Below are positions 1-64,000 of a DNA stretch of 64,000 nucleotides, in pieces. The translations under genes and the position numbers were made by a program. The stretch comes from an uncultured delta proteobacterium. Lineage in GTDB: Bacteria; Desulfobacterota; Syntrophobacteria; Syntrophobacterales; Syntrophobacteraceae. The DNA lies in contig CAWEHK010000037.1 in NCBI GenBank assembly GCA_963808625.1, positions 80,157 through 144,156 of the forward strand. The letters run 5' to 3'. Under the pieces are notes generated by a model. It was not told the DNA's origin. It saw only the letters and a program-made list of their open reading frames with translations, and made no database searches. The first letter of the stretch is position 1, and each line of letters begins with the position of its first letter.

Positions 1-243
1 TATTCCTTCCTTTCTATGACCCTTACGGCGAAGAGCGCGAAATCATGTATTCCCAGAGAAAATACAAAGGGGCAAGATAGGGCAAGTATGAATCTAAAGT
101 CAAGATAATTCACGCTGATATCAAGCCCGAGAAGACCTTTATCGAGACTTTCTGATTGCTTTTTTTACTTTCTGTGTTAGTTAGTTTGCTTCTTTCGATT
201 CTTTTTTTTGAAGCCTTTTGATGGGATATGAATTGAGCGAGAG

Positions 244-1188
244 ATGACGGACCCACTCACCCTGGAGCAATCGAAAACGCTGTTTCTGGAATACCTGCGC
301 CACGAGCGCAGCCTGAGTGAGGAGACCTGCCGCGCTTATGCCGGCGATCTCGAGCAGTTCCACCGGTATCTCCAAAAGAAGACGTGCACCGAGCCAATCC
401 GCATCGCGGCGATTACGTCCGACACGATTCGCAGTTTTTTTGCCGCCATTCATAAGGACCTCAAAAATACGAGTCGCGCCCGCAAGCTATCGACCCTGCG
501 ATCGTTTTACAACTATCTGACCGATCGTGGCTGGCATCAGGAAAACCCTGCCCAACGCGTGGCTGCTCCCAAGGTCAGACCAAAGATCCCCGGTTTTCTT
601 GATGTCGACGATGTCTTTCACTTTCTGGACTCACTGCAGCGCAGCGCCGCACATCCGAAAGGTTCCTGGCGAAGACTTCGCAATTGGGCCATTTTTGAAT
701 GCCTCTATTCCATTGGCGCGCGGGTTAGCGAACTGGTTGGCCTGAATGGCTCGGACGTTGATTTTGACCAAGGCCTGGTCCGCATTCGCGGCAAGGGGAA
801 AAAGGAACGGGTGGTCCCGATCGGGGAAAAAGCCCTGGAAGCCCTGAGGGTTTATCTGACAGCCATCGCCGGCCAGTTTCCGCAAGCCGGGGGCGGCCCT
901 GGCCATCTCTTCCGAAATGCCTCCGGCGGCAGGCTCACAACCCGCTCGGTGCACCGGATCCTGAAGGCCGAACTCAGAAGGTGCGGCCTCTGGCAGCACC
1001 TTAGCCCCCATGGCTTGCGCCACACCTTTGCTACGCACCTCCTCAATTCCGGGGCGGATTTGCGCGCCATTCAGGAGATGCTTGGCCATGCGGCCCTCTC
1101 CACAACCCAGCGCTACACCCACGTCCATTTGGACCAACTGATGAAGACTTACGACGCGGCCCATCCGCGCAGCCGGAAGACAAAATAG
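244..1188 (+). CDS. xerC: Tyrosine recombinase XerC
   Basis: Rx[35 protein letters not shown] catalytic motifs; xerC-hslVU synteny. Confidence 0.93.
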
Positions 1189-1220
1189 CGCTTATCCGGA
1201 TTCGGGAGACGACGATATCC

Positions 1221-1760
1221 ATGAAAGGGAAGAGCATTCACGGCACAACGGTTTTTGCCATCCGCAAAGACGGGCATGTGGTCATGGCCGGAGACGGACA
1301 GGTTACCCTGGGCGACACCGTCATCAAGCATCAGGCAAAGAAGGTCCGCAAAATGTATCATGACAAGATCCTGACCGGATTTGCCGGCTCCACCGCCGAT
1401 GCCTTCACCCTTTTTGAGAGGCTCGAAGCCAAACTGGAACAATTCAACGGGAACCTGAAACGGGCGGCCGTGGAACTCGCCAAAGACTGGCGGATGGACC
1501 GGGCGCTCCGCCGCCTGGAGGCCATGCTGATTGCGGCCGATCACAACGACTGCTTTATCCTGAGCGGCACGGGAGACGTCATTGAACCCGACGACGGCAT
1601 CGCCGCAGTGGGCTCGGGCGCCCCCTATGCCCTGGCGGCGGCCCGCGCCCTCCTGGCCCACACCGAGCTTCCGCTCCGGACCATCGCCGAGGAAGCCATG
1701 AACATTGCCGCGTCGATCTGTATCTATACCAACCGGGAATTCACTTTCGAGGAGCTTTGA
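1221..1760 (+). CDS. hslV: ATP-dependent protease peptidase subunit HslV
   Basis: HGTT N-terminal nucleophile, [18 protein letters not shown]. Confidence 0.97.
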
Positions 1761-1764
1761 TCTC

Positions 1765-3144
1765 ATGCAACAACCGCTGACTCCGGCAGAGATCGTTCGG
1801 GAATTGGACAAATTTATCATCGGCCAACGCGAAGCCAAACGGATGGTCGCCATCGCCCTCAGAAACCGCTGGCGCCGCCAGCAGGTCCCGGAACATCTGC
1901 GCGACGAAATCGCCCCAAAAAATATCATCATGATCGGACCCACCGGTGTCGGGAAAACCGAAATTGCACGCCGGCTGGCGCGCCTGGCCCAGTCTCCGTT
2001 TCTCAAGATCGAAGCCAGTAAATTCACCGAAGTCGGGTATGTGGGCCGGGACGTGGAGTCCATGGTCCGAGACCTCATGGAACTGGCCGTCAGCATGGTT
2101 CGCTCGGAAGAACTGGAGACGGTCAAGCTGAAAGCTGAAGAACTGGCCGAGGAGAAGCTCCTCGACATTCTCCTGCCGCCCAAAAGGCAGCAGGATTCGC
2201 CGAAAGAGCAGCTTCTCGAAGCCCCGGGAGCAGCGCAAGCAGACCGGGAAGAAGCAGAACGTGCCGACTCGACCCGCGAAAAACTCCGTAAGCTCCTGAA
2301 AGAGGGGTCTCTCGATGACCGCTATGTGGAATTGGATGTTCCCGACCGGAACTTCCCCATGATCGAGATTTTCGCGGGAACCGGCATGGAGGAGATGGAT
2401 TTCAACCTCCGCGACATGCTGGGTTCCATGCTTCCGCAGCGCTCCAAACGGCGTAAGGTCAAAATCCCCGAAGCCAGAGAGATCCTCGTTCAGCAGGAGT
2501 CGCAGCGTCTGATCGATATGGATAAGGTGATCAAACTCGCCATCGAGCGGGTGGAGCATTCCGGGATCATCTTCCTGGATGAAATTGACAAGATCGCCGG
2601 GCGCGAATCGGGAAGAGGGCCGGATGTTTCGCGGGAAGGAGTGCAGCGGGACCTCCTCCCCATTGTGGAAGGCTCCACGGTGACGACCAAGTACGGCATG
2701 GTGAAAACGGATCATATCCTCTTCATTGCCTCCGGGGCTTTTCACATCTCGAAGCCCTCAGACCTCATTCCGGAACTGCAGGGTCGGTTTCCGATACGGG
2801 TTGAACTGACTTCGCTGAGCAAAGACGACTTCATCCGCATCCTTAAAGAACCTGAAAATGCCTTGATCGTGCAGTATGAAGCTCTCCTGACCACCGAAGA
2901 GGTGACCCTGGTTTTCGGGGATGAGGCCATTGAAGAGATCGCCGAGCTCGCCTACGAGGTCAACTCGAGAATGGAAAACATTGGCGCGAGAAGGCTCCAC
3001 ACGATCATGGAAAAGCTGCTCTCCGACATTTCGTTCAACGCCCCGGACCTCAGAGGGCAGACCATTCACATCACCCGGGATTATGTCCGCGAAACCCTCC
3101 AAAACATCATCAAGGATGAGGATTTGAGCCGGTATATTCTTTAG
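1765..3144 (+). CDS. hslU: ATP-dependent protease ATPase subunit HslU
   Basis: GPTGVGKT Walker [26 protein letters not shown]-terminal DLSRYIL. Confidence 0.97.
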
Positions 3145-3155
3145 GCGAAGAAGAA

Positions 3156-3340
3156 GTGATGAGTGATGAGTATGAGGTGATGAGTAAATGAGTAATGAGT
3201 GATGAGTGATGAGTGACCGGTGCTGGGTGATGAGTAATGAGTGATGAGTGATGAGTGATGAGTGACCGGTGCTGGGGATGATAAATGGAGGAAGGGGAGG
3301 GTAGTGATGAGTAATGAGTGATGAGTGGCGAGTGAGTGAC
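3156..3340. repeat. Heptamer tandem array (GTGATGA/GTAATGA units)
   Basis: Many near-perfect 7-mer copies directly after the hslU stop; internal duplication of GTGACCGGTGCTGGG. Confidence 0.95.
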
Positions 3341-3385
3341 TTCTCAATAATTGCAGGATCACAATGAACTATGAAAACCCTGGGG

Positions 3386-3465
3386 CGTCATTCCCGCTTG
3401 CTTTTGGCGGGAATCCAGAGTCTTTCTGATCGCTGGACCCCCGCCAAAAGCACGCGGGGGTGACG
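3386..3465. repeat. REP-like paired palindrome (GTCATTCCCGC...GCGGGAATCCAG family)
   Basis: Two inverted hairpin units; relatives at 24279, 35525, 44846 and 55895. Confidence 0.85.
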
Positions 3466-3581
3466 GACTGCCTGATGCTTATTGACCAAGTTACGCGAGT
3501 GAGGGGTCCTGAGTGATGAGTGGTGGGGGAATGCGCTGAAATGGTGGTAGGCAACATCGCAATAACCTGAGGAGCAGGCGG

Positions 3582-4457
3582 GTGGAAAAGGCGAGAATAC
3601 TTGTTGAAGCGCTTCCATACATTCGAAGATTCTATCAGACGACCGTCGTCATCAAATACGGCGGGCATGCCATGGTGGCTGATGACCTTAAGGACAGCTT
3701 CGCCCAGGACATTGTCCTGATGAAGTACATCGGGATCAATCCGGTCGTCGTCCATGGGGGTGGCCCTCAAATCAGCGAAATGCTCACGCGCCTGGGAATC
3801 AAGAGCCGTTTCCACGACGGCATGCGGGTAACCGATCCGGACACCATGGACGTCGTGGAGATGGTCCTGGCGGGAAAGATCAACAAGGAAATTGTCTCGC
3901 TGATCAACCGGCACGGCGGTCAGGCCATTGGGCTGAGCGGGAAGGACGGACAACTCATTGAAGCGCGCAAGCTCAATGTCTACCGCAATCAGGGGGAGGA
4001 TCGACCGCCCGAGATCATCGACATCGGGTTAGTCGGAGAAGTGCAGCGAATCAATGTCGAAGTCCTCATGACCCTGGAGCGGAGCAACATGATCCCGGTG
4101 ATTGCCCCCGTTGGGGTCGGGCGGGACGGGGAAACTTACAACATCAATGCCGACCTGGTCGCGGGCAGCATTGCCGGCGCCCTTCATGCGAAGAAACTCA
4201 TCCTCATGACCGATGTTCCGGGAGTGCTGGATAAGGAGGGCGTGCTCATTCCCAGCATGACCATTGCCGAAGCAGCGGAAGCCATGCAGCAGGAAACTCT
4301 TCGCGGGGGAATGATCCCGAAGGTCCAGTGTGCCGTCGACGCCCTGCAGGAGGGCGCAGAAAAAGTACACATTGTGGATGGCCGGATTCCCCATGCCATT
4401 CTTCTCGAAATCTTCACCGATGCCGGAGTTGGTACGGAAATCCTGAAAGAGCGTTAA
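3582..4457 (+). CDS. argB: Acetylglutamate kinase
   Basis: [25 protein letters not shown]. Confidence 0.97.
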
Positions 4458-4475
4458 GCGCAAAGGAAGCAGTTC

Positions 4476-5666
4476 ATGGAAGACGTGCAGTTATCCTGTC
4501 AGCAAAACATTTTTGGCACTTACGCCAGATTGCCGGTAGTGTTTGTCCGTGGTCAAGGCGTCAAGTTGTGGGACCAGGCGGGCAAAGAATACCTGGATTT
4601 CCTCGCCGGTATTGCGGTGTGCAACCTCGGTCATTGCCATCCGGAATTGACGCGGGTCATCTGCCGGCAGGCGGATACCCTGGTGCATGTGTCCAATCTC
4701 TTTTACACGCGCCCGCAGGTGGAACTGGCCGCCGAATTGACACGGCTCTCCTTTGCGGATAAGGTATTTTTTTCCAACAGCGGAGCGGAAGCCAACGAAG
4801 CTGCCATCAAGCTGGCTCGAAAGTACAGCAAGGACCGCAACGGTGCCGGGCGCTTCCACATCATCACCATGAAGGAATCGTTCCATGGCCGCACGCTCGC
4901 AACCCTTTCGGCCACCGGCCAGGAAAAGGTCCATAAGGGTTTCGAGCCGCTGGTCGGGGGGTTCACCTTTGTGGATTTCAATTCCATCGAGGCTGTGGAA
5001 AAAGCAATCACCGACAGGACCTGTGCAGTCATCGTGGAGCCCATCCAGGGTGAAGGAGGCATCAATTTTCCCTCTCCCGGCTATTTGCAGGGGCTTAAAG
5101 AACTTTGTCGCAGGTACGACCTGCTGCTCATTTTCGATGAAGTGCAGGTGGGAATGGGCCGTACCGGGACGCTTTTTGCCTACGAACAGGAGGGGGTTGC
5201 TCCCGATATCATGACCCTGGCCAAAGCTCTTGGCAACGGCCTCCCGATCGGCGCCATGCTGGCTACGGATCAGGTTGCGGAAGCGTTCGTCCCGGGCAGC
5301 CATGCCACGACATTCGGCGGCACGCCGCTGGTGACTTCAGTGGCCTTGCGGGTGCTCGAGCTGATTTCCGCGCCATCCTTTCTCGCAAGGATCAGGGAAG
5401 TCGGGAGCTATTTCGTGGAGCGCCTCGAGGAGCTGCGCTCGCGGCACCGCCTGATCAAGGAAGTGCGCGGCCGGGGGTTGATGATCGGCGTCGAGCTCGA
5501 GGTCCCGGGAGCGAAGTTTGTGGAAAAGTGTCTCGCGCAAGGCCTGATTATCAATTGCACCCATGACACGGTGCTCCGCTTTGTGCCGCCCTTGATTGTC
5601 GAGAAACAAGAGATTGATCAGATGATCCGGATTCTGGATGAGGTTTTGAACGAGGAGACTAAATGA
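4476..5666 (+). CDS. argD: Acetylornithine aminotransferase
   Basis: NSGAEANEAAIK, SFHGRT, EPIQGEGG, DEVQVGMGRTG; arg operon context. Confidence 0.95.
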   Translation: MEDVQLSCQQNIFGTYARLPVVFVRGQGVKLWDQAGKEYLDFLAGIAVCNLGHCHPELTRVICRQADTLVHVSNLFYTRPQVELAAELTRLSFADKVFFSNSGAEANEAAIKLARKYSKDRNGAGRFHIITMKESFHGRTLATLSATGQEKVHKGFEPLVGGFTFVDFNSIEAVEKAITDRTCAVIVEPIQGEGGINFPSPGYLQGLKELCRRYDLLLIFDEVQVGMGRTGTLFAYEQEGVAPDIMTLAKALGNGLPIGAMLATDQVAEAFVPGSHATTFGGTPLVTSVALRVLELISAPSFLARIREVGSYFVERLEELRSRHRLIKEVRGRGLMIGVELEVPGAKFVEKCLAQGLIINCTHDTVLRFVPPLIVEKQEIDQMIRILDEVLNEETK

Positions 5667-6571
5667 AGCGCGATCTGCTTACGATCCGGGACCTTTCTGC
5701 CGAAGAGGTCCACCAGCTTATCAGACGGGCTCAAGAAATGAAGCACGAGCGGCGTTCCGGGGACCTTCGCCCGGCGCTTTCAGGAAAGATTCTCGGACTC
5801 ATTTTTGTAAAACCTTCGACAAGGACCAGGGTCTCCTTTGAAACCGCCATGTACCGACTCGGAGGACAATGTGTTTTTATGACCGCGCAAGACCTTCAGA
5901 TCTCGCGTCAAGAACCCATGGCCGATACCGCCCGGGTCCTGTCGCGGTATCTTGACGGTCTCGTGATACGGACCTTTGCTCACCGGGATGTGGAAGAACT
6001 GGCGCGCTACGCGACGATTCCGATCATCAACGGCCTTACCGACCGCTTCCACCCCTGCCAGGTCCTGAGCGATCTGCTGACGATTCAGGAAAAACGAGGT
6101 AGCCTCCAGGACCTCTGTGTGGCCTGGATCGGCGACGGCAATAACATGGCCCATTCCTGGATCAACGCTGCGGCGCGACTGGGCTTTACGCTTTATCTGG
6201 CCTGCCCCCGCGAATATCCGCCGGAGCAAGACATTCTGGAATGGGCCGAGCGCGAAGGGCGAGGAAAGATCCACCTGGTCCATGATCCGAAAGCGGCCGT
6301 CGGGTCAGCGGATGTGCTCTACACCGATGTCTGGGCAAGCATGGGGCAGGAAGCGGAAGCGGAAGAACGAAAGAAGATTTTCCATTCTTTTCAGATCAAT
6401 GAAGAACTCCTGGCCGCGGCGCCGAGCCACGCCATCGTCCTTCACTGCCTTCCCGCCCATCGCGGCGAAGAAATCACCGACCGTGTGATGGAAGGCCCGC
6501 AATCAGTGGTGTTCGACCAGGCCGAGAATCGCATGTTCCTGCAAATGGCCCTGCTCGAGTGGATGCTCTGA
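5663..6571 (+). CDS. argF: Ornithine carbamoyltransferase
   Basis: STRT, HPCQ, DVWASMG, HCLP motifs. Confidence 0.97.
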   Translation: MKRDLLTIRDLSAEEVHQLIRRAQEMKHERRSGDLRPALSGKILGLIFVKPSTRTRVSFETAMYRLGGQCVFMTAQDLQISRQEPMADTARVLSRYLDGLVIRTFAHRDVEELARYATIPIINGLTDRFHPCQVLSDLLTIQEKRGSLQDLCVAWIGDGNNMAHSWINAAARLGFTLYLACPREYPPEQDILEWAEREGRGKIHLVHDPKAAVGSADVLYTDVWASMGQEAEAEERKKIFHSFQINEELLAAAPSHAIVLHCLPAHRGEEITDRVMEGPQSVVFDQAENRMFLQMALLEWML

Positions 6572-6575
6572 GAAC

Positions 6576-6655
6576 AGGAGACAGAAGTTAGGAGTCAGGA
6601 GACAGAAGTCAGGAGACAGAAGTCAGGAGACAGAAGTCAGGAGTCAGAAGACAGA
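6576..6655. repeat. Heptamer-based tandem array (GGAGACA/GAAGTCA, 14-nt period)
   Basis: Repeated GGAGACAGAAGTCA right after the argF stop. Confidence 0.9.
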
Positions 6656-6745
6656 ATATAAAAATGATTTCTTCGTGTGACTTCGCAGTCCTTCGTGTGA
6701 CTTCGTGGATGAAAGAAAAGAGATGCCGGAAACGGAAAGGAATTT

Positions 6746-7951
6746 ATGCGCGTCAAGAAAGTGGTGTTGGCCTATTCGGGGGGCTTGGATACTTCGATCA
6801 TTTTGAAGTGGCTGATGGAAACCTATCAGTGTGAAGTCGTCGCCTTTGTTGCCGATCTGGGCCAGGGGGAAGAATTGCAGGAGGCTCGGGCAAAAGCGCT
6901 CGCCACCGGTGCCGTGAAGGCCCGGGTAGAAGATTTGCGCGAAGAGTTCGTACGAGATTTCGTCTTTCCCGCGTTCCGTGCCAATGCCATTTATGAAGGG
7001 CAATACCTCCTGGGGACCTCCATCGCGCGGCCCATCATTGCCAAGCATCAGGTCAGGGTTGCCGAGGAAGAGGGGGCCGATGCGGTCAGTCACGGCGCTA
7101 CCGGAAAGGGTAACGACCAGGTGCGTTTCGAGCTGACCTACACCGCTCTGAACCCAAGCCTGAAGGTCATCGCCCCGTGGCGTGAATGGAATTTGAAATC
7201 GCGGACTTCGCTTATCGAGTATGCCAAAAAGCATGGCATTCCCGTGCCGGTCACTCAGGCGAAACCTTACAGCAGTGACCGCAATCTCCTGCACATAAGC
7301 TTCGAGGGTGGCATCCTGGAAGACCCGTGGGCGGAGCCCAAGGATGATATGTTTGTGCTAACGGCCAATCCTGAAGGCGCCCCGAACGTGCCCGAAATTA
7401 TCGAAATCGACTTCGAGCGCGGCGATCCGGTGGCCGTCAACGGTCAGCGCCTCAGCCCGGCTAACCTCCTGAGCACCCTGAACGAGATCGGGGGAAAGCA
7501 TGGCATTGGGAGGGTCGATCTCGTGGAAAACCGCTTTGTCGGCATGAAGTCGCGCGGCATCTACGAAACCCCCGGCGGCACGATCATGCGCGTGGGGCAT
7601 CAGGCTGTGGAATCGATCACGATGGATCGCGAGGTGTTGCATCTGCGGGATTCGCTGATTCCACAATATTCGCGGCTGATCTACAACGGCTTCTGGTATT
7701 CTCCCGAGATGCGGCTGCTCCAGGGGATGATGGACCTGGCCCAGGAAAACGTTTGGGGCACCGCGCGGCTCAAGCTCTATAAAGGGACCTGCCAGGTCCT
7801 GGGACGCAAATCCGACCGCTCGCTCTATCAGCCCAGCTTCGCCACCTTTGAAGAAGATGACGTTTATCAGCAGGACGACGCCACCGGTTTTATCCGGCTT
7901 CAGGGGCTGCGGCTTCGCCTTCAGTCGCTCGTGAACAAACAGAAAAGCTAG
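6746..7951 (+). CDS. argG: Argininosuccinate synthase
   Basis: [30 protein letters not shown]. Confidence 0.98.
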
Positions 7952-7983
7952 CTTTCGAATGATTGTTACAGAAGAGGGTTCCA

Positions 7984-9390
7984 ATGGGCGAAAAACCCTG
8001 GCAGGGTCGTTTTGAACAGCAAATGAACAAGCAGGTGGAGGAATTCACCGCTTCCATCCATTTTGACAAGAGGCTCTATCGCTACGACATCGAGGGCAGC
8101 ATTGCCCACTGCCGCATGCTTGCGGCCTGCAAGATCATTTCGGATGAGGATGCCTCCCTCATTGTTGCGGGACTGGGAGAAATCCAGCGGGAAATCGAGC
8201 GGGGTGAAATCGACTTCGCTTCCGCCCAGGAAGATATCCACATGGCAGTCGAGCAGCGGTTGATCCAGAAGATTGGCGAGGTCGGCGGCAAGCTCCATAC
8301 CGCAAGGAGTCGCAACGACCAGGTCTGTCTCGATATGCGGCTCTATCTGCGTGACCTGCTGGCCCAGTGCCGCAGCCTCCTTCACGAAGTGCAGAAGGTC
8401 CTGGTCGCCATGGCCGAACAAAACCTTGGCACGATCATGCCGGGTTTCACCCACCTGCAGCATGCCCAACCCCTCTTGCTCTCGCATCATCTCATGGCCT
8501 ACTACGAGATGTTCCGACGGGATGACGAGAGGTTTGAAGGATGCCTGAAGCGCACCAATGTCCTGCCCCTGGGGAGCGCTGCTCTGGCCGGAACGACCCT
8601 GCCCATCAAGATGGAATGGACGGCTCAATATCTCCGCTTTCCGCGGATAACCGAGAACAGCATCGATGCGGTGAGCGACCGGGACTATCTCATCGAATTC
8701 AACGCCGCGGCGGCCATGCTCATGATGCATGTGAGCAGGATGGCGGAAGAATTGATTCTGTGGTCCACGAGTGAGTTCGCCTTCGTCGAGATCAGCGATG
8801 CTTTCTGCACCGGGTCGAGCATCATGCCGCAGAAGAAGAACCCCGACGTTCCTGAGCTGATGCGGGGAAAAGCCGCCCGTGTTTACGGCAATCTCATGGC
8901 CCTGCTGACCCTCACCAAAGCCTTGCCGCTCGCCTACAACCGGGATTTGCAGGAAGACAAGGAGCCGGTGTTTGACACCGCCGATACCGTTGTCGGCACC
9001 CTGCGCCTGCTGGCACGGTTGCTTCCGGAAGTGCGCTTCAACAAAGATCGGATGGCAATGATGGCCGGTGAGGGGTTTACTCTGGCAACGGACCTGGCCG
9101 ACTATCTGGTCCGCAAGGGTGTCCCTTTCCGCAAAGCGCACTACGTCGTCGGGCAGCTGGTACAGCACTGCCTTCGCACCGGTACGACGCTGCAGCAATG
9201 CAGCCTTGACGAACTGAGATCGTTCCACAAGGCGTTCGACCAGGATGTTTTTCCTTTTCTCGAAATGGACAGTGTGATCGATCAGAGAAAGTCGCTGGGG
9301 GGGACAGCCTCCTCCCGGGTCCAGGAAGCGTTGCACCGGGCCCGTCAGGAATTGCAGGCGAAAGAAGCGGCATTGCAGCTGAAACCTTGA
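7984..9390 (+). CDS. argH: Argininosuccinate lyase
   Basis: RSRNDQ, GSSIMPQKKNPD, YNRDLQEDK. Confidence 0.98.
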   Translation: MGEKPWQGRFEQQMNKQVEEFTASIHFDKRLYRYDIEGSIAHCRMLAACKIISDEDASLIVAGLGEIQREIERGEIDFASAQEDIHMAVEQRLIQKIGEVGGKLHTARSRNDQVCLDMRLYLRDLLAQCRSLLHEVQKVLVAMAEQNLGTIMPGFTHLQHAQPLLLSHHLMAYYEMFRRDDERFEGCLKRTNVLPLGSAALAGTTLPIKMEWTAQYLRFPRITENSIDAVSDRDYLIEFNAAAAMLMMHVSRMAEELILWSTSEFAFVEISDAFCTGSSIMPQKKNPDVPELMRGKAARVYGNLMALLTLTKALPLAYNRDLQEDKEPVFDTADTVVGTLRLLARLLPEVRFNKDRMAMMAGEGFTLATDLADYLVRKGVPFRKAHYVVGQLVQHCLRTGTTLQQCSLDELRSFHKAFDQDVFPFLEMDSVIDQRKSLGGTASSRVQEALHRARQELQAKEAALQLKP

Positions 9391-9414
9391 GCTCACGGAC
9401 GGAAAAGCACTGGC

Positions 9415-10506
9415 ATGATTGAACGAATACAGCGCGGTATGGTTTATTCCCCTCTTGCGAGTCTGGTACCGGTCTTCTTCCTGGGAGTGCTTCTGTCGGG
9501 TTGCGGCGTGAAGAGCTATCCGAAACCCATCGCCCTCGATCAGGTCCCGCAGATCCAGGACCTGAAGACCCAGGTCCGGCTCAAAGCCGTTGAACTTACC
9601 TGGTCGCTTCCGGACCAGCTCAATGAGGCCCTGAAAGACACCGGCTACAGCCTTGCCGTTCTCAAAGGCGAGGTCAACTGGGAAAATCGCAACTGTCTGG
9701 AATGTCCGGCAGCATTGCCGCAGGAAGTCGTGATCATTGATCCCATGCGTCCGGCGCCTGCGGTTCGAGAGGGCAACGTGTTCACCTGGGCGGATACGGC
9801 CGTATCGGCACAGCACGCTTACCGCTACCATATTGCCGTGCAGGATCGCAAGAAAGAAACGCTCTCGACGTCTAATCCTACGGTGGCGAAGATGCTCACG
9901 CCCCCACCTGCGGTTAAGAACCTGGCGGCAGCATCGGAGCCGCGGGGGGTGGTTCTGCAATGGAAGTTTACCGCCGCCAAGACGGTTCAGGGGCAGGTTG
10001 CACCGGGAGAAGCTCAGTTCTTATTGGAGCGTCACAGTCCGGATGGCACCTGGGAAAAGCTATCCCCTGCGCCGGTTAAGGGAAATACGTTCCTGGATTC
10101 CGCCGTGGCTGCCAACCAGAGCTATGATTATCGGGTAACGCCGGTGTATGTCTTTGAAGATACCCTGATCCTGGGGGAACCTTCGGTTTTTCTCCAGGCC
10201 AAAGCCCCGAAAGCCATGCCCCCACCGCCGCCCGGCAACGTCTGGGTCATTCCGGTAAAGGGGGCCCTGGAGGTAAACTGGGTGCCGAGCGAAGGGAAGG
10301 TTGAGGGCTATCACGTCTATCGGCGCGAAGGAAAAGAAATCATTCGGCTGACGGCCACGCCGGTGAAAAATCCCCCCTATGTCGATGCTGCGGTCAGAAA
10401 GAACGTTGTGTACTCCTATGCCGTATCCGCCGTGGGCAATCAGGCCGGGAAAAGGGAAGGACTGGTATCCAAGTGGGTTGAGATGAGGAGTTTGATGATC
10501 GATTAG
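9415..10506 (+). CDS. Lipoprotein with fibronectin type III repeats
   Basis: Lipobox LSGC followed by GVK, CLEC motif, three FN3-like units (W...Y.YRV); start may be 9439. Confidence 0.8.
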   Translation: MIERIQRGMVYSPLASLVPVFFLGVLLSGCGVKSYPKPIALDQVPQIQDLKTQVRLKAVELTWSLPDQLNEALKDTGYSLAVLKGEVNWENRNCLECPAALPQEVVIIDPMRPAPAVREGNVFTWADTAVSAQHAYRYHIAVQDRKKETLSTSNPTVAKMLTPPPAVKNLAAASEPRGVVLQWKFTAAKTVQGQVAPGEAQFLLERHSPDGTWEKLSPAPVKGNTFLDSAVAANQSYDYRVTPVYVFEDTLILGEPSVFLQAKAPKAMPPPPPGNVWVIPVKGALEVNWVPSEGKVEGYHVYRREGKEIIRLTATPVKNPPYVDAAVRKNVVYSYAVSAVGNQAGKREGLVSKWVEMRSLMID

Positions 10507-10537
10507 CGGCCGCTCCACATGGTCTCGGAGAGCACTT

Positions 10538-11791
10538 ATGCACCATTTTTCTTACCAGCGGGACGAACTTTACTGCGAGGACATTCCTCTACGCAAGGTT
10601 GCCGAAGCGGTGGGGACCCCCTGCTTTGTCTACAGCTACGCTACCCTGCATCAACACTTCACGGTGTTTGACCAGGCCTTCGCCGAGGTCCCGCACCTTA
10701 CTTGCTTTTCGGTCAAGTCCAATTCCAATATCGCGATCCTCAATCTTCTCGGGTCGCTCGGCGGAGGCGTTGATATCGTGTCGGGCGGAGAACTTTTTCG
10801 CGCCCGCAAGGCAGGCATCCCAGCCGACCGGATCGTTTATTCCGGGGTGGGGAAGACCGTGGACGAGATCGATTATGCCCTCAGCGAGGGCATTCTGATG
10901 TTTAACATCGAGTCCACCCAGGAGCTTGAAGCCATTGCGGCGCGCGCCAAATCACTGGGGCGGACGGCCCGCATTGCCCTTCGCGTTAACCCTGACGTTG
11001 ACCCGAAAACGCACCCGTATATCTCCACCGGGATGAAGAAAAACAAGTTCGGGATTGATCTCGAAAGCGCCATCAGCGCCTACGAGCGGGCGAAAGGTCT
11101 CGAGCACATCGAGATTCTCGGCGTGGACTGTCACATCGGCAGCCAGTTGACGGAGATCGCGCCCTTCGTCGACACCCTCCAGCGTCTCCGCATACTGATC
11201 GAACGCCTGGCAAAGATGGACATTCCTATCCGTTATCTCGATCTTGGCGGTGGACTCGGGATCGTCTACGATCAGGAAGAACCGCCCCATCCGCGCGAAT
11301 ATGCTCAGGCCATCCTCAAGGAGCTCGAGGGATTATCTTGTACCTTGATTTTCGAACCCGGCCGCGTTATCGTCGGCAATGCCGGAGTTCTGCTCACCAG
11401 GGTCCTTTACACCAAAAGGACCGCGATCAAGAATTTCATTATCACCGATGCCGGCATGAATGATCTCATTCGACCGAGTTTTTACGGTTCCTACCACCAG
11501 ATCCAGGCGGTGGAAAGGGCCGTTCAGGGGACCCAGATCGCCGATGTCGTGGGTCCAATCTGTGAATCGGGCGATTTTCTGGCTCGGGACCGGGAGTTGC
11601 CGAGAGTGAAGCCGGGAGACTATCTCGCCGTAATGAGCGCGGGGGCTTATGGTTTTTCAATGGGTTCCAACTACAATTCGCGACCGCGCCCACCCGAGGT
11701 CCTCGTTAAAGGAGACCGGTACTTCACCATACGGCAGCGGGAAAGGTGGGAGGATCTGGTCCGGGGAGAAACGATTCCCGATTTTCGTTAA
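10538..11791 (+). CDS. lysA: Diaminopimelate decarboxylase
   Basis: SVKSN PLP lysine, HIGSQ, EPGR, GPICESGD, SNYNSRP. Confidence 0.98.
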   Translation: MHHFSYQRDELYCEDIPLRKVAEAVGTPCFVYSYATLHQHFTVFDQAFAEVPHLTCFSVKSNSNIAILNLLGSLGGGVDIVSGGELFRARKAGIPADRIVYSGVGKTVDEIDYALSEGILMFNIESTQELEAIAARAKSLGRTARIALRVNPDVDPKTHPYISTGMKKNKFGIDLESAISAYERAKGLEHIEILGVDCHIGSQLTEIAPFVDTLQRLRILIERLAKMDIPIRYLDLGGGLGIVYDQEEPPHPREYAQAILKELEGLSCTLIFEPGRVIVGNAGVLLTRVLYTKRTAIKNFIITDAGMNDLIRPSFYGSYHQIQAVERAVQGTQIADVVGPICESGDFLARDRELPRVKPGDYLAVMSAGAYGFSMGSNYNSRPRPPEVLVKGDRYFTIRQRERWEDLVRGETIPDFR

Positions 11792-11856
11792 CCCGGATTG
11801 TCACCTTTTTGAGACGGCGACGCAAAGGAGACTTGCACTGTGGTAGGGGAAAGCCT

Positions 11857-12723
11857 TTGAAGCGTATCAGCTTTGATAATCCGATCGCCTTCTTGAAAAT
11901 GACCGGCAGCGGCAATGATTTCATCGTCATCGACAACCGGTCGCACCGGATCGATGCGGATCGGTGCCGGGACCTGGTGCGCCTTGCCTGCCGGAGAAAG
12001 CTTTCGGTCGGGGCCGACGGCCTGATTCTGATCGAAGACGACGCCGAAGTGGACTTCCGGTGGCGGTTCTTTAACGCCGATGGCAGCGAAGCCGAGATGT
12101 GCGGAAATGGGGCTCGCTGTGCGGCGCGCTTCGCTTATCTCCAAGGCATCGTGCCCCGGCAGCAGATGGCTTTCCGGACGCTGGCCGGCATCATTCAGGC
12201 CGAAATCATGGGGGAGAGAGCAAGAGTTCGCATGACGTCTCCCCATGGTTTAAAGATGGATATCTCCTTGCAGGTGGAAGACCATTCTTTCTCTCTGCAC
12301 TTTATCGATACGGGTGTCCCTCATGTGGTCCACTTTGTAGCCGACCAACCAACGCTGGAAGGGACCGATGTTTTCCGCCTGGGTCGGGTCCTCCGTTATC
12401 ATTCTCAATTTCAGCCCGCTGGAACGAATGCGAATTTTGCCGCGATTTTTGATCCCCATAACATGGCCGTCCGTACGTATGAGCGTGGAGTTGAAGCAGA
12501 GACTCTTGCCTGCGGCACGGGTTCCATCGCTTCCGTGCTGGTAGCGGCGGCGAAAGAACTGGTAAGCTCTCCCGTGGAGGTGCTGACCCAGAGCGGGGAA
12601 ACCCTGACCATTCATTTTGAGCAGCGGAATGAGCAGGGACTGCCGGAATTTGCCGAAGTCTACCTGGAAGGAGATGCCAAGGTCGTTTACGAAGCCAGAC
12701 TCTGGGATGAAACCTTAGGATAG
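11857..12723 (+). CDS. dapF: Diaminopimelate epimerase
   Basis: GNDF, EMCGNG, GVPH, YERGV, ACGTG; TTG start inferred. Confidence 0.95.
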
Positions 12724-12737
12724 TAAGGGAGAACACC

Positions 12738-13614
12738 ATGTTTCAAGGCGCAATGGTGGCTATCGTGACACCATTCAAGGACGGTCAGGTTGACGATGCC
12801 TCACTCCGGCAACTGATCGAATTTCAGATTGCCAACGGGACGAGCGGCATCGTCCCTTGCGGGACTACGGGGGAATCCGCGACCCTTTCCTTCCACGAAC
12901 ACGAGCGGGTCATCGAGATCACGGTTGAACAGGTTAACAAACGGGTGCCGGTCATCGCCGGAACCGGTTCCAACAATACCCGAGGAAGCCATCCGTCTGA
13001 CCCAGCATGCCAGGAGTGCCGGGGCGGATGGTGCGCTGATGATCAGCCCCTACTACAACAAGCCCACTCAGGAAGGCTTGTACCGCCACTATGCGGCAGT
13101 CGCCGAAAAGGTGGACATTCCGATCATCATGTACAACATCCCGGGCCGCACGGCGGTTAACATGGAACCGAGCACCATCGCCCGGCTGGCAAAGATCGAG
13201 AATATTGTCGGCATTAAGGAAGCTTCGGGCAGCATGAAGCAGATCACGGACATCATCGCCCTGTGCGATGAGCGCTTTGTGGTGGTCTCGGGTGAGGACT
13301 ATCTGACTTATCCGCTGCTTTGCGTGGGCGGCAAAGGGGTCATCTCCGTGGTCTCCAACATTGCCCCCCGCGACATGGCCGACCTCTGCAATCTTTCTCT
13401 CGAAGGGAAATTCAGCGAGGCGCAAAAGCTCTATTACCGGCTGCTGCCCTTGTGCCATGCGCTTTTCTATGAAACCAATCCGGCCCCGGTCAAGGCCGCC
13501 CTGTTTATGATGAAGAAGATTGCCAGCGAGGAAGTTCGCTTGCCTCTGGCTCCCATGTCGGAAGCCAATCGCGAACGCCTGCGCGGCGATTTGCAGGCCT
13601 ATGGCCTGCTCTAA
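12738..13614 (+). CDS. dapA: 4-hydroxy-tetrahydrodipicolinate synthase (frameshift near 12980, probably a sequencing error)
   Basis: GTTGES in ORF 12738; PYYNKP, YNIPGRT, GIKEAS, NPAPVK in ORF 12829. Confidence 0.93.
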
Positions 13615-13626
13615 GAGGAGTACACG

Positions 13627-14431
13627 ATGGTGCGTGCGGCGGTAGCCGGCATCGCCGGCAGGATGGGGTCCCGGATCGCACAACTGGTTCGCGAGAGCGA
13701 TGGCATCGAACTGGTTGGTGTCTTCGAGCACCCTGCGCACCCCGCTGTGGGTAAGGACGTTGCCGAGGTTATCGGCGGAAGTCCCGGCGGAATAAAGATC
13801 TGCGGCAATATCAGCGAGGTCCTGGAGGAAGCGGACGTAGTGATCGACTTCACCAGCGCTTCGGCATCGCTTGGCCATTTGCAGGCGGCTGCCGCAAAGA
13901 AGGTGCCCATGGTTATGGGATCCACGGGTTTCAGCGCCGAACAGATGGCGCAGGCTCGTGAACTGAGCCAGGAACATGCCCTGTGTCCTGACCCCCAACA
14001 TGAGCATGGGGGTCAACGTGCTCTTCAAGGTCGTGGCTGATGTGACACGTTTGCTGGGCAGCGGCTTTGACGTCGAAATTGTCGAGGCGCACCATCGGTT
14101 CAAGAAGGATGCTCCGAGCGGCACCGCCCTGAAGCTGGCTCAGATCGTGGCGGGAGCGCTCGAGCGCGAACTCGATCAGGTTGGCGTTTTCGCACGACAT
14201 GGTTTGATCGGGGAGCGCACCAGCCAGGAAATCGGGATCCAGACGGTTCGGGGTGGAGACATTGTGGGGGAACATACGGTCATGTTTGCCGGCCTCGGCG
14301 AGAGGATCGAGCTCACCCATCGTGCCCACAGCCGCGACAATTTCGCCCGTGGCGCGGTCCGCGCAGCCCTCTGGGTGGTCCGGCAACCGCCCGGCCTCTA
14401 TGACATGCAGAACGTTTTAGGCATCAGATAA
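13627..14431 (+). CDS. dapB: 4-hydroxy-tetrahydrodipicolinate reductase (frameshift near 13970)
   Basis: GRMG, IDFT, GSTG, then EAHHRFKKDAPSGTA in the second frame. Confidence 0.93.
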
Positions 14432-14474
14432 CAGTCCTGATTGCCGTGGGCTGAACTCGGAGCGCGTATAACTA

Positions 14475-14526
14475 GACTCAGCACTCAGCACTCAGCACTG
14501 AACTCAGTACTCAGCACCCAGCACTA
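14475..14526. repeat. Heptamer tandem array (ACTCAGC)
   Basis: About 7 copies between dapB and dapL. Confidence 0.9.
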
Positions 14527-14542
14527 CTTTTCGGAGCGTTGA

Positions 14543-15709
14543 ATGACATTTGTTAGAGCGGAACGACTGGAGCAGCTTCCCCCGTATCTTTTCCAGGAGA
14601 TCGATCGTCTCAAGGCGGAACTCCTTGCCAAGGGTGTGGACGTCATCAATCTGGGAGTTGGAGACCCCGATCTGCCGACCCCCGGACACATCATCAAGAG
14701 GCTCCAGAAATCTGCCGAAGATCCCTCAACCCATCAATATCCCTCCTATTCCGGAATGAATGATTTCCGGATAAGCGTCGCCGGATGGTACCAGCGGCGC
14801 TTTGGTGTGGAGCTGGACCCGTTGCGCGAAGTGTTGACACTGATCGGGTCTAAAGAGGGCATTGCCCATTTTCCTCTGGCCTTCATCAATCCGGGTGATC
14901 TGGCTCTGGTGCCGACTCCGGGATATCCCGTTTATCAGGTGGCGACGCTTTTTGCCGGCGGCGAATCCTATTTCATGCCGCTGGTGCGTGAGAACCACTT
15001 CCTTCCCGACCTCGAGGCCATTCCTGCCGAGGCGGCCCGCCGCGCCAAGCTCATCTTTCTCAACTACCCGAATAATCCCACCGGCGCCACCGCTGAGCGA
15101 GATTTCTACGAAAAGGTGCTGGCTTTCGCCAGGGAATATGATCTCATCGTTTGTCATGACGCAGCCTACAGTGAAATGGCCTTTGACGGCTATCGGCCCA
15201 TGAGTTTTCTCGAAATTCCCGGCGCCAAAGAAGTGGCTATCGAATTCCACTCGCTTTCCAAAACCTACAACATGACCGGCTGGCGACTGGGCTTTGCGGT
15301 GGGAAATGCCAGGCTCATCGAGGGCTTGGGGCAGATCAAGAGCAATATCGATTCGGGCGCCTTCAACGCTGTTCAATGGGCAGGCATTGCCGCCCTTGAC
15401 GAAGACCAGGAATGCGTCAGGACGATGCAGCAAACCTACCAGGAGAGGCGTGATGTGCTCATCGCAGGGCTTCGGCGCGTTGGTTTGGAACCGGATGTTC
15501 CCAAGGCTACTTTCTATGTCTGGTGTGCTGTCCCGTCCGGGTACACGTCCTCTGCGTTCACGTCCCTTCTGCTGAAGGAATGCGGCATCGTAACGACACC
15601 GGGGAGCGGTTTCGGTGCCCCCGGCGAGGGCTACATTCGCCTGGCTCTGACCGTCGATAAAGCGCGGATTGCCGAGGCGGTGGCACGCATTGAAAAGCTG
15701 TCTTTCTAG
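14543..15709 (+). CDS. dapL: LL-diaminopimelate aminotransferase
   Basis: LPPYLF, IGSKEG, NYPNNPTG, SLSKTYNMTGWR; inside the dap cluster. Confidence 0.85.
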   Translation: MTFVRAERLEQLPPYLFQEIDRLKAELLAKGVDVINLGVGDPDLPTPGHIIKRLQKSAEDPSTHQYPSYSGMNDFRISVAGWYQRRFGVELDPLREVLTLIGSKEGIAHFPLAFINPGDLALVPTPGYPVYQVATLFAGGESYFMPLVRENHFLPDLEAIPAEAARRAKLIFLNYPNNPTGATAERDFYEKVLAFAREYDLIVCHDAAYSEMAFDGYRPMSFLEIPGAKEVAIEFHSLSKTYNMTGWRLGFAVGNARLIEGLGQIKSNIDSGAFNAVQWAGIAALDEDQECVRTMQQTYQERRDVLIAGLRRVGLEPDVPKATFYVWCAVPSGYTSSAFTSLLLKECGIVTTPGSGFGAPGEGYIRLALTVDKARIAEAVARIEKLSF

Positions 15710-15711
15710 AG

Positions 15712-16212
15712 ATGGAGCAGGTCCTGATCGGTCTGGGGAGCAATCTGGGAGATTCGGTGCAGATTTGTCTTGCAGCAATCGAGCGGTTGGCGAACCATAC
15801 GCACGTGCGGGTGCTTGGAAGGTCCTCGTTTTACCGCACGAAACCCCTCTTGCTCACCGAACAACCCTGGTTCATAAACGGGGTGGTGCTGTGTGAAACG
15901 GACCTTGACCCGGAGGCTTTGCTCGACGTGATGCATCGGATTGAAAGCGATTTCGGCCGCAACCGCGGAATTCGCTGGGGACCGAGGAAGCTTGACCTCG
16001 ACCTTCTTGCGTTTGGCGACCAGGAGATCAACCTTCCATCACTCAAGGTGCCCCATCCGCGACTTCACGAACGACGCTTTGTCTTGGAACCATTGCTGGA
16101 GCTTGTCCCCGAATGGGTCCATCCGACGCTAAAGGTCCCGGCCCGTCGCCTCCTGGAACGGATCGTGGACGAAAAGGGCGACCAGGAAGTGCAACGAGTG
16201 GAGTTGTCATGA
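15712..16212 (+). CDS. folK: 2-amino-4-hydroxy-6-hydroxymethyldihydropteridine diphosphokinase
   Basis: GLGSNLG, WGPRKLDLDLL, PHPRLHERRFVL. Confidence 0.96.
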   Translation: MEQVLIGLGSNLGDSVQICLAAIERLANHTHVRVLGRSSFYRTKPLLLTEQPWFINGVVLCETDLDPEALLDVMHRIESDFGRNRGIRWGPRKLDLDLLAFGDQEINLPSLKVPHPRLHERRFVLEPLLELVPEWVHPTLKVPARRLLERIVDEKGDQEVQRVELS

Positions 16213-16472
16213 TTCGGCTCATCCTTTATGGGATCTTGTTTTATATCGGTTATCGAATTCTTAAGCCCTGGGTAACGTCCCTCATGGGATCCGGCCGCGA
16301 TGAGCCCCGCGGCGGGTCTTCATCGCAGGAAGCCGAACTGATTCGCGATCCGCAGTGCGGGACCTATTTTTTGACCCAGCGCGGCGTCGCGGCACGGGTC
16401 GGAGGGCGAAACGTTTATTTTTGCAGTAAGGAATGTCGCGATAAGTACCTTATGAGTCACAAGGAATCGTGA
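16209..16472 (+). CDS. Small membrane-anchored YHS/TRASH-domain protein
   Basis: N-terminal TM segment, DPQCGTY...YFCSKEC. Confidence 0.75.
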   Translation: MIRLILYGILFYIGYRILKPWVTSLMGSGRDEPRGGSSSQEAELIRDPQCGTYFLTQRGVAARVGGRNVYFCSKECRDKYLMSHKES

Positions 16473-16504
16473 TGCGGAATGCCTTTTAGAACCGGGAGGA
16501 CGCC

Positions 16505-17162
16505 GTGAAATTCTTCATTGATACCGCCAATCTTGATGAAATCAGGGAAGCCCACAGCCTGGGCATCCTTGACGGGGTGACAACCAACCCTTCACTGATT
16601 GCCCGAGGAGGGCATTGCCGGCCGGAAGGCTTTCGAAAAGCATATCAAGACGATTTGTGAACTGGTTGAGGCCCCGGTAAATGCGGAAGTCGTCAGCATG
16701 ACCTTTGCCGAGATGGTTGCCGAAGCCAGGAAGGTGGCGCAAATTGATCCCAATGTGGTGGTAAAGGTGCCGATGACCCTCGATGGCATCAAAGCCGTCA
16801 GGCAGCTTTCGGAAGAAGGCATCAACACCAATGTGACGTTGGTCTTTTCACCGTTGCAGGCGCTGCTGGCGGCCAAAGCCGGAGCAACGTACATCAGTCC
16901 TTTTGTGGGTCGGCTGGATGATATTTCTCAGGATGGCATGAATGTCGTCGAAGAAATCATCGACGTCTTCGCCAACTATCTTTTCGAAACGGAAATCATC
17001 GTGGCGAGCGTCCGTAATCCCCTGCACGTTTTGACCGCAGCCAAACTGGGGGCGGACATCGCCACGATCCCCTTTAAAGTGATCGAACAACTGGCGCAGC
17101 ATCCCCTGACCGATGTCGGCATCGATAAGTTTTTGAAAGATTGGCAAAAGGTGGAGAAATAG
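16505..17162 (+). CDS. fsa: Transaldolase / fructose-6-phosphate aldolase (frameshift near 16600)
   Basis: FFIDTAN..GVTTNPS in one frame, then [26 protein letters not shown]. Confidence 0.9.
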
Positions 17163-17208
17163 GGTGCTCACAGACTTTTCTGTGGCAGTCCGGACGGAAG
17201 GATGAGCT

Positions 17209-17871
17209 ATGAGCAATCTGGTGAATTTCCCCATCAGGTGGTTGTTTCCGCTTTTCATACTGGCATCTGTGGTGCTGGCACCAGCCCTTTCCGGTGCCCA
17301 GATGTTCAGATATGTTGACAAAGACGGAGTGATCCACTTTACCAACGTACCCACGCTGCCCAACCAGGTAAAGACGCCAACCCTGCCGCCCTATGCGGCA
17401 AACCTGGTAAACCGGACCCTCTCGCCCGCACCCCGTCCCGTTTACCCCTTTCGCTCTTTGGCTCCTTCCTGTAATCCTTTGAACAGCAGCCTGTATGATC
17501 CGCATATCAAGTTTGCCTGTCAGCGATACGGGCTGGACTACCATCTGGTGAAGGCGGTGATCAGGGCGGAATCGGCTTTCGATCCTGCCGCACTCTCGCC
17601 GAAGGGGGCGATGGGATTGATGCAGTTAATGCCCGAAACCTCACGGGACCTGGGCGTGATGAATCCTTTTGATCCCCTCCAGAACATTGACGGCGGAGTC
17701 CGTTATCTGAGGTTAATGCTGGATCGTTTCAACAACAACATTACGCTCGCCCTGGCCGCTTACAACGCCGGGCCGGAAGCGGTTCAGAAGCACGGCGGAA
17801 TTCCTCCGTACGTGGAAACCAGGGACTACGTGCGGAAGGTATTGGACTTTTACGAAGCGTCTGCAAGGTAA
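17209..17871 (+). CDS. Lytic transglycosylase (DUF4124-like N-terminus + SLT domain)
   Basis: YVDKDGVIHFTN; ESAF, GAMGLMQL, AAYNAG. Confidence 0.9.
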   Translation: MSNLVNFPIRWLFPLFILASVVLAPALSGAQMFRYVDKDGVIHFTNVPTLPNQVKTPTLPPYAANLVNRTLSPAPRPVYPFRSLAPSCNPLNSSLYDPHIKFACQRYGLDYHLVKAVIRAESAFDPAALSPKGAMGLMQLMPETSRDLGVMNPFDPLQNIDGGVRYLRLMLDRFNNNITLALAAYNAGPEAVQKHGGIPPYVETRDYVRKVLDFYEASAR

Positions 17872-17890
17872 TTGCACGATATAAGGCCAG

Positions 17891-18493
17891 ATGATCGCCA
17901 TGACCCGCAGTGATTTCTCATCCCAGCACTTGACCGGCCTTCCGAACCTTCTTACTTATTTCAGGATGGCGACCATTCCGGTGATTGTGGTGGTGTTGGC
18001 GCCACCGGCTTCCGCCGAGTCCCTGAATCTTGCGTTTGCACTCTTCCTTGTCGCCTCCATTACCGACTACCTCGACGGCATCCTGGCACGGCGCCACAAC
18101 CTGGTTACTTCCATCGGCAAGCTCCTGGACCCCCTGGCGGACAAACTCCTCACCTCCGCCGTGATGATCATGCTCATTCCCCTCGGAAAAATCCCGGCGT
18201 GGCTGGTCTTGATCATCATCGGGCGAGACATAACGATCACCGGCCTCCGTTCGATTGCGGCCGGTCAGGGCCTCATTCTTGATGCCAGTCGCATGGGCAA
18301 GAACAAGATGGTCTCACAGACGGTGGGGTTGTGCTTTTTGCTCCTCACCATTTCCGGGGTTGAGCACGTGTTTGATGCCATTGGCATGGTTTTTCTGTGG
18401 ATTTCAGTCGTCCTCAGCTATTGGTCGGCACGCGACTATTGCCTCCAGTTCTACCGGCAGGCACGACGGCAAGATCTGCCGAAAGATCGATGA
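17891..18493 (+). CDS. pgsA: CDP-diacylglycerol--glycerol-3-phosphate 3-phosphatidyltransferase
   Basis: PNLLT, TDYLDGILAR, GKLLDPLADK. Confidence 0.93.
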   Translation: MIAMTRSDFSSQHLTGLPNLLTYFRMATIPVIVVVLAPPASAESLNLAFALFLVASITDYLDGILARRHNLVTSIGKLLDPLADKLLTSAVMIMLIPLGKIPAWLVLIIIGRDITITGLRSIAAGQGLILDASRMGKNKMVSQTVGLCFLLLTISGVEHVFDAIGMVFLWISVVLSYWSARDYCLQFYRQARRQDLPKDR

Positions 18494-18508
18494 GCGAGGT
18501 CGCCCCAG

Positions 18509-19616
18509 GTGCCTTTTGTCCTTCCCGAATACCAGCTCCCCCCTTTCGGCGAACCTCCCCTTGCGGAAATGCCGCCGGTTGTTTTTCGGCTGGTCACGCA
18601 ACCGGGGGTAGCTCCGGAAGATTATCACGCCACCTCCGTCTTCCCGGAATACTACCAGGTCGAAAAAGGTGACTGGAGGCTTCTTCGAGAGTCCCGCATG
18701 GACTGCGTGGCGGTCCTGGAGCGAGACGGGTCCCTCAAGGCCAGGGAATTTCGCCGCCTCCAAGTTGGGGACTCCGTCGCCTGTGGCCGCGGCGAAAACG
18801 GGGAGGACGGCATCTTCGTCCACTCGGCTCCGTTCAGTCACACTCATCCAAGTTCGGAGAAGTTCTCTTTTCGTACCCACGTCTCCCGAGAGACATCCTT
18901 TTCCATCGATTATGACGAGCTGTACGACCTCCTTTACCATGAGCGGGAGCATGGGTTTATCTTGTGGGTCCTGGGGCCGGCCGTCGCCTTTGACAAAGAT
19001 GCCCGGGAATCCCTTGTCGGGCATCATCAACAGCGGGTTCGCCCATGGGTTGCTCGCCGGCAATGCCCTGGCCGTGCATGATCTCGAAGGGTCTCTTTTT
19101 GGGACCGCTCTGGGGCAGGAAATCTATTCCAAACGGCATGCCCTGCGCGGCCATTACAAGCATCTTGACACCATCAATCGCGCCCGGGCCCTCGGTTCCA
19201 TCGAACAAATGGTCGCGGACAGACTGCTGACCGACGGCATCATGCATGCCATTCTGAAGCATAATGTTCCTTACGTTTTGGCCGGTTCCATCCGGGATGA
19301 CGGGCCGCTTCCCCATGTCATCACCAACGTGTGTGAAGCCCAGGACCAAATGCGCAGCCTGGCCTCCCGCGCCACCACCGTGATTGCCATGGCGACCCAG
19401 TTGCACGCGATTGCCACCGGGAACCTGATTCCTTGCTTTAGGGTGATGGAAAACGAGCAGGTTCGACCCGTGTATTTCTATACCGTCGATATGTCTGAAT
19501 TCGCAAGCAACAAGCTGGCCAATCGCGGCTCGCTTACCGCCCATTCGATCTTGACGAACGTTCAGGATTTCGTCGTCATTCTCGAACGGGGATTGCGCAA
19601 GAGGTCTCTGCGATGA
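18509..19616 (+). CDS. TIGR00300 / LOR-SDH family protein, resembling the ArgZ/AgrE C-terminal ornithine cyclodeaminase region (frameshift near 19015)
   Basis: SRMDC, GNALAVHDLE, LAGSIRDDGPLP, LHAIATGN motifs. Confidence 0.75.
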
Positions 19617-19669
19617 CCATTGAACTGACTTTCCCGACATCCAGCTACGCAGACTGATAAAGGAGTTTC

Positions 19670-20486
19670 GTGACGCATAAAGCCGGTCACTCATTGGCAA
19701 CACTCGATGAAGCCCTGACCGAGGTCCTGCACCAGGTGCATGTGAATATGCCCTGGAAATACCTCCCGGATTATTTTGAAATGGTCCTGGAGTCCCGGAT
19801 GAATGTGGAAATAGGTCTCGAAGCAGAGCAGCTTGATGGGGTGTCAAGGTCAGAGTTTCGCTCCGTTGCCCGAAGGCTCCACGAGAGGGGATGCCGGGTC
19901 ACCTTTCACGGTCCTTTCTGGGACCTCTGTCCCGGCAGTTCTGACGCGCTCATTCGCCAGGTCTCGCAATTTCGATTGCAGCAGCTCTTTGACCTGGTGG
20001 AGATCTTCCAGCCTCTTCAGGTGGTCTGCCATACGGGCTATGATCCGAGGCACCACGGTGGTTACCGTGACTTTTACCTGGAGCGGAGCCTTGCCGTCTG
20101 GGAACCCATGGTAGCGAGGGCGGAGGGTTCACGGTGTCCCGCTCCTCCTTGAGAACGTTTGGGAATACGATCCCGAACTGCATCGCGAGCTCTTTGCGGC
20201 GCTCGAATCCCCCTATTTCAGGTTCTGCCTGGACGTGGGACACCAGCACAGCTTCTCACAAACGCCTTTGCTCGAGTGGGTCGAAGCCCTCGGTGACTTT
20301 CTGGCTGAAATCCACGCCCACGATAATTGCGGCCACCGCGATGAACATCTTCCGGTCGGCCGGGGGACCATTGATTTTGATTCGCTCTTCACGGTCCTGC
20401 GAGCCAGGGCCATCACTCCCCTCATCACGCTGGAGCCGCACCGGGAAGAACACCTTGCCGAGAGCCTCGCAGGATTGGCAAAGTGA
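19670..20486 (+). CDS. Sugar phosphate isomerase/epimerase (xylose isomerase-like TIM barrel), frameshifted near 20130-20150
   Basis: FHGPF, CHTG, ENV, CLDVGH, HAHDN..DEHLPVGRG, TLEPH. Confidence 0.8.
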
Positions 20487-20794
20487 TGGATATTGAGGGC
20501 AAGCTCAAGTGGTCTCGCTAACGGGCAGAGCATTTCACGGATGCCTTGTCAATTCGAAAGCAGGGAGAGATCTGAATGAAACACCCTTACTGCTCTTGCG
20601 GGTAGCTTCGCGTAATCGGTAGAGATGACGGCGCTGTGGAGCCATTTCTGAAACGACGCGCTAGCATTCATCCTAAGTCCCTGGTATTAGTAATCAGCTC
20701 ATAATGAAGTGAAAAGTTCGGGTTGACATCTTTTGTGCAGTTCTTGAAGCCTGCACGCAAACCTTGATTTTGTAGAAAAGGAGCCACATCCACC

Positions 20795-21100
20795 ATGGCC
20801 GTTGTCGAAGTCAGCATTATTCCCCTCGGCGTTCCGGGTTCCAGTCTCAGTGGGCATGTTGCGCGCGTCTTGAAAGTACTTCAGGAAAGCTCGCTTCAGT
20901 TTGAACTGACTGCTATGGGGACGATCATCTCCGGGGACCTCGAAGAAATTTTGCAGGTGTTGAGAAGGATGCATGAAAGCTTGTTTTGAAGGAGAGGTCG
21001 GCCGGGTGCTCACCCAGATCAAGATCGACGATCGTCGTGACAACCTGCCAGTCCCGAACAAAAGATCCGATCGGTAATGTCGAAACTCTCAGCGAGCTGA
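20795..21100 (+). CDS. MTH1187 family thiamine-binding protein (frameshifted)
   Basis: EVSIIPLG, TAMGT, MHE, then RVLTQIKIDDRRD in an alternate frame. Confidence 0.8.
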
Positions 21101-21119
21101 AGCAGCAAGCATACAAGGC

Positions 21120-21170
21120 GTTGATGGTTGATGGTTGATGGTTGATGGTTGATAGTTCATGGTTGATGGC
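21120..21170. repeat. Heptamer tandem array (TTGATGG)
   Basis: 7 copies flanked by an imperfect direct repeat of about 30 bp. Confidence 0.93.
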
Positions 21171-21211
21171 TCGCAGTGAGCTGAAACAGCAAGTACACAA
21201 GGACTGACAAA

Positions 21212-21442
21212 ATGAAAGCATTGGTTGAATATCTCGTTAGATCCCTGGCTGATCACCCTGATCAAGTAGCACTGGCAGAACACGAAACGGATGATTCCAT
21301 CCTTCTTGAACTGAAAATTTCCCCCGATGATATCGGCAAAATTATCGGCAAAAACGGCAACACGATCAATGCCATCCGCACCGTGCTTCAGGCGGCAGCT
21401 TCGAGCCAGAAGAAACGGGTCAAACTTGAGGTTGTAAGTTGA
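21212..21442 (+). CDS. khpA: KH-domain RNA-binding protein KhpA
   Basis: 76 aa, DIGKIIGKNGNTINAIR GxxG motif. Confidence 0.85.
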   Translation: MKALVEYLVRSLADHPDQVALAEHETDDSILLELKISPDDIGKIIGKNGNTINAIRTVLQAAASSQKKRVKLEVVS

Positions 21443-21575
21443 AGCTGAATATGTCTATTGAAATTGGGGCCACCGGATTATTAGCTTAGTAGACGATGAG
21501 AATCCGAGTCACTAAGTGCCGTTTTCTCACCATACTAAATTCTAGACCGATATTTCAGGAGGAAGGATACAACTC

Positions 21576-24051
21576 ATGGTAAATAAACCTTCGGCATTGT
21601 CCGTGAACTGATTTGCGAGCTCGCATTGAACCTGAGTCGCTGCCTTTCGACAACACCCATACCCTCGAAGACCTTCAAGAAAGAGTCGTAGGGCAGGAAC
21701 GGGCTATCGATGCCATCAAGTTCGGCATGGGGATGAAGGAGCGCGGCTATAACATCTTCATCGCCGGGACCGTCCAATGCCGGGCTTACCTACACGGCGA
21801 AAACCTTTATCGAAGAACAGGCCAAACAGGAACCGACCCCGCCGGACTGGTGTTATGTCTACAATTTCAAGGAACCGGACAAACCCAAGGGGGTCAAGGT
21901 TATCAGCCGGGCGAGGCAAGCAGCTCAAAAAAGATATGCACGAATTCATCGAGACCCTCCAGGCAAAGATTCCTGAAGTTTTCGATAGTGACGATTATCG
22001 CGCTAAAGAGAGTGAGGTGCACCAGTCCTTCGAGAAAGTGAGAAGGGAGATTATCGACCAGCTCTCGCACGAGGCGAAGGAGCAGGGATTCATCCTCCAG
22101 TTCTCCCAGGTGGGCATGGTCATCATCCCGGCCAACAAAGAGGGGGAGCCGATGACTCAGGAAGACCTTCGCCACCTGGAGGAAGAGGAGCGGAAGGTCT
22201 TGCGGGAGAAGAGCGACGAGCTCCATGAAAAGATGAAAGACGCCATCAAAGCCATTCGTGAGGCTGAAGCGGAGTTCAAGGAGAAACACACCAAGTTGGA
22301 CAATGAGATTGCGCTTTTTGTTGTGGGCCAACTCATGGACCGCTACGAGGAGAAATATCAGGATGACCAGCAGGTGCTCGAGTTCCTGAAAATGGCTCAG
22401 GAGGACATTCTAGAGAACATCGAAGACTTCAAGAAAAAACCGGAAGCGCAGCAACCGCAGCCCGGGGCCCCCTTCCCTGTCCCTCCCAAGGAGGCCCTTC
22501 TCAGAAAGTACGATGTCAACGTTCTGATCGACAATTCGGAAACGCAGGGCGCCCCGGTCGTTATCGAATCAAACCCGGTCTATACGAATATCTTCGGCTC
22601 AATTGAACGCCAGGCATGGTTTGGCGCGCTTGTTCACGGACCATACGATGATCAAGCCCGGGGCCTTGCATAAGGCCAACGGCGGCTACCTGGTAATGAA
22701 GGCCCTGGACCTTTTGCGGTGGTTTATCACCTATGAAGCACTGAAGCGAGCGCTGAAGGATGAGGAAATCAAGATTGAAGATCTGGGCGAGCTTTACGGC
22801 TTGTTCAGCACCCGCACCATTCGTCCGGAGCCCATCCCGCTCAGCGTCAAGATCGTCCTGACAGGCGATCCCTACATCTACCAACTGCTCTACACCTATG
22901 ACGATCGTTTCCCGAAGCTTTTCAAAGTCAAGGCGCATATGGACGATCAAATGGATCGGAAGGATGAAACCATCGTCGAATGCGCCAGAATGATGAGCAG
23001 CTTCTGCAAGGACAACAAACTCCGACACCTCGATCGCACGGGCGTCGCCCGGGTCATCGAATACAGCATGGAACTGACCGAGGACCGTGACAAGTTGAGC
23101 CTGGAGCTTGGCAACATCAGCGATCTGCTCAGGGAAGCCAATTACTTTGCCGGGCTGGATAATGCGGAATTGATTCAGGCGAAGCACGTCGAGAGCGCGA
23201 TCAAGAAGCGGATCTACCGCTCGAACCTCGTCGAGGAGCGGATCAAGGAACTGGTCGAGAAGGACATCTTCTGGGTCGAAACGGATGGCAACAAGGTGGG
23301 ACAGGTGAACGGTCTGGCGGTCCTCATGACCGGCGATCACATGTTTGGCAAACCCAACCGAATTACCGCCACCGTCAGCGTCGGACGGGAAGGGATGGTT
23401 TCGATCGACCGGGAATCCAAGATGAGCGGCAATATCCACACCAAGGGCCTGATTATCCTCAGCAACTTCCTGAAGGAACGGTTTGCTCAGAACAGACCCA
23501 TTTCGCTCACCGCTTCGCTCTGCTTCGAACAGAGCTATGGGCTGGTGGAAGGCGACAGCGCTTCCAGCACCGAACTGTACGTGCTGCTCAGTGCCATTGC
23601 CAACGTTCCCATCTACCAGGGCATCGCGGTAACCGGATCAGTCAGCCAGAAGGGCGAAGTCCAGCCCATCGGCGGCGCGAATCACAAGATCAAAGGCTGG
23701 TATGATATCTGTAAGTTCAAAGGGCTCAACGGCAAGCAGGGCGTCATGATCCCCGCCAAGAATGTGCGCAACCTGATGCTCGATCAAGAGATCGTCGACG
23801 CAGTGAAAGAAGGGAAGTTCAATATTTGGCCGATATCGACGATTGAAGAGGGCATTGCCGTCCTGACCGACATGGAAGCCGGCGAAGTGCAGGAAGACGG
23901 CACCTATCCGGAGGGCACGCTGTTCCGAAAAGTGGACGATCGGCTCAAAAAGATCTCGGAAATCGTCCGGGAATTCGGGAAGGATTCTGAAAACGGTAAG
24001 CGTAAAGAAAAAGAGGAGGAGCCTGCCGGCTGCCCTAGTTGTGGTGCTTAG
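21576..24051 (+). CDS. Lon-like (LonC-type) ATP-binding S16 protease, several frameshifts
   Basis: GQERA, PDWCYVYNF, PGALHKANGGYL, GQVNGL, EGDSAS, QPIGG..KI. Confidence 0.88.
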
Positions 24052-24056
24052 AAGAA

Positions 24057-24245
24057 AGTGCTGGGTGAGAAGTGAAAAGTGATGGGTGACGAGTGATGAG
24101 TGATGAGTGATGGGTGGGCGAGTGATGAGTGCTGAATGAAAAGTGATGAGTGATGGGTAGCGAGTAAGTGACGAGCGATGGGTAGCGAGTGAGTGATGAA
24201 TGATGAGTGAAAAGTGATGAGTGATGGGTACGAAGTGCTGAGCAT
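24057..24245. repeat. Degenerate heptamer tandem array (GTGATGA/GTGATGG/GTGACGA)
   Basis: 7-nt period right after the protease stop. Confidence 0.9.
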
Positions 24246-24482
24246 AACGCCGCCGGATAGAGTGCCCATTATCCCCGGTCGTCATTCCCGCAAGCTTTTG
24301 GCGGGAATCCAGTAACAAAGCCTGGACACCCGCCCTCGCGGGCATGGTGGCTGGAATTCGGAGAATCGCTCATCGGGAGCGCTACTGAGCGCTGAGCAGT
24401 GAATGCGGAGCAAACGTAGGGGCGGGTTTTATACCCGCCCCTAACTGCTTTATCGCCCCATGTTTTTCGGAAGGGGATGAAC

Positions 24483-24615
24483 CCCATATGCAGCAAGCTA
24501 AGACGGTCTTCTGGTCCTTACCCCGATAAACTTCATCATTCGAAATTCCTTGTTCGCTATTCGATATTCATCTTTTCTATTAAACAGTTGGACCACTTAG
24601 CTTGATGCAGATGGA
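24483..24615. mobile_element. MITE-like element with CCCATATGCA(T/G)CAAGCTAA terminal inverted repeats
   Basis: CCATATGCAGCAAGCTAA ... TTAGCTTGATGCAGATGG; same end at 30633, 59950 and 63488. Confidence 0.65.
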
Positions 24616-24655
24616 ATGAACCCCTCCCCCGCAAAACCACAGTGAACCAGTGTCC

Positions 24656-24744
24656 ATCCGGAAACCCCATTTTGTAGGAGGGGCTTCCAGCCGAGATCGG
24701 GGCTGGAAGCCCCTCCTACAGAACAAGGCGCCACTTTCCGGATG
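24656..24744. repeat. GTAG-type REP palindrome inside a CATCCGGAAA...TTTCCGGATG shell
   Basis: TGTAGGAGGGGCTTCCAGCC...GGCTGGAAGCCCCTCCTACA hairpin. Confidence 0.75.
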
Positions 24745-24752
24745 AGAACGAA

Positions 24753-26246
24753 CTAGCCCGGGCGCCCCTGGCTGCTCACCGGTGTGAGCAGATCCTGGTT
24801 ATTGTAAGGATCCTTGAATTCCAATTCGGGGCGGAATTTCAGTTTCTTGTTGCCGCGATCATTCAAGTATTTCGCCATTTCCAGATTGATGTCCGCCGGC
24901 ACTTCCAGCCCCGCCGCTGCTAGAGCCTGGCGGAGGAGGGCTTCGGATTTGGCGGCCATGGCCACGGCGTCGCCGCAGATGCGGCCCGCTTCGCTGGGAT
25001 TGTGAAAGCCAATCGAGTTCTCCGCCCCGATAAAGATCACCCGGTAGAGGGCTTCGAGGTACAAGTCCTTGGCGCGATCGTAGAGGTTCTTGTCAATCGT
25101 CTTGCCCTCGGCCTGCGCCTTATGCGCTGTTTCAAAAAGCTTCGCGGCCACCGCTGTCCCATATCCCGCCCGGTTCATCAGCGACACGGTCCGTTCCTGA
25201 ATGGCGACCACCTGGCTGGTCAGCCACGTCGGGCTTTCCGTGTGGCACTGCTGGCAGGCCTTGAGCTCGTTTTTCAGCGGGCTCATGACGTTGTGGTCGG
25301 AAATCTTGTTCGCCCCGACCTTGATGTACGGCATGTGGCAGTCGGCGCAGGCCACGCTGGCCTGGTAATGGACGCTGTTGTTGGAGAAGAATTCATATTC
25401 GGGATGGCGGATGAAGCCCACTTTGAAACCGGTGACGTTCTGTTTCCATTCCAGGTAGGACGGGTTGCTCTTGAGGACCTTGACGATATTCTCGATGGAA
25501 ATGTTGCCGGCCTTGCTCCCCTGCCACGGAAAGAAGACCGAGGTGGACTTCATCTCGGCATCCTTGGGGATAATGTAGCTGACATGGCATTGGGCGCAGA
25601 CCAGCATCCGCGCTTCCTGGCGGCTCGCCTGCTTGTAGTCCTTCCCCATGTCGGCGAGCGCCTTTTGCAGCGTCCCGCGGGAAAGCTGCAGGCTCTGGGT
25701 CTTGTTGTCATGGCAATCGATGCAGGCGACGCCCAATTGCTGAAATTCCTTCGGGATCTTGGCATGAACTTCGAGATAGGGATCGGAAAAATAGGCTGGT
25801 CCCAGTTCCTGCTCCAGCTTGACGGAATAAGGGGTTTTGCAGGTAAGGCAGACACCGCCGGCTTTGATCCGCGAAGGGTCGATCTCCAATTGGTCGATGA
25901 CCATATAGTAATGCCCTCGAGGCTCGTTGTATTCCACGCCGAATCCCCAGCCGTTGAAGAGCAGCGGCATGTACGGGAATTCGCTCAGCTTATCGTAGAT
26001 GACGAGATCGGTGTCGTAGCCCGGCTTGTATTTGCTCTTATGGGCGGGACGGGGCTCCTTGGTCTTGAGCCAGTAGTCATACTCCAGGGGATAGGCCTTG
26101 CCCCAGACGGCGGGATCGATTTCACCGTCGGCAATGGTCACCGTCTTGACCGGTTCGGTCTTCTGGGGCGCACAGGAAACCAGGATTACCCAGCCGACCA
26201 GGGATCCCAGGACCAGACAGCTCAGCATGTACTTTCTCCATTTCAT
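24753..26246 (-). CDS. nrfA: Ammonia-forming cytochrome c nitrite reductase
   Basis: CLTCK Lys-ligated heme plus four CxxCH, YNEPRGH, ENSIGFH; lipobox VSC. Confidence 0.95.
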   Translation of the reverse strand: MKWRKYMLSCLVLGSLVGWVILVSCAPQKTEPVKTVTIADGEIDPAVWGKAYPLEYDYWLKTKEPRPAHKSKYKPGYDTDLVIYDKLSEFPYMPLLFNGWGFGVEYNEPRGHYYMVIDQLEIDPSRIKAGGVCLTCKTPYSVKLEQELGPAYFSDPYLEVHAKIPKEFQQLGVACIDCHDNKTQSLQLSRGTLQKALADMGKDYKQASRQEARMLVCAQCHVSYIIPKDAEMKSTSVFFPWQGSKAGNISIENIVKVLKSNPSYLEWKQNVTGFKVGFIRHPEYEFFSNNSVHYQASVACADCHMPYIKVGANKISDHNVMSPLKNELKACQQCHTESPTWLTSQVVAIQERTVSLMNRAGYGTAVAAKLFETAHKAQAEGKTIDKNLYDRAKDLYLEALYRVIFIGAENSIGFHNPSEAGRICGDAVAMAAKSEALLRQALAAAGLEVPADINLEMAKYLNDRGNKKLKFRPELEFKDPYNNQDLLTPVSSQGRPG

Positions 26247-26278
26247 CGATCGCTCTCCTTTTCTCAATCAGATCAATT

Positions 26279-26748
26279 CTACATGGCCCCGCTGTTCTTG
26301 TGAGACAGGCGGCGGTGACACAGCCAGCAGTTACGGTCCTCATTGATTCTTGCTATGGTCTCCGCATGGCAGCGCCGGCAGTTTTCCTGCACGATGGCAG
26401 CTCCCGACTTCGGAGAGTTGGATCTGTCTCCGGAACTCGCCCCGAATTGAACACGAAGACATCCCACATTCCCTCGTATCCCTTCCAGGTGATGTGCCTC
26501 GCCAGGTTATCGTTGGGAAGATGACAATCGTTGCACTTCAGGCGACGGTGCCCCCCTTGGTGAAACCAGTTCTCGTATTGCGCCTCCATGACATGGCATT
26601 GGGCACAGAATTCAGGGGTTTCTGATTTGGCGTAGAGGCCCGGCGGGCCGAAGGCAACATAGGTACCCACGACCGCAAGCACCACGACCACCAGTCCGGA
26701 AAGCTTCAACAGCTTACGCTTGTTGCCGAAAAATCCGCGAATTCCCAT
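26279..26748 (-). CDS. nrfH: Cytochrome c nitrite reductase small subunit (frameshift near 26410)
   Basis: N-terminal TM, four CxxCH across two frames, directly upstream of nrfA. Confidence 0.9.
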
Positions 26749-26990
26749 GTGGCTTCCTTATGTTCTGGAGGTTTTCGAACATCATTGCCGGGTGACTGAC
26801 CGAACATCCCCCCTGCCAGGCAGGAAGGGTTTGGGTCGCGTTCCATTGGTTTGCGTTAGGGCTTTTCCTGAACTGAGAAGGCACCCGCTGCGCGGCAAGG
26901 CACGAAAGAATGCGTTCCACTTGAAACAGGCAGCAGGTCAGGGTCTGATACAACGCGAGATTCGTATAGCATCTTCACCTTTATATTTTC

Positions 26991-27006
26991 CTTGACTTAA
27001 GTCAAG
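26991..27006. promoter_or_regulatory. CRP/FNR-family (HcpR-type) box TTGAC-N4-GTCAA
   Basis: Perfect palindrome CTTGACTTAAGTCAAG about 245 bp upstream of nrfH. Confidence 0.6.
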
Positions 27007-27108
27007 CTAATAGAAGTCAAGCGACGCCTGCAACGCCCATGCAACCCACCTGACCCGTTTCATCACCACGATCTCTCGTATCAAATCAGATAATTTGATC
27101 CCTCTATT

Positions 27109-27369
27109 TCAGAGGCTGTCTGAAAATTCCCCCTAAAGCTGGTTCCCAAGCTCTGGCTTGGGAACCCACCTCCTTGGAAGCTCCAGCTTCGGCGGACTTG
27201 TGGACACCATCTGATACTCAAGACGCACGGGAAGCTGGAGCTTCCGTGCCCTGCGTTCCCAAGCTGGAGCTTGGGAACGAGCAAACGAGCTCCCCCCTTT
27301 TTTAAAGGTGGGTCGGAGGGATTCTTCTTTCGAGTTTTGCGCAAAATTTGAATTTTCAGACAGCCTCTC
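27109..27369. mobile_element. MITE-like element with AGAGGCTGTCTGAAAATTC TIRs carrying four REP-like hairpins
   Basis: TIR pair; GTTCCCAAGCT..GCTTGGGAAC and GAAGCTCCAGCTTC hairpins; inverted partial copy at 35742-35911. Confidence 0.75.
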
Positions 27370-27554
27370 AGAGAGTTATATTGAAGGCACATTCCGGAAT
27401 AAGACACCGTCTTTCACCAACAGAAACGAGAAGTGAACGAAGGACAAAGTGTGCTTTCCTCGTGTCCTTCCTGGTTTCAATGAGCGTCCGCAAGAGAGCG
27501 GGTTGTGTTTGGAGGGAGCCCAAGTCCTGACGGCTTGTGGACTTGTTTCCGGGG

Positions 27555-28730
27555 ATGAGCATGAGTTTCTTGCCGAGGTTGCTTGCACCCAATATCGAAA
27601 AGTTGCAGTCCAAGCGTGATGTCCAGGGCCTGATCAAGGCCCTGCGCCACAAGGAACCTGCGCTGCGCGAGGCTGCGGTGCTGGCCTTGGGGAACCTTGG
27701 CGGCACCGGTGCGGTCGAACCGCTGATCCAGGCATTAAAGGATGAGAACCAGAAGGTCCGTACCAGAGCGGTCTCGGCCTTGCAAAAAAGCCGCGACCCG
27801 CGCGCGGTCGAAGGCCTCATCGAGGCACTTGATCGAAAAGACAACCAGCTCTGCCGGCGAACTGCTGAAGCTTTGGTGAAGATCGGTACATCGGCCGTTG
27901 CACCACTCATTGCTGCACTCAAAGACGGCACACACGGCTACAAGGCACGCAGCAAGGTGGCTTCGGTTCTGGGGCAAATCGGTGATACCCGTGCGGCAGA
28001 ACCACTGATCGCTGCGTTGAAGCATCACCACCCAATTCTCCGCCAGGCGGCGGCTGAAGCCTTGGGGAAAATCGGCGACCCGCGTGCCGCGAGACCGCTC
28101 GTCGAGGCGCTCGATCACGACGATGCCGAGTTGTGCTTCCTGGCGGCCGAAGCACTGCAGAAGATCGGCGATCCGCGTGCCGTAGAACCGCTCATCGAAG
28201 TCCTCAAGGATGGCGGCTGCGACACCGGCTGGCGCGCCGCCTCGGCCCTGGGGAAAATCGGCGACCCGCGCGCCGTTGACCCCCTCATCGAGGCGCTCGA
28301 TCAGGAAGAAGCATTCTTGTGCCTTACCGCCGCTGAAGCCCTGGGGAAAATTGGCGATCCGCGCGCGATCGAACCGCTTCTCGCCCTCCACCACAGGGCC
28401 CGCGATCACCTGGTGCGGAATCAGGCGCGGGAAGCCCTGAAAAAATGTGGCTATCGGGCCGCCTGTGAGCCCCCTGATGAATTGGCGGAGCTCAAGATAA
28501 TGCTTGACCGTTCCCTGGACGCCGGGATTTTTGTCCGGTGTGCCCGATCCGTCGGGTTCGAGATCGACGGCGAGGGTCTCTCAAGCATGCACATGGAAAG
28601 CCCGAAAGCACGCTTGATGGCAGCCGTTCACCCCGCCATCCACCCAACAAACATCGCGATCCTGGTCTACACGGGCAAAGGCACGGAACACGCGACAACC
28701 CTCATTGATGAAGGAAAGCGGAAATACTGA
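27555..28730 (+). CDS. HEAT/PBS-lyase repeat protein
   Basis: About 9 repeats of AAEALGKIGDPRAVEPLIEAL (31-aa period). Confidence 0.92.
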   Translation: MSMSFLPRLLAPNIEKLQSKRDVQGLIKALRHKEPALREAAVLALGNLGGTGAVEPLIQALKDENQKVRTRAVSALQKSRDPRAVEGLIEALDRKDNQLCRRTAEALVKIGTSAVAPLIAALKDGTHGYKARSKVASVLGQIGDTRAAEPLIAALKHHHPILRQAAAEALGKIGDPRAARPLVEALDHDDAELCFLAAEALQKIGDPRAVEPLIEVLKDGGCDTGWRAASALGKIGDPRAVDPLIEALDQEEAFLCLTAAEALGKIGDPRAIEPLLALHHRARDHLVRNQAREALKKCGYRAACEPPDELAELKIMLDRSLDAGIFVRCARSVGFEIDGEGLSSMHMESPKARLMAAVHPAIHPTNIAILVYTGKGTEHATTLIDEGKRKY

Positions 28731-28757
28731 CCGGCGATCATCTCTCAGCCCTTTTTC

Positions 28758-28822
28758 AAACCACGAAGAACACGAAGAGCACGAAGTGATTTCTTCGTGC
28801 TCTTCGTGTTCTTCGTGGTAAA
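28758..28822. repeat. 9-mer hairpin (CACGAAGAA x3 / inverted), multicopy family
   Basis: Copies at 30838, 32158, 32561, 35656 and 55623; half copies at 6670, 35445 and 54107. Confidence 0.92.
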
Positions 28823-29167
28823 AGAAGGCCTTTTCTGGGACGCCTCCTTACTTGGATGGAGATAGGAAGGGAAGAGAGCCGTCATGAGTTTGTTCGGCGT
28901 TCCTAAAGCGGAGGAGTCTCTGGGGCTCGTCCTGGTGGTAACCGGCCTTGTCCTTTATGTCCGTGCTCAGGCGACGTAAGCCATGAGCGCCCGTGTCACC
29001 CTTCGGCTCCAAAGGCCCCGGCGGTCCCAGAACGCCGTTTGACCTATTGAACCCTCCAGTGAACCGGCGTGGGCTCAACACAGCGCTGGCGCTCAGCGTT
29101 GAGAAAACCGTTGATGAACATCGCCCTTGCCCGTTCCTTGACTTACGTCACGTTCTTTGACCCATTC

Positions 29168-29583
29168 TTACCTTCCCTTCAAGAGCTCATTCAGCTCCCT
29201 GATGAACACCTCAGCTTGATCAAGCATTCCTTTGACTTCATCAACTTCGAACTTCACCATTGGTTGATAGTCCGCCTGCTGGCGGTGATCAAAGACCCAT
29301 TCGCAAAAGGCCCCCCAGGAGGCATCGATTCTCCCAGCCCTCACAAGATCACAATGAAAGGCGGCGCGAACCTGTGAATGTCTCTTGAAAGTTTTGCCCT
29401 CCTTCATGAAGAACGCCGAAACCAAATGAAAGCAAGCGAAGTAGATATCTCGCACGGCATTGGCGAGTCTTCCCGCTTGCCAGTTCACCTGTCCTGATTC
29501 CAGGTCATTGTGGGCCCCTTGTCCATCCAGTGACCGATGAGGATCTTGACGTAACCTCCGTCATCATGATCGTTACTCGTCAT
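29168..29583 (-). CDS. HEPN domain protein (HEPN-MNT toxin), frameshift near 29515
   Basis: YFACFH, KRHSQV, RQQADY; ATG overlaps the MNT stop. Confidence 0.8.
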
Positions 29584-29927
29584 AACGCGAGCGCTCCATC
29601 CCTTATGATTTCGCTGTATAGGGGAAATGCAGTGAAAATCCCTTCCGACCAATCAGACATTGTAATGACCAGAATGCTGATGATCGCATCGTAAGCCATT
29701 TCAATGGCGTAGAGCGCGTCAATCATGGCTTTTCGCTCGCTCCAGTGGATAGCGCGCGAGGTCACAATCAACAGGTCGATATCTGAATCTTCGTCGGCGT
29801 CTCCTCTTGCCTTCGAGCCATACAGGATCACCTTCTCCACCGGAAATCGCTGCCTGAGCATATCCGCCGCTGCTTCCACAGCAAGACGATCGCGCTCACC
29901 CAATGCTATCTCTTCAAGGTCCTTCAT
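29580..29927 (-). CDS. Minimal nucleotidyltransferase (MNT antitoxin)
   Basis: LYGSKARGD...SDIDLL. Confidence 0.88.
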   Translation of the reverse strand: MKDLEEIALGERDRLAVEAAADMLRQRFPVEKVILYGSKARGDADEDSDIDLLIVTSRAIHWSERKAMIDALYAIEMAYDAIISILVITMSDWSEGIFTAFPLYSEIIRDGALAL

Positions 29928-30054
29928 TTCATCATCCTCATGCTCATTTGTCTTGGGATGTCCAGGCATCATTATGGTATCATTGAGTTGCTATGAATGC
30001 AAAAGAACTAACCCAGCAGCAGCATCTTGTGAACCTCTATCATCGAGCGTTTAA

Positions 30055-30513
<459 letters not shown>

Positions 30514-30632
30514 GGAATCTTGAGGTTTCTCCCTTCCGTCAACACATTCTGCAAGACAACAGTATTCAGAAGAACGGAGGGACAATCTGTAAGCACATTC
30601 AGTAGCTCTCTCACAATGCACTGGGGAGTCTT

Positions 30633-30790
30633 CCCCATATGCATCAGGCTAACTTCTTTTGTGCATCAAGCTAACTTTTTTTGCCCTGAAGGGGCTTCAT
30701 AAACCAGCCCAGGGTCAGCGATAGCGCCACCCTGGGGTGCCAAGTACAACAAGAATATTTACCCTGAAGGGGTTACATAAAACATGCCGA
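30633..30790. repeat. Partial copy of the CCCTGAAGGGG / CCCAGGGT..ACCCTGGG REP-cluster element
   Basis: Close match to 63488-63620. Confidence 0.8.
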
Positions 30791-30995
30791 CGCGACGCTC
30801 TCTGCGTCTCTGCGGCGATCATCTCTCAGTTTTTTTCAAACCACGAAGAACACGAAGAGCACGAAGAAATCACTTCGTGTCCTTCGTGCTCTTCGTGGTA
30901 CGTGGTAAAAGAAGGGCCTTTATTTCCAGACGCTCCCTTACTTGGATGGAGATAGGAAGGAAAGAGATCCGTCATGAGTTTGTTCGGCGTTCCTA

Positions 30996-31152
30996 GAGCC
31001 AATACTGTTCAATTAGCGATTCAGGGATTGAGGGACTCAGGGAAAGGACCTGCAAAACCGAGTCGATCTCTATCTCGCGGCGTAAGAATTCCTCAATTCC
31101 TAAATCTCTCAATTCCTAAATCCCTCAATTCCAAAATTCAACATTATTGCCC
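30996..31152. mobile_element. MITE with imperfect TIRs, a CCTA duplication and an 8-mer hairpin cargo
   Basis: GAGCCAATACTGTTCAATT / AATTCAACATTATTGCCC ends; empty site at 28901. Confidence 0.7.
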
Positions 31153-31171
31153 CTAAAGCGGAGGAGTCTCT

Positions 31172-32086
31172 ATGAACACGAAAGTCCAACAGGTCGATAT
31201 CGGCCAATGCCGAAGGGTGAAGATCCGCTGTATTTCTGAGACCAGCTGGTTTGACACGAACCAGATCCTGGCAGACATCAAGCATGCCGGGGGGATGTCG
31301 GCCAGCCAGTATACCGTAAGCTGGACCGAAACCAACAGTGGCGGCTACTGCGCCCTGGTGGAGGTTGAGGCGCTGGATGGCGCCACCAGACGATTCCTGC
31401 TGGATGCGGGTTGGAACCTTTCCTGGATGGATGCCTGCTTCCAAAGGGAAGGCGTGGACCGGATGTTGAGTAAAGGGGAAATCGAGTTTTTGTTCATCTC
31501 CCACGAGCACATGGACCATTTTTGGGGGCTTCCGGTTGTCCTCAAATACCGGCCCGACCTCAAGATCATTGTTCCAAACAGTTTCCATCCGGAAGGAAAA
31601 GAACTCATTCGAAAGAGCGGGCATAAGGGGGAACTGGTGGAGTTGGGGGCGGAAAGACTTCATCCGCTCTTTCCCGGATGTGCGTCGGTGACCTTCGACA
31701 TCCCCATCATCATTCGCGTTCAGGGGGAGCACGGCTTATTCTTCCATATCAAGGACAAGGGCATGGTGACGGTCACGGGGTGCTGCCACATGGGGGTCCT
31801 GAATCTCATGGAGTACGGATGCGAAAACCTTCAGGGGTCCCCCAGGCCCTACGGGCTCTACGGCGGGCTGCATATCTGTCCCTTCGAACAATGGGACGCC
31901 AGGATGGACCAGGTCATCGCTGACCTGGCGGCAATGAAACTGGCGGTGGTAGCGGCGAATCATTGTACGGGCATGATCGCCATTGAGAAGATGATCGAGG
32001 CAGGTATTCCGGTGGTAAGAGGGACGGCCAGGCACGGAAGCAAAAGCGATCTTTATGTGGGCAATGGGGATGAGGTTGTCTTCTGA
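31172..32086 (+). CDS. MBL-fold metallo-hydrolase
   Basis: LLDAG, SHEHMDH, TGCCH, GGLH, NHCTG; RBS GGAGG. Confidence 0.9.
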   Translation: MNTKVQQVDIGQCRRVKIRCISETSWFDTNQILADIKHAGGMSASQYTVSWTETNSGGYCALVEVEALDGATRRFLLDAGWNLSWMDACFQREGVDRMLSKGEIEFLFISHEHMDHFWGLPVVLKYRPDLKIIVPNSFHPEGKELIRKSGHKGELVELGAERLHPLFPGCASVTFDIPIIIRVQGEHGLFFHIKDKGMVTVTGCCHMGVLNLMEYGCENLQGSPRPYGLYGGLHICPFEQWDARMDQVIADLAAMKLAVVAANHCTGMIAIEKMIEAGIPVVRGTARHGSKSDLYVGNGDEVVF

Positions 32087-32112
32087 TGGCTTTGCATGGT
32101 GAGCGGCCCCTA

Positions 32113-32250
32113 AGAGACTGTCCAAAAACAACTTGCACTCATTTCAGCCCTTTTTCGAACCACGAAGAACACGAAGAGCACGAAGAAATCACTTCGTGTC
32201 CTTCGTGTTCTTCGTGGTAAAAGAAGGCCTTTTATCTTTGGACGCCCCCT
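32113..32250. mobile_element. MITE (CTGTCCAAA...TTTGGAC ends) enclosing a 9-mer hairpin
   Basis: Related copies at 32520-32662 and 35611-35735. Confidence 0.7.
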
Positions 32251-32660
32251 AACCTCTTTCGATAAGCTGTGAAAGTGCCTCGGTGAATGATGATGGATGG
32301 TTTGCAGCCCTGATGGTTTTGTCTTTCACGGTGGGATGTGCGCCCTATTCCGGTAGCCCCTTCGAGAAGAGGATGCCTTGGAATATGACGCCTTGCTGGC
32401 GCCTCGTCTTATCAGAGTGATCCAAACTGCTATGGGATCTCGTACTGGTGTTAACCGGCCTTGTCCTTTAAGTCCGTGCCACACGACGTGAGCCCTGAGC
32501 GCCCGTGTCACGCTTTGCGCCTGTCCAAATATAACTTGCTCTCATTTCGCCCCTGTCTCAAACCACGAAGGACACGAAGAACACGAAGAAATCACTTATT
32601 GGCCTTCGTGATCTTCGTGATCTTCGTGGTAAAAAAGGTGTCTTAGTTTTGGACACTTCC

Positions 32661-35388
32661 CTAACCTATTAAAGATGCAAGCTCGATTCTGATTTCATCG
32701 TCCGTCCTGCCCATGGTCTGCAGGAGAGCAATGTAATTCCCCCTTACCGTGTTCGAAGATGGGTGCTCAAGGCCCAGGCTCTTGATGAAAGTCGCCAGCG
32801 CCCGGCGCATCAGCGGCTCCGCCTCGGCCAGGCGGTTCGTCGCCTGCAGCAGTAGGGCCAGGTTGTTGAGGTCGCGGGCGACGTTGGGGTGATCCGCGCC
32901 CAAGCTCGCCTCGTCGATCGCCAGCGCCCGGCGCATCAGCGGCTCGGCCTCGGCCAGGCGGTTCGTCGCCTGCAGCAGTAGGGCCAGGTTGTTGAGGGCG
33001 GTGGCGACGTTGGGGTGATCCGCGCCGAAGCTCGCCTCGTCGATCGCCAGCGCCCGGCGCATCAGCGGCTCGGCCTCGGCCAGGCGGTTCGTCGCCTGCA
33101 GCAGCGTGGCCAGGTTGTTGAGGCGGATGGCGACGTTGGGGTGATCCGCGCCGAAGCTCGCCTCGTCGATCGCCAGCGCCCGCCGCATCAGCGGCTCGGC
33201 CTCGGCCAGCCGGTTCGTCGCCTGCAGCAGCTGGCCAGGTTGTTGAGGCGCTGGCGACGTTGGGGTGATCCGCGCCGAAGCTCGCCTCGTCGATCGCCAG
33301 CGCCCGCCGCATCAGCGGCTCGGCCTCGGCCAGGCGGTTCGTCGCCTGCAGCAGCTGGGCCAGGTTGTTGAGGTCGATGGCGACGTTGGGGTGATCCGCG
33401 CCGAAGCTCGCCTCGTCGATCGCCAGCGCCCGGCGCATCAGCGGCTCGGCCTCGGCCAGGCGGTTCGTCGCCTTGAGCAGCTGGGCCAGGTTGTTGAGGC
33501 GGATGGCGACGTTGGGGTGGTCCGCGCCGAAGCTCGCCTCGTCGATCGCCAGCGCCCGGCGCATCAGCGGCTCGGCCTCGGCATAAAGGGCTTTCTGAAA
33601 GAGCAGCACTCCGACCTGGTTGAGTAATCTGGTAGAAGGCTCGGGAATCCCGACTTCATCGGCGTACGCCGCTGCCGTCCGCGCGTGCGGCGCCAACGGG
33701 TCGAGGACCGGCCAGTTGCGCACGTCCACAGGATCGCCGACAAAGGCGTCGTTCACCCAGTTCAGCGCCTCAGCGAGGAGGCTATGGGTCGGGTCCTCGC
33801 GCTGGCCGCGCCGAGTCACCTCCTGCACCAGTCGGTGCACGCTGAAATAGGGAGTGGTGGCCGCGCGCGTCACCAGGGAGTAGGACTCCAGTTCCGCCAG
33901 GGCGTCGTAGGGGTCGGCTTGAGCGGGATCCTGTCCCGGGACGGGCACGTCCAGCAATGACTCGGGAACGGGCTCCGGGGCCAGCCAGGCCAGACGCTGA
34001 AGGAGTCGCCGGGCCGGCTCCTTGAGCTGATCGAAGGAGGTTTGCCAGGTGATGGCCACGCTCTTGGGGTATTGCATGAGTCGCGAGTCGAACCACGCGA
34101 GCACCGTTTGCCGCTGGCGCTGCCAGGCTTCCAGGTACTGGGCGAAGCCGAGGCGCAGGTGGGCAATGTAGGCGCCGGCCTGCTCCAGCGCCAGGGCGAG
34201 ATAGCCCAGTTTTTCCGCCAGAATGCTCGCCGCGGCGAGATCATTGGCCTGGGGGCGACGTTTCGCCGCAGTCCGCAACAGCAGAAATTCCGCGGCGGCT
34301 TGGGGCGACAGTGTATCGACGGAAACGGCTTCGACCGTGCCGCTCCAGTTCGTCAGGCGGCTGGTGAGCAGCAGATGCCCGCCGGTCAGTTGCGGCAGCA
34401 GGGCTTCGGCCGCGGTAGCGGCGGGCTCCGCGTCGATGTTGTCGAGGATCAGCAGCCAGCCGGGGTGTTGCTGCAGCCAGCCGAGGGCCGCGTCGCGCTG
34501 CCGGCCTTCGTCCTTTTCGTCCTTTTCGGGGAGATCGAGGATCAGCGCTGCGCAGAGGGCGGCCAGGTTGCGGTTCAGGGCTTCGGGGCTGTCGGCGCCG
34601 ACTTGCAGCAGCGCCGTGTAGTCGCCGGCATGACGCCAGGCGTATTCGAGCGCCAGCCTGGTCTTGCCGACACCGCCCATGCCGGTCAGCACCTTCACGA
34701 CGGCAGGCAGGTCGCGGCGCTGGGGAACCGGCCCGAGGCGCCTGGCCAGATCGTCGAGCAGGTCCTCGCGGCCCTTGAAGAGATCGCCCAGGCTCGCGTA
34801 ACGGAGATTGACCGGTTTTTTGATCACTCCGGCTTCAACAAGGATGTCGAGCAGACTCGAACGCCAGATCTCCGCAGCAAGCTGGTCGGCCGTGGCAAAG
34901 TGAATGGCGGGGTAACGCTCGATACTCGCCAGGCGCCGTAGATGGTCTTTCTGGGCAGCTTGCTGGAGCGGGTCCAGCGTGTAGCGGTCGTCGCGCTCGG
35001 CGCCGTCCTTCGGGACGGCGATGATCAGCCGCCGGGCGTGGTACAGGGCCAGCCAGGCTTCCCACTGGGTGTAGGAAAGGGGCGCTCCCCCGGGTTCGAG
35101 AAAGGGGCCCACCGGCAGGCGGCTGCCGAAGTCCGGGTAGCGTTCCCGGATCACCGCCACCGACGGCGCCTGCGCCATCGCACCGGTCATATCGCCCACC
35201 AGGTGGATCACCACGTCGCACTGCCGGATGTACTCGTCGAGCATGTCGAGCGTTTCCGTGCCGGTCACGATGAAGTCTTCCTGCACCTTCACCGTGACGT
35301 TCGGGCGGTCCAGGTAATGGCGCAAGGCGTCCCGGTAGCTGCGGAATTCCGCGCTGACGGTGGACAGGAAGATGCGGACATGGGCCAT
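32661..35388 (-). CDS. DUF4062 - NB-ARC - TPR (NLR-like STAND) protein, frameshifted near 33240
   Basis: IFLSTVSAEF N-terminus; GMGGVGKT, LLILDN, LTSR, LALEQAG, VHRLVQ; 42-aa TPR repeats. Confidence 0.88.
32793..33582. repeat. Intragenic 126-bp near-identical tandem repeats (about 6.3 copies)
   Basis: Encodes AEAEPLMRRALAIDEASFGADHPNVAxxLNNLAxLLxATNRL. Confidence 0.95.
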
Positions 35389-35477
35389 GATTTTTCTTTC
35401 CTTGGCTATTGTTTTATCCGAAGACACACCAGGAGATCATTCGGTGTCCTTGGTCCTCTTCGTGCTGAAAGATGTTA

Positions 35478-35611
35478 GAGAGTGTCCAAAAAGCCCTTCA
35501 ACCCCGTCACCCCAGCGAAAGCCGGGGTCCAGAAGGTTTTGAAAAACCTGGATTCCGGCTTTCGCCGGAACGACGCAATGCGATTCGTGAGAACTTTTTG
35601 GACACCCTCTA
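35478..35611. mobile_element. MITE with AGAGTGTCCAAAAA TIRs enclosing a paired REP palindrome
   Basis: AGAGTGTCCAAAAA...TTTTTGGACACCCT; internal GCGAAAGCCGGGGTCCAG / CTGGATTCCGGCTTTCGC. Confidence 0.7.
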
Positions 35612-35897
35612 GACTCTGTCCAAAAACAACTTGCACTCATTTCAGCCCTTTTTCGAACCACGAAGGACACGAAGGACACGAGGAGCACGAAGAAATCTCT
35701 TCGTGTCCTTCGTGTTCTTCGTGGTAAAAGAAGGCCATCGCTCGTTCCCAAGCTCCAGCTTGGGAACGCAGGCACGGAAGCTCCAGCTTCCCGTGCCTCT
35801 TCAGTATCACGTGGCATCCACTAGTCCGACGAAGCTGGAGCTTCCAAACAGGTGGGTTCCCAAGCCGGAGCTTGGGAACCAGCTTAAAGGGGAATTT

Positions 35898-35990
35898 TCA
35901 GACAGCCTCTAAGTCATGGCTGTCCCAAAAATCTCCGATTTCCCGGTATGACTGGCCGTGTGATAACGATGACTTACTTTTTCTTGGCAT
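35898..35990 (-). pseudogene. Truncated CopG/BrnA-type antitoxin
   Basis: MPRKSKSSLSHGQSYREIGDFWDSHDL runs directly into a MITE end. Confidence 0.65.
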
Positions 35991-36125
35991 AATGAGTCCT
36001 TTCAGCCGCCGTCATATCCCGTGCCGATAAAATCAACGCACGACGATTCATCTTGAAGACAAAGAACACCGCCAAATATCTTCCGCTGCTCGCCTGCCCC
36101 AACGCTGCATAGACATCTTCCAGGG
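35974..36125 (-). pseudogene. BrnT family toxin, C-terminal remnant
   Basis: EDVYAALGQ..GRYLAVFF...ILSARDMT..ER. Confidence 0.7.
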
Positions 36126-36139
36126 TTTTCCAGCACGCC

Positions 36140-37180
36140 CTAACGCTTTTGGGCGCAGCGGAAACAGACCAGATCAAAGCCGCTGTCCGTGGCAACCGGC
36201 TGAATCTTGCGGATGGTGTTGTGGCAGCGCTCACAGACGAGCGGGTCAAGCTGCCGGGTGAGCGGGTTCCAGATCGCCTTCACCGTGCGGGTCCATTTTC
36301 GAAAACGCACCTCGAACATGACCTGAGCGATGGCGACGAGCAGCCGGAGGGCGGCACAGGCCGTGATCGTGATGTCGACCTGGTATTTTTGCTTCAGGTC
36401 TTCGATTTTTCTTGCCATTTCCGAAGGCAAATCCGCGATCTTGGACAGCCGCTCCCGGCGCTGCCCTTCGGCAAGATTCGGGTGTGAGAGGCTGGCCTCC
36501 ATCTCCTGTTTCAGGGCCTCGTAATACTCCCGCGTATTCTTCACATCGCGGTGGAGGCGGCGGCGCATGCTGATGAGGAAATCCGCCAGTTCCTTTTCGA
36601 TGCCGTTCCTGGCGTATCCCATGGCAGCGGAAACGGCAGGTTCGAGCTTGACCGGGAAATGAGGCGGGACCTTTCCCGAAGGGAAGAAATGCGGCTGTGC
36701 CTGCGGCCAGGCCGGCTCCAGTCCTTCCACCACCGCTCCACTCCCTTCATGCACCGCCACCTGCACCAACCCTTCCTTGCGTTCATCACTCAGCGCCACG
36801 TAGCGGCAGGTCAGCACCAGGTAAGTGGTCCGGGCTTCCGCGCGCGCGCCGACCCGCACCTGGCCGTCGGCAAAGATGAGGTCCTTGCCGATGAGCTCGC
36901 CAAAACCCGCCTTTTTCAGGTAGGGGACTTCAATCTGGCCATAGACCACCGGAATGTGACCGGTTGCGGCCTCGACCAGCCGTTCCAGGAAGGGGCTTCC
37001 GTAGAGCAAAGGGGTTTCCTCCGCTCCCAGCGGGGTCTCTTCCGGCAGCCCGAGGGTCTCGGCCAGGTCCGGAGGAAGCAGCGCCAGGACGCGGTCCGGC
37101 AGGCATTCGACGAGGCCGCCGCGCTGTTCGATCAGGTCAACCGCAAAGGACAGCAATTCCGGGTCGGAACCCGTGCTCAT
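36140..37180 (-). CDS. YqhG-like helicase-associated protein
   Basis: Coupled to the SNF2 gene; SDERKE, EYYE coiled coil, C-terminal CxxC...CxxC. Confidence 0.6.
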   Translation of the reverse strand: MSTGSDPELLSFAVDLIEQRGGLVECLPDRVLALLPPDLAETLGLPEETPLGAEETPLLYGSPFLERLVEAATGHIPVVYGQIEVPYLKKAGFGELIGKDLIFADGQVRVGARAEARTTYLVLTCRYVALSDERKEGLVQVAVHEGSGAVVEGLEPAWPQAQPHFFPSGKVPPHFPVKLEPAVSAAMGYARNGIEKELADFLISMRRRLHRDVKNTREYYEALKQEMEASLSHPNLAEGQRRERLSKIADLPSEMARKIEDLKQKYQVDITITACAALRLLVAIAQVMFEVRFRKWTRTVKAIWNPLTRQLDPLVCERCHNTIRKIQPVATDSGFDLVCFRCAQKR

Positions 37181-39536
37181 ACCCCAAAATCCTCCTGGAA
37201 GAGTTTTTCATCGAGCTCTTTGCTCTTTTCATAGCCGGCGCGGGCGCGCTTGAGCCTCCCCGCAAGCGCGTCGAACGCCTTCTCCCGTTCCTTCTCGTCG
37301 GCATGCTTCACCCAGATTTCGTAAACCAGGTCGCTGAATTCCTCCTCTCCCTGAAGCCGTCCGAGGACCATGTCGATTTCCCCCACCACCAGCTCGAACA
37401 TGTTGATCTTGCGGTCAAGGACTTCGAGGATGTGGTCCTCGAGGCTGCCGGCGGAGCAGAAATTGAAAACCTGGACTTCCTTTTCCTGGCCGATGCGATG
37501 GATGCGTCCGATGCGCTGTTCGATCTCCATCGGGTTCCAGGGGAGGTCGTAGTTGATCATCATATGGCAGAACTGCAGGTTGAAGCCTTCGCCTCCCATG
37601 CCCGTCGAAAAGAGGACCGGGCAGCCGTCCCGGAAACGGTCCATGACCGCCTGTTTCTGGGCCGGTGTCAGGCCGCCCTGGAACACCACGTGAGGAATCC
37701 TGCTCGGTCAGCAGGCGCTCGAGGTGCTCCAGGGTGGCGAGGGCATTGGCGAAGAGGATTTTCTGGTCCGATGAGGCCTTGAGCAGCTCGACGACCCTTT
37801 GCGCCTTGCCGCCGGCCCTGATTTCCTTGCCCAGCCTGATGATCGCCGCCACTCCGTTCGCGCCTTCCATTTTCAGGGTCGGCGTGCATCCTTTCCAGCA
37901 TGCGCAGGGCGGCCAGATGGGAAGAACCCGCCGTTTCGAGGAGCCTCCGCAGGGTGAACCGTGACGAACCCGCATCGTTGCGTCCGCCTGGTCCCTGACG
38001 AAATCGCTGACTCCTGGTAGAACGCGTTCCTCCGCCTCGCTGGGCGCAACCCGGACGGTGATGGCAAACCGCGGCGGCAGATGCAGTTGGGTGACGGAGC
38101 GGGTGTTGCGCACCATGACTTCTTTGAGCAGCTGCCGCAGTTGTTCGCGGTTGCGCGGGTCGGTGGGATTGCCGCGGGTCATGAATTCTTCTTTGAAGGC
38201 CTTCAGGGTTTTGAGGTGCCCGGGTTGGAGCAGGGTTACCAGGTTGAAGAGCTCTTCCAGGTTGTTCTGGACCGGGGTGGCGGTAAGCATGAGGAGGAAG
38301 CTCTTTTGATGCTGTTGACCAGCTTCCAGTTGAGCGTCGTCCGGTTTTTCAGGTGGTGGGCCTCATCCACGATTACCATATCATAGGAGCGGGCGATGAC
38401 CGCTTCGAAATGGCGTTTTAGCTTCGCCGTCTGCAATGAGGCCAGGACCAGCGGCTCGTTCCAGAAACGCTCCGGTTCCTGCCGAAAGAGCGCGTCATTG
38501 GTGGAGGCAACAGGAATTGCGAACTTGTTCTGGAGTTCTTCCTGCCATTGGCTCACCAGCGAGCTCGGGGTGAGAATCAGGGCCGTGCGCACCAGCCCCC
38601 GCAGCAGGTATTCCTTGAGGATAAGGCCCGCCTCGACGGTCTTGCCAAGCCCGACTTCGTCGGCCAGGATCGCCCTCCCGCGGAACGTCTTCATGACTTT
38701 GCGCGCGGTTTCCTCCTGGTACCAGAGGGACTGCACGCCGTTGAGGGTGGGCAGACAGAGGAGCTGATCGTAGGAGGTACGGAAGGAAAGCTTGTAGGCC
38801 TTGAGCGCCAGGTCCAGGGTGTCCAGATCCGCTTTTCGGTGGGCTTTCAGGGCATCCAGGAGCGGGTCGGCGTCAGTCCTGAAGGCGATCTTCAGTTCCG
38901 GCAGGTCATCGGCGACGGATCGCACAGCCTGCTCGGCCCGTGCATGGTTCGCGGGTAGTGGTCGCGCCCCCTCCGGTTCAGCGGATACTGGCGCATGTCT
39001 GGCGGCCTGCTTCTTTTCGAGGCGAATGGCGCCACCATCGCCTGGTAAGAAAGAGCTGCGCGCTCCATCGTCTCGCACAGTCCCACGTACTGCTCCACCT
39101 CCTTCAAGACGGCCTTGGTCAGTTTGCCGCGCAGTGGGCATGGGTCGCTCTTAAATTGCTGGTAGACCTCTTTGGCGAGTCGGTAGTCTTTCCGTTCATA
39201 GGCCAACCGTCCGAAGATCAGGCAATTGTTTATGGAGCTCAATTCCTTGTGTTCATAAGCCTGGCACAGGAGGTTGTAGAACGCGTCTCGATCATTCACC
39301 TTCTGGGCCGACTCAATCGCCAGAGCGCGCATCCTCGTATCCGAGGGGTCCATTTTCAGCTTCTTCTGAGCGAAGAGCAGGGCCCGCCTAAAGTCCTGCG
39401 CGCGGAAAGCACTGCTTGCCTGCCAGGTATAATCCTCGGCCTTCTCGTGCTGAAGCTCCCGCAACGCCTGCAGTCGCCTCGATTTTTGTTTCTCCTCGCG
39501 CTGCTTCTTTTTCTTCAACCGTCGATCAATGGCCAT
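37177..39536 (-). CDS. SNF2-family (YqhH-like) helicase with a helical/TPR-like N-terminal extension, several frameshifts
   Basis: LADEVGLGKT, DEAH, LTATPVQN, GEGFNLQ, DLPWNP..EQRIGRIHR. Confidence 0.85.
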
Positions 39537-40319
39537 CAGTCACCATGCAAATCGTGTCCTGATAGAGGTTTTCGCCGCTCCCTGCGACGCTGCAGGGAAC
39601 CGTGATGGGATGGTCGAATCTATACCATTTAAAGCTCGCTTTTGCCACCTGGATCATGTTGGGGGTAAGGAGAGCAATCGCGTATCTTCCCCCTATTATC
39701 TTCAGCAAGTCCTCTGTCTCCTTCCAAATCGCTGCCCCTGAAAACCAGGCTCGATAGCTTGATTGGAAGACGAGCAGAAACAAAGCTGCCTTCGTGCAAT
39801 TCGGCGCGTCTGCTGTTCCAGTCTTTGCGCTGGATGAGCGATCATAGGAAACGTTGACGACGTACCCCATTTGTCCATTTTGAGGCAAGATCGGAGGCCG
39901 GAGTCTGAGCAAGACAAACCGTAAGAGCTCGGAGTTCGCAGAACTTAGAGGAAAGCAGTCGACAACAAGCTGAAGATCGCCGACACGGACGGCGACACAA
40001 GCGATCACTGTTCGTTCCATAAGCAGGTCGAATTGCCGCTGCCGTTCCGTGCAAGACGAGGAGGATTCCCATATGAAACGATATGCCAGAACTGTCAGAA
40101 GACAGGGAACTGGAATCCGTGACGTGATGAGGTGATCAAGTTCGCGAGAAACCGTCAAGATACGGTTTCTACCTGAAATGCGGACTGCGGTGAGACTTTG
40201 ATGAATTCACCCCGGTATCCACTCGTCAAGTTTGCCAAGACGTAAAACGGGGGGCGGCGCGGAAAGCTAAACTCGAGAAAATACGAAATGATCATGAACG
40301 CTACGGTCTTACCCAGGGG

Positions 40320-40707
40320 GAGATGGGCAAGGTTCTCCGGCTGGGGAGCGGTCACCCTGAGCCGATACGAAAACGGCGCCCTCCAGGCAGAGGCCCACGA
40401 AAAGGCCTTCCGCCTGGCGATGGAGTCGCACAATCTGCTGCGTCTTCTCGAAGAAACCTCGGAGGGGGACATTGCCGAGGACAAAAAGGCTCGCATCGTG
40501 CGTGATCTCAAAGCGCTTGAGGAGGAAGCCTGTACTTTGAAGCGAATATTCTGCGATCCTTCGCCGGTGATCACAAGCTCGTCGGTAACTGGCAAGGGAG
40601 ACGAGAGTGCCACATCGAGTCCTGACTGGCTTCTGATCTACAAGATAGAGGAAGGGCGGGTCATCTTCGAACGCACTGGCACCCATTTAGATCTTTTCCG
40701 CAAGTAA
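40320..40707 (+). pseudogene. Chimeric TA remnants: HTH (MqsA-like) antitoxin fragment joined to a YafQ toxin C-terminus
   Basis: GWGAVTLSRYENGALQ..AH; PDWLLIY...RTGTHLDLF. Confidence 0.6.
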
Positions 40708-40849
40708 AGCCGGCTGTGGGTGGAACAGAGGAAGGTTCTCACAGGTGCAAGTAATGTGGACCGCCGCTTTTCGTTGCACACATCTCATTGGTGCGCGCGC
40801 TCGATTTCGTTTGCGGTCCCGATAAGGTTCAGGCTCCATTCAGTCAACA

Positions 40850-41527
40850 TCAAAACATCCCGGCCACTCGCAGGAAGTTATTGAGAATGCACATTGAGAC
40901 CAAACGGTATTCCGCTTCCCGATCAGCGAACGCATGAAGCAACTCTTGTTGCTGTTCGCCAAGATCGCTGCTCCACTCTCGAACGATTTCCCGCGTGACC
41001 TCGGGATGAAACTGGATGCCATAGGCGGTGCGACCGCAGCGGAACGCCTGGTAGGGGCACGTATCCGAACGGGCGAGATGGAGAGCGCCGGGAGGAGGTT
41101 CAAAAGAGTCGTTGTGCCACTGAAACGACAGGAAATGCTTCGGCACCCCGGCAAAGAGCGGGTCCCGTTCGCCTTCATCAGTGAGCATAAGTCTGTGACA
41201 GCCCAATTCTCCGTGCTTTTTGAAAGAGACTTTGCCGCCGAGCACCTCGGCCAGAAGCTGCCCGCCAAGACAGATGCCAAGGAAGGGGATTTCCATGGAG
41301 ACGACTTCCCTGATCTGCTCTTCCAGTCGCTGCAGAAAGGGGAATTCGTCGATGTCCCGGACGGACATGATCCCACCCAGGACAATAACTCCCTGCAATT
41401 GGTCAAGGTTTTCGAGGCCTTCCCCGGCGAAGAGTCGGATCAGGCGAAACCGGACCCGCTTCTCACGCAGCAGATCCATGAGCAATCCGGGCGGCACTTC
41501 GGGATCGTTCTGAACCACCTCAATCAT
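40850..41527 (-). CDS. Class I glutamine amidotransferase
   Basis: LGICLGGQLL, QWHND, QFHPE. Confidence 0.9.
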   Translation of the reverse strand: MIEVVQNDPEVPPGLLMDLLREKRVRFRLIRLFAGEGLENLDQLQGVIVLGGIMSVRDIDEFPFLQRLEEQIREVVSMEIPFLGICLGGQLLAEVLGGKVSFKKHGELGCHRLMLTDEGERDPLFAGVPKHFLSFQWHNDSFEPPPGALHLARSDTCPYQAFRCGRTAYGIQFHPEVTREIVREWSSDLGEQQQELLHAFADREAEYRLVSMCILNNFLRVAGMF

Positions 41528-41973
41528 CTTCAACTCCACTGGTGCGCAAAGGCTTGACAACGACTGCCAGCAAATTGGAAGTCGGCAGTCAGGAGAAGAG
41601 CTCTTAGATCACACGTTGACCATACCCTAAAGAAATCTTGAGGGGAATGATGAAAAGTCAAACGCCAAGTCATTTTGCACTTCATTCCTACTCAGATCAA
41701 GATCAGGATTTTTCCCATGCTCTGAGCTCACGATCACCAAATGAGTCGTCTTAGCACATCCATACCCCCCATAAAAAGACGTCGTAATGAAAAAATAACC
41801 GACATCTCACGAAGCAAACCGCTTGACTTACTCTCGAAATTTCCTTAAATGCATAGAGCGCAAGGCAAGGCAGCCAATGGGCGCAAGCGAAAATCCACCG
41901 CCGAGACGCAGAGAGCGCAGAAAAAACCAAAATAAGTCAATAGTCTCGGCCTCGGCATGAAGGACAGGCATTC

Positions 41974-42231
41974 ATGAAATATTGGCGGACCCCGCTCGAT
42001 TCTGCCGAAATCGAGGTTTCTCGAGGCATCGTATACATTGTCGAAGAGCGCTGCAAGGGCTGCGGCTATTGCATCGCCTTCTGCCCGCGGGACGTCCTCG
42101 AGCTCGCCAACTATTACAACGTCAAGGGTTACCGTCCCCCCATGGTGAAGAAGCCCGATGCCTGCGTCAATTGTCATTATTGTGAGATCATCTGTCCGGA
42201 TATGGCTATTTATTCAGTGGCTGGTGATTAG
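41974..42231 (+). CDS. 2-oxoacid:ferredoxin oxidoreductase delta subunit (2x[4Fe-4S])
   Basis: CKGCGYCIAFCP and CVNCHYCEIICP; operon context. Confidence 0.88.
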   Translation: MKYWRTPLDSAEIEVSRGIVYIVEERCKGCGYCIAFCPRDVLELANYYNVKGYRPPMVKKPDACVNCHYCEIICPDMAIYSVAGD

Positions 42232-42325
42232 TGGCTGGTGGCTGGTGGCTAGTGGCATAGTGGCTGGTCGTCAGGTGATTGGTGGGCACAGAATAGTGGC
42301 CAGTGGTCAGTCCAGTGATCAGTGG
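42216..42325. repeat. Degenerate heptamer array (TAGTGGC/TGGTGGC)
   Basis: 7-nt period overlapping the delta subunit stop. Confidence 0.8.
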
Positions 42326-42431
42326 TTCAGAGCAGGCCACCCGTGCGATGTGCTACCGTGATAGAGCAACGATGACCTGCCGGGTCATGGGCATTAGTGG
42401 TTAGTCGGTGATGAGTGGAGAGAAGTTCGAG

Positions 42432-43601
42432 ATGGACGCAGCAGTATTAACCGGCAAGCATTTCATCACCGGGGATGTGGCGTGTGCCGAAGGGGCCCTG
42501 GCGGCCGGGTGTCGCTTTTTTGCCGGATATCCCATAACGCCCGCCACGGAGATTGCGGAGCGCATGGCCGCCCGCCTCCCGGATATGGGTGGAACCTTCG
42601 TGCAGATGGAAGACGAGATAGCCTCCATGGCGGCCATCCTGGGGGCTTCCTGCGCCGGGGTGAAGAGCATGACCGCCACCTCTGGGCCGGGTTTCAGTCT
42701 GATCATGGAAAATCTCGGTCTCGGCATCTGCACCGAAACGCCCTGCGTGGTGGTCAATGTGCAGCGCGCCGGACCCTCCACCGGCCTCCCCACCCTGGGC
42801 GCCCAGGGCGACATGATGCAGGCCCGCTGGGGATCACACGGGCACTATGAAATTATCGCCCTGGCACCCGCTTCCCCCCAGGAACTTTTCTATGAGACCA
42901 TCAACGCCTTCAATTTGAGCGAAACCTACCGCATACCGGTCCTGGTCATGACCGACGAGGTTACCGGTCATTTGAGCGAGCGCGTGGTCATCCCCGAGGC
43001 CGGGAGCATCAAGCTTTCTTCAAGACCGCGGCCAAAGGGGAGGAAGGACCGTTTCAAACCGTTTCAGCCCGGTCCTAATGGCGTTGCGCCCATGGCCATC
43101 GCGGGGGAAGGTTACGGCATCCATGTCACCGGGCTGACCCACGATGTCAGGGGCTATCCGGTAATGACCGCTGAAGCGCAGGCGGCCATGATTTCGCGTT
43201 TGACCGAGAAGATCCGGAGGAACCTCCACGATATTATCCGCACCGAAAGCTATCGCCTGGAAGATGCCGAAATTGCAATCGTCTCCTACGGCGTCTCCGC
43301 GCGGAGCAGTCTGGCGGCCGTGGATGAAGCCCGGGAACGGGGCATTAAGGCAGGATTGCTGCGGCTGATCACGGTCTGGCCGTTTCCGGAGGAAATTCTG
43401 CGCCGGCTGGCTGAAAAGGTGAAGGCCCTGGTTACGGTCGAGATCAACCTCGGGCAGATTCACCTGGAGGTGCAGCGGTGCGCGGCAGGGCGTGCCCCGG
43501 CGTTTCTCGTCGGCCATGCGGGCGGCGCGGTGATCCCACCGGAGCAGATCATGGCGATGCTGAAAGACATTCAGTCAATGATTCTAAGCCGGAGCGCTTA
43601 A
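42432..43601 (+). CDS. 2-oxoacid:acceptor oxidoreductase alpha subunit
   Basis: GYPITP, QMEDE, TSGPG, QRAGPSTGLPT. Confidence 0.93.
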   Translation: MDAAVLTGKHFITGDVACAEGALAAGCRFFAGYPITPATEIAERMAARLPDMGGTFVQMEDEIASMAAILGASCAGVKSMTATSGPGFSLIMENLGLGICTETPCVVVNVQRAGPSTGLPTLGAQGDMMQARWGSHGHYEIIALAPASPQELFYETINAFNLSETYRIPVLVMTDEVTGHLSERVVIPEAGSIKLSSRPRPKGRKDRFKPFQPGPNGVAPMAIAGEGYGIHVTGLTHDVRGYPVMTAEAQAAMISRLTEKIRRNLHDIIRTESYRLEDAEIAIVSYGVSARSSLAAVDEARERGIKAGLLRLITVWPFPEEILRRLAEKVKALVTVEINLGQIHLEVQRCAAGRAPAFLVGHAGGAVIPPEQIMAMLKDIQSMILSRSA

Positions 43602-43799
43602 GAGCTTGGTGAAAACCTTGGCAGGCTGGAAAGCCTGCCCCACATTTTTGGCACCGGACTGGCCATAGCTCTGATGGAGCACGGCTTTCCAGCCTGCATA
43701 GGCTGATTCAGCTTGTCTGTGGATTTCCAACCTGCGAGGACGTGACCCATGAGTACTCAAGTGGCGCTTTCAAACCAGCCCCGTTGGAGTAGACGTATA

Positions 43800-44642
43800 A
43801 TGACAAAACAGCAGGCTCATTCAGCACACCCCTTGGATGGACTCCTGCGCACCGATCGTATCCCCCACATCTGGTGCACGGGTTGCGGCATCGGCACGGC
43901 GTTTTCGTCCTGCCTGGTGGCCATGCAGGGGTCTGGCATTGACCTCAAGAAAACCGTAATGGTGTCGGGAATCGGCTGTTCGGGCCGGGCTGCAGGATAT
44001 ATCAGGCTTGATTCCTACCACACCACTCACGGGCGCGCGATTCCGTTCGCCACCGGCATGAAGCTCGCGAACCCCGACCTGAATGTGGTGGTCTTCAGCG
44101 GTGATGGCGACCTCTTTGCCATCGGGGGCAATCATTTTATCCATGCCGCGCGCCGCAATGTCGACCTGACCGTGGTCTGCGTCAACAACTTCAATTACGG
44201 GATGACCGGCGGCCAGGCGGCGGCAACTACTCCCAACCTGGCGAGAACGACTACCACTCCTCTGGGCAATCCCGAAACCCCGTTCAACCTCCCGCTGCTG
44301 GCCTATGCGGCCGGCGCGACTTACGTCGCCCGATGGACCATATTGCATACCCGCGACCTCACGAAATCCATCGAAGAAGCTCTATTGCGGCGGGGTTTTT
44401 CCTTTATCGAAGTGTTGGCGCCCTGCCCTACCGGCTATGGCCGTCGCAACCGGGAAAAGCCTCTGGAAACCCTTCAGATTTACCGGGACCGCACGATCAC
44501 AAGGAATGGCGCTCACCCTTCGGAAGTGATCCTGGATTTCGGTAAGGGAATCACCCTGGGCAAATTCGTTGACCTGGAACGGCCAACCTGTACCGAAATG
44601 TATGATCGTACGTGTCGACCAAGTCTGGACGTGAGCGCATAG
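43800..44642 (+). CDS. 2-oxoacid:ferredoxin oxidoreductase beta subunit (TPP-binding)
   Basis: WCTGCG, SGIGC, HGRA, GDGD...NN. Confidence 0.93.
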   Translation: MTKQQAHSAHPLDGLLRTDRIPHIWCTGCGIGTAFSSCLVAMQGSGIDLKKTVMVSGIGCSGRAAGYIRLDSYHTTHGRAIPFATGMKLANPDLNVVVFSGDGDLFAIGGNHFIHAARRNVDLTVVCVNNFNYGMTGGQAAATTPNLARTTTTPLGNPETPFNLPLLAYAAGATYVARWTILHTRDLTKSIEEALLRRGFSFIEVLAPCPTGYGRRNREKPLETLQIYRDRTITRNGAHPSEVILDFGKGITLGKFVDLERPTCTEMYDRTCRPSLDVSA

Positions 44643-45084
44643 CAAATCGCGCGGCTGATCGACTCTTGAAAAGCATCTCACCGCAGAGACGCAGAGAACG
44701 CAGAGCGAAAATGAGAATCAAGAACCTCACCTTGCCTGATGGAACGAGCGTGACCGACATCACAGCCTTTCTCCGTGCACTGATGACATCCAATTGTTTG
44801 AAGCTCGGTACAGCTCAGCAAAATAAAGTGTCCATTGTCCTGGATCGTCATTCCGGCAATCTCCTAGCCGGAATCCACAAGAGCTTCCTGGATACCGGCT
44901 AAAAACATGCCGGTATGACGAAGGGAAATCTGACACTCAATTCTGCGACGCAGTACTTAGCCACGATATTTCTATCAGTAAAGGGTTTCTCTGCGTTCCT
45001 CCGCGCTCTCTGCGTCTCTGCGGTGTGCTTTTGGTTGCGGCCATCGGTGACACTGCATTCTCACAATGAAAAGGAAATCCGCAA

Positions 45085-45693
45085 GTGATAGAGGTTAGTT
45101 CAGAATCCCCCTCGCGTAACGAAATCATCATTACCGGTTTTGGCGGTCAGGGTATTGTGCTTGCCGGTCAGATCATGGGCAAGGCGGCCAGCCTGATTGA
45201 CCAGAAGGAAACCACCCTGACGCAGTCTTATGGTCCGGAAGCCAGAGGCGGGGCCTGCAGCGCTCAGGTCATTATCTCCACGGCGACCATCCACTACCCC
45301 TACGTGAACCATCCCGACATCCTGGTGTGCCTGTCTCAGGAAGCCTACAACAAGTTCCATGGGTTATTGAAGGATGGCGGGACCCTGATCGTCGACCAGG
45401 ACCTGATTCGCCCAGCGGAAGCCGGGCAGGCGAATTGCTTTTCCATCCCGGCTACGCGCATGGCCGAGGAACTGGGGAACAAGATGATGGCAAATGTGGT
45501 CATGCTTGGCTTCGTTACGGCGGTGACGGGCGCCGTTTCTGCCAATGCCATGCGTGATACCGTGGCGGACACGGTGCCTAAGCGCAGCGTGGAACAGAAT
45601 GTTGCCGCCTTCAATAAAGGCTTCGATTACGGCCTCGCGACCCTCAAGGGGCGCCGCAAAAAGGCCGCCGAGCAAAAGAGTGCAGCTTCATGA
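45085..45693 (+). CDS. 2-oxoacid:acceptor oxidoreductase gamma subunit
   Basis: GFGGQG, YGPEARGG. Confidence 0.93.
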   Translation: MIEVSSESPSRNEIIITGFGGQGIVLAGQIMGKAASLIDQKETTLTQSYGPEARGGACSAQVIISTATIHYPYVNHPDILVCLSQEAYNKFHGLLKDGGTLIVDQDLIRPAEAGQANCFSIPATRMAEELGNKMMANVVMLGFVTAVTGAVSANAMRDTVADTVPKRSVEQNVAAFNKGFDYGLATLKGRRKKAAEQKSAAS

Positions 45694-48600
45694 GGGACTT
45701 TAAAGACCGGCTCCATCGTGTCCTGGTGATCGGCGCAACTCCTGCGGGGCTCGCTGCAACCAACAAGTTGGGTGAAATGGGTATTCCCGTAACCCTTGTC
45801 GACTCCAACCCGGACCTCGATCAGCGGTTTTCCCGCGAGGAATGGCGCCTGGCTTCGGGAGTTCCCCTGAATTATGCCATGCGACCGGGATTACTCCGCA
45901 TCCTGCGGAACCCGCGCATCTCCTGTGTCATTCCGGGTGAAATCAGTTCTCTGAAGCACACCCCCCAAGGCTTTTGCGCCCATTTCAAGAACTTCGAAAC
46001 CTTCATCGACCCCGAACGATGCGTGCTCTGCGGCCGCTGCGCTGAAGTCTGTCCGGTTACCTGCCGTGATGGTTCAAAACCCCTTCAATACCATGGCCGT
46101 CACAGCCTGCCCGGACGCCCGGTGATCGCCAAAAAAGGCACCAGTCCCTGCAAGGCTGAATGTCCGGCGCACATCAGTGTCCAGGGGTATGTGGCGCTGG
46201 TTGCCCAGGGTAAGTACCGTGAAGCCCTCCAGCTCATCAAGGAGCAAAATCCGCTTCCGGCCATCTGCGGCAGGGTCTGCGATCACCCGTGCGAAGGGGT
46301 TTGCACGCGGCGGCAAGTGGACGAACCGGTGGCGATAGATTTCATCAAGCGGTTTGTGGCCGACCTCGATCTCGACGCCGAAACCCGTTATGTTCCGGAA
46401 ATCAAGGCGAAGCGTGAAGAAAAGGTGGCCATCATCGGTTCCGGGCCGGCGGGGCTTTCCTGTGCTTATTATCTTGCCATCGAGGGTTACCGGGTAACCG
46501 TCTTCGAAAAGCTTCCCGTGCTTGGCGGCATGCTGACCGTGGGCATTCCGGCTTATCGCCTGCCGCGCAATATCATCGAAGCCGAGATTCAGGTCATCCG
46601 CGATTTGGGTGTGGTGTTCAGAACCGGAGTTGATATCGGCCGAGACGTCACCATCGCCCAGCTTCGCGAGCAGGGTTACCGGGCTTTCTTCCTCGCCATT
46701 GGGGCGCATGAGTGCAAGGTCCTCGGGGTAGAAGGAGAAAGTCTCGAAGGGGTTTATCCGGGAACGGATTTCCTGCTCCGGCTCAATCTCGGTGAAACCA
46801 TTGCCCTCGGCGACCGGGTAGCCGTGGTGGGCGGCGGCAACGTGGCCATGGATGCGGTGCGCAGCGCCAAACGCCTGGGTGCGGCCAGGCCGTTTATCGT
46901 TTACCGCCGAAGTCACGAGGAAATGCCGGCCAACGAAGAAGAGATCGAAGAATGCCGCGAAGAAGGCATCGAGATCATGACCCTCACCACCCCCACTCGG
47001 ATCATCGGGGAAAATGGACGGGTCAAGGCCATCGAATGCATCCGCATGACGCTGGGAGAACCCGATGCCGAGCGGCAGGCGACGTCCTGTCCCGATTCCG
47101 GGCTCGGAATTCACGATGGAGGTCGATGCCGTTATTGCTGCCATCGGCCAGGAATCCGACTGGGCCTGCCTCACTTCCGAGTGTACCTGCACCCTGAGTG
47201 ACTGGGGGACGGTGCGTGTCGATCCCCTGACCTTGCAGACCGACGATGCGGATATTTTTGCCGGCGGGGACGCCGTGACCGGCCCGAAGACGGTCATCAG
47301 GGCGATCGCCGCTGGAAAACAGGCGGCTGTCTCCATTGGGCGCTTCATCGAGGGCAGCGATCTTAAGGAAGGTCGCCAAAAGGAATGGCACGCGGTGGAG
47401 GACCTTCGCCCCGAGGGCTACGATCGCATCCCCCGCGAGCAGATGCCACGGCTTGATCCCGAAGAGCGCCTGACGGGCTTCCAGGAAGTGCAGCAGGGTT
47501 TCTCCGAGGATCAGGTGCTGACGGAAGCGGCACGGTGCCTGGCCTGTGGGATTTGCTCGGAATGCCTCCAGTGCCAGGAAACTTGCGGTCTGCGAGGAGC
47601 CATAAGCCATGATGGGGTGTCTGAACAGGGTCCCGAACATGCCGGTGTGGTAATCATTGCGGACCCCGATGCGGCGCCTCCCATCAGAGGCGAAGACGTT
47701 ATTCGCGCCTATAGCAAGAAATCCGCCAGGGACGACGTCTATGCCATGATGCTGCGCGGTTTTGCCGCCGCCGCGGAAGCCATGCTCATCCTCGGCGGCG
47801 GTTCCCAGCGCCTGAAGGGCCATGGCCTCTCGTTCTCGCCACCTGATCCTGAGCTTTCGCCGGAAATTCGCATCGGGGTTTTTGCCTGCCGCTGCAACGA
47901 TTCACTGGGATGGGCGAAGGAGTTGGACGGGCACCTCGCGACCCTTACCAGCCAGCCCGATGTGGTGCATGCCGAAGCTCTGGTCTCCGCTTGCATCCCG
48001 GAAGGCGCGACGACGATCCTGAGGACCATCCGCAAACACCGCCTGACCCGTGTGGTCCTGGCCTCGTGTGTCTGCTGCCCGCTCGACTTTATTTGCAGCT
48101 CGTGCACCGATCAGCGCAGCCGCCTCAAAAGCGCCCTCTTCAATGCCACCGGCATCAGCCGCTCCATGGTCGAAACCTGCAACCTGCGAGGCGAAGCCCT
48201 GCGCTTTCTCCAGGAAGACCCAGAACTGGGTCTCGAATGCTTTCGGGGTCTTATCGGCAGATCCATAGGTCGAGCCCGTCTTCTTAAATCCTTGCCCGCA
48301 CCGGCTCGGCGCTACAATTTCACCACGGCAGTCATCGCCGATTCCGAGGCTGCCATCCGAAGCGCTTTTTCCCTTGCCGAAGCCGGCATGGAAGTGTTTT
48401 TGTTCGGGTCGGGCCACAAACCCCTGAACAAGCCTCTGCCTCACCCGAACATTCAGAGCTTTTGCGGGTCCGTGGTGAAGCACCTGCGAGGTACGGTAGG
48501 GAACTTCGAGGTGACCGTCGAAATCTCGGGGCAGCAGCAGGAATTCTCCGTCGGCGCAGTGATCCTTGGAGATACTTCGCGCAGGCGCATTCCCTACCTG

Positions 48601-49053
48601 CCTCTCAAAGAACTGCCGCCACGCCCGGTGGAATCGACCATGCAGAAGCAGGGGCTCAGCGGGATTCCGTTCTTCACGCCGGGCTCCACATCGGTTCCCG
48701 GCCTGTTCCTCGCCAATCCTCCCGGAATCAGTGTTTCCGAACGTACCAAGGGTACCGCAGCAGCCATTCTGGCGGCTTCGGTTATGCCTCGGGGACCTCG
48801 CCAGAACAAAGGCTATACGGTAGTGATCGACGAACTCCTTTGTCGCGGCTGCGGCCGCTGTATCGAAATCTGTCCCTACCAGGCGGTAAGTTTTGCGAGA
48901 AATGCCGTCGGCGGGTGGCACGCCGTCGTGGACCAGGCCCTCTGCAAAGGCTGCGGCAACTGCATCGCCATCTGCCCCTCGAGTGCCGCCGACTGCCCTT
49001 ACCGCAACCGCAGTTATTTGGAACAGATGATTGATGAAGTGTTGTTAGAGTGA
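45690..49053 (+). CDS. HdrL-like protein: divergent HdrA scaffold with an inserted GltD/NfnB-like FAD/NAD(P)-binding module (frameshift near 47068)
   Basis: CVLCGRC..CP, CKAECP, CGRVC..PCE, GSGPAG, GGGNVAMD, AGGD, FACRC, C-terminal 2x[4Fe-4S]. Confidence 0.8.
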
Positions 49054-49139
49054 TGATGAGTGATGAGTGACGAGTGATGAGTGACGAGTAATGAGTGACG
49101 AGTGATGAGTGATGAGTAGATGAGTGATGAGTGATGAGT
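49049..49139. repeat. Heptamer array (GTGATGA/GTGACGA) filling the whole intergenic gap
   Basis: About 12 copies, including the upstream stop and the downstream start. Confidence 0.93.
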
Positions 49140-50770
49140 TGAAAATTGTTGTATTCATGTGCAACTGGGGGCCGCATGCGGCTTTTCAGGCTTTGCAGGA
49201 CAACGGGGCGGCGATTCCGCCCGAAATCCGCATGATTCGGATTCCCTGTACGGGAAGGATCACCAAGTCCCTGCTCTTCAGGGCCTTCGAAATGGGTGCG
49301 GACGGGGTCGCGCTCGTCGGCTGCACGCCCGGTTCATGCCGTTATGGGAGCGGCACCCCGACGGCTGTGCGCAACGTGGAAGACACTCGCGGCTTTCTCG
49401 AACTCCTGGGTCTTGGAAAAGAGCGCCTGCAACTGGCGACTTACCTCCCGGACGAAGCGGAATCCCTGTTAGGTTTCTTGCATGAGTTCCACAGCAGCAT
49501 TCAAGACCTCGGACGAAGTCCCGTGACTCCTCCTGCCGTCAGAGGAACCGAACGGCCGCCAGCAGTTCCTGATCTGCCCGCGAGCTCCGGGAACATTGGC
49601 ACGGATCGCGCCGTTCCCCGGGAAGTCACCACCCAGCTTCTGACCACCCATGATGTCTATGCCTGTCAGGATTGTGGCAAGTGCTCCTCGGCCTGCCCGC
49701 TGACACTGATCGGCAAGCCGTTTTCCCCGCGTTCCGTCGCCAATGCCATCATCTCGGGGGCCGTCACGGCCCCGGCCGTCGTGCGGGACACCTGGTCATG
49801 CCTCACCTGCGGAACCTGTTACGACCGTTGCCCGTCCGCCGTGACCTTCCCGGAGTTCATCCGTGACCTGCGAGGACTTCAGAAGGCTTGCGGCATTGGC
49901 GGTCATCAGGCCCACGACGGCTTCTTCCAGTCGCTGATGCGCACCATGGCTTCACCCAACCTGAAAATTCAGCACTGGAACTGGCTGCCGGATGGAATTC
50001 AAACGGACTCGCAGTCCAAACTGCTCTTTTTCGGCGGATGCGCTCCCTATTTCGATATTTTCTTTCGAGCCCATCTCGGCATCCATACCCGTGATATCCT
50101 GACGGACAGCCTGCGGCTGCTCAATTTTTTCGATATTTATCCCAACCTCCTCAGGGGGGAACGATGTTGCGGGCACGACCTGCTCTGGTCCGGAGACCGC
50201 GACAATTTCCACAAGCTGGCCACTTTGAACGTGGAAGCGATTGCCGACCTCGGCATCGACGAAGTGGTTACGGCCTGCCCGGAATGCTACCGGACTCTGA
50301 GTCGCGATTATGCGGCCCATGGCATCCAGGTGGGCTTCAAGGTAACCCACCTCTACGAATTGCTCGAGAGGGAAATCGACAAAGGCGCGGTGGGGTTTGA
50401 AAAACTCGACCGCAACTTGACCTTCCAGGATTCCTGCCGCATCAATCGCCTGGGAGCCGGCCCCGAACTTCCCAGAAAACTGCTTCACCGCCTTCAGCCC
50501 AGGACTTTTACCGAAATGCAGGACCACGGCATGGCCGCAATCTGCTGCGGCAACTGCGCCTGGACCGGATGTGACAGTTACAGCAAAGCGCTGCAGGTCA
50601 AACGGTTGCGGCAGGCGAAAGCAACGGGAAGCAACCTGTTGGTTACCGCTTGTCCCAAATGTCAGATCCACCTGCGCTGCGCGATGGAAGATCCCTTCCT
50701 GGGCGAAGAGATCCAAATGGAAATGATGGACCTCACTTCGGTCCTGGCGAAGACGATTCGGTGGGAGTGA
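49127..50770 (+). CDS. MvhD - HdrD-like fusion (2Fe-2S, 2x4Fe-4S, two CCG domains)
   Basis: CNW, PCTGRI, GC..GSCRY; CQDCGKC, CLTCGTC; CCG x2, TACP x2. Confidence 0.88.
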   Translation: MSDELKIVVFMCNWGPHAAFQALQDNGAAIPPEIRMIRIPCTGRITKSLLFRAFEMGADGVALVGCTPGSCRYGSGTPTAVRNVEDTRGFLELLGLGKERLQLATYLPDEAESLLGFLHEFHSSIQDLGRSPVTPPAVRGTERPPAVPDLPASSGNIGTDRAVPREVTTQLLTTHDVYACQDCGKCSSACPLTLIGKPFSPRSVANAIISGAVTAPAVVRDTWSCLTCGTCYDRCPSAVTFPEFIRDLRGLQKACGIGGHQAHDGFFQSLMRTMASPNLKIQHWNWLPDGIQTDSQSKLLFFGGCAPYFDIFFRAHLGIHTRDILTDSLRLLNFFDIYPNLLRGERCCGHDLLWSGDRDNFHKLATLNVEAIADLGIDEVVTACPECYRTLSRDYAAHGIQVGFKVTHLYELLEREIDKGAVGFEKLDRNLTFQDSCRINRLGAGPELPRKLLHRLQPRTFTEMQDHGMAAICCGNCAWTGCDSYSKALQVKRLRQAKATGSNLLVTACPKCQIHLRCAMEDPFLGEEIQMEMMDLTSVLAKTIRWE

Positions 50771-50773
50771 TTT

Positions 50774-50892
50774 TAGTGGCTAGTGGCTAGTGGCTAGTGA
50801 CCAGGGGCTAGTGGCTAGTGACTAGGGGCTAGTGGCTAGTGACCAGGGGCTAGTGATTGGTGGCTGGTGACTAGGGGTTGGTGGTTAGCGAC
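50774..50892. repeat. Heptamer array TAGTGGC/TAGTGAC/TAGGGGC (left arm)
   Basis: About 16 units upstream of the four-helix-bundle gene. Confidence 0.95.
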
Positions 50893-50931
50893 GGAGAGCC
50901 TGGAAATGCAATTAGAGATGAGTTTTGGTGA

Positions 50932-51288
50932 ATGGCAGAAATAAGATCTTATATGGATCTGATGGTGTGGCAGAAAGGGATTGAGTTAGTGGAGGAAGTT
51001 TATAAAATCATCGGGACTTTCCCTAACGATGAACGATATGTTCTCGGAGCACAGATAAGACGCTCGTCCGTATCCGTGCCATCCAATATTGCTGAGGGCC
51101 AGGCACGACAACATACCGGTGAGTTCAGGCAATTTCTCTATGTCTCACTGGGGTCTCTTGCTGAATTGGATACTCAGCTGATAATCGCAAAGAGACTTGC
51201 CTATATTAATGATGAGGCACACAGGATTGTTAGGGAAAGAATTTTCGAGCTTCAAAAGATGCTATCGAGCTTGATAAAGAAACTCTAA
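50932..51288 (+). CDS. Four helix bundle protein (TIGR02436 / 23S rRNA IVP family, Avd-like fold)
   Basis: DL.VWQKG, FP..E.Y.L..QIRRS.VS.PSNIAEG, GSLAEL.TQL; visibly AT-richer than neighbouring genes. Confidence 0.93.
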   Translation: MAEIRSYMDLMVWQKGIELVEEVYKIIGTFPNDERYVLGAQIRRSSVSVPSNIAEGQARQHTGEFRQFLYVSLGSLAELDTQLIIAKRLAYINDEAHRIVRERIFELQKMLSSLIKKL

Positions 51289-51289
51289 T

Positions 51290-51335
51290 CACTAGCCACT
51301 AGCCACTAGTCACTAGTCACTAGTCACTAGTCACT
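51290..51335. repeat. Heptamer array CACTAGC/CACTAGT (right arm, reverse complement of the left arm)
   Basis: About 6.5 units directly after the stop codon. Confidence 0.95.
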
Positions 51336-51355
51336 CTAAACATGAGAATTTGACG

Positions 51356-53770
51356 ATGAATACAACGGATAAACAAACCCAATCTTCTTCTCCCCGCATC
51401 GGCGTCTATATTTGCCATTGCGGGTTGAATATTGCCCGGACGGTTAACTGTGTGAAGGTTTCCGCGGAGGCTGCAGGGCTTGACGGCGTCGTGGTGGCGC
51501 GCGAGGTCCCTTATGCCTGTTCCGAACCGGGGCAGCACAGCATCAAGGAAGATATCGCCGAGCACGATCTCGACCGGGTGGTGGTGGCCTCGTGTTCGCC
51601 GCGGCTGCACGAACCCACTTTTCAGCACATGCTGCAGGCTGCGGGACTCAACCCCTACCTGTTCGAAATGGCCAATATCCGGGAACATTGCAGTTGGGTG
51701 CACATGAACGAGCCCGAGGCCGCAACGGCCAAAGCGGTCGATCTGACGAAAATGGCCGTGGCGCGCGTGCGTCAGCTCCAACCCCTGGAACCGGAACGGC
51801 TTTCCCTCACGAAGCGGTCGCTCGTGATCGGGGGCGGCGTGGCCGGGATCCAGGCGGCGCTGGACCTTGCGGACAATGATTACGAGGTGGTGCTGGTGGA
51901 AAAGCGGGCTTCCATTGGCGGCATGATGGCGCAGCTTGACAAGACCTTCCCCACCATGGACTGCTCCATCTGAATCCTCGGGCCGAAAATGACGGATGTC
52001 GGTCGACATCCCCGCATCAAGCTCCTCACGCTCAGCGAAGTGGTCGACGTCAAAGGCTTTGTGGGAAACTTCGAAGTGAAGATTCTCAAGAAGGCCCGCT
52101 ACGTGGACGAAAAGGAATGTACGGCCTGCGGCGAGTGCGCCAAGGTCTGCCCGGTGGTTCGTCCGGATGAGTTCAACCTCGGCCTGTCGTCGCGCAAAGC
52201 GATTTATTCCGCTTTTCCCCAGGCCGTCCCGGCCGCCTATATGCTCAATCCCAACGAATGCCTGGGGCATAACCCGGCCGTGTGCGCCAAGTGCATCGAA
52301 GCGTGCGAGAAGCACTGCATCAACTTCCACATGTCCGATGAGGAGATCGTGGAGAAAGTCGGCACCATCGTGGTCGCCACCGGTCTCGAGCCCTACGACC
52401 CGACCGAACTCGATGAATACGGCTACACCCGTTTCGAAAATGTCCTGACCAGCCTGGAATTCGAACGCCTGGTCAACGCCGGAGGGCCATCCAAGGGCGA
52501 AGTCATCCGCCCGACCGACCGGAAGCACCCGCGATCCATAGGCTTCGTGCAATGCGTCGGCTCGCGCTCGGCCCGGAAAGGGAGCCCGTATTGCTCCAAC
52601 ATCTGCTGCATGAACACGGTGAAGAGCACGCTCGTGCTCAAGGAACACCATCCGGACATGGATGTGAAGGTCTTCTACATGGACATCCGCGCCTTCGGCA
52701 AAGGCTTCGAAGACCTCTATAAGCGAAGCCGCCGCCTCGGTGTGCATTACATTCGGGGATTGCCGGGAACCGTCGAGGAAACCCCGGATCGAGGTCTGAG
52801 GGTTGCCGTCGAAAACACGGCCACTGGGGCCATCGAGTTCCATGAGCTGGACATGCTGGTCCTTTCCATCGGGATCAAGCCTTCTCAGAGCACGCGCAAA
52901 CTCCAGGAAATGCTGGGACTGCAGCTCACCTCGGACGGCTTCTTCCTCGAAGCCCATCCCAAACTGCTGCCGGTCGATGCCGCCACCCGAGGGGTCTTTT
53001 ACGCCGGCTGCGCCGAGGGGCCAAAGGACATCAAGGACAGCGTCACCCAGGCTTCGGCAGCCGCCGTCCGGGCGATCCGCCTGATGCACCGGGGAGAAAT
53101 CCTCACCGAACCGATCACGTCCGAGGTCATTGCCGAACACTGCAAGGCCTGTGGCCGCTGTGCGGAAGTGTGTCCGTACAACGCCATCACCGTCGATACC
53201 AAGAAGAAGCTCCCCGCGGTGGTCAACACGGCAGCCTGTGCCGGCTGTGGCACCTGCGCCGCCGAATGCGCCTTCGGCGCCATTACCATGAACCATTTCA
53301 GCGACCTTCAGATCTCCGAGCAGATCGATGCGATGCTGGCCGACCGGCCTCACGAAAAAATTCTCACCTTCGCCTGCAACTGGTGTTCGTATGCCGGCGC
53401 CGATTATGCCGGGGTTTCGCGCCTCCAGTACCCGCCAAACGTGCGCCTCATCCGCACCATGTGTTCCGGACGCGTGGCCGAGGATTTCATCTGGCGGGGC
53501 TTTGTCAGGGGCGCCCCGGTGATCCTCGTGAGCGGCTGCCATATCGGGGACTGCCATTACATCAACGCCAACCACTGGACGGTGAAGCGCGTGGAGAAGG
53601 TCCGGAAGAAGATGGCTAAACTCGGCATCCGCCCCGAACGTCTGCAACTGGAATGGATCAGTGCTGCGGAAGGCATCCGCTTCGCCAACGTCATGCAGCG
53701 GATGGAAAGCCTCCGGCAGAGCGTCTCGCCGGAAGAGATTGCCGAAGCCATCGAGAAGCTTTCAAAATAA
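51356..53770 (+). CDS. hdrA: Heterodisulfide reductase subunit A - MvhD fusion, selenoprotein (UGA=Sec at 51971)
   Basis: ICHCG, GGGVAG, DKTFPTMDCSI-U-ILGPKM in frame, QCVGSR, CSNICC, C-terminal CNWCSY..CSGR..GCHIGDCHY. Confidence 0.92.
51994..52011 (+). promoter_or_regulatory. Putative bacterial SECIS hairpin
   Basis: GGATGTC-GGTC-GACATCC stem-loop starting 20 nt after the in-frame UGA. Confidence 0.65.
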
Positions 53771-54155
53771 CCCCGCACCCGCTGATATGGGCTTGCCTTC
53801 ATTATGCCATTGCTGCCATAATGCATGGGCGTCAAAATGAGGGCCTCGATGGTGCGTTTTCAAGTAGCGCCTGGGTCCGTCTCATGGAAGCCCACGCGAA
53901 GGCGCGGGCAAGGCAAACGAGAGCCAGTTTGCTCGAACCTCTTTTCTCGCATCTTCGCGGCTTCGCGTTAAGAAAAGCAGATTTCACTAAACATTCGCGC
54001 TAGAGGCGATCACACCTCGGCGAAGGACACACAGGTCGACAGCGATAGATTTCAAGGAGCATCTCAGGGCCCAAACCGCCTCCAGGTCTGGTCTTTTCGG
54101 TAAAACCTTCGTGCTCTTCGTGTTCTTCGCGGTGAGAAAAATACGGCAAAATCCT

Positions 54156-54853
54156 ATGGACGTCATTCTTGAGGGCTTAAAAGAGGCCATCCGGCAACTG
54201 GTCACCCTTGACCCCGACGTCATCGACATCACCCTGAGAACGCTTCAGGTCTCGGGTATCGCGACCTTCATCAGCGTTTTGATCGGTATTCCGATCGGCA
54301 CGGTCCTGGCCTTGACGCAATTCTTCGGGCGCGGGCTGCTGGTCAGCATCGTCAATTTCGGCATGGGCCTGCCGCCGGTGGTGGTCGGACTGGCGACGTG
54401 GCTCTGCCTGACCCGCTACGGACCGCTTGGCATGTTCGGCCTGCTCTACACGCCGACGGCCATGATCCTGGCCCAGGCCGTCATCGCTTCTCCCATTGTT
54501 GCCGGGTTCAGTCTCGCGGCCATCCAGTCGGTCAATCCCAAAATGCGTCTTCAGCTCCTGGCGTTTGGCACAACCCGCCTGCAATATCTCGCGCTCTTGA
54601 TCTGGGAGGCGCGCCTGGGCATTCTGGCGGCGATCATCGCCGGTTTTGGCGGGGTGATCAGCGAGGTCGGCGCTTCGATGATGGTGGGAGGCAATATTCG
54701 CGGCTATACGCGGGTGCTGACCACCTCCACCGTGCTCGAGGTATCGAAGGGGAAGTTCGAACTGGCCACCGCCTTGAGCATCATCCTGCTCCTGGTGACG
54801 TTTTGCATCATGGCTTCTTGAGCCATCTCCAGCAGCGGGGCAAGAAACCATGA
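54156..54853 (+). CDS. tupB: Tungstate ABC transporter permease (TupB-like), frameshift near the 3' end
   Basis: MGLPPVVVGL, SEVGASMMVGGNI...TRVLTT. Confidence 0.85.
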
Positions 54854-55576
54854 CCCCCTCGATCGTCGCCGAAAACCTGAACCTGTAAGCGCGCCGGGCG
54901 GAACATCTTCCAGATCGAAAACTTGCTCTTCGCCGAGGGAGAAGTCCTGGCCCTGGTCGGCCCCAACGGCGCGGGCAAGACCAGTCTGCTCCTTACCCTG
55001 GCGCTGCTTCAGCCGCCCTCATCCGGGAACGTTACCTTCAACGGTGTCATTGCCGGCAACGGCAATGTCCTCGTCCCTTCGCCGCCGCATGGCGGTGGTC
55101 TTTCAGGACGCGCTGCTCCTGGACACGACCGTCTTTCGGAACCTCACGATCCCGCTGCGCATAAGGGGCGTCACGGCAAGGAAGCAGCAGAGCGCGCGGA
55201 GAAATGGCTCGAACCGCTTCGGTATCGCCCATCTGGCCGACCGCAAGGCGCGGCAGCTCTCCGGCGGGGAAGCGCAGCGCACCAGCCTGGCGCGCGCCTT
55301 CGCCCTGGAACCGGAATTCCTCTTTCTCGATGAACCCCTCGGGGCCCTCGATTATCCCACCCGTAAAGCGCTGCTCGGTGAGCTCGGGTCAAATCCTGAA
55401 GGACATGAACATGACCACCCTGTTTGTGACCCACGATTTCACCGAAATCCCCTATATGGCGTCAACGGGTTGCCGTCCTGTACGAAGGGCGCATCGTCAA
55501 GCACGGAACGGTCCGCGAGGTGTTTGGTGCAGAGCTTCTCGAGAGCAAGGTGTGGACCCCCTGGGAGGTTGACTGA
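54850..55576 (+). CDS. ABC transporter ATP-binding protein (TupC-like), multiple frameshifts
   Basis: [27 protein letters not shown] in successive frames. Confidence 0.78.
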
Positions 55577-55975
55577 CGAGCAGACGACACTTCGAGTTGT
55601 CCAAGAAGAGGAGGTCATCTTTCACCACGGAAACACGGAAAACACGGAAGACATGAGAAATACGAAAGACGAAGAAGACCAGAAGTGATTTCTTCGTGCT
55701 CTTCGTGTCCTTCGTGGTTTGAAACAGGACCGGAATGGGAGCAAGTTGTTTGTTGACGAGCCCATAGCTCAGCGAAACTGAGCACAGCGAGGCACAGCGA
55801 AGTGTCCATTATCCCCGGTCGTACATTCCCGCATGGCCTCCGGTTCTTCGGTGGGTCTGGCGTTGACAGAAGAGTAAAGTGTCCATTATCCACGGTCGTC
55901 ATTCCCACACGCTTCAAGCGGCAATCCAGATGCCTCTTGATCCCTCGACCGCCGCCATCAGAGCCAATTGCTGCA

Positions 55976-56992
55976 TCATTCCCTCTGCCCCGGCAGCCAC
56001 AGGTAATAGAAACCGCTGCGAAGAGGAGGAAGCGACTCTGCCAGGCCCAGGTTGATCAGGTTGATCTCGGGGAACCCGGGTCTGCTGCTGTAGGTATTGT
56101 AAAGATTGTCATCAGGATATTCGGTCCGGCGATAGACCACGACTTTGGCATCCTCGGGGAGCCCGGCAATCCTGGCCGTCTTCCGGATCGCATCATCGAG
56201 ATATCCGATTTGGTCCACGAGTCCCAGGCGCAACGCCTCGTCGGCCGGATAGATGCGTGCCGACGAGATATCCGCGGTGGCCTCGTCGTTCAGTTTGCGG
56301 TGGTTTACGACCAGGGTGAGAAATCTCCCGGCCAAGTCATCAACCAGGTTCTGCATGATCTTTTGCTCCCCTTCGGTAGCCTTCCGGAAGGGAGATCCCA
56401 TGTCTTTGTTCCGGCCTGACTTGTCGACCTCGACTTCGAGCCCGATTTTGCCCATGAGCCCGGATACATTCGGCCGCAAAGAGACCACTCCGATGGAGCC
56501 GGTGATCGTCGTGGGATGGGCAAAGATGAAGTCTGCAGGCAGGGCAATATAGTATCCGCCCGAAGCCGCAACCCCCATCATGATCACCACGAGATGAGCT
56601 CCGCTGCGTTCTTTAAATTTGCTGATCTCGTGATACAGCATATCGCTGGCCGTAACCGAGCCGCCCGGTGAATCGATTTTCAAAATGACGGCCTTGATGT
56701 CCTTATCCTTTTCCGCCTTCTTCAATTGCGACACGATCTCCTGGACCATGCTGGGACTGCGCAATAAAGAAAACTCCTTCTGACTGTCCGAAATGACCCC
56801 GTTGACCGGAATGATAAGGATTTTCTCCTTCCCGCTGCCCTGGAGAGTGAATTCCTTCAAGGGTTCAGCAGCTTCGCGAAAGAGCGTGATTTTGGGTTTG
56901 ATGCAACCGCTGCAAACCACGAAGCCCACAACGATCAAAGCGGCAAGATACGTCCGTATGATTACCATTCTTCTGCCCCTGCTCATGCTCAT
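55976..56992 (-). CDS. sppA: Signal peptide peptidase SppA (S49)
   Basis: IDSPGGSV, AASGGYY, TGSIGV, GLVDQIG; lipobox-like CSGC. Confidence 0.92.
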   Translation of the reverse strand: MSMSRGRRMVIIRTYLAALIVVGFVVCSGCIKPKITLFREAAEPLKEFTLQGSGKEKILIIPVNGVISDSQKEFSLLRSPSMVQEIVSQLKKAEKDKDIKAVILKIDSPGGSVTASDMLYHEISKFKERSGAHLVVIMMGVAASGGYYIALPADFIFAHPTTITGSIGVVSLRPNVSGLMGKIGLEVEVDKSGRNKDMGSPFRKATEGEQKIMQNLVDDLAGRFLTLVVNHRKLNDEATADISSARIYPADEALRLGLVDQIGYLDDAIRKTARIAGLPEDAKVVVYRRTEYPDDNLYNTYSSRPGFPEINLINLGLAESLPPLRSGFYYLWLPGQRE

Positions 56993-57395
56993 GGATTCCT
57001 CGCCCCAATCAAGCACCCATCCTGACACCTCAGTCAGCAGCCCGAGTCTCGATGACCCGGCTGCAATTCTACCATCATCCAGGGCCGTCATGAAATAGTG
57101 AAAACGACGGCGAGCGTCGTGACTCCGCCTGGCTGCCATCATCGCACCCGCGCAGCTATCAGCCCAGAGTTCACCCGTCGGAAATCAGCATCGATTAGAA
57201 ATTTCTAATCTCCTCTTAATCTTTCCTTAATACTCATCGCCTATGGTGATAACCGACTGCTCAGGCAGGGCCTGTGGAAGGCCATAGCCCGGGATGAAGG
57301 GTGTGATGCGGAAGGGAAAATGAAGGGAAGAGGAATGAGGAAGAGGCAACATCAGGCAGCAAATTGTGCCGGTTTTTCGTTCATAACAGGAGGAT

Positions 57396-58697
57396 GTGAT
57401 GACGGCCTACATGACTGGCGAATGCATCTCGTTTGACGTTATTCTAAACGGCGAAGAGGAGGAAGAGCTCTGCCCGCTCATCGGCGGGAACGGGTCACAG
57501 GCATGGGCGTTCGCGGCAGATCCCGAGGGGAGCGTCATAGCGGCGGGACTGATCGAAGCGGAGGCGGAAGAGACACCAGCAGAGGAACCGGAGGACCCCG
57601 ACGGTGATCCTCGGGCGCAAATTTGCGAGCCGATCTTTGATGGCTTCGAAAACGACCCCTTCTCCTGCTACGCAAGAGAGATCGCCGGCTACCCGCTCTT
57701 AACCCAGGAGCGCGAACTGGAACTCGCTCTCGCGATTCGGGAAGGCCAGGACCACCTGGTGCGGATGGTCGCGGCGCATGCGCCTGATGACAGGTTCTTC
57801 AGCGATCTGAAAGCAAAGGTGCAAAAACTGCTGAGCCGCGAAAAGACCTTCCCGGGCATGAGGGACAAGGCGCTCAAGCTGATCTTGGACACCCTCGAGC
57901 AAGTGGCGGCGGATCATCCGCAACACCGGCTGTATCCCAAGGTGTACCGCCAGGCGCAAGCCGTCATGGCTGCCATCGATGCCGCCAAGGGGGAAATGGT
58001 GAAAGCCAATCTCCGCCTCGTGATGAGCATTGCCAGGCGCTACCTGGGGCGCGGGATGACCTTTGACGACCTGATTCAGGAAGGCAACATGGGTTTGCTC
58101 AAGGCCGTAGGGCGCTACGACCACACGAAAGGCACGCGCTTCAGCACCTACGCTACCTGGTGGATAAGACAGGGCATCATCCGGGGGATTTACGACAAGA
58201 GCGGCACGATCCGCTTGCCCGTGCACGTCATTGAGATGAAGAACCTTTTCTACAAGGCCTCTTATGAGCTCCATAAGGAACTCGGGCGCGAGCCGACGCT
58301 CCAGGAGATCGCCGGCAAGGCCAAGCTGCCCCCGACCAAGGCGGAGCACGTGCTGCGGCTTGCCGCCCAGCCGGTTTCCCTGGAAACCCCCATCGGCGAA
58401 GACGGCCAGCGGCTCGGCGACTTCATCAGGGATGAAAACGCCGTTTCCCCCATGGAGCACTGCTCGAACGGCGAACTGTCCGACGCCGTCCACCAACTGC
58501 TCGCCGCACTGCAACCGCGCGAGGAGCTGATTCTTCGCCTCCGCTTCGGGCTGGACGGCCAGGCTGCCGAAACCCTGGAAGCCATTGGAAGGGAGTTCAA
58601 AGTCTCCAAGGAGCGGATTCGACAAATCGAGAAAAAAGCCCTGGGAAAGCTTCGAAAACTCAACCGGGAGGTCTGCTTCAGCAGCTTTGTGGGCTAG
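57396..58697 (+). CDS. Sigma-70 family (RpoD/RpoS-like) alternative sigma factor
   Basis: Region 1.2 YPLLT..ELELA, ANLRLV, DLIQEGN, FSTYATWWIRQ, SLETPIG, TLEAIG..VSKERIRQIE. Confidence 0.9.
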   Translation: MMTAYMTGECISFDVILNGEEEEELCPLIGGNGSQAWAFAADPEGSVIAAGLIEAEAEETPAEEPEDPDGDPRAQICEPIFDGFENDPFSCYAREIAGYPLLTQERELELALAIREGQDHLVRMVAAHAPDDRFFSDLKAKVQKLLSREKTFPGMRDKALKLILDTLEQVAADHPQHRLYPKVYRQAQAVMAAIDAAKGEMVKANLRLVMSIARRYLGRGMTFDDLIQEGNMGLLKAVGRYDHTKGTRFSTYATWWIRQGIIRGIYDKSGTIRLPVHVIEMKNLFYKASYELHKELGREPTLQEIAGKAKLPPTKAEHVLRLAAQPVSLETPIGEDGQRLGDFIRDENAVSPMEHCSNGELSDAVHQLLAALQPREELILRLRFGLDGQAAETLEAIGREFKVSKERIRQIEKKALGKLRKLNREVCFSSFVG

Positions 58698-58715
58698 CAT
58701 AAAGCATCCGGTCAT

Positions 58716-59078
58716 TCATCTGATGCCAAGGCTGCTCTTCAAGGCACGATCCACGTCAGCCATGATCTCGTCGGGCAGGGTCGTGACCTTTGGCAAGAGC
58801 AGCCTTCTCCTGTCAATCGTTCTGATCTGCGCCAGATTGACTATGGATGCTTTCTTCAAGCCCTGCTCCTCACCGATGGCCACAGCAATCGGAGAAGAGG
58901 CTTTCTTTGCGGAAGACTCGGAAATAACCGCGATAATAATGGTCGCGCGGGAGTAGCGGTTGCCAATGTCGTTCTGAATTACAACCACAGGTCGTGTTTT
59001 GCCCGTTTCACTGCCCAGGACGGGACCCAGATTCGCGTAATATACTTCACCGCGCCTTATTTGCGGAACAGTCACCAT
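58716..59078 (-). CDS. MazF/PemK family toxin
   Basis: RRGEVY, GSE..KTRPVVVIQND, QIRTID. Confidence 0.92.
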   Translation of the reverse strand: MVTVPQIRRGEVYYANLGPVLGSETGKTRPVVVIQNDIGNRYSRATIIIAVISESSAKKASSPIAVAIGEEQGLKKASIVNLAQIRTIDRRRLLLPKVTTLPDEIMADVDRALKSSLGIR

Positions 59079-59093
59079 CGTCCCTCTCCCGGA

Positions 59094-59357
59094 TCAGAGA
59101 TTTTTGGCGTCCGCATAGTTGAAATCCTCAACAGTGCTGAGATTCTCCTCAGCCATTTCAAGGTAGGCCTCCCGCATGCGCTCTTCAAAGATCTGTCGCT
59201 CCGCCTCCTCGACCTTTTGCTCGATCGATTCTCGCACCAGAACCGAGATTTTCTGTCCCTTCCCGGCAGCCACCCGTCGCAGCTTCTCCTTCAATTCCAG
59301 CGGGAGCACCACATGGAGTCTCACGTCCTTGGTTGACGTTTTTGGAGCCATTTGCAT
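59094..59357 (-). CDS. Ribbon-helix-helix antitoxin (NdoAI/EndoAI-like)
   Basis: Directly upstream of the toxin; RLHVVLP..., MREAYLEMAEENL. Confidence 0.8.
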   Translation of the reverse strand: MQMAPKTSTKDVRLHVVLPLELKEKLRRVAAGKGQKISVLVRESIEQKVEEAERQIFEERMREAYLEMAEENLSTVEDFNYADAKNL

Positions 59358-59530
59358 GCCTTTCTTGCGTAAAATTATAACGCAAATCAGGACAGCAAAA
59401 AACTTGTTCAAAAACAATGAGGGTGATTCCAGCTGGTTTCCATCCGGAAACCCACCGGTTGCGTAGGGGCGGGCTTTACGCCCGCCCGAAATCATCAATA
59501 ACTCCGGCACATTTTGGGAGGGGCCAAACC

Positions 59531-59968
59531 CCCATATCCATCAGGCTGAGGGGTTTACCCGAGGTGGATTTATGCCTGCGACCGGTTGCCAGTCGGATGA
59601 TGAATGCCCTGAAAGGGCTTCATAAAATAGCCCAGGGTCAGCAACAGCGCCACCCTGGGAGGGGAAGCCCAATTGCCTTTTCTTTACCCTGAAAGGGTTA
59701 GATAAATTGTTGTGTCGCTATGTTTTATGCAACCCCTTCAGGGTTGATGGTCGTGTTGTACCTGACTCCCCAGGGTGGCGCTGGCGCTGACCCTGGGCTA
59801 ATTTAACCGTATAGGAATTTCCATTTTTCGACAGGATTAACAGGATTATCAGGAAGCGAGTCCTTAATCCTGCAAATCCTGTAAATCCTGTCAAAGAAAG
59901 TTCGCCCGAAGGGCGCTAAGTTCTCGAGCCCCTTCAGGGCAGTAAAGTTAGCTTGATGCATATGGGGT
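59531..59968. mobile_element. TIR-bounded REP-cluster element with a nested 9-mer hairpin insertion
   Basis: Ends CCCATATCCATCAGGCTGA / TTAGCTTGATGCATATGGGG; reverse complement of 63488-63912. Confidence 0.75.
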
Positions 59969-60286
59969 AGACCCCTCCCCTACAGTCCGAACTCAAACAT
60001 GTGCCGTTTTCGGATGAACACTGGCCAGTCTTCGTCTGGAAAGGCGCTGATCGTTTGGTTAGCTCGTCGGGGTGAGTTTGATGCCCGTCCGCAATCTCCT
60101 GTGGTTCTGAGGCATTTGGGAGGGGATAAACCCCTCCCCTACGCTTGGGATTTGATAATGAGGGGTTCGGAATGCATCCGGCTAATAGTTCAAGGCGCAC
60201 TTCCAATGGTCATCGAAAGAATTGGCGGTAATCTCGGATTGCGGATGTCGGAAGGAAGAACCTATTCCTGTCCACGAAACTCCGAT

Positions 60287-60346
60287 GTGGGGCAGGCTTT
60301 CCAGCCTGCCTGAGGATAACGGCAGGCTGGAAAGCCTGCCCCACAC
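60287..60346. repeat. Paired REP palindrome GTGGGGCAGGCTTTCCAGCCTGCC
   Basis: Perfect inverted pair; relative at 43620. Confidence 0.85.
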
Positions 60347-60353
60347 ACCCCTC

Positions 60354-60420
60354 GCGTCGTTGGAGTCGTGTTCAGGCCGCCTGCTACGCGACGGCGGCCT
60401 GAACACGACCCAACGACGCT
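60354..60420. repeat. Long GC-rich hairpin 3' of the NACHT-FGE gene
   Basis: GCGTCGTTGGAGTCGTGTTCAGGCCGCC...GGCGGCCTGAACACGACCCAACGACGC. Confidence 0.85.
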
Positions 60421-60455
60421 CGTCAAGCAACAGCCGGCGCCAAGGGTACAAGGGC

Positions 60456-63441
60456 TCAAGGGCCAAGGGCAACGGACCTGGAGAGGCGAAAGCCCAACGT
60501 TGCTGCGGCGGGCGCCGGGCTCGTAGTAGCGTGCGAATCGCCGACCGGCAGTACTGCGCAACGAGGTTCCAGCCGCCGCCGCGGACCACCCGGCTGGAGC
60601 CCCGTGGGTCATCAATCCAGGGGCCGCCATCATCTGGTGCACCATTGTAGTTGTCATGCCAGTCGTCCTCGGTCCACTCCCGAACATTCCCGTGCATGTC
60701 ATAGAGTCCAAAAGCATTGGGCTCCTTTTCACCGACCGGGTGAGTCTGGTCGCCGGAATTCGCGTCATACCAGCCGGCCTGCTTTAGATCGTCCTCGGTA
60801 TCACCCGTATAATACCGGGTGGTCGTTGCGGCCCGGCAAGCATACTCCCACTCGGCCTCGCTCGGCAACCGCAAACCAGCCCAGTCAGCATAGCGCTGAG
60901 CATCCTCCCAGCTCACCCCCACCACCGGCTGACGCGACTGGTTGAAACGCCGGTCGGCCCAATATTGAGGTTCTGCCACCTTGGGGTTTTCCTTCAAAAA
61001 TCGACCATATTCTTCGTTGGTCACCGCGTAGCGACCCAGGTAGAAATCGCGCACCCGCACCTGGTGCAGCGGTCCTTCAGCCTCAAAACGTCCCTCTTCG
61101 GATTCCGGTGAACCCATCATGAACACACCCGCGGGAATTCTCACCAGCTCGTAGCCGCCCCGTTCCGCAGAGATCACATCCTGCCGCGCCTGTCCGTTGC
61201 GCGTGGCAAACCAGCGACGGATGTCCGGCAAGGGGTGTTGCCGCAAGCCCTGTCCGGAGCTTTTCAACGGCATTGGAATCGATGCGCTCCAGCACCTGCA
61301 GTGCCGCAAACTGCCGCCGCCAGAGCTCCGCATCGTTTCCAGCATCCGTTTCCAGCAATTCCACGAAAGGCTGAGGGCTGGTCTCTGCCGCATCGTCCAG
61401 GCACATCTGCACAAGGTTCGGATATTCGGTGAAGGCCGGTTGCCGAAGCACCTCGCGCATGTATGGCGTGAACAAAGAGGGATCATCAAGGGCCAACAGC
61501 AGCAGCGCCACTTCCTGCCACCAGGATTCCCCGAAGTGGCTTGCCAGCTCGCCCAAAACCTGTGTATCGCCTTCGAAGGCGCGCCGCCGGATCTCCCGCG
61601 CCGCCAGGTATTCTTGGAATCCCAGGTGCATGAAGCCATAGTGTTCCTGGTCCCAACCGGTCAAAAGACCGCTTTGGTCCCGGACGGTGCGCAGGAATTT
61701 CTCGGCGCCGCCTTGCGTCCAGTTCACGGCTTTCAAAGCGGGCTCGAGATATGGCGCGAGTTCCGCCGCTTTCGCCCGCGTCCGCCCTTCCTCGCTGTGC
61801 AGCCAGAGGGCCGCCGGCTGCAGCACCCGCCGCCCGTCCTGGGCACTGATCCCGACCGGCAAGTGTTTGCTCTCCTGCCAATGTTCCAGCAGAACGTCGA
61901 TGCATTCCTCGTAAAGCCGCGCACGCTTGCGGGGCAGAGCTCCACGGTGGCGGTGCACGAGGCAGATGTTGGTCAGCAGCAGAGGGTTGCGCGTCAGTTC
62001 GAACACCCGGCGGGCGCGAAAGTCCGGTTCCCGCAAGCGCTCTGAATCAGGTTTTCGGCCTTTTCCCGGGCGATGCCTTCGGCCTGCTCAGGATCTTTGG
62101 CCAGCCCGCGTTCGACGATGCGATACCAGTTTTGGACAAACCGCTCCACCTGGTCGTCGATCAACGGCCGGATGTGCATTTCGAGAAAATCCTCGCTCAA
62201 TCGCACAGTGGGACTGTAACCCGCAAAACGGCTGGTCACCACAAACCGGCAGCCGGGGTGGGACTTCAGAGCTTCGCTCGATCCACTTCGCAACCTTCTC
62301 GCGTTGCGACAGGTCTGCAACCTCGTCCAGACCATCCAGAAGAAACAGCAGATTCCCGCGTTTCAGGAGGCGCTCACCAAACCCCGGCAGGGTTTTGAGA
62401 TGGGGACTGTCCAGTTGAGCCTGGATGAACGCATCGAGTCCGTGATCAAGATCACGCAGATCCCTCAGGGGCAGGAATACCGGCAGCATCCCTGCGGGCA
62501 GGCCGATGGTCTCGGGTCCCTTGCGCAGGCACCACAATAGCAGCCGTTTGAGATGGGTGGTCTTGCCGGCCCCGGGATCGCCTAGGATGACCAACCCTCT
62601 TCTCCCCCGCATTGCCGACTCGCGGAAAGCTTCCGGCAGGTCAATCTCCTTGGCCGCATCGCACTCCCGGAGGGCTTTTTCGGCATCCGCCGCATCAGCA
62701 AAGCATGCTTCTCCCACTCCTCTCAGGTCCACCATGGCTCGCAGAGGCATGTAGATTTCTTCAATGTCGATGGGCACCTTGAGCTGAGTGACAAAACCGG
62801 CCACCGGCAGGGTGGCATGCAGCGCTTCCGCCTTCTTGCGATAGTTACTGATCTCGTCATCGAGAGCATCTTCCTCCGCCGAATCGCGCGGAACCTCAGG
62901 ACCGATGGCACCGCTTTGGGCTGAAGGCTCCCTGCTTTTGCGCCACTCCTGCAATGCCTGAAATACTTTCGCCTGCAGCGTTGTCTCTTCGAAAAGCGCA
63001 GGCATTTGGTGCTGAGAGAACTTCTTTCTTGAAAGCAGCAAGTTTCTTCTGCTTGTCCCAGCGCTCGGGTTCGGGATCAAAGTCCGCTTCCGTTAAAGGG
63101 CAACTCGGGATTGAGCAAAAACATGAGCCGCTCCTTGGCGGCATCGTACTCCAGTTCGGTGATGGACTTTTTTCTCTTCTTCGGTATCCAGCCGTAGCGT
63201 CCAGCGATGATCCCCACCAGGACATCCGCTTCACGCGCGTAGCGCAGGCATTCTTCGACGGTTGGTCGGTGCTCGCAGGGAAGATTTCCATCCCGTGCCA
63301 GACCATTCCGGCCATGGTGATGGCATCCTGCACCAGCTTGCGCCTTTCCTTGTTGTCCAGGTAGGTGCTCGAGACAAAGACCTTGTACAGGCGGGGAGCA
63401 TCCGAAGCAGCGTTCGAGGGGGTTTTCTTGGCGGTCGGCAT
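60456..63441 (-). CDS. DUF4062 - NACHT - FGE-sulfatase (SUMF1/CLec) protein, several frameshifts
   Basis: KVFVSST, GRYG, ITELEY; GDPGAGKTT, LDGLDE, VTSR, NPLLL, F.HLGFQEY; FMMGS, RLPSEAEWEY, LYDMHGNV.EW, RGGGW. Confidence 0.87.
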
Positions 63442-63487
63442 GGTATCCTCTCAAATCGGGAAGAGGGTCACGGCAGAGGGTAAGGCC

Positions 63488-63912
63488 CCCCACCTGCATC
63501 AAGCTAACTTTTCTGCCCTGAAGGGGCTCGATAAATTAGCCCAGGGTCAGCGATAGCGCCACCCTGGGGAGCCAAGTACAACACGGATATCTACCCTGAA
63601 GGGGTTACATAGATCATACCGACACAACGATTTATCCAACCCTTTCAGGGTAAGGGAAAAAGGGGATTTTACTTCCCCTCCCAGGGTGGCGCTGTTGCTG
63701 ACCCTGGGCTATTTTATAAAGCCCTTTCAGGGCATTCATCATCCAACAGGCAACCAGCCGCAGCCATAATTTCAACTCGGGTAAACCTTGATGATCTCGT
63801 AAGAAGTCATTTCTCGCAAAGTCACACCTAATAAATTCAACCTGTTACGCCATGCAAAAAGGCGATTTTGGGACTTTTTACGAATCCATCAACCTTAGCT
63901 TGTTACATATAG
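63488..63912. mobile_element. TIR-bounded REP-cluster element (inverted copy of 59531-59968)
   Basis: CCTGCATCAAGCTAAC ... TTAGCTTGTTACATAT; paired CCCTGAAGGGG / CCCAGGG hairpins. Confidence 0.75.
63790..63890. mobile_element. 101-bp MITE with a 6-bp target duplication AACCTT
   Basis: TIRs GATGATCTCGTAAGAAGTC / GACTTTTTACGAATCCATC flanked by AACCTT on both sides. Confidence 0.8.
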
Positions 63913-64000
63913 TGTAAGGCCCAGACCGTCGATGGATCGCGTTCAGCTAAGCTGAATCAAACCAATGTTCTGCGGGTGGGCGTTGAACAAGAACTCACCA

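Follow-up and report, generated by a model that had tools for sequence, protein, structure and literature searches.

Does the 3' end of a NACHT receptor gene in a Syntrophobacteraceae-type genome carry a variable region (VR) written by a DGR and, if so, which element wrote it and is rewriting still under way? The question arises from a 64,000-nt stretch of DNA (the window; G000:C37:80157-144156, G000 being the genome assembly and C37 the contig), in which the receptor gene lies 560 nt from the contig end. The assembly comprises 4.8 Mb and is 84.6% complete. An original prediction, made from the letters of the window, had taken the 3' end of a DUF4062-NACHT-CLec receptor gene for a DGR variable region, regarded it as rewritten remotely and considered the receptor to be still diversifiable.

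Systems of this kind, including the loss of their core to repeats, are already published, and a specialist will not be very surprised by another. Dore et al. 2024 (PMC10907252) described DGR-diversified NACHT/STAND-CLec sensors with remote targets, and loci in which MITE-like repeats had taken the place of RT or template. Cassettes with HRDC genes and remote targets were reported by Wu et al. 2018 (PMC5758913), where the Treponema denticola TvpA DGR belongs to the HRDC-containing architecture C, and Kaur et al. 2020 linked FGS domains and DGRs to conflict systems. In BPP-1, the function of the target hairpin depends on the sequence of its loop and not on that of its stem (Guo et al. 2011, PMC3240598). 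DUF4062 has been shown to act as a TIR-like NADase and thereby to carry out abortive infection; oligomerisation is required for TIR activation (10.64898/2026.05.01.722283).

Domain layout of the receptor gene

The gene runs on the minus strand from a start codon at 63441 to a stop codon at 60458-60456 (Table 1). Frameshift-aware alignment covered the full length of homologues P0001 and P0002 at 79-81% identity, with no premature stop. An S-I-T-E-x-E-Y motif is present in the DUF4062 domain (ORF 63077-63502) and recurs in 59 of the 85 homologues that are 900-1150 aa long; going by the wording of the published descriptions, it may hold the catalytic Glu. Walker A and Walker B are intact in the NACHT domain (ORF 62088-63080), as they are in 83 of the 85 homologues. 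The gene thus has the layout by which bacterial NLR-related receptors are recognized, namely an effector, a NACHT domain with Walker A/B and a C-terminal sensor. A PADLOC search gave no real match (best E 1e-4, one homologue).

Table 1 Coordinates of features at the receptor locus and of two further DGRs in the same assembly
Feature	Position	Strand	Remarks
DUF4062-NACHT-FGE/CLec gene	60456..63441	-	~985 codons; Pfam on pieces, frameshift-aware alignment
DUF4062 (TIR-like, NADase-type) N-terminal effector domain	63137..63384	-	PF13271 in two frames
NACHT NTPase domain	62120..62594 (lower end approximate)	-	PF05729 E 1e-10
FGE-sulfatase / C-type-lectin-fold sensor domain	60456..61150	-	PF03781 E 3.5e-55
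DGR variable region (VR), by sequence	60478..60601	-	19 codons vary among six paralogues
Constant IMH-like tail, four CCCTTG copies, includes stop codon	60439..60477	-	common to six paralogues
27-bp hairpin, one bulge, 11-nt loop	60354..60419	-	loop-proximal stem and loop motif recur behind six VRs
Second hairpin, genome-wide palindromic repeat	60286..60345	.	125 arm matches at <=2 mismatches
Dispersed ~270-nt repeat, copy	63514..63787	.	directly upstream of start codon
Dispersed ~270-nt repeat, copy	59552..59805	.	in opposite orientation to the upstream copy
DGR A	C43:93-96 kb (L005, 89.5-100.8 kb)		Avd-template-RT, intact-looking, between two NACHT-FGE targets
DGR B	C38:17-19 kb (L006, 13.7-23.2 kb)		HRDC-RT-template; RT frameshifted as assembled; no Avd match

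The sensor belongs to the fold family of formylglycine-generating enzyme (FGE; SUMF1), and database names of its homologues say FGE. The enzyme has two catalytic cysteines in a GGSYxCxxxxC segment. When a sister domain from the same genome was aligned to human FGE, this segment was found to be shortened and to lie within the VR, and the identification as an enzyme was rejected; the window copy shows this shortening too. Because of this shortening and position, the domain is read as a binding module like TvpA, to which the sensor of the sister gene also has a sequence match (2y3c, E 5.5e-28).

The DUF4062-NACHT-CLec family yielded 672 matches, with 61 full-length proteins among the best 120. 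Across 106 homologous tails the hypervariable residues are the same ones as in the VR, which suggests that many members of the family may be DGR targets.

The dispersed ~270-nt repeat that flanks the gene on both sides is found at ~28 genomic sites. Downstream of the receptor gene, a ribbon-helix-helix gene and a MazF/PemK-type toxin form a type II toxin-antitoxin pair (window 58716-59510, minus strand). Elsewhere in the window (50932-51288, plus strand), a gene for a four-helix bundle (Avd/23S-IVP-like, below the cut-off) sits within a heterodisulfide reductase cluster.

A variable region shared by six paralogues

Six paralogous 3' ends were found in the genome: the window copy, three on contig C43 and one each on C50 and C30. 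They are joined to different N-termini, being DUF4062-NACHT in the window and in two of the C43 genes, TIR in the third C43 gene and nSTAND1 on C50; the C30 copy has no identified N-terminus. Within the 39 codons of the VR, variation among the six copies falls on 16 first, 15 second and one third positions, whereas the 37 codons just upstream vary at 11 first, seven second and 29 third positions. The difference in third-position variation (1/39 versus 29/37) is highly significant (Fisher p 1e-12), and synonymous and nonsynonymous codon pairs stand at 5:209 in the VR against 189:99 upstream. Compared with each of its five sisters, the window copy differs at 13-19 of the 37 upstream third positions and at 0-1 of the 39 in the VR, and on this evidence the divergence of the genes came first and the overwriting of the window copy from a shared template followed.

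The variation is almost confined to adenine columns. Adenine occupies just one of the 85 constant VR columns and is retained in at least one copy at 28 of the 32 variable ones; the RGGSW to RGGGW change is itself an A/G column among the six paralogues. With the template of a related intact cassette (genome G063, below) as proxy, 26 of 29 adenine columns are variable among the six copies, as against six of 87 others (p 5e-17), and two further templates each gave 26 of 31 against seven of 85. These templates are stand-ins for a cognate template that was never seen, and differ from the VRs at 7-12 non-adenine positions.

The locus therefore combines variation concentrated at adenine columns, a VR at the C-terminus of a domain with the CLec fold (by sequence), a constant tail and a downstream inverted repeat. 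By every sequence test applied the window region is a DGR variable region, its pattern is the one expected of a remote DGR target, and the assembly contains no complete cognate DGR. Two claims of the original prediction, a VR on a DUF4062-NACHT-CLec receptor and its rewriting as a remote target, are borne out by the adenine-specific differences and by the overwriting after gene divergence, and one half of the outcome it had named as fatal, paralogue mismatches that are not specific to adenine, did not occur. Its quoted minus-strand codons are present from 60592 downward, but they read in frame only when two extra bases are skipped.

Constant tail and hairpins

The CCCTTG repeats that had been noted at the gene end (four copies at 60469-60441) and the ensuing hairpin with a stem of about 27 bp were both found. 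The constant tail also occurs on the targets of the intact G063 cassette and is missing behind templates, and the IMH-like tail differs from the 3' side of the template. The hairpin has a predicted free energy of -37.7 kcal/mol, and none of 200 shuffled sequences was as stable (z -8.45).

Hairpins lie 75-112 nt behind all six VRs. Their stems vary in length (~6 to 30 bp) and in sequence, while a short GC stem and an 11-12-nt loop motif are kept. This motif, which was derived from the six loci themselves, has seven matches in the genome, the seventh being in a duplicated tail that has no VR. The duplication comprises the tail and hairpin of the TIR-CLec target and lies 1.1 kb downstream of that target (G000:C43:142.6 kb). 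Among 18 loci examined, the motif was found behind the VRs of four other genomes (L039, L041, L050 and L057), with near variants at several further loci and none at others. The arrangement resembles the target site of Bordetella phage BPP-1 (PMC3240598), in which a constant IMH is followed by a hairpin, and the variable stem and conserved loop seen here agree with the requirements of that phage; the distance from the VR and the loop length given above set the present hairpins apart from it. By analogy, the hairpin may have a targeting role. The second hairpin (Table 1) was ruled out as a part of the element, being a genome-wide repeat.

Intact cassettes in relatives

Strict pattern scans returned nothing from genome contigs and nothing from metagenome contigs. 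A looser pattern identified 20 loci (17 distinct stretches) in genome contigs, mostly titled Deltaproteobacteria or Syntrophobacteraceae, and four loci in metagenome contigs, at least three of them VR-like. An AAC-rich template lies beside an RT in three of the genomic stretches (L037, L041 and L047). The order is target-HRDC-Avd-RT-template-target in L037 and HRDC-Avd-RT-template-target in L041; L041 is part of G063, whose genome is of the family to which G000 belongs. G063 served as a positive control, with an intact cassette and three targets, two of them remote, that carry the same tail and hairpin as the window copy. In comparison with the template, the local target of G063 and one of its two remote ones show changes at 19-20 of 31 adenines and at three of 94 other positions; the third target, 460 kb away, displays the same pattern with ~6 non-adenine differences. 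At G000:C17:17.9-19.7 kb there is a sequence closely homologous (63-67%) to the N-terminal and NACHT portions of the G063 target.

Matches to the VR were found in four of 60 other genomes. The G063 template region was matched in nine of 80 family genomes, over its whole length in G063 only. An RT search of three VR-bearing relatives gave only group II-like or partial matches, and 14 loci around other VRs held no cassette gene. Orphaning of DGR targets may be common in the family. VRs of the same subfamily occur in G007, G018 and G031 (L014, L019, L015 and L016), in whose assemblies a DGR-type RT was not found.

Search for the cognate element in the assembly

A cognate template was not found in G000 by blastn of the VR, by anchor motifs or with the DNA and proteins of three intact cassettes, and DNA and protein searches with those cassettes likewise found no template, Avd or RT of the subfamily. 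The template copy expected by the original prediction is thus absent from the assembly, an outcome that it had listed as counting against itself. One Avd in the assembly exceeded the cut-off, and there are two HRDC genes of DGR type. Of four RT matches, two belong to other DGRs (A and B, Table 1), and two, at C36 and C54, lack DGR motifs and context and were discounted as non-DGR on those grounds rather than from a tree. The C54 match (90.5-94 kb, L007) is a long gene with an RT domain spread over several frames; it does not resemble a DGR RT and is possibly of defence type. DGR A has a transposase-like ORF upstream of its Avd, and a palindromic repeat described below recurs between Avd and template. 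The DGR B template has just 21 adenines, and several of its positions look as if adenine had been lost.

Two other origins of the variation were weighed. DGRs A and B are both present with CLec targets, and one has remote-looking targets, so either might diversify the window VR in trans. However, the six VRs differ from template A at 24-29 non-adenine positions and from template B at 21-25 (in ~105 nt), while template A has 0-1 such mismatches to its two local targets and template B 4-16 to its five likely targets (two local, three likely remote). Neither DGR is therefore taken to be cognate; the tails of their targets differ as well, and on these comparisons action in trans is largely refuted and very improbable. 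Ordinary divergence of a lectin fold, in which scaffold residues are conserved and codons are GC-rich, or else gene conversion between the paralogues, would dispense with a retroelement altogether. It could appeal to the conservation, at the protein level, of the same scaffold residues in the 106 homologous tails, but protein conservation cannot fix synonymous sites, and gene conversion would not exempt just those first and second positions that fall at adenine columns. The codon and column patterns refute it, leaving it next to no probability.

A probable deletion scar on contig C43

Between two of the sister targets on C43, a truncated HRDC gene is followed by a palindromic repeat and then by the last 21 nt of a DGR spacer, where intact relatives have HRDC-Avd-RT-template in the same interval. 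The C43 HRDC is 57% identical to that of G063, and the match ends at residue 144 of 170 (C43:61211). The palindromic repeat has ~11 copies in the genome. The spacer motif (C43:61117) is identical at 19 of 21 positions to the 3' end of the G063 spacer and is the sole match when up to 3 mismatches are allowed across the 4.8 Mb; none of 400 random windows scored as high. The motif was chosen by eye after a looser gapped alignment of spacer to scar had proved non-significant (73, 97 and 293 of 500), and significance holds only for the ungapped 21-mer test against G063. From the HRDC end to the spacer motif is 1689 nt in G063 versus 93 nt in G000. The simplest reading of these sequences is that ~1.7 kb, comprising Avd, RT and template, was likely lost in one deletion. 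The scar was bridged by no public contig, and no read variation in the VR was obtained (runs with 5-9% of sampled words, contigs only).

Since the cassette core was likely deleted, the VR is probably frozen. We consider it probable, from the sequence comparisons, that the gene's 3' end is a remotely overwritten VR whose Avd, RT and template have been deleted from C43. The claim that the receptor is still diversifiable is accordingly not upheld: there is no cognate template, the two templates present do not fit, and the cassette site is scarred.

Continued activity and gene integrity

The near-identical constant columns of the VR mean that rewriting either ended very recently or continues. A cognate template and RT might lie in an unassembled part of the genome, for which the incomplete assembly and the nearby contig end leave room, or a coexisting strain variant might retain an intact C43 cassette; in the system of Dore et al. 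(PMC10907252), a single DGR locus occurs in intact and in disrupted form side by side. Three indels in 750 nt of VR could likewise stem from mixed reads, but an excess of indels inside VRs is non-significant (p 0.13). Against continued diversification, the site of the relatives' cassette is assembled straight through here with both broken ends visible, and the 4.8 Mb contain no further HRDC, Avd, RT or spacer of the subfamily; we regard it as unlikely, though with some real chance. A different objection is that the VR is a relic on a true pseudogene. As assembled, the gene has eight single-base indels, two of them within the VR (extra bases near 60526-60538 and 60498-60504), and its indel density is ~4 times that of nine housekeeping genes of the window taken as controls (eight in 2986 nt versus eight in 11317 nt; Poisson p 0.0015). 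Each of two C43 sisters has four indels, and the orthologue in G007 carries a stop. Six of the eight control-gene indels nevertheless sit in an ABC ATPase (window 54850-55570, plus strand), a housekeeping gene with six single-base indels in 720 nt relative to a same-genus orthologue, which is a sign of patchy consensus error. The receptor gene is free of stops and departs from conserved residues at two of 350 sites, whereas the median for the 61 intact homologues is eight. At four sites outside the VR (61243, 62275, 63024 and 63093), the extra base is missing from low-depth contigs of public runs. A dead receptor with eight real indels is thus quite improbable. The indels are likely consensus errors, and the encoded protein is therefore probably intact.

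Discussion

The closest counterparts are the clade 5D antigen sensors of Thiohalocapsa PB-PSB1 (PMC10907252), which likewise join NACHT or nSTAND1 to a C-terminal CLec VR, with several targets that have different N-termini, remote targets and degenerate loci whose RT or template gave way to MITE-like repeats. PB-PSB1 is a purple sulfur bacterium, unlike the Syntrophobacteraceae-type genome described here, and the present effector is DUF4062, a term with no occurrence in the text and nine supplement files of that paper. A further difference is that a single deletion here appears to have removed the Avd, the RT and the template at one stroke, with six targets staying behind. By analogy, the receptor may work like a clade-5-type DGR antigen sensor.

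TvpA is a surface lipoprotein, whereas the target described here is a predicted cytoplasmic NLR whose cassette core is missing. The TvpA DGR (PMC5758913) is otherwise alike in its FGE-type CLec fold, its HRDC accessory gene and its many non-adjacent targets per template. The DUF4062 NADases Swarozyc (10.64898/2026.05.01.722283) and Evangelion (10.64898/2026.06.25.731849) share the Pfam domain and, going by their descriptions, a conserved acidic motif with the receptor; the accessible text of the two preprints mentions neither a NACHT-CLec fusion nor a link to DGRs. In eukaryotes, the DUF4062-NACHT proteins TEP1, NWD1/2 and NPHP3 have the same effector-NACHT order but are described with WD40 sensors. 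At least eight papers mention DUF4062 together with NACHT. No combination of a DUF4062 effector and a DGR target came to light in the literature searched; bioRxiv supplements, which were outside the search, may list the architecture.

Following known DGR biology, template RNA would have been reverse-transcribed with A-to-N errors, and the cDNA would have replaced each VR under the guidance of the constant tail and hairpin. The diversified CLec tip would bind a molecule of an invader, upon which the NACHT domains may oligomerise, and the DUF4062 domains would then deplete NAD+ and kill the infected cell. If so, the DUF4062 effector would offer the antigen sensor hypothesis an easily scored outcome, the loss of NAD+ and abortive infection.

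Six probably frozen VRs and a two-ended scar make this genome a clean case in which the record of a lost DGR can be read, and the locus places a NADase-type DUF4062 effector, a class characterized only in 2026 preprints, on an NLR that appears to be DGR-diversified. G063 supplies an intact cassette of cognate type for reconstitution, and the conserved-loop hairpin is a candidate targeting element. Taken further, to a proposal that we hold doubtful and put forward tentatively, DUF4062-NACHT-CLec proteins would be a large adaptive family of bacterial NLRs in which one DGR writes ligand specificities into several chromosomal receptors, each with an NAD+-destroying effector. Repeat-mediated excision of the core would be an off-switch that locks a selected repertoire, and the hairpin an address label that could make any gene a target of this DGR subfamily.
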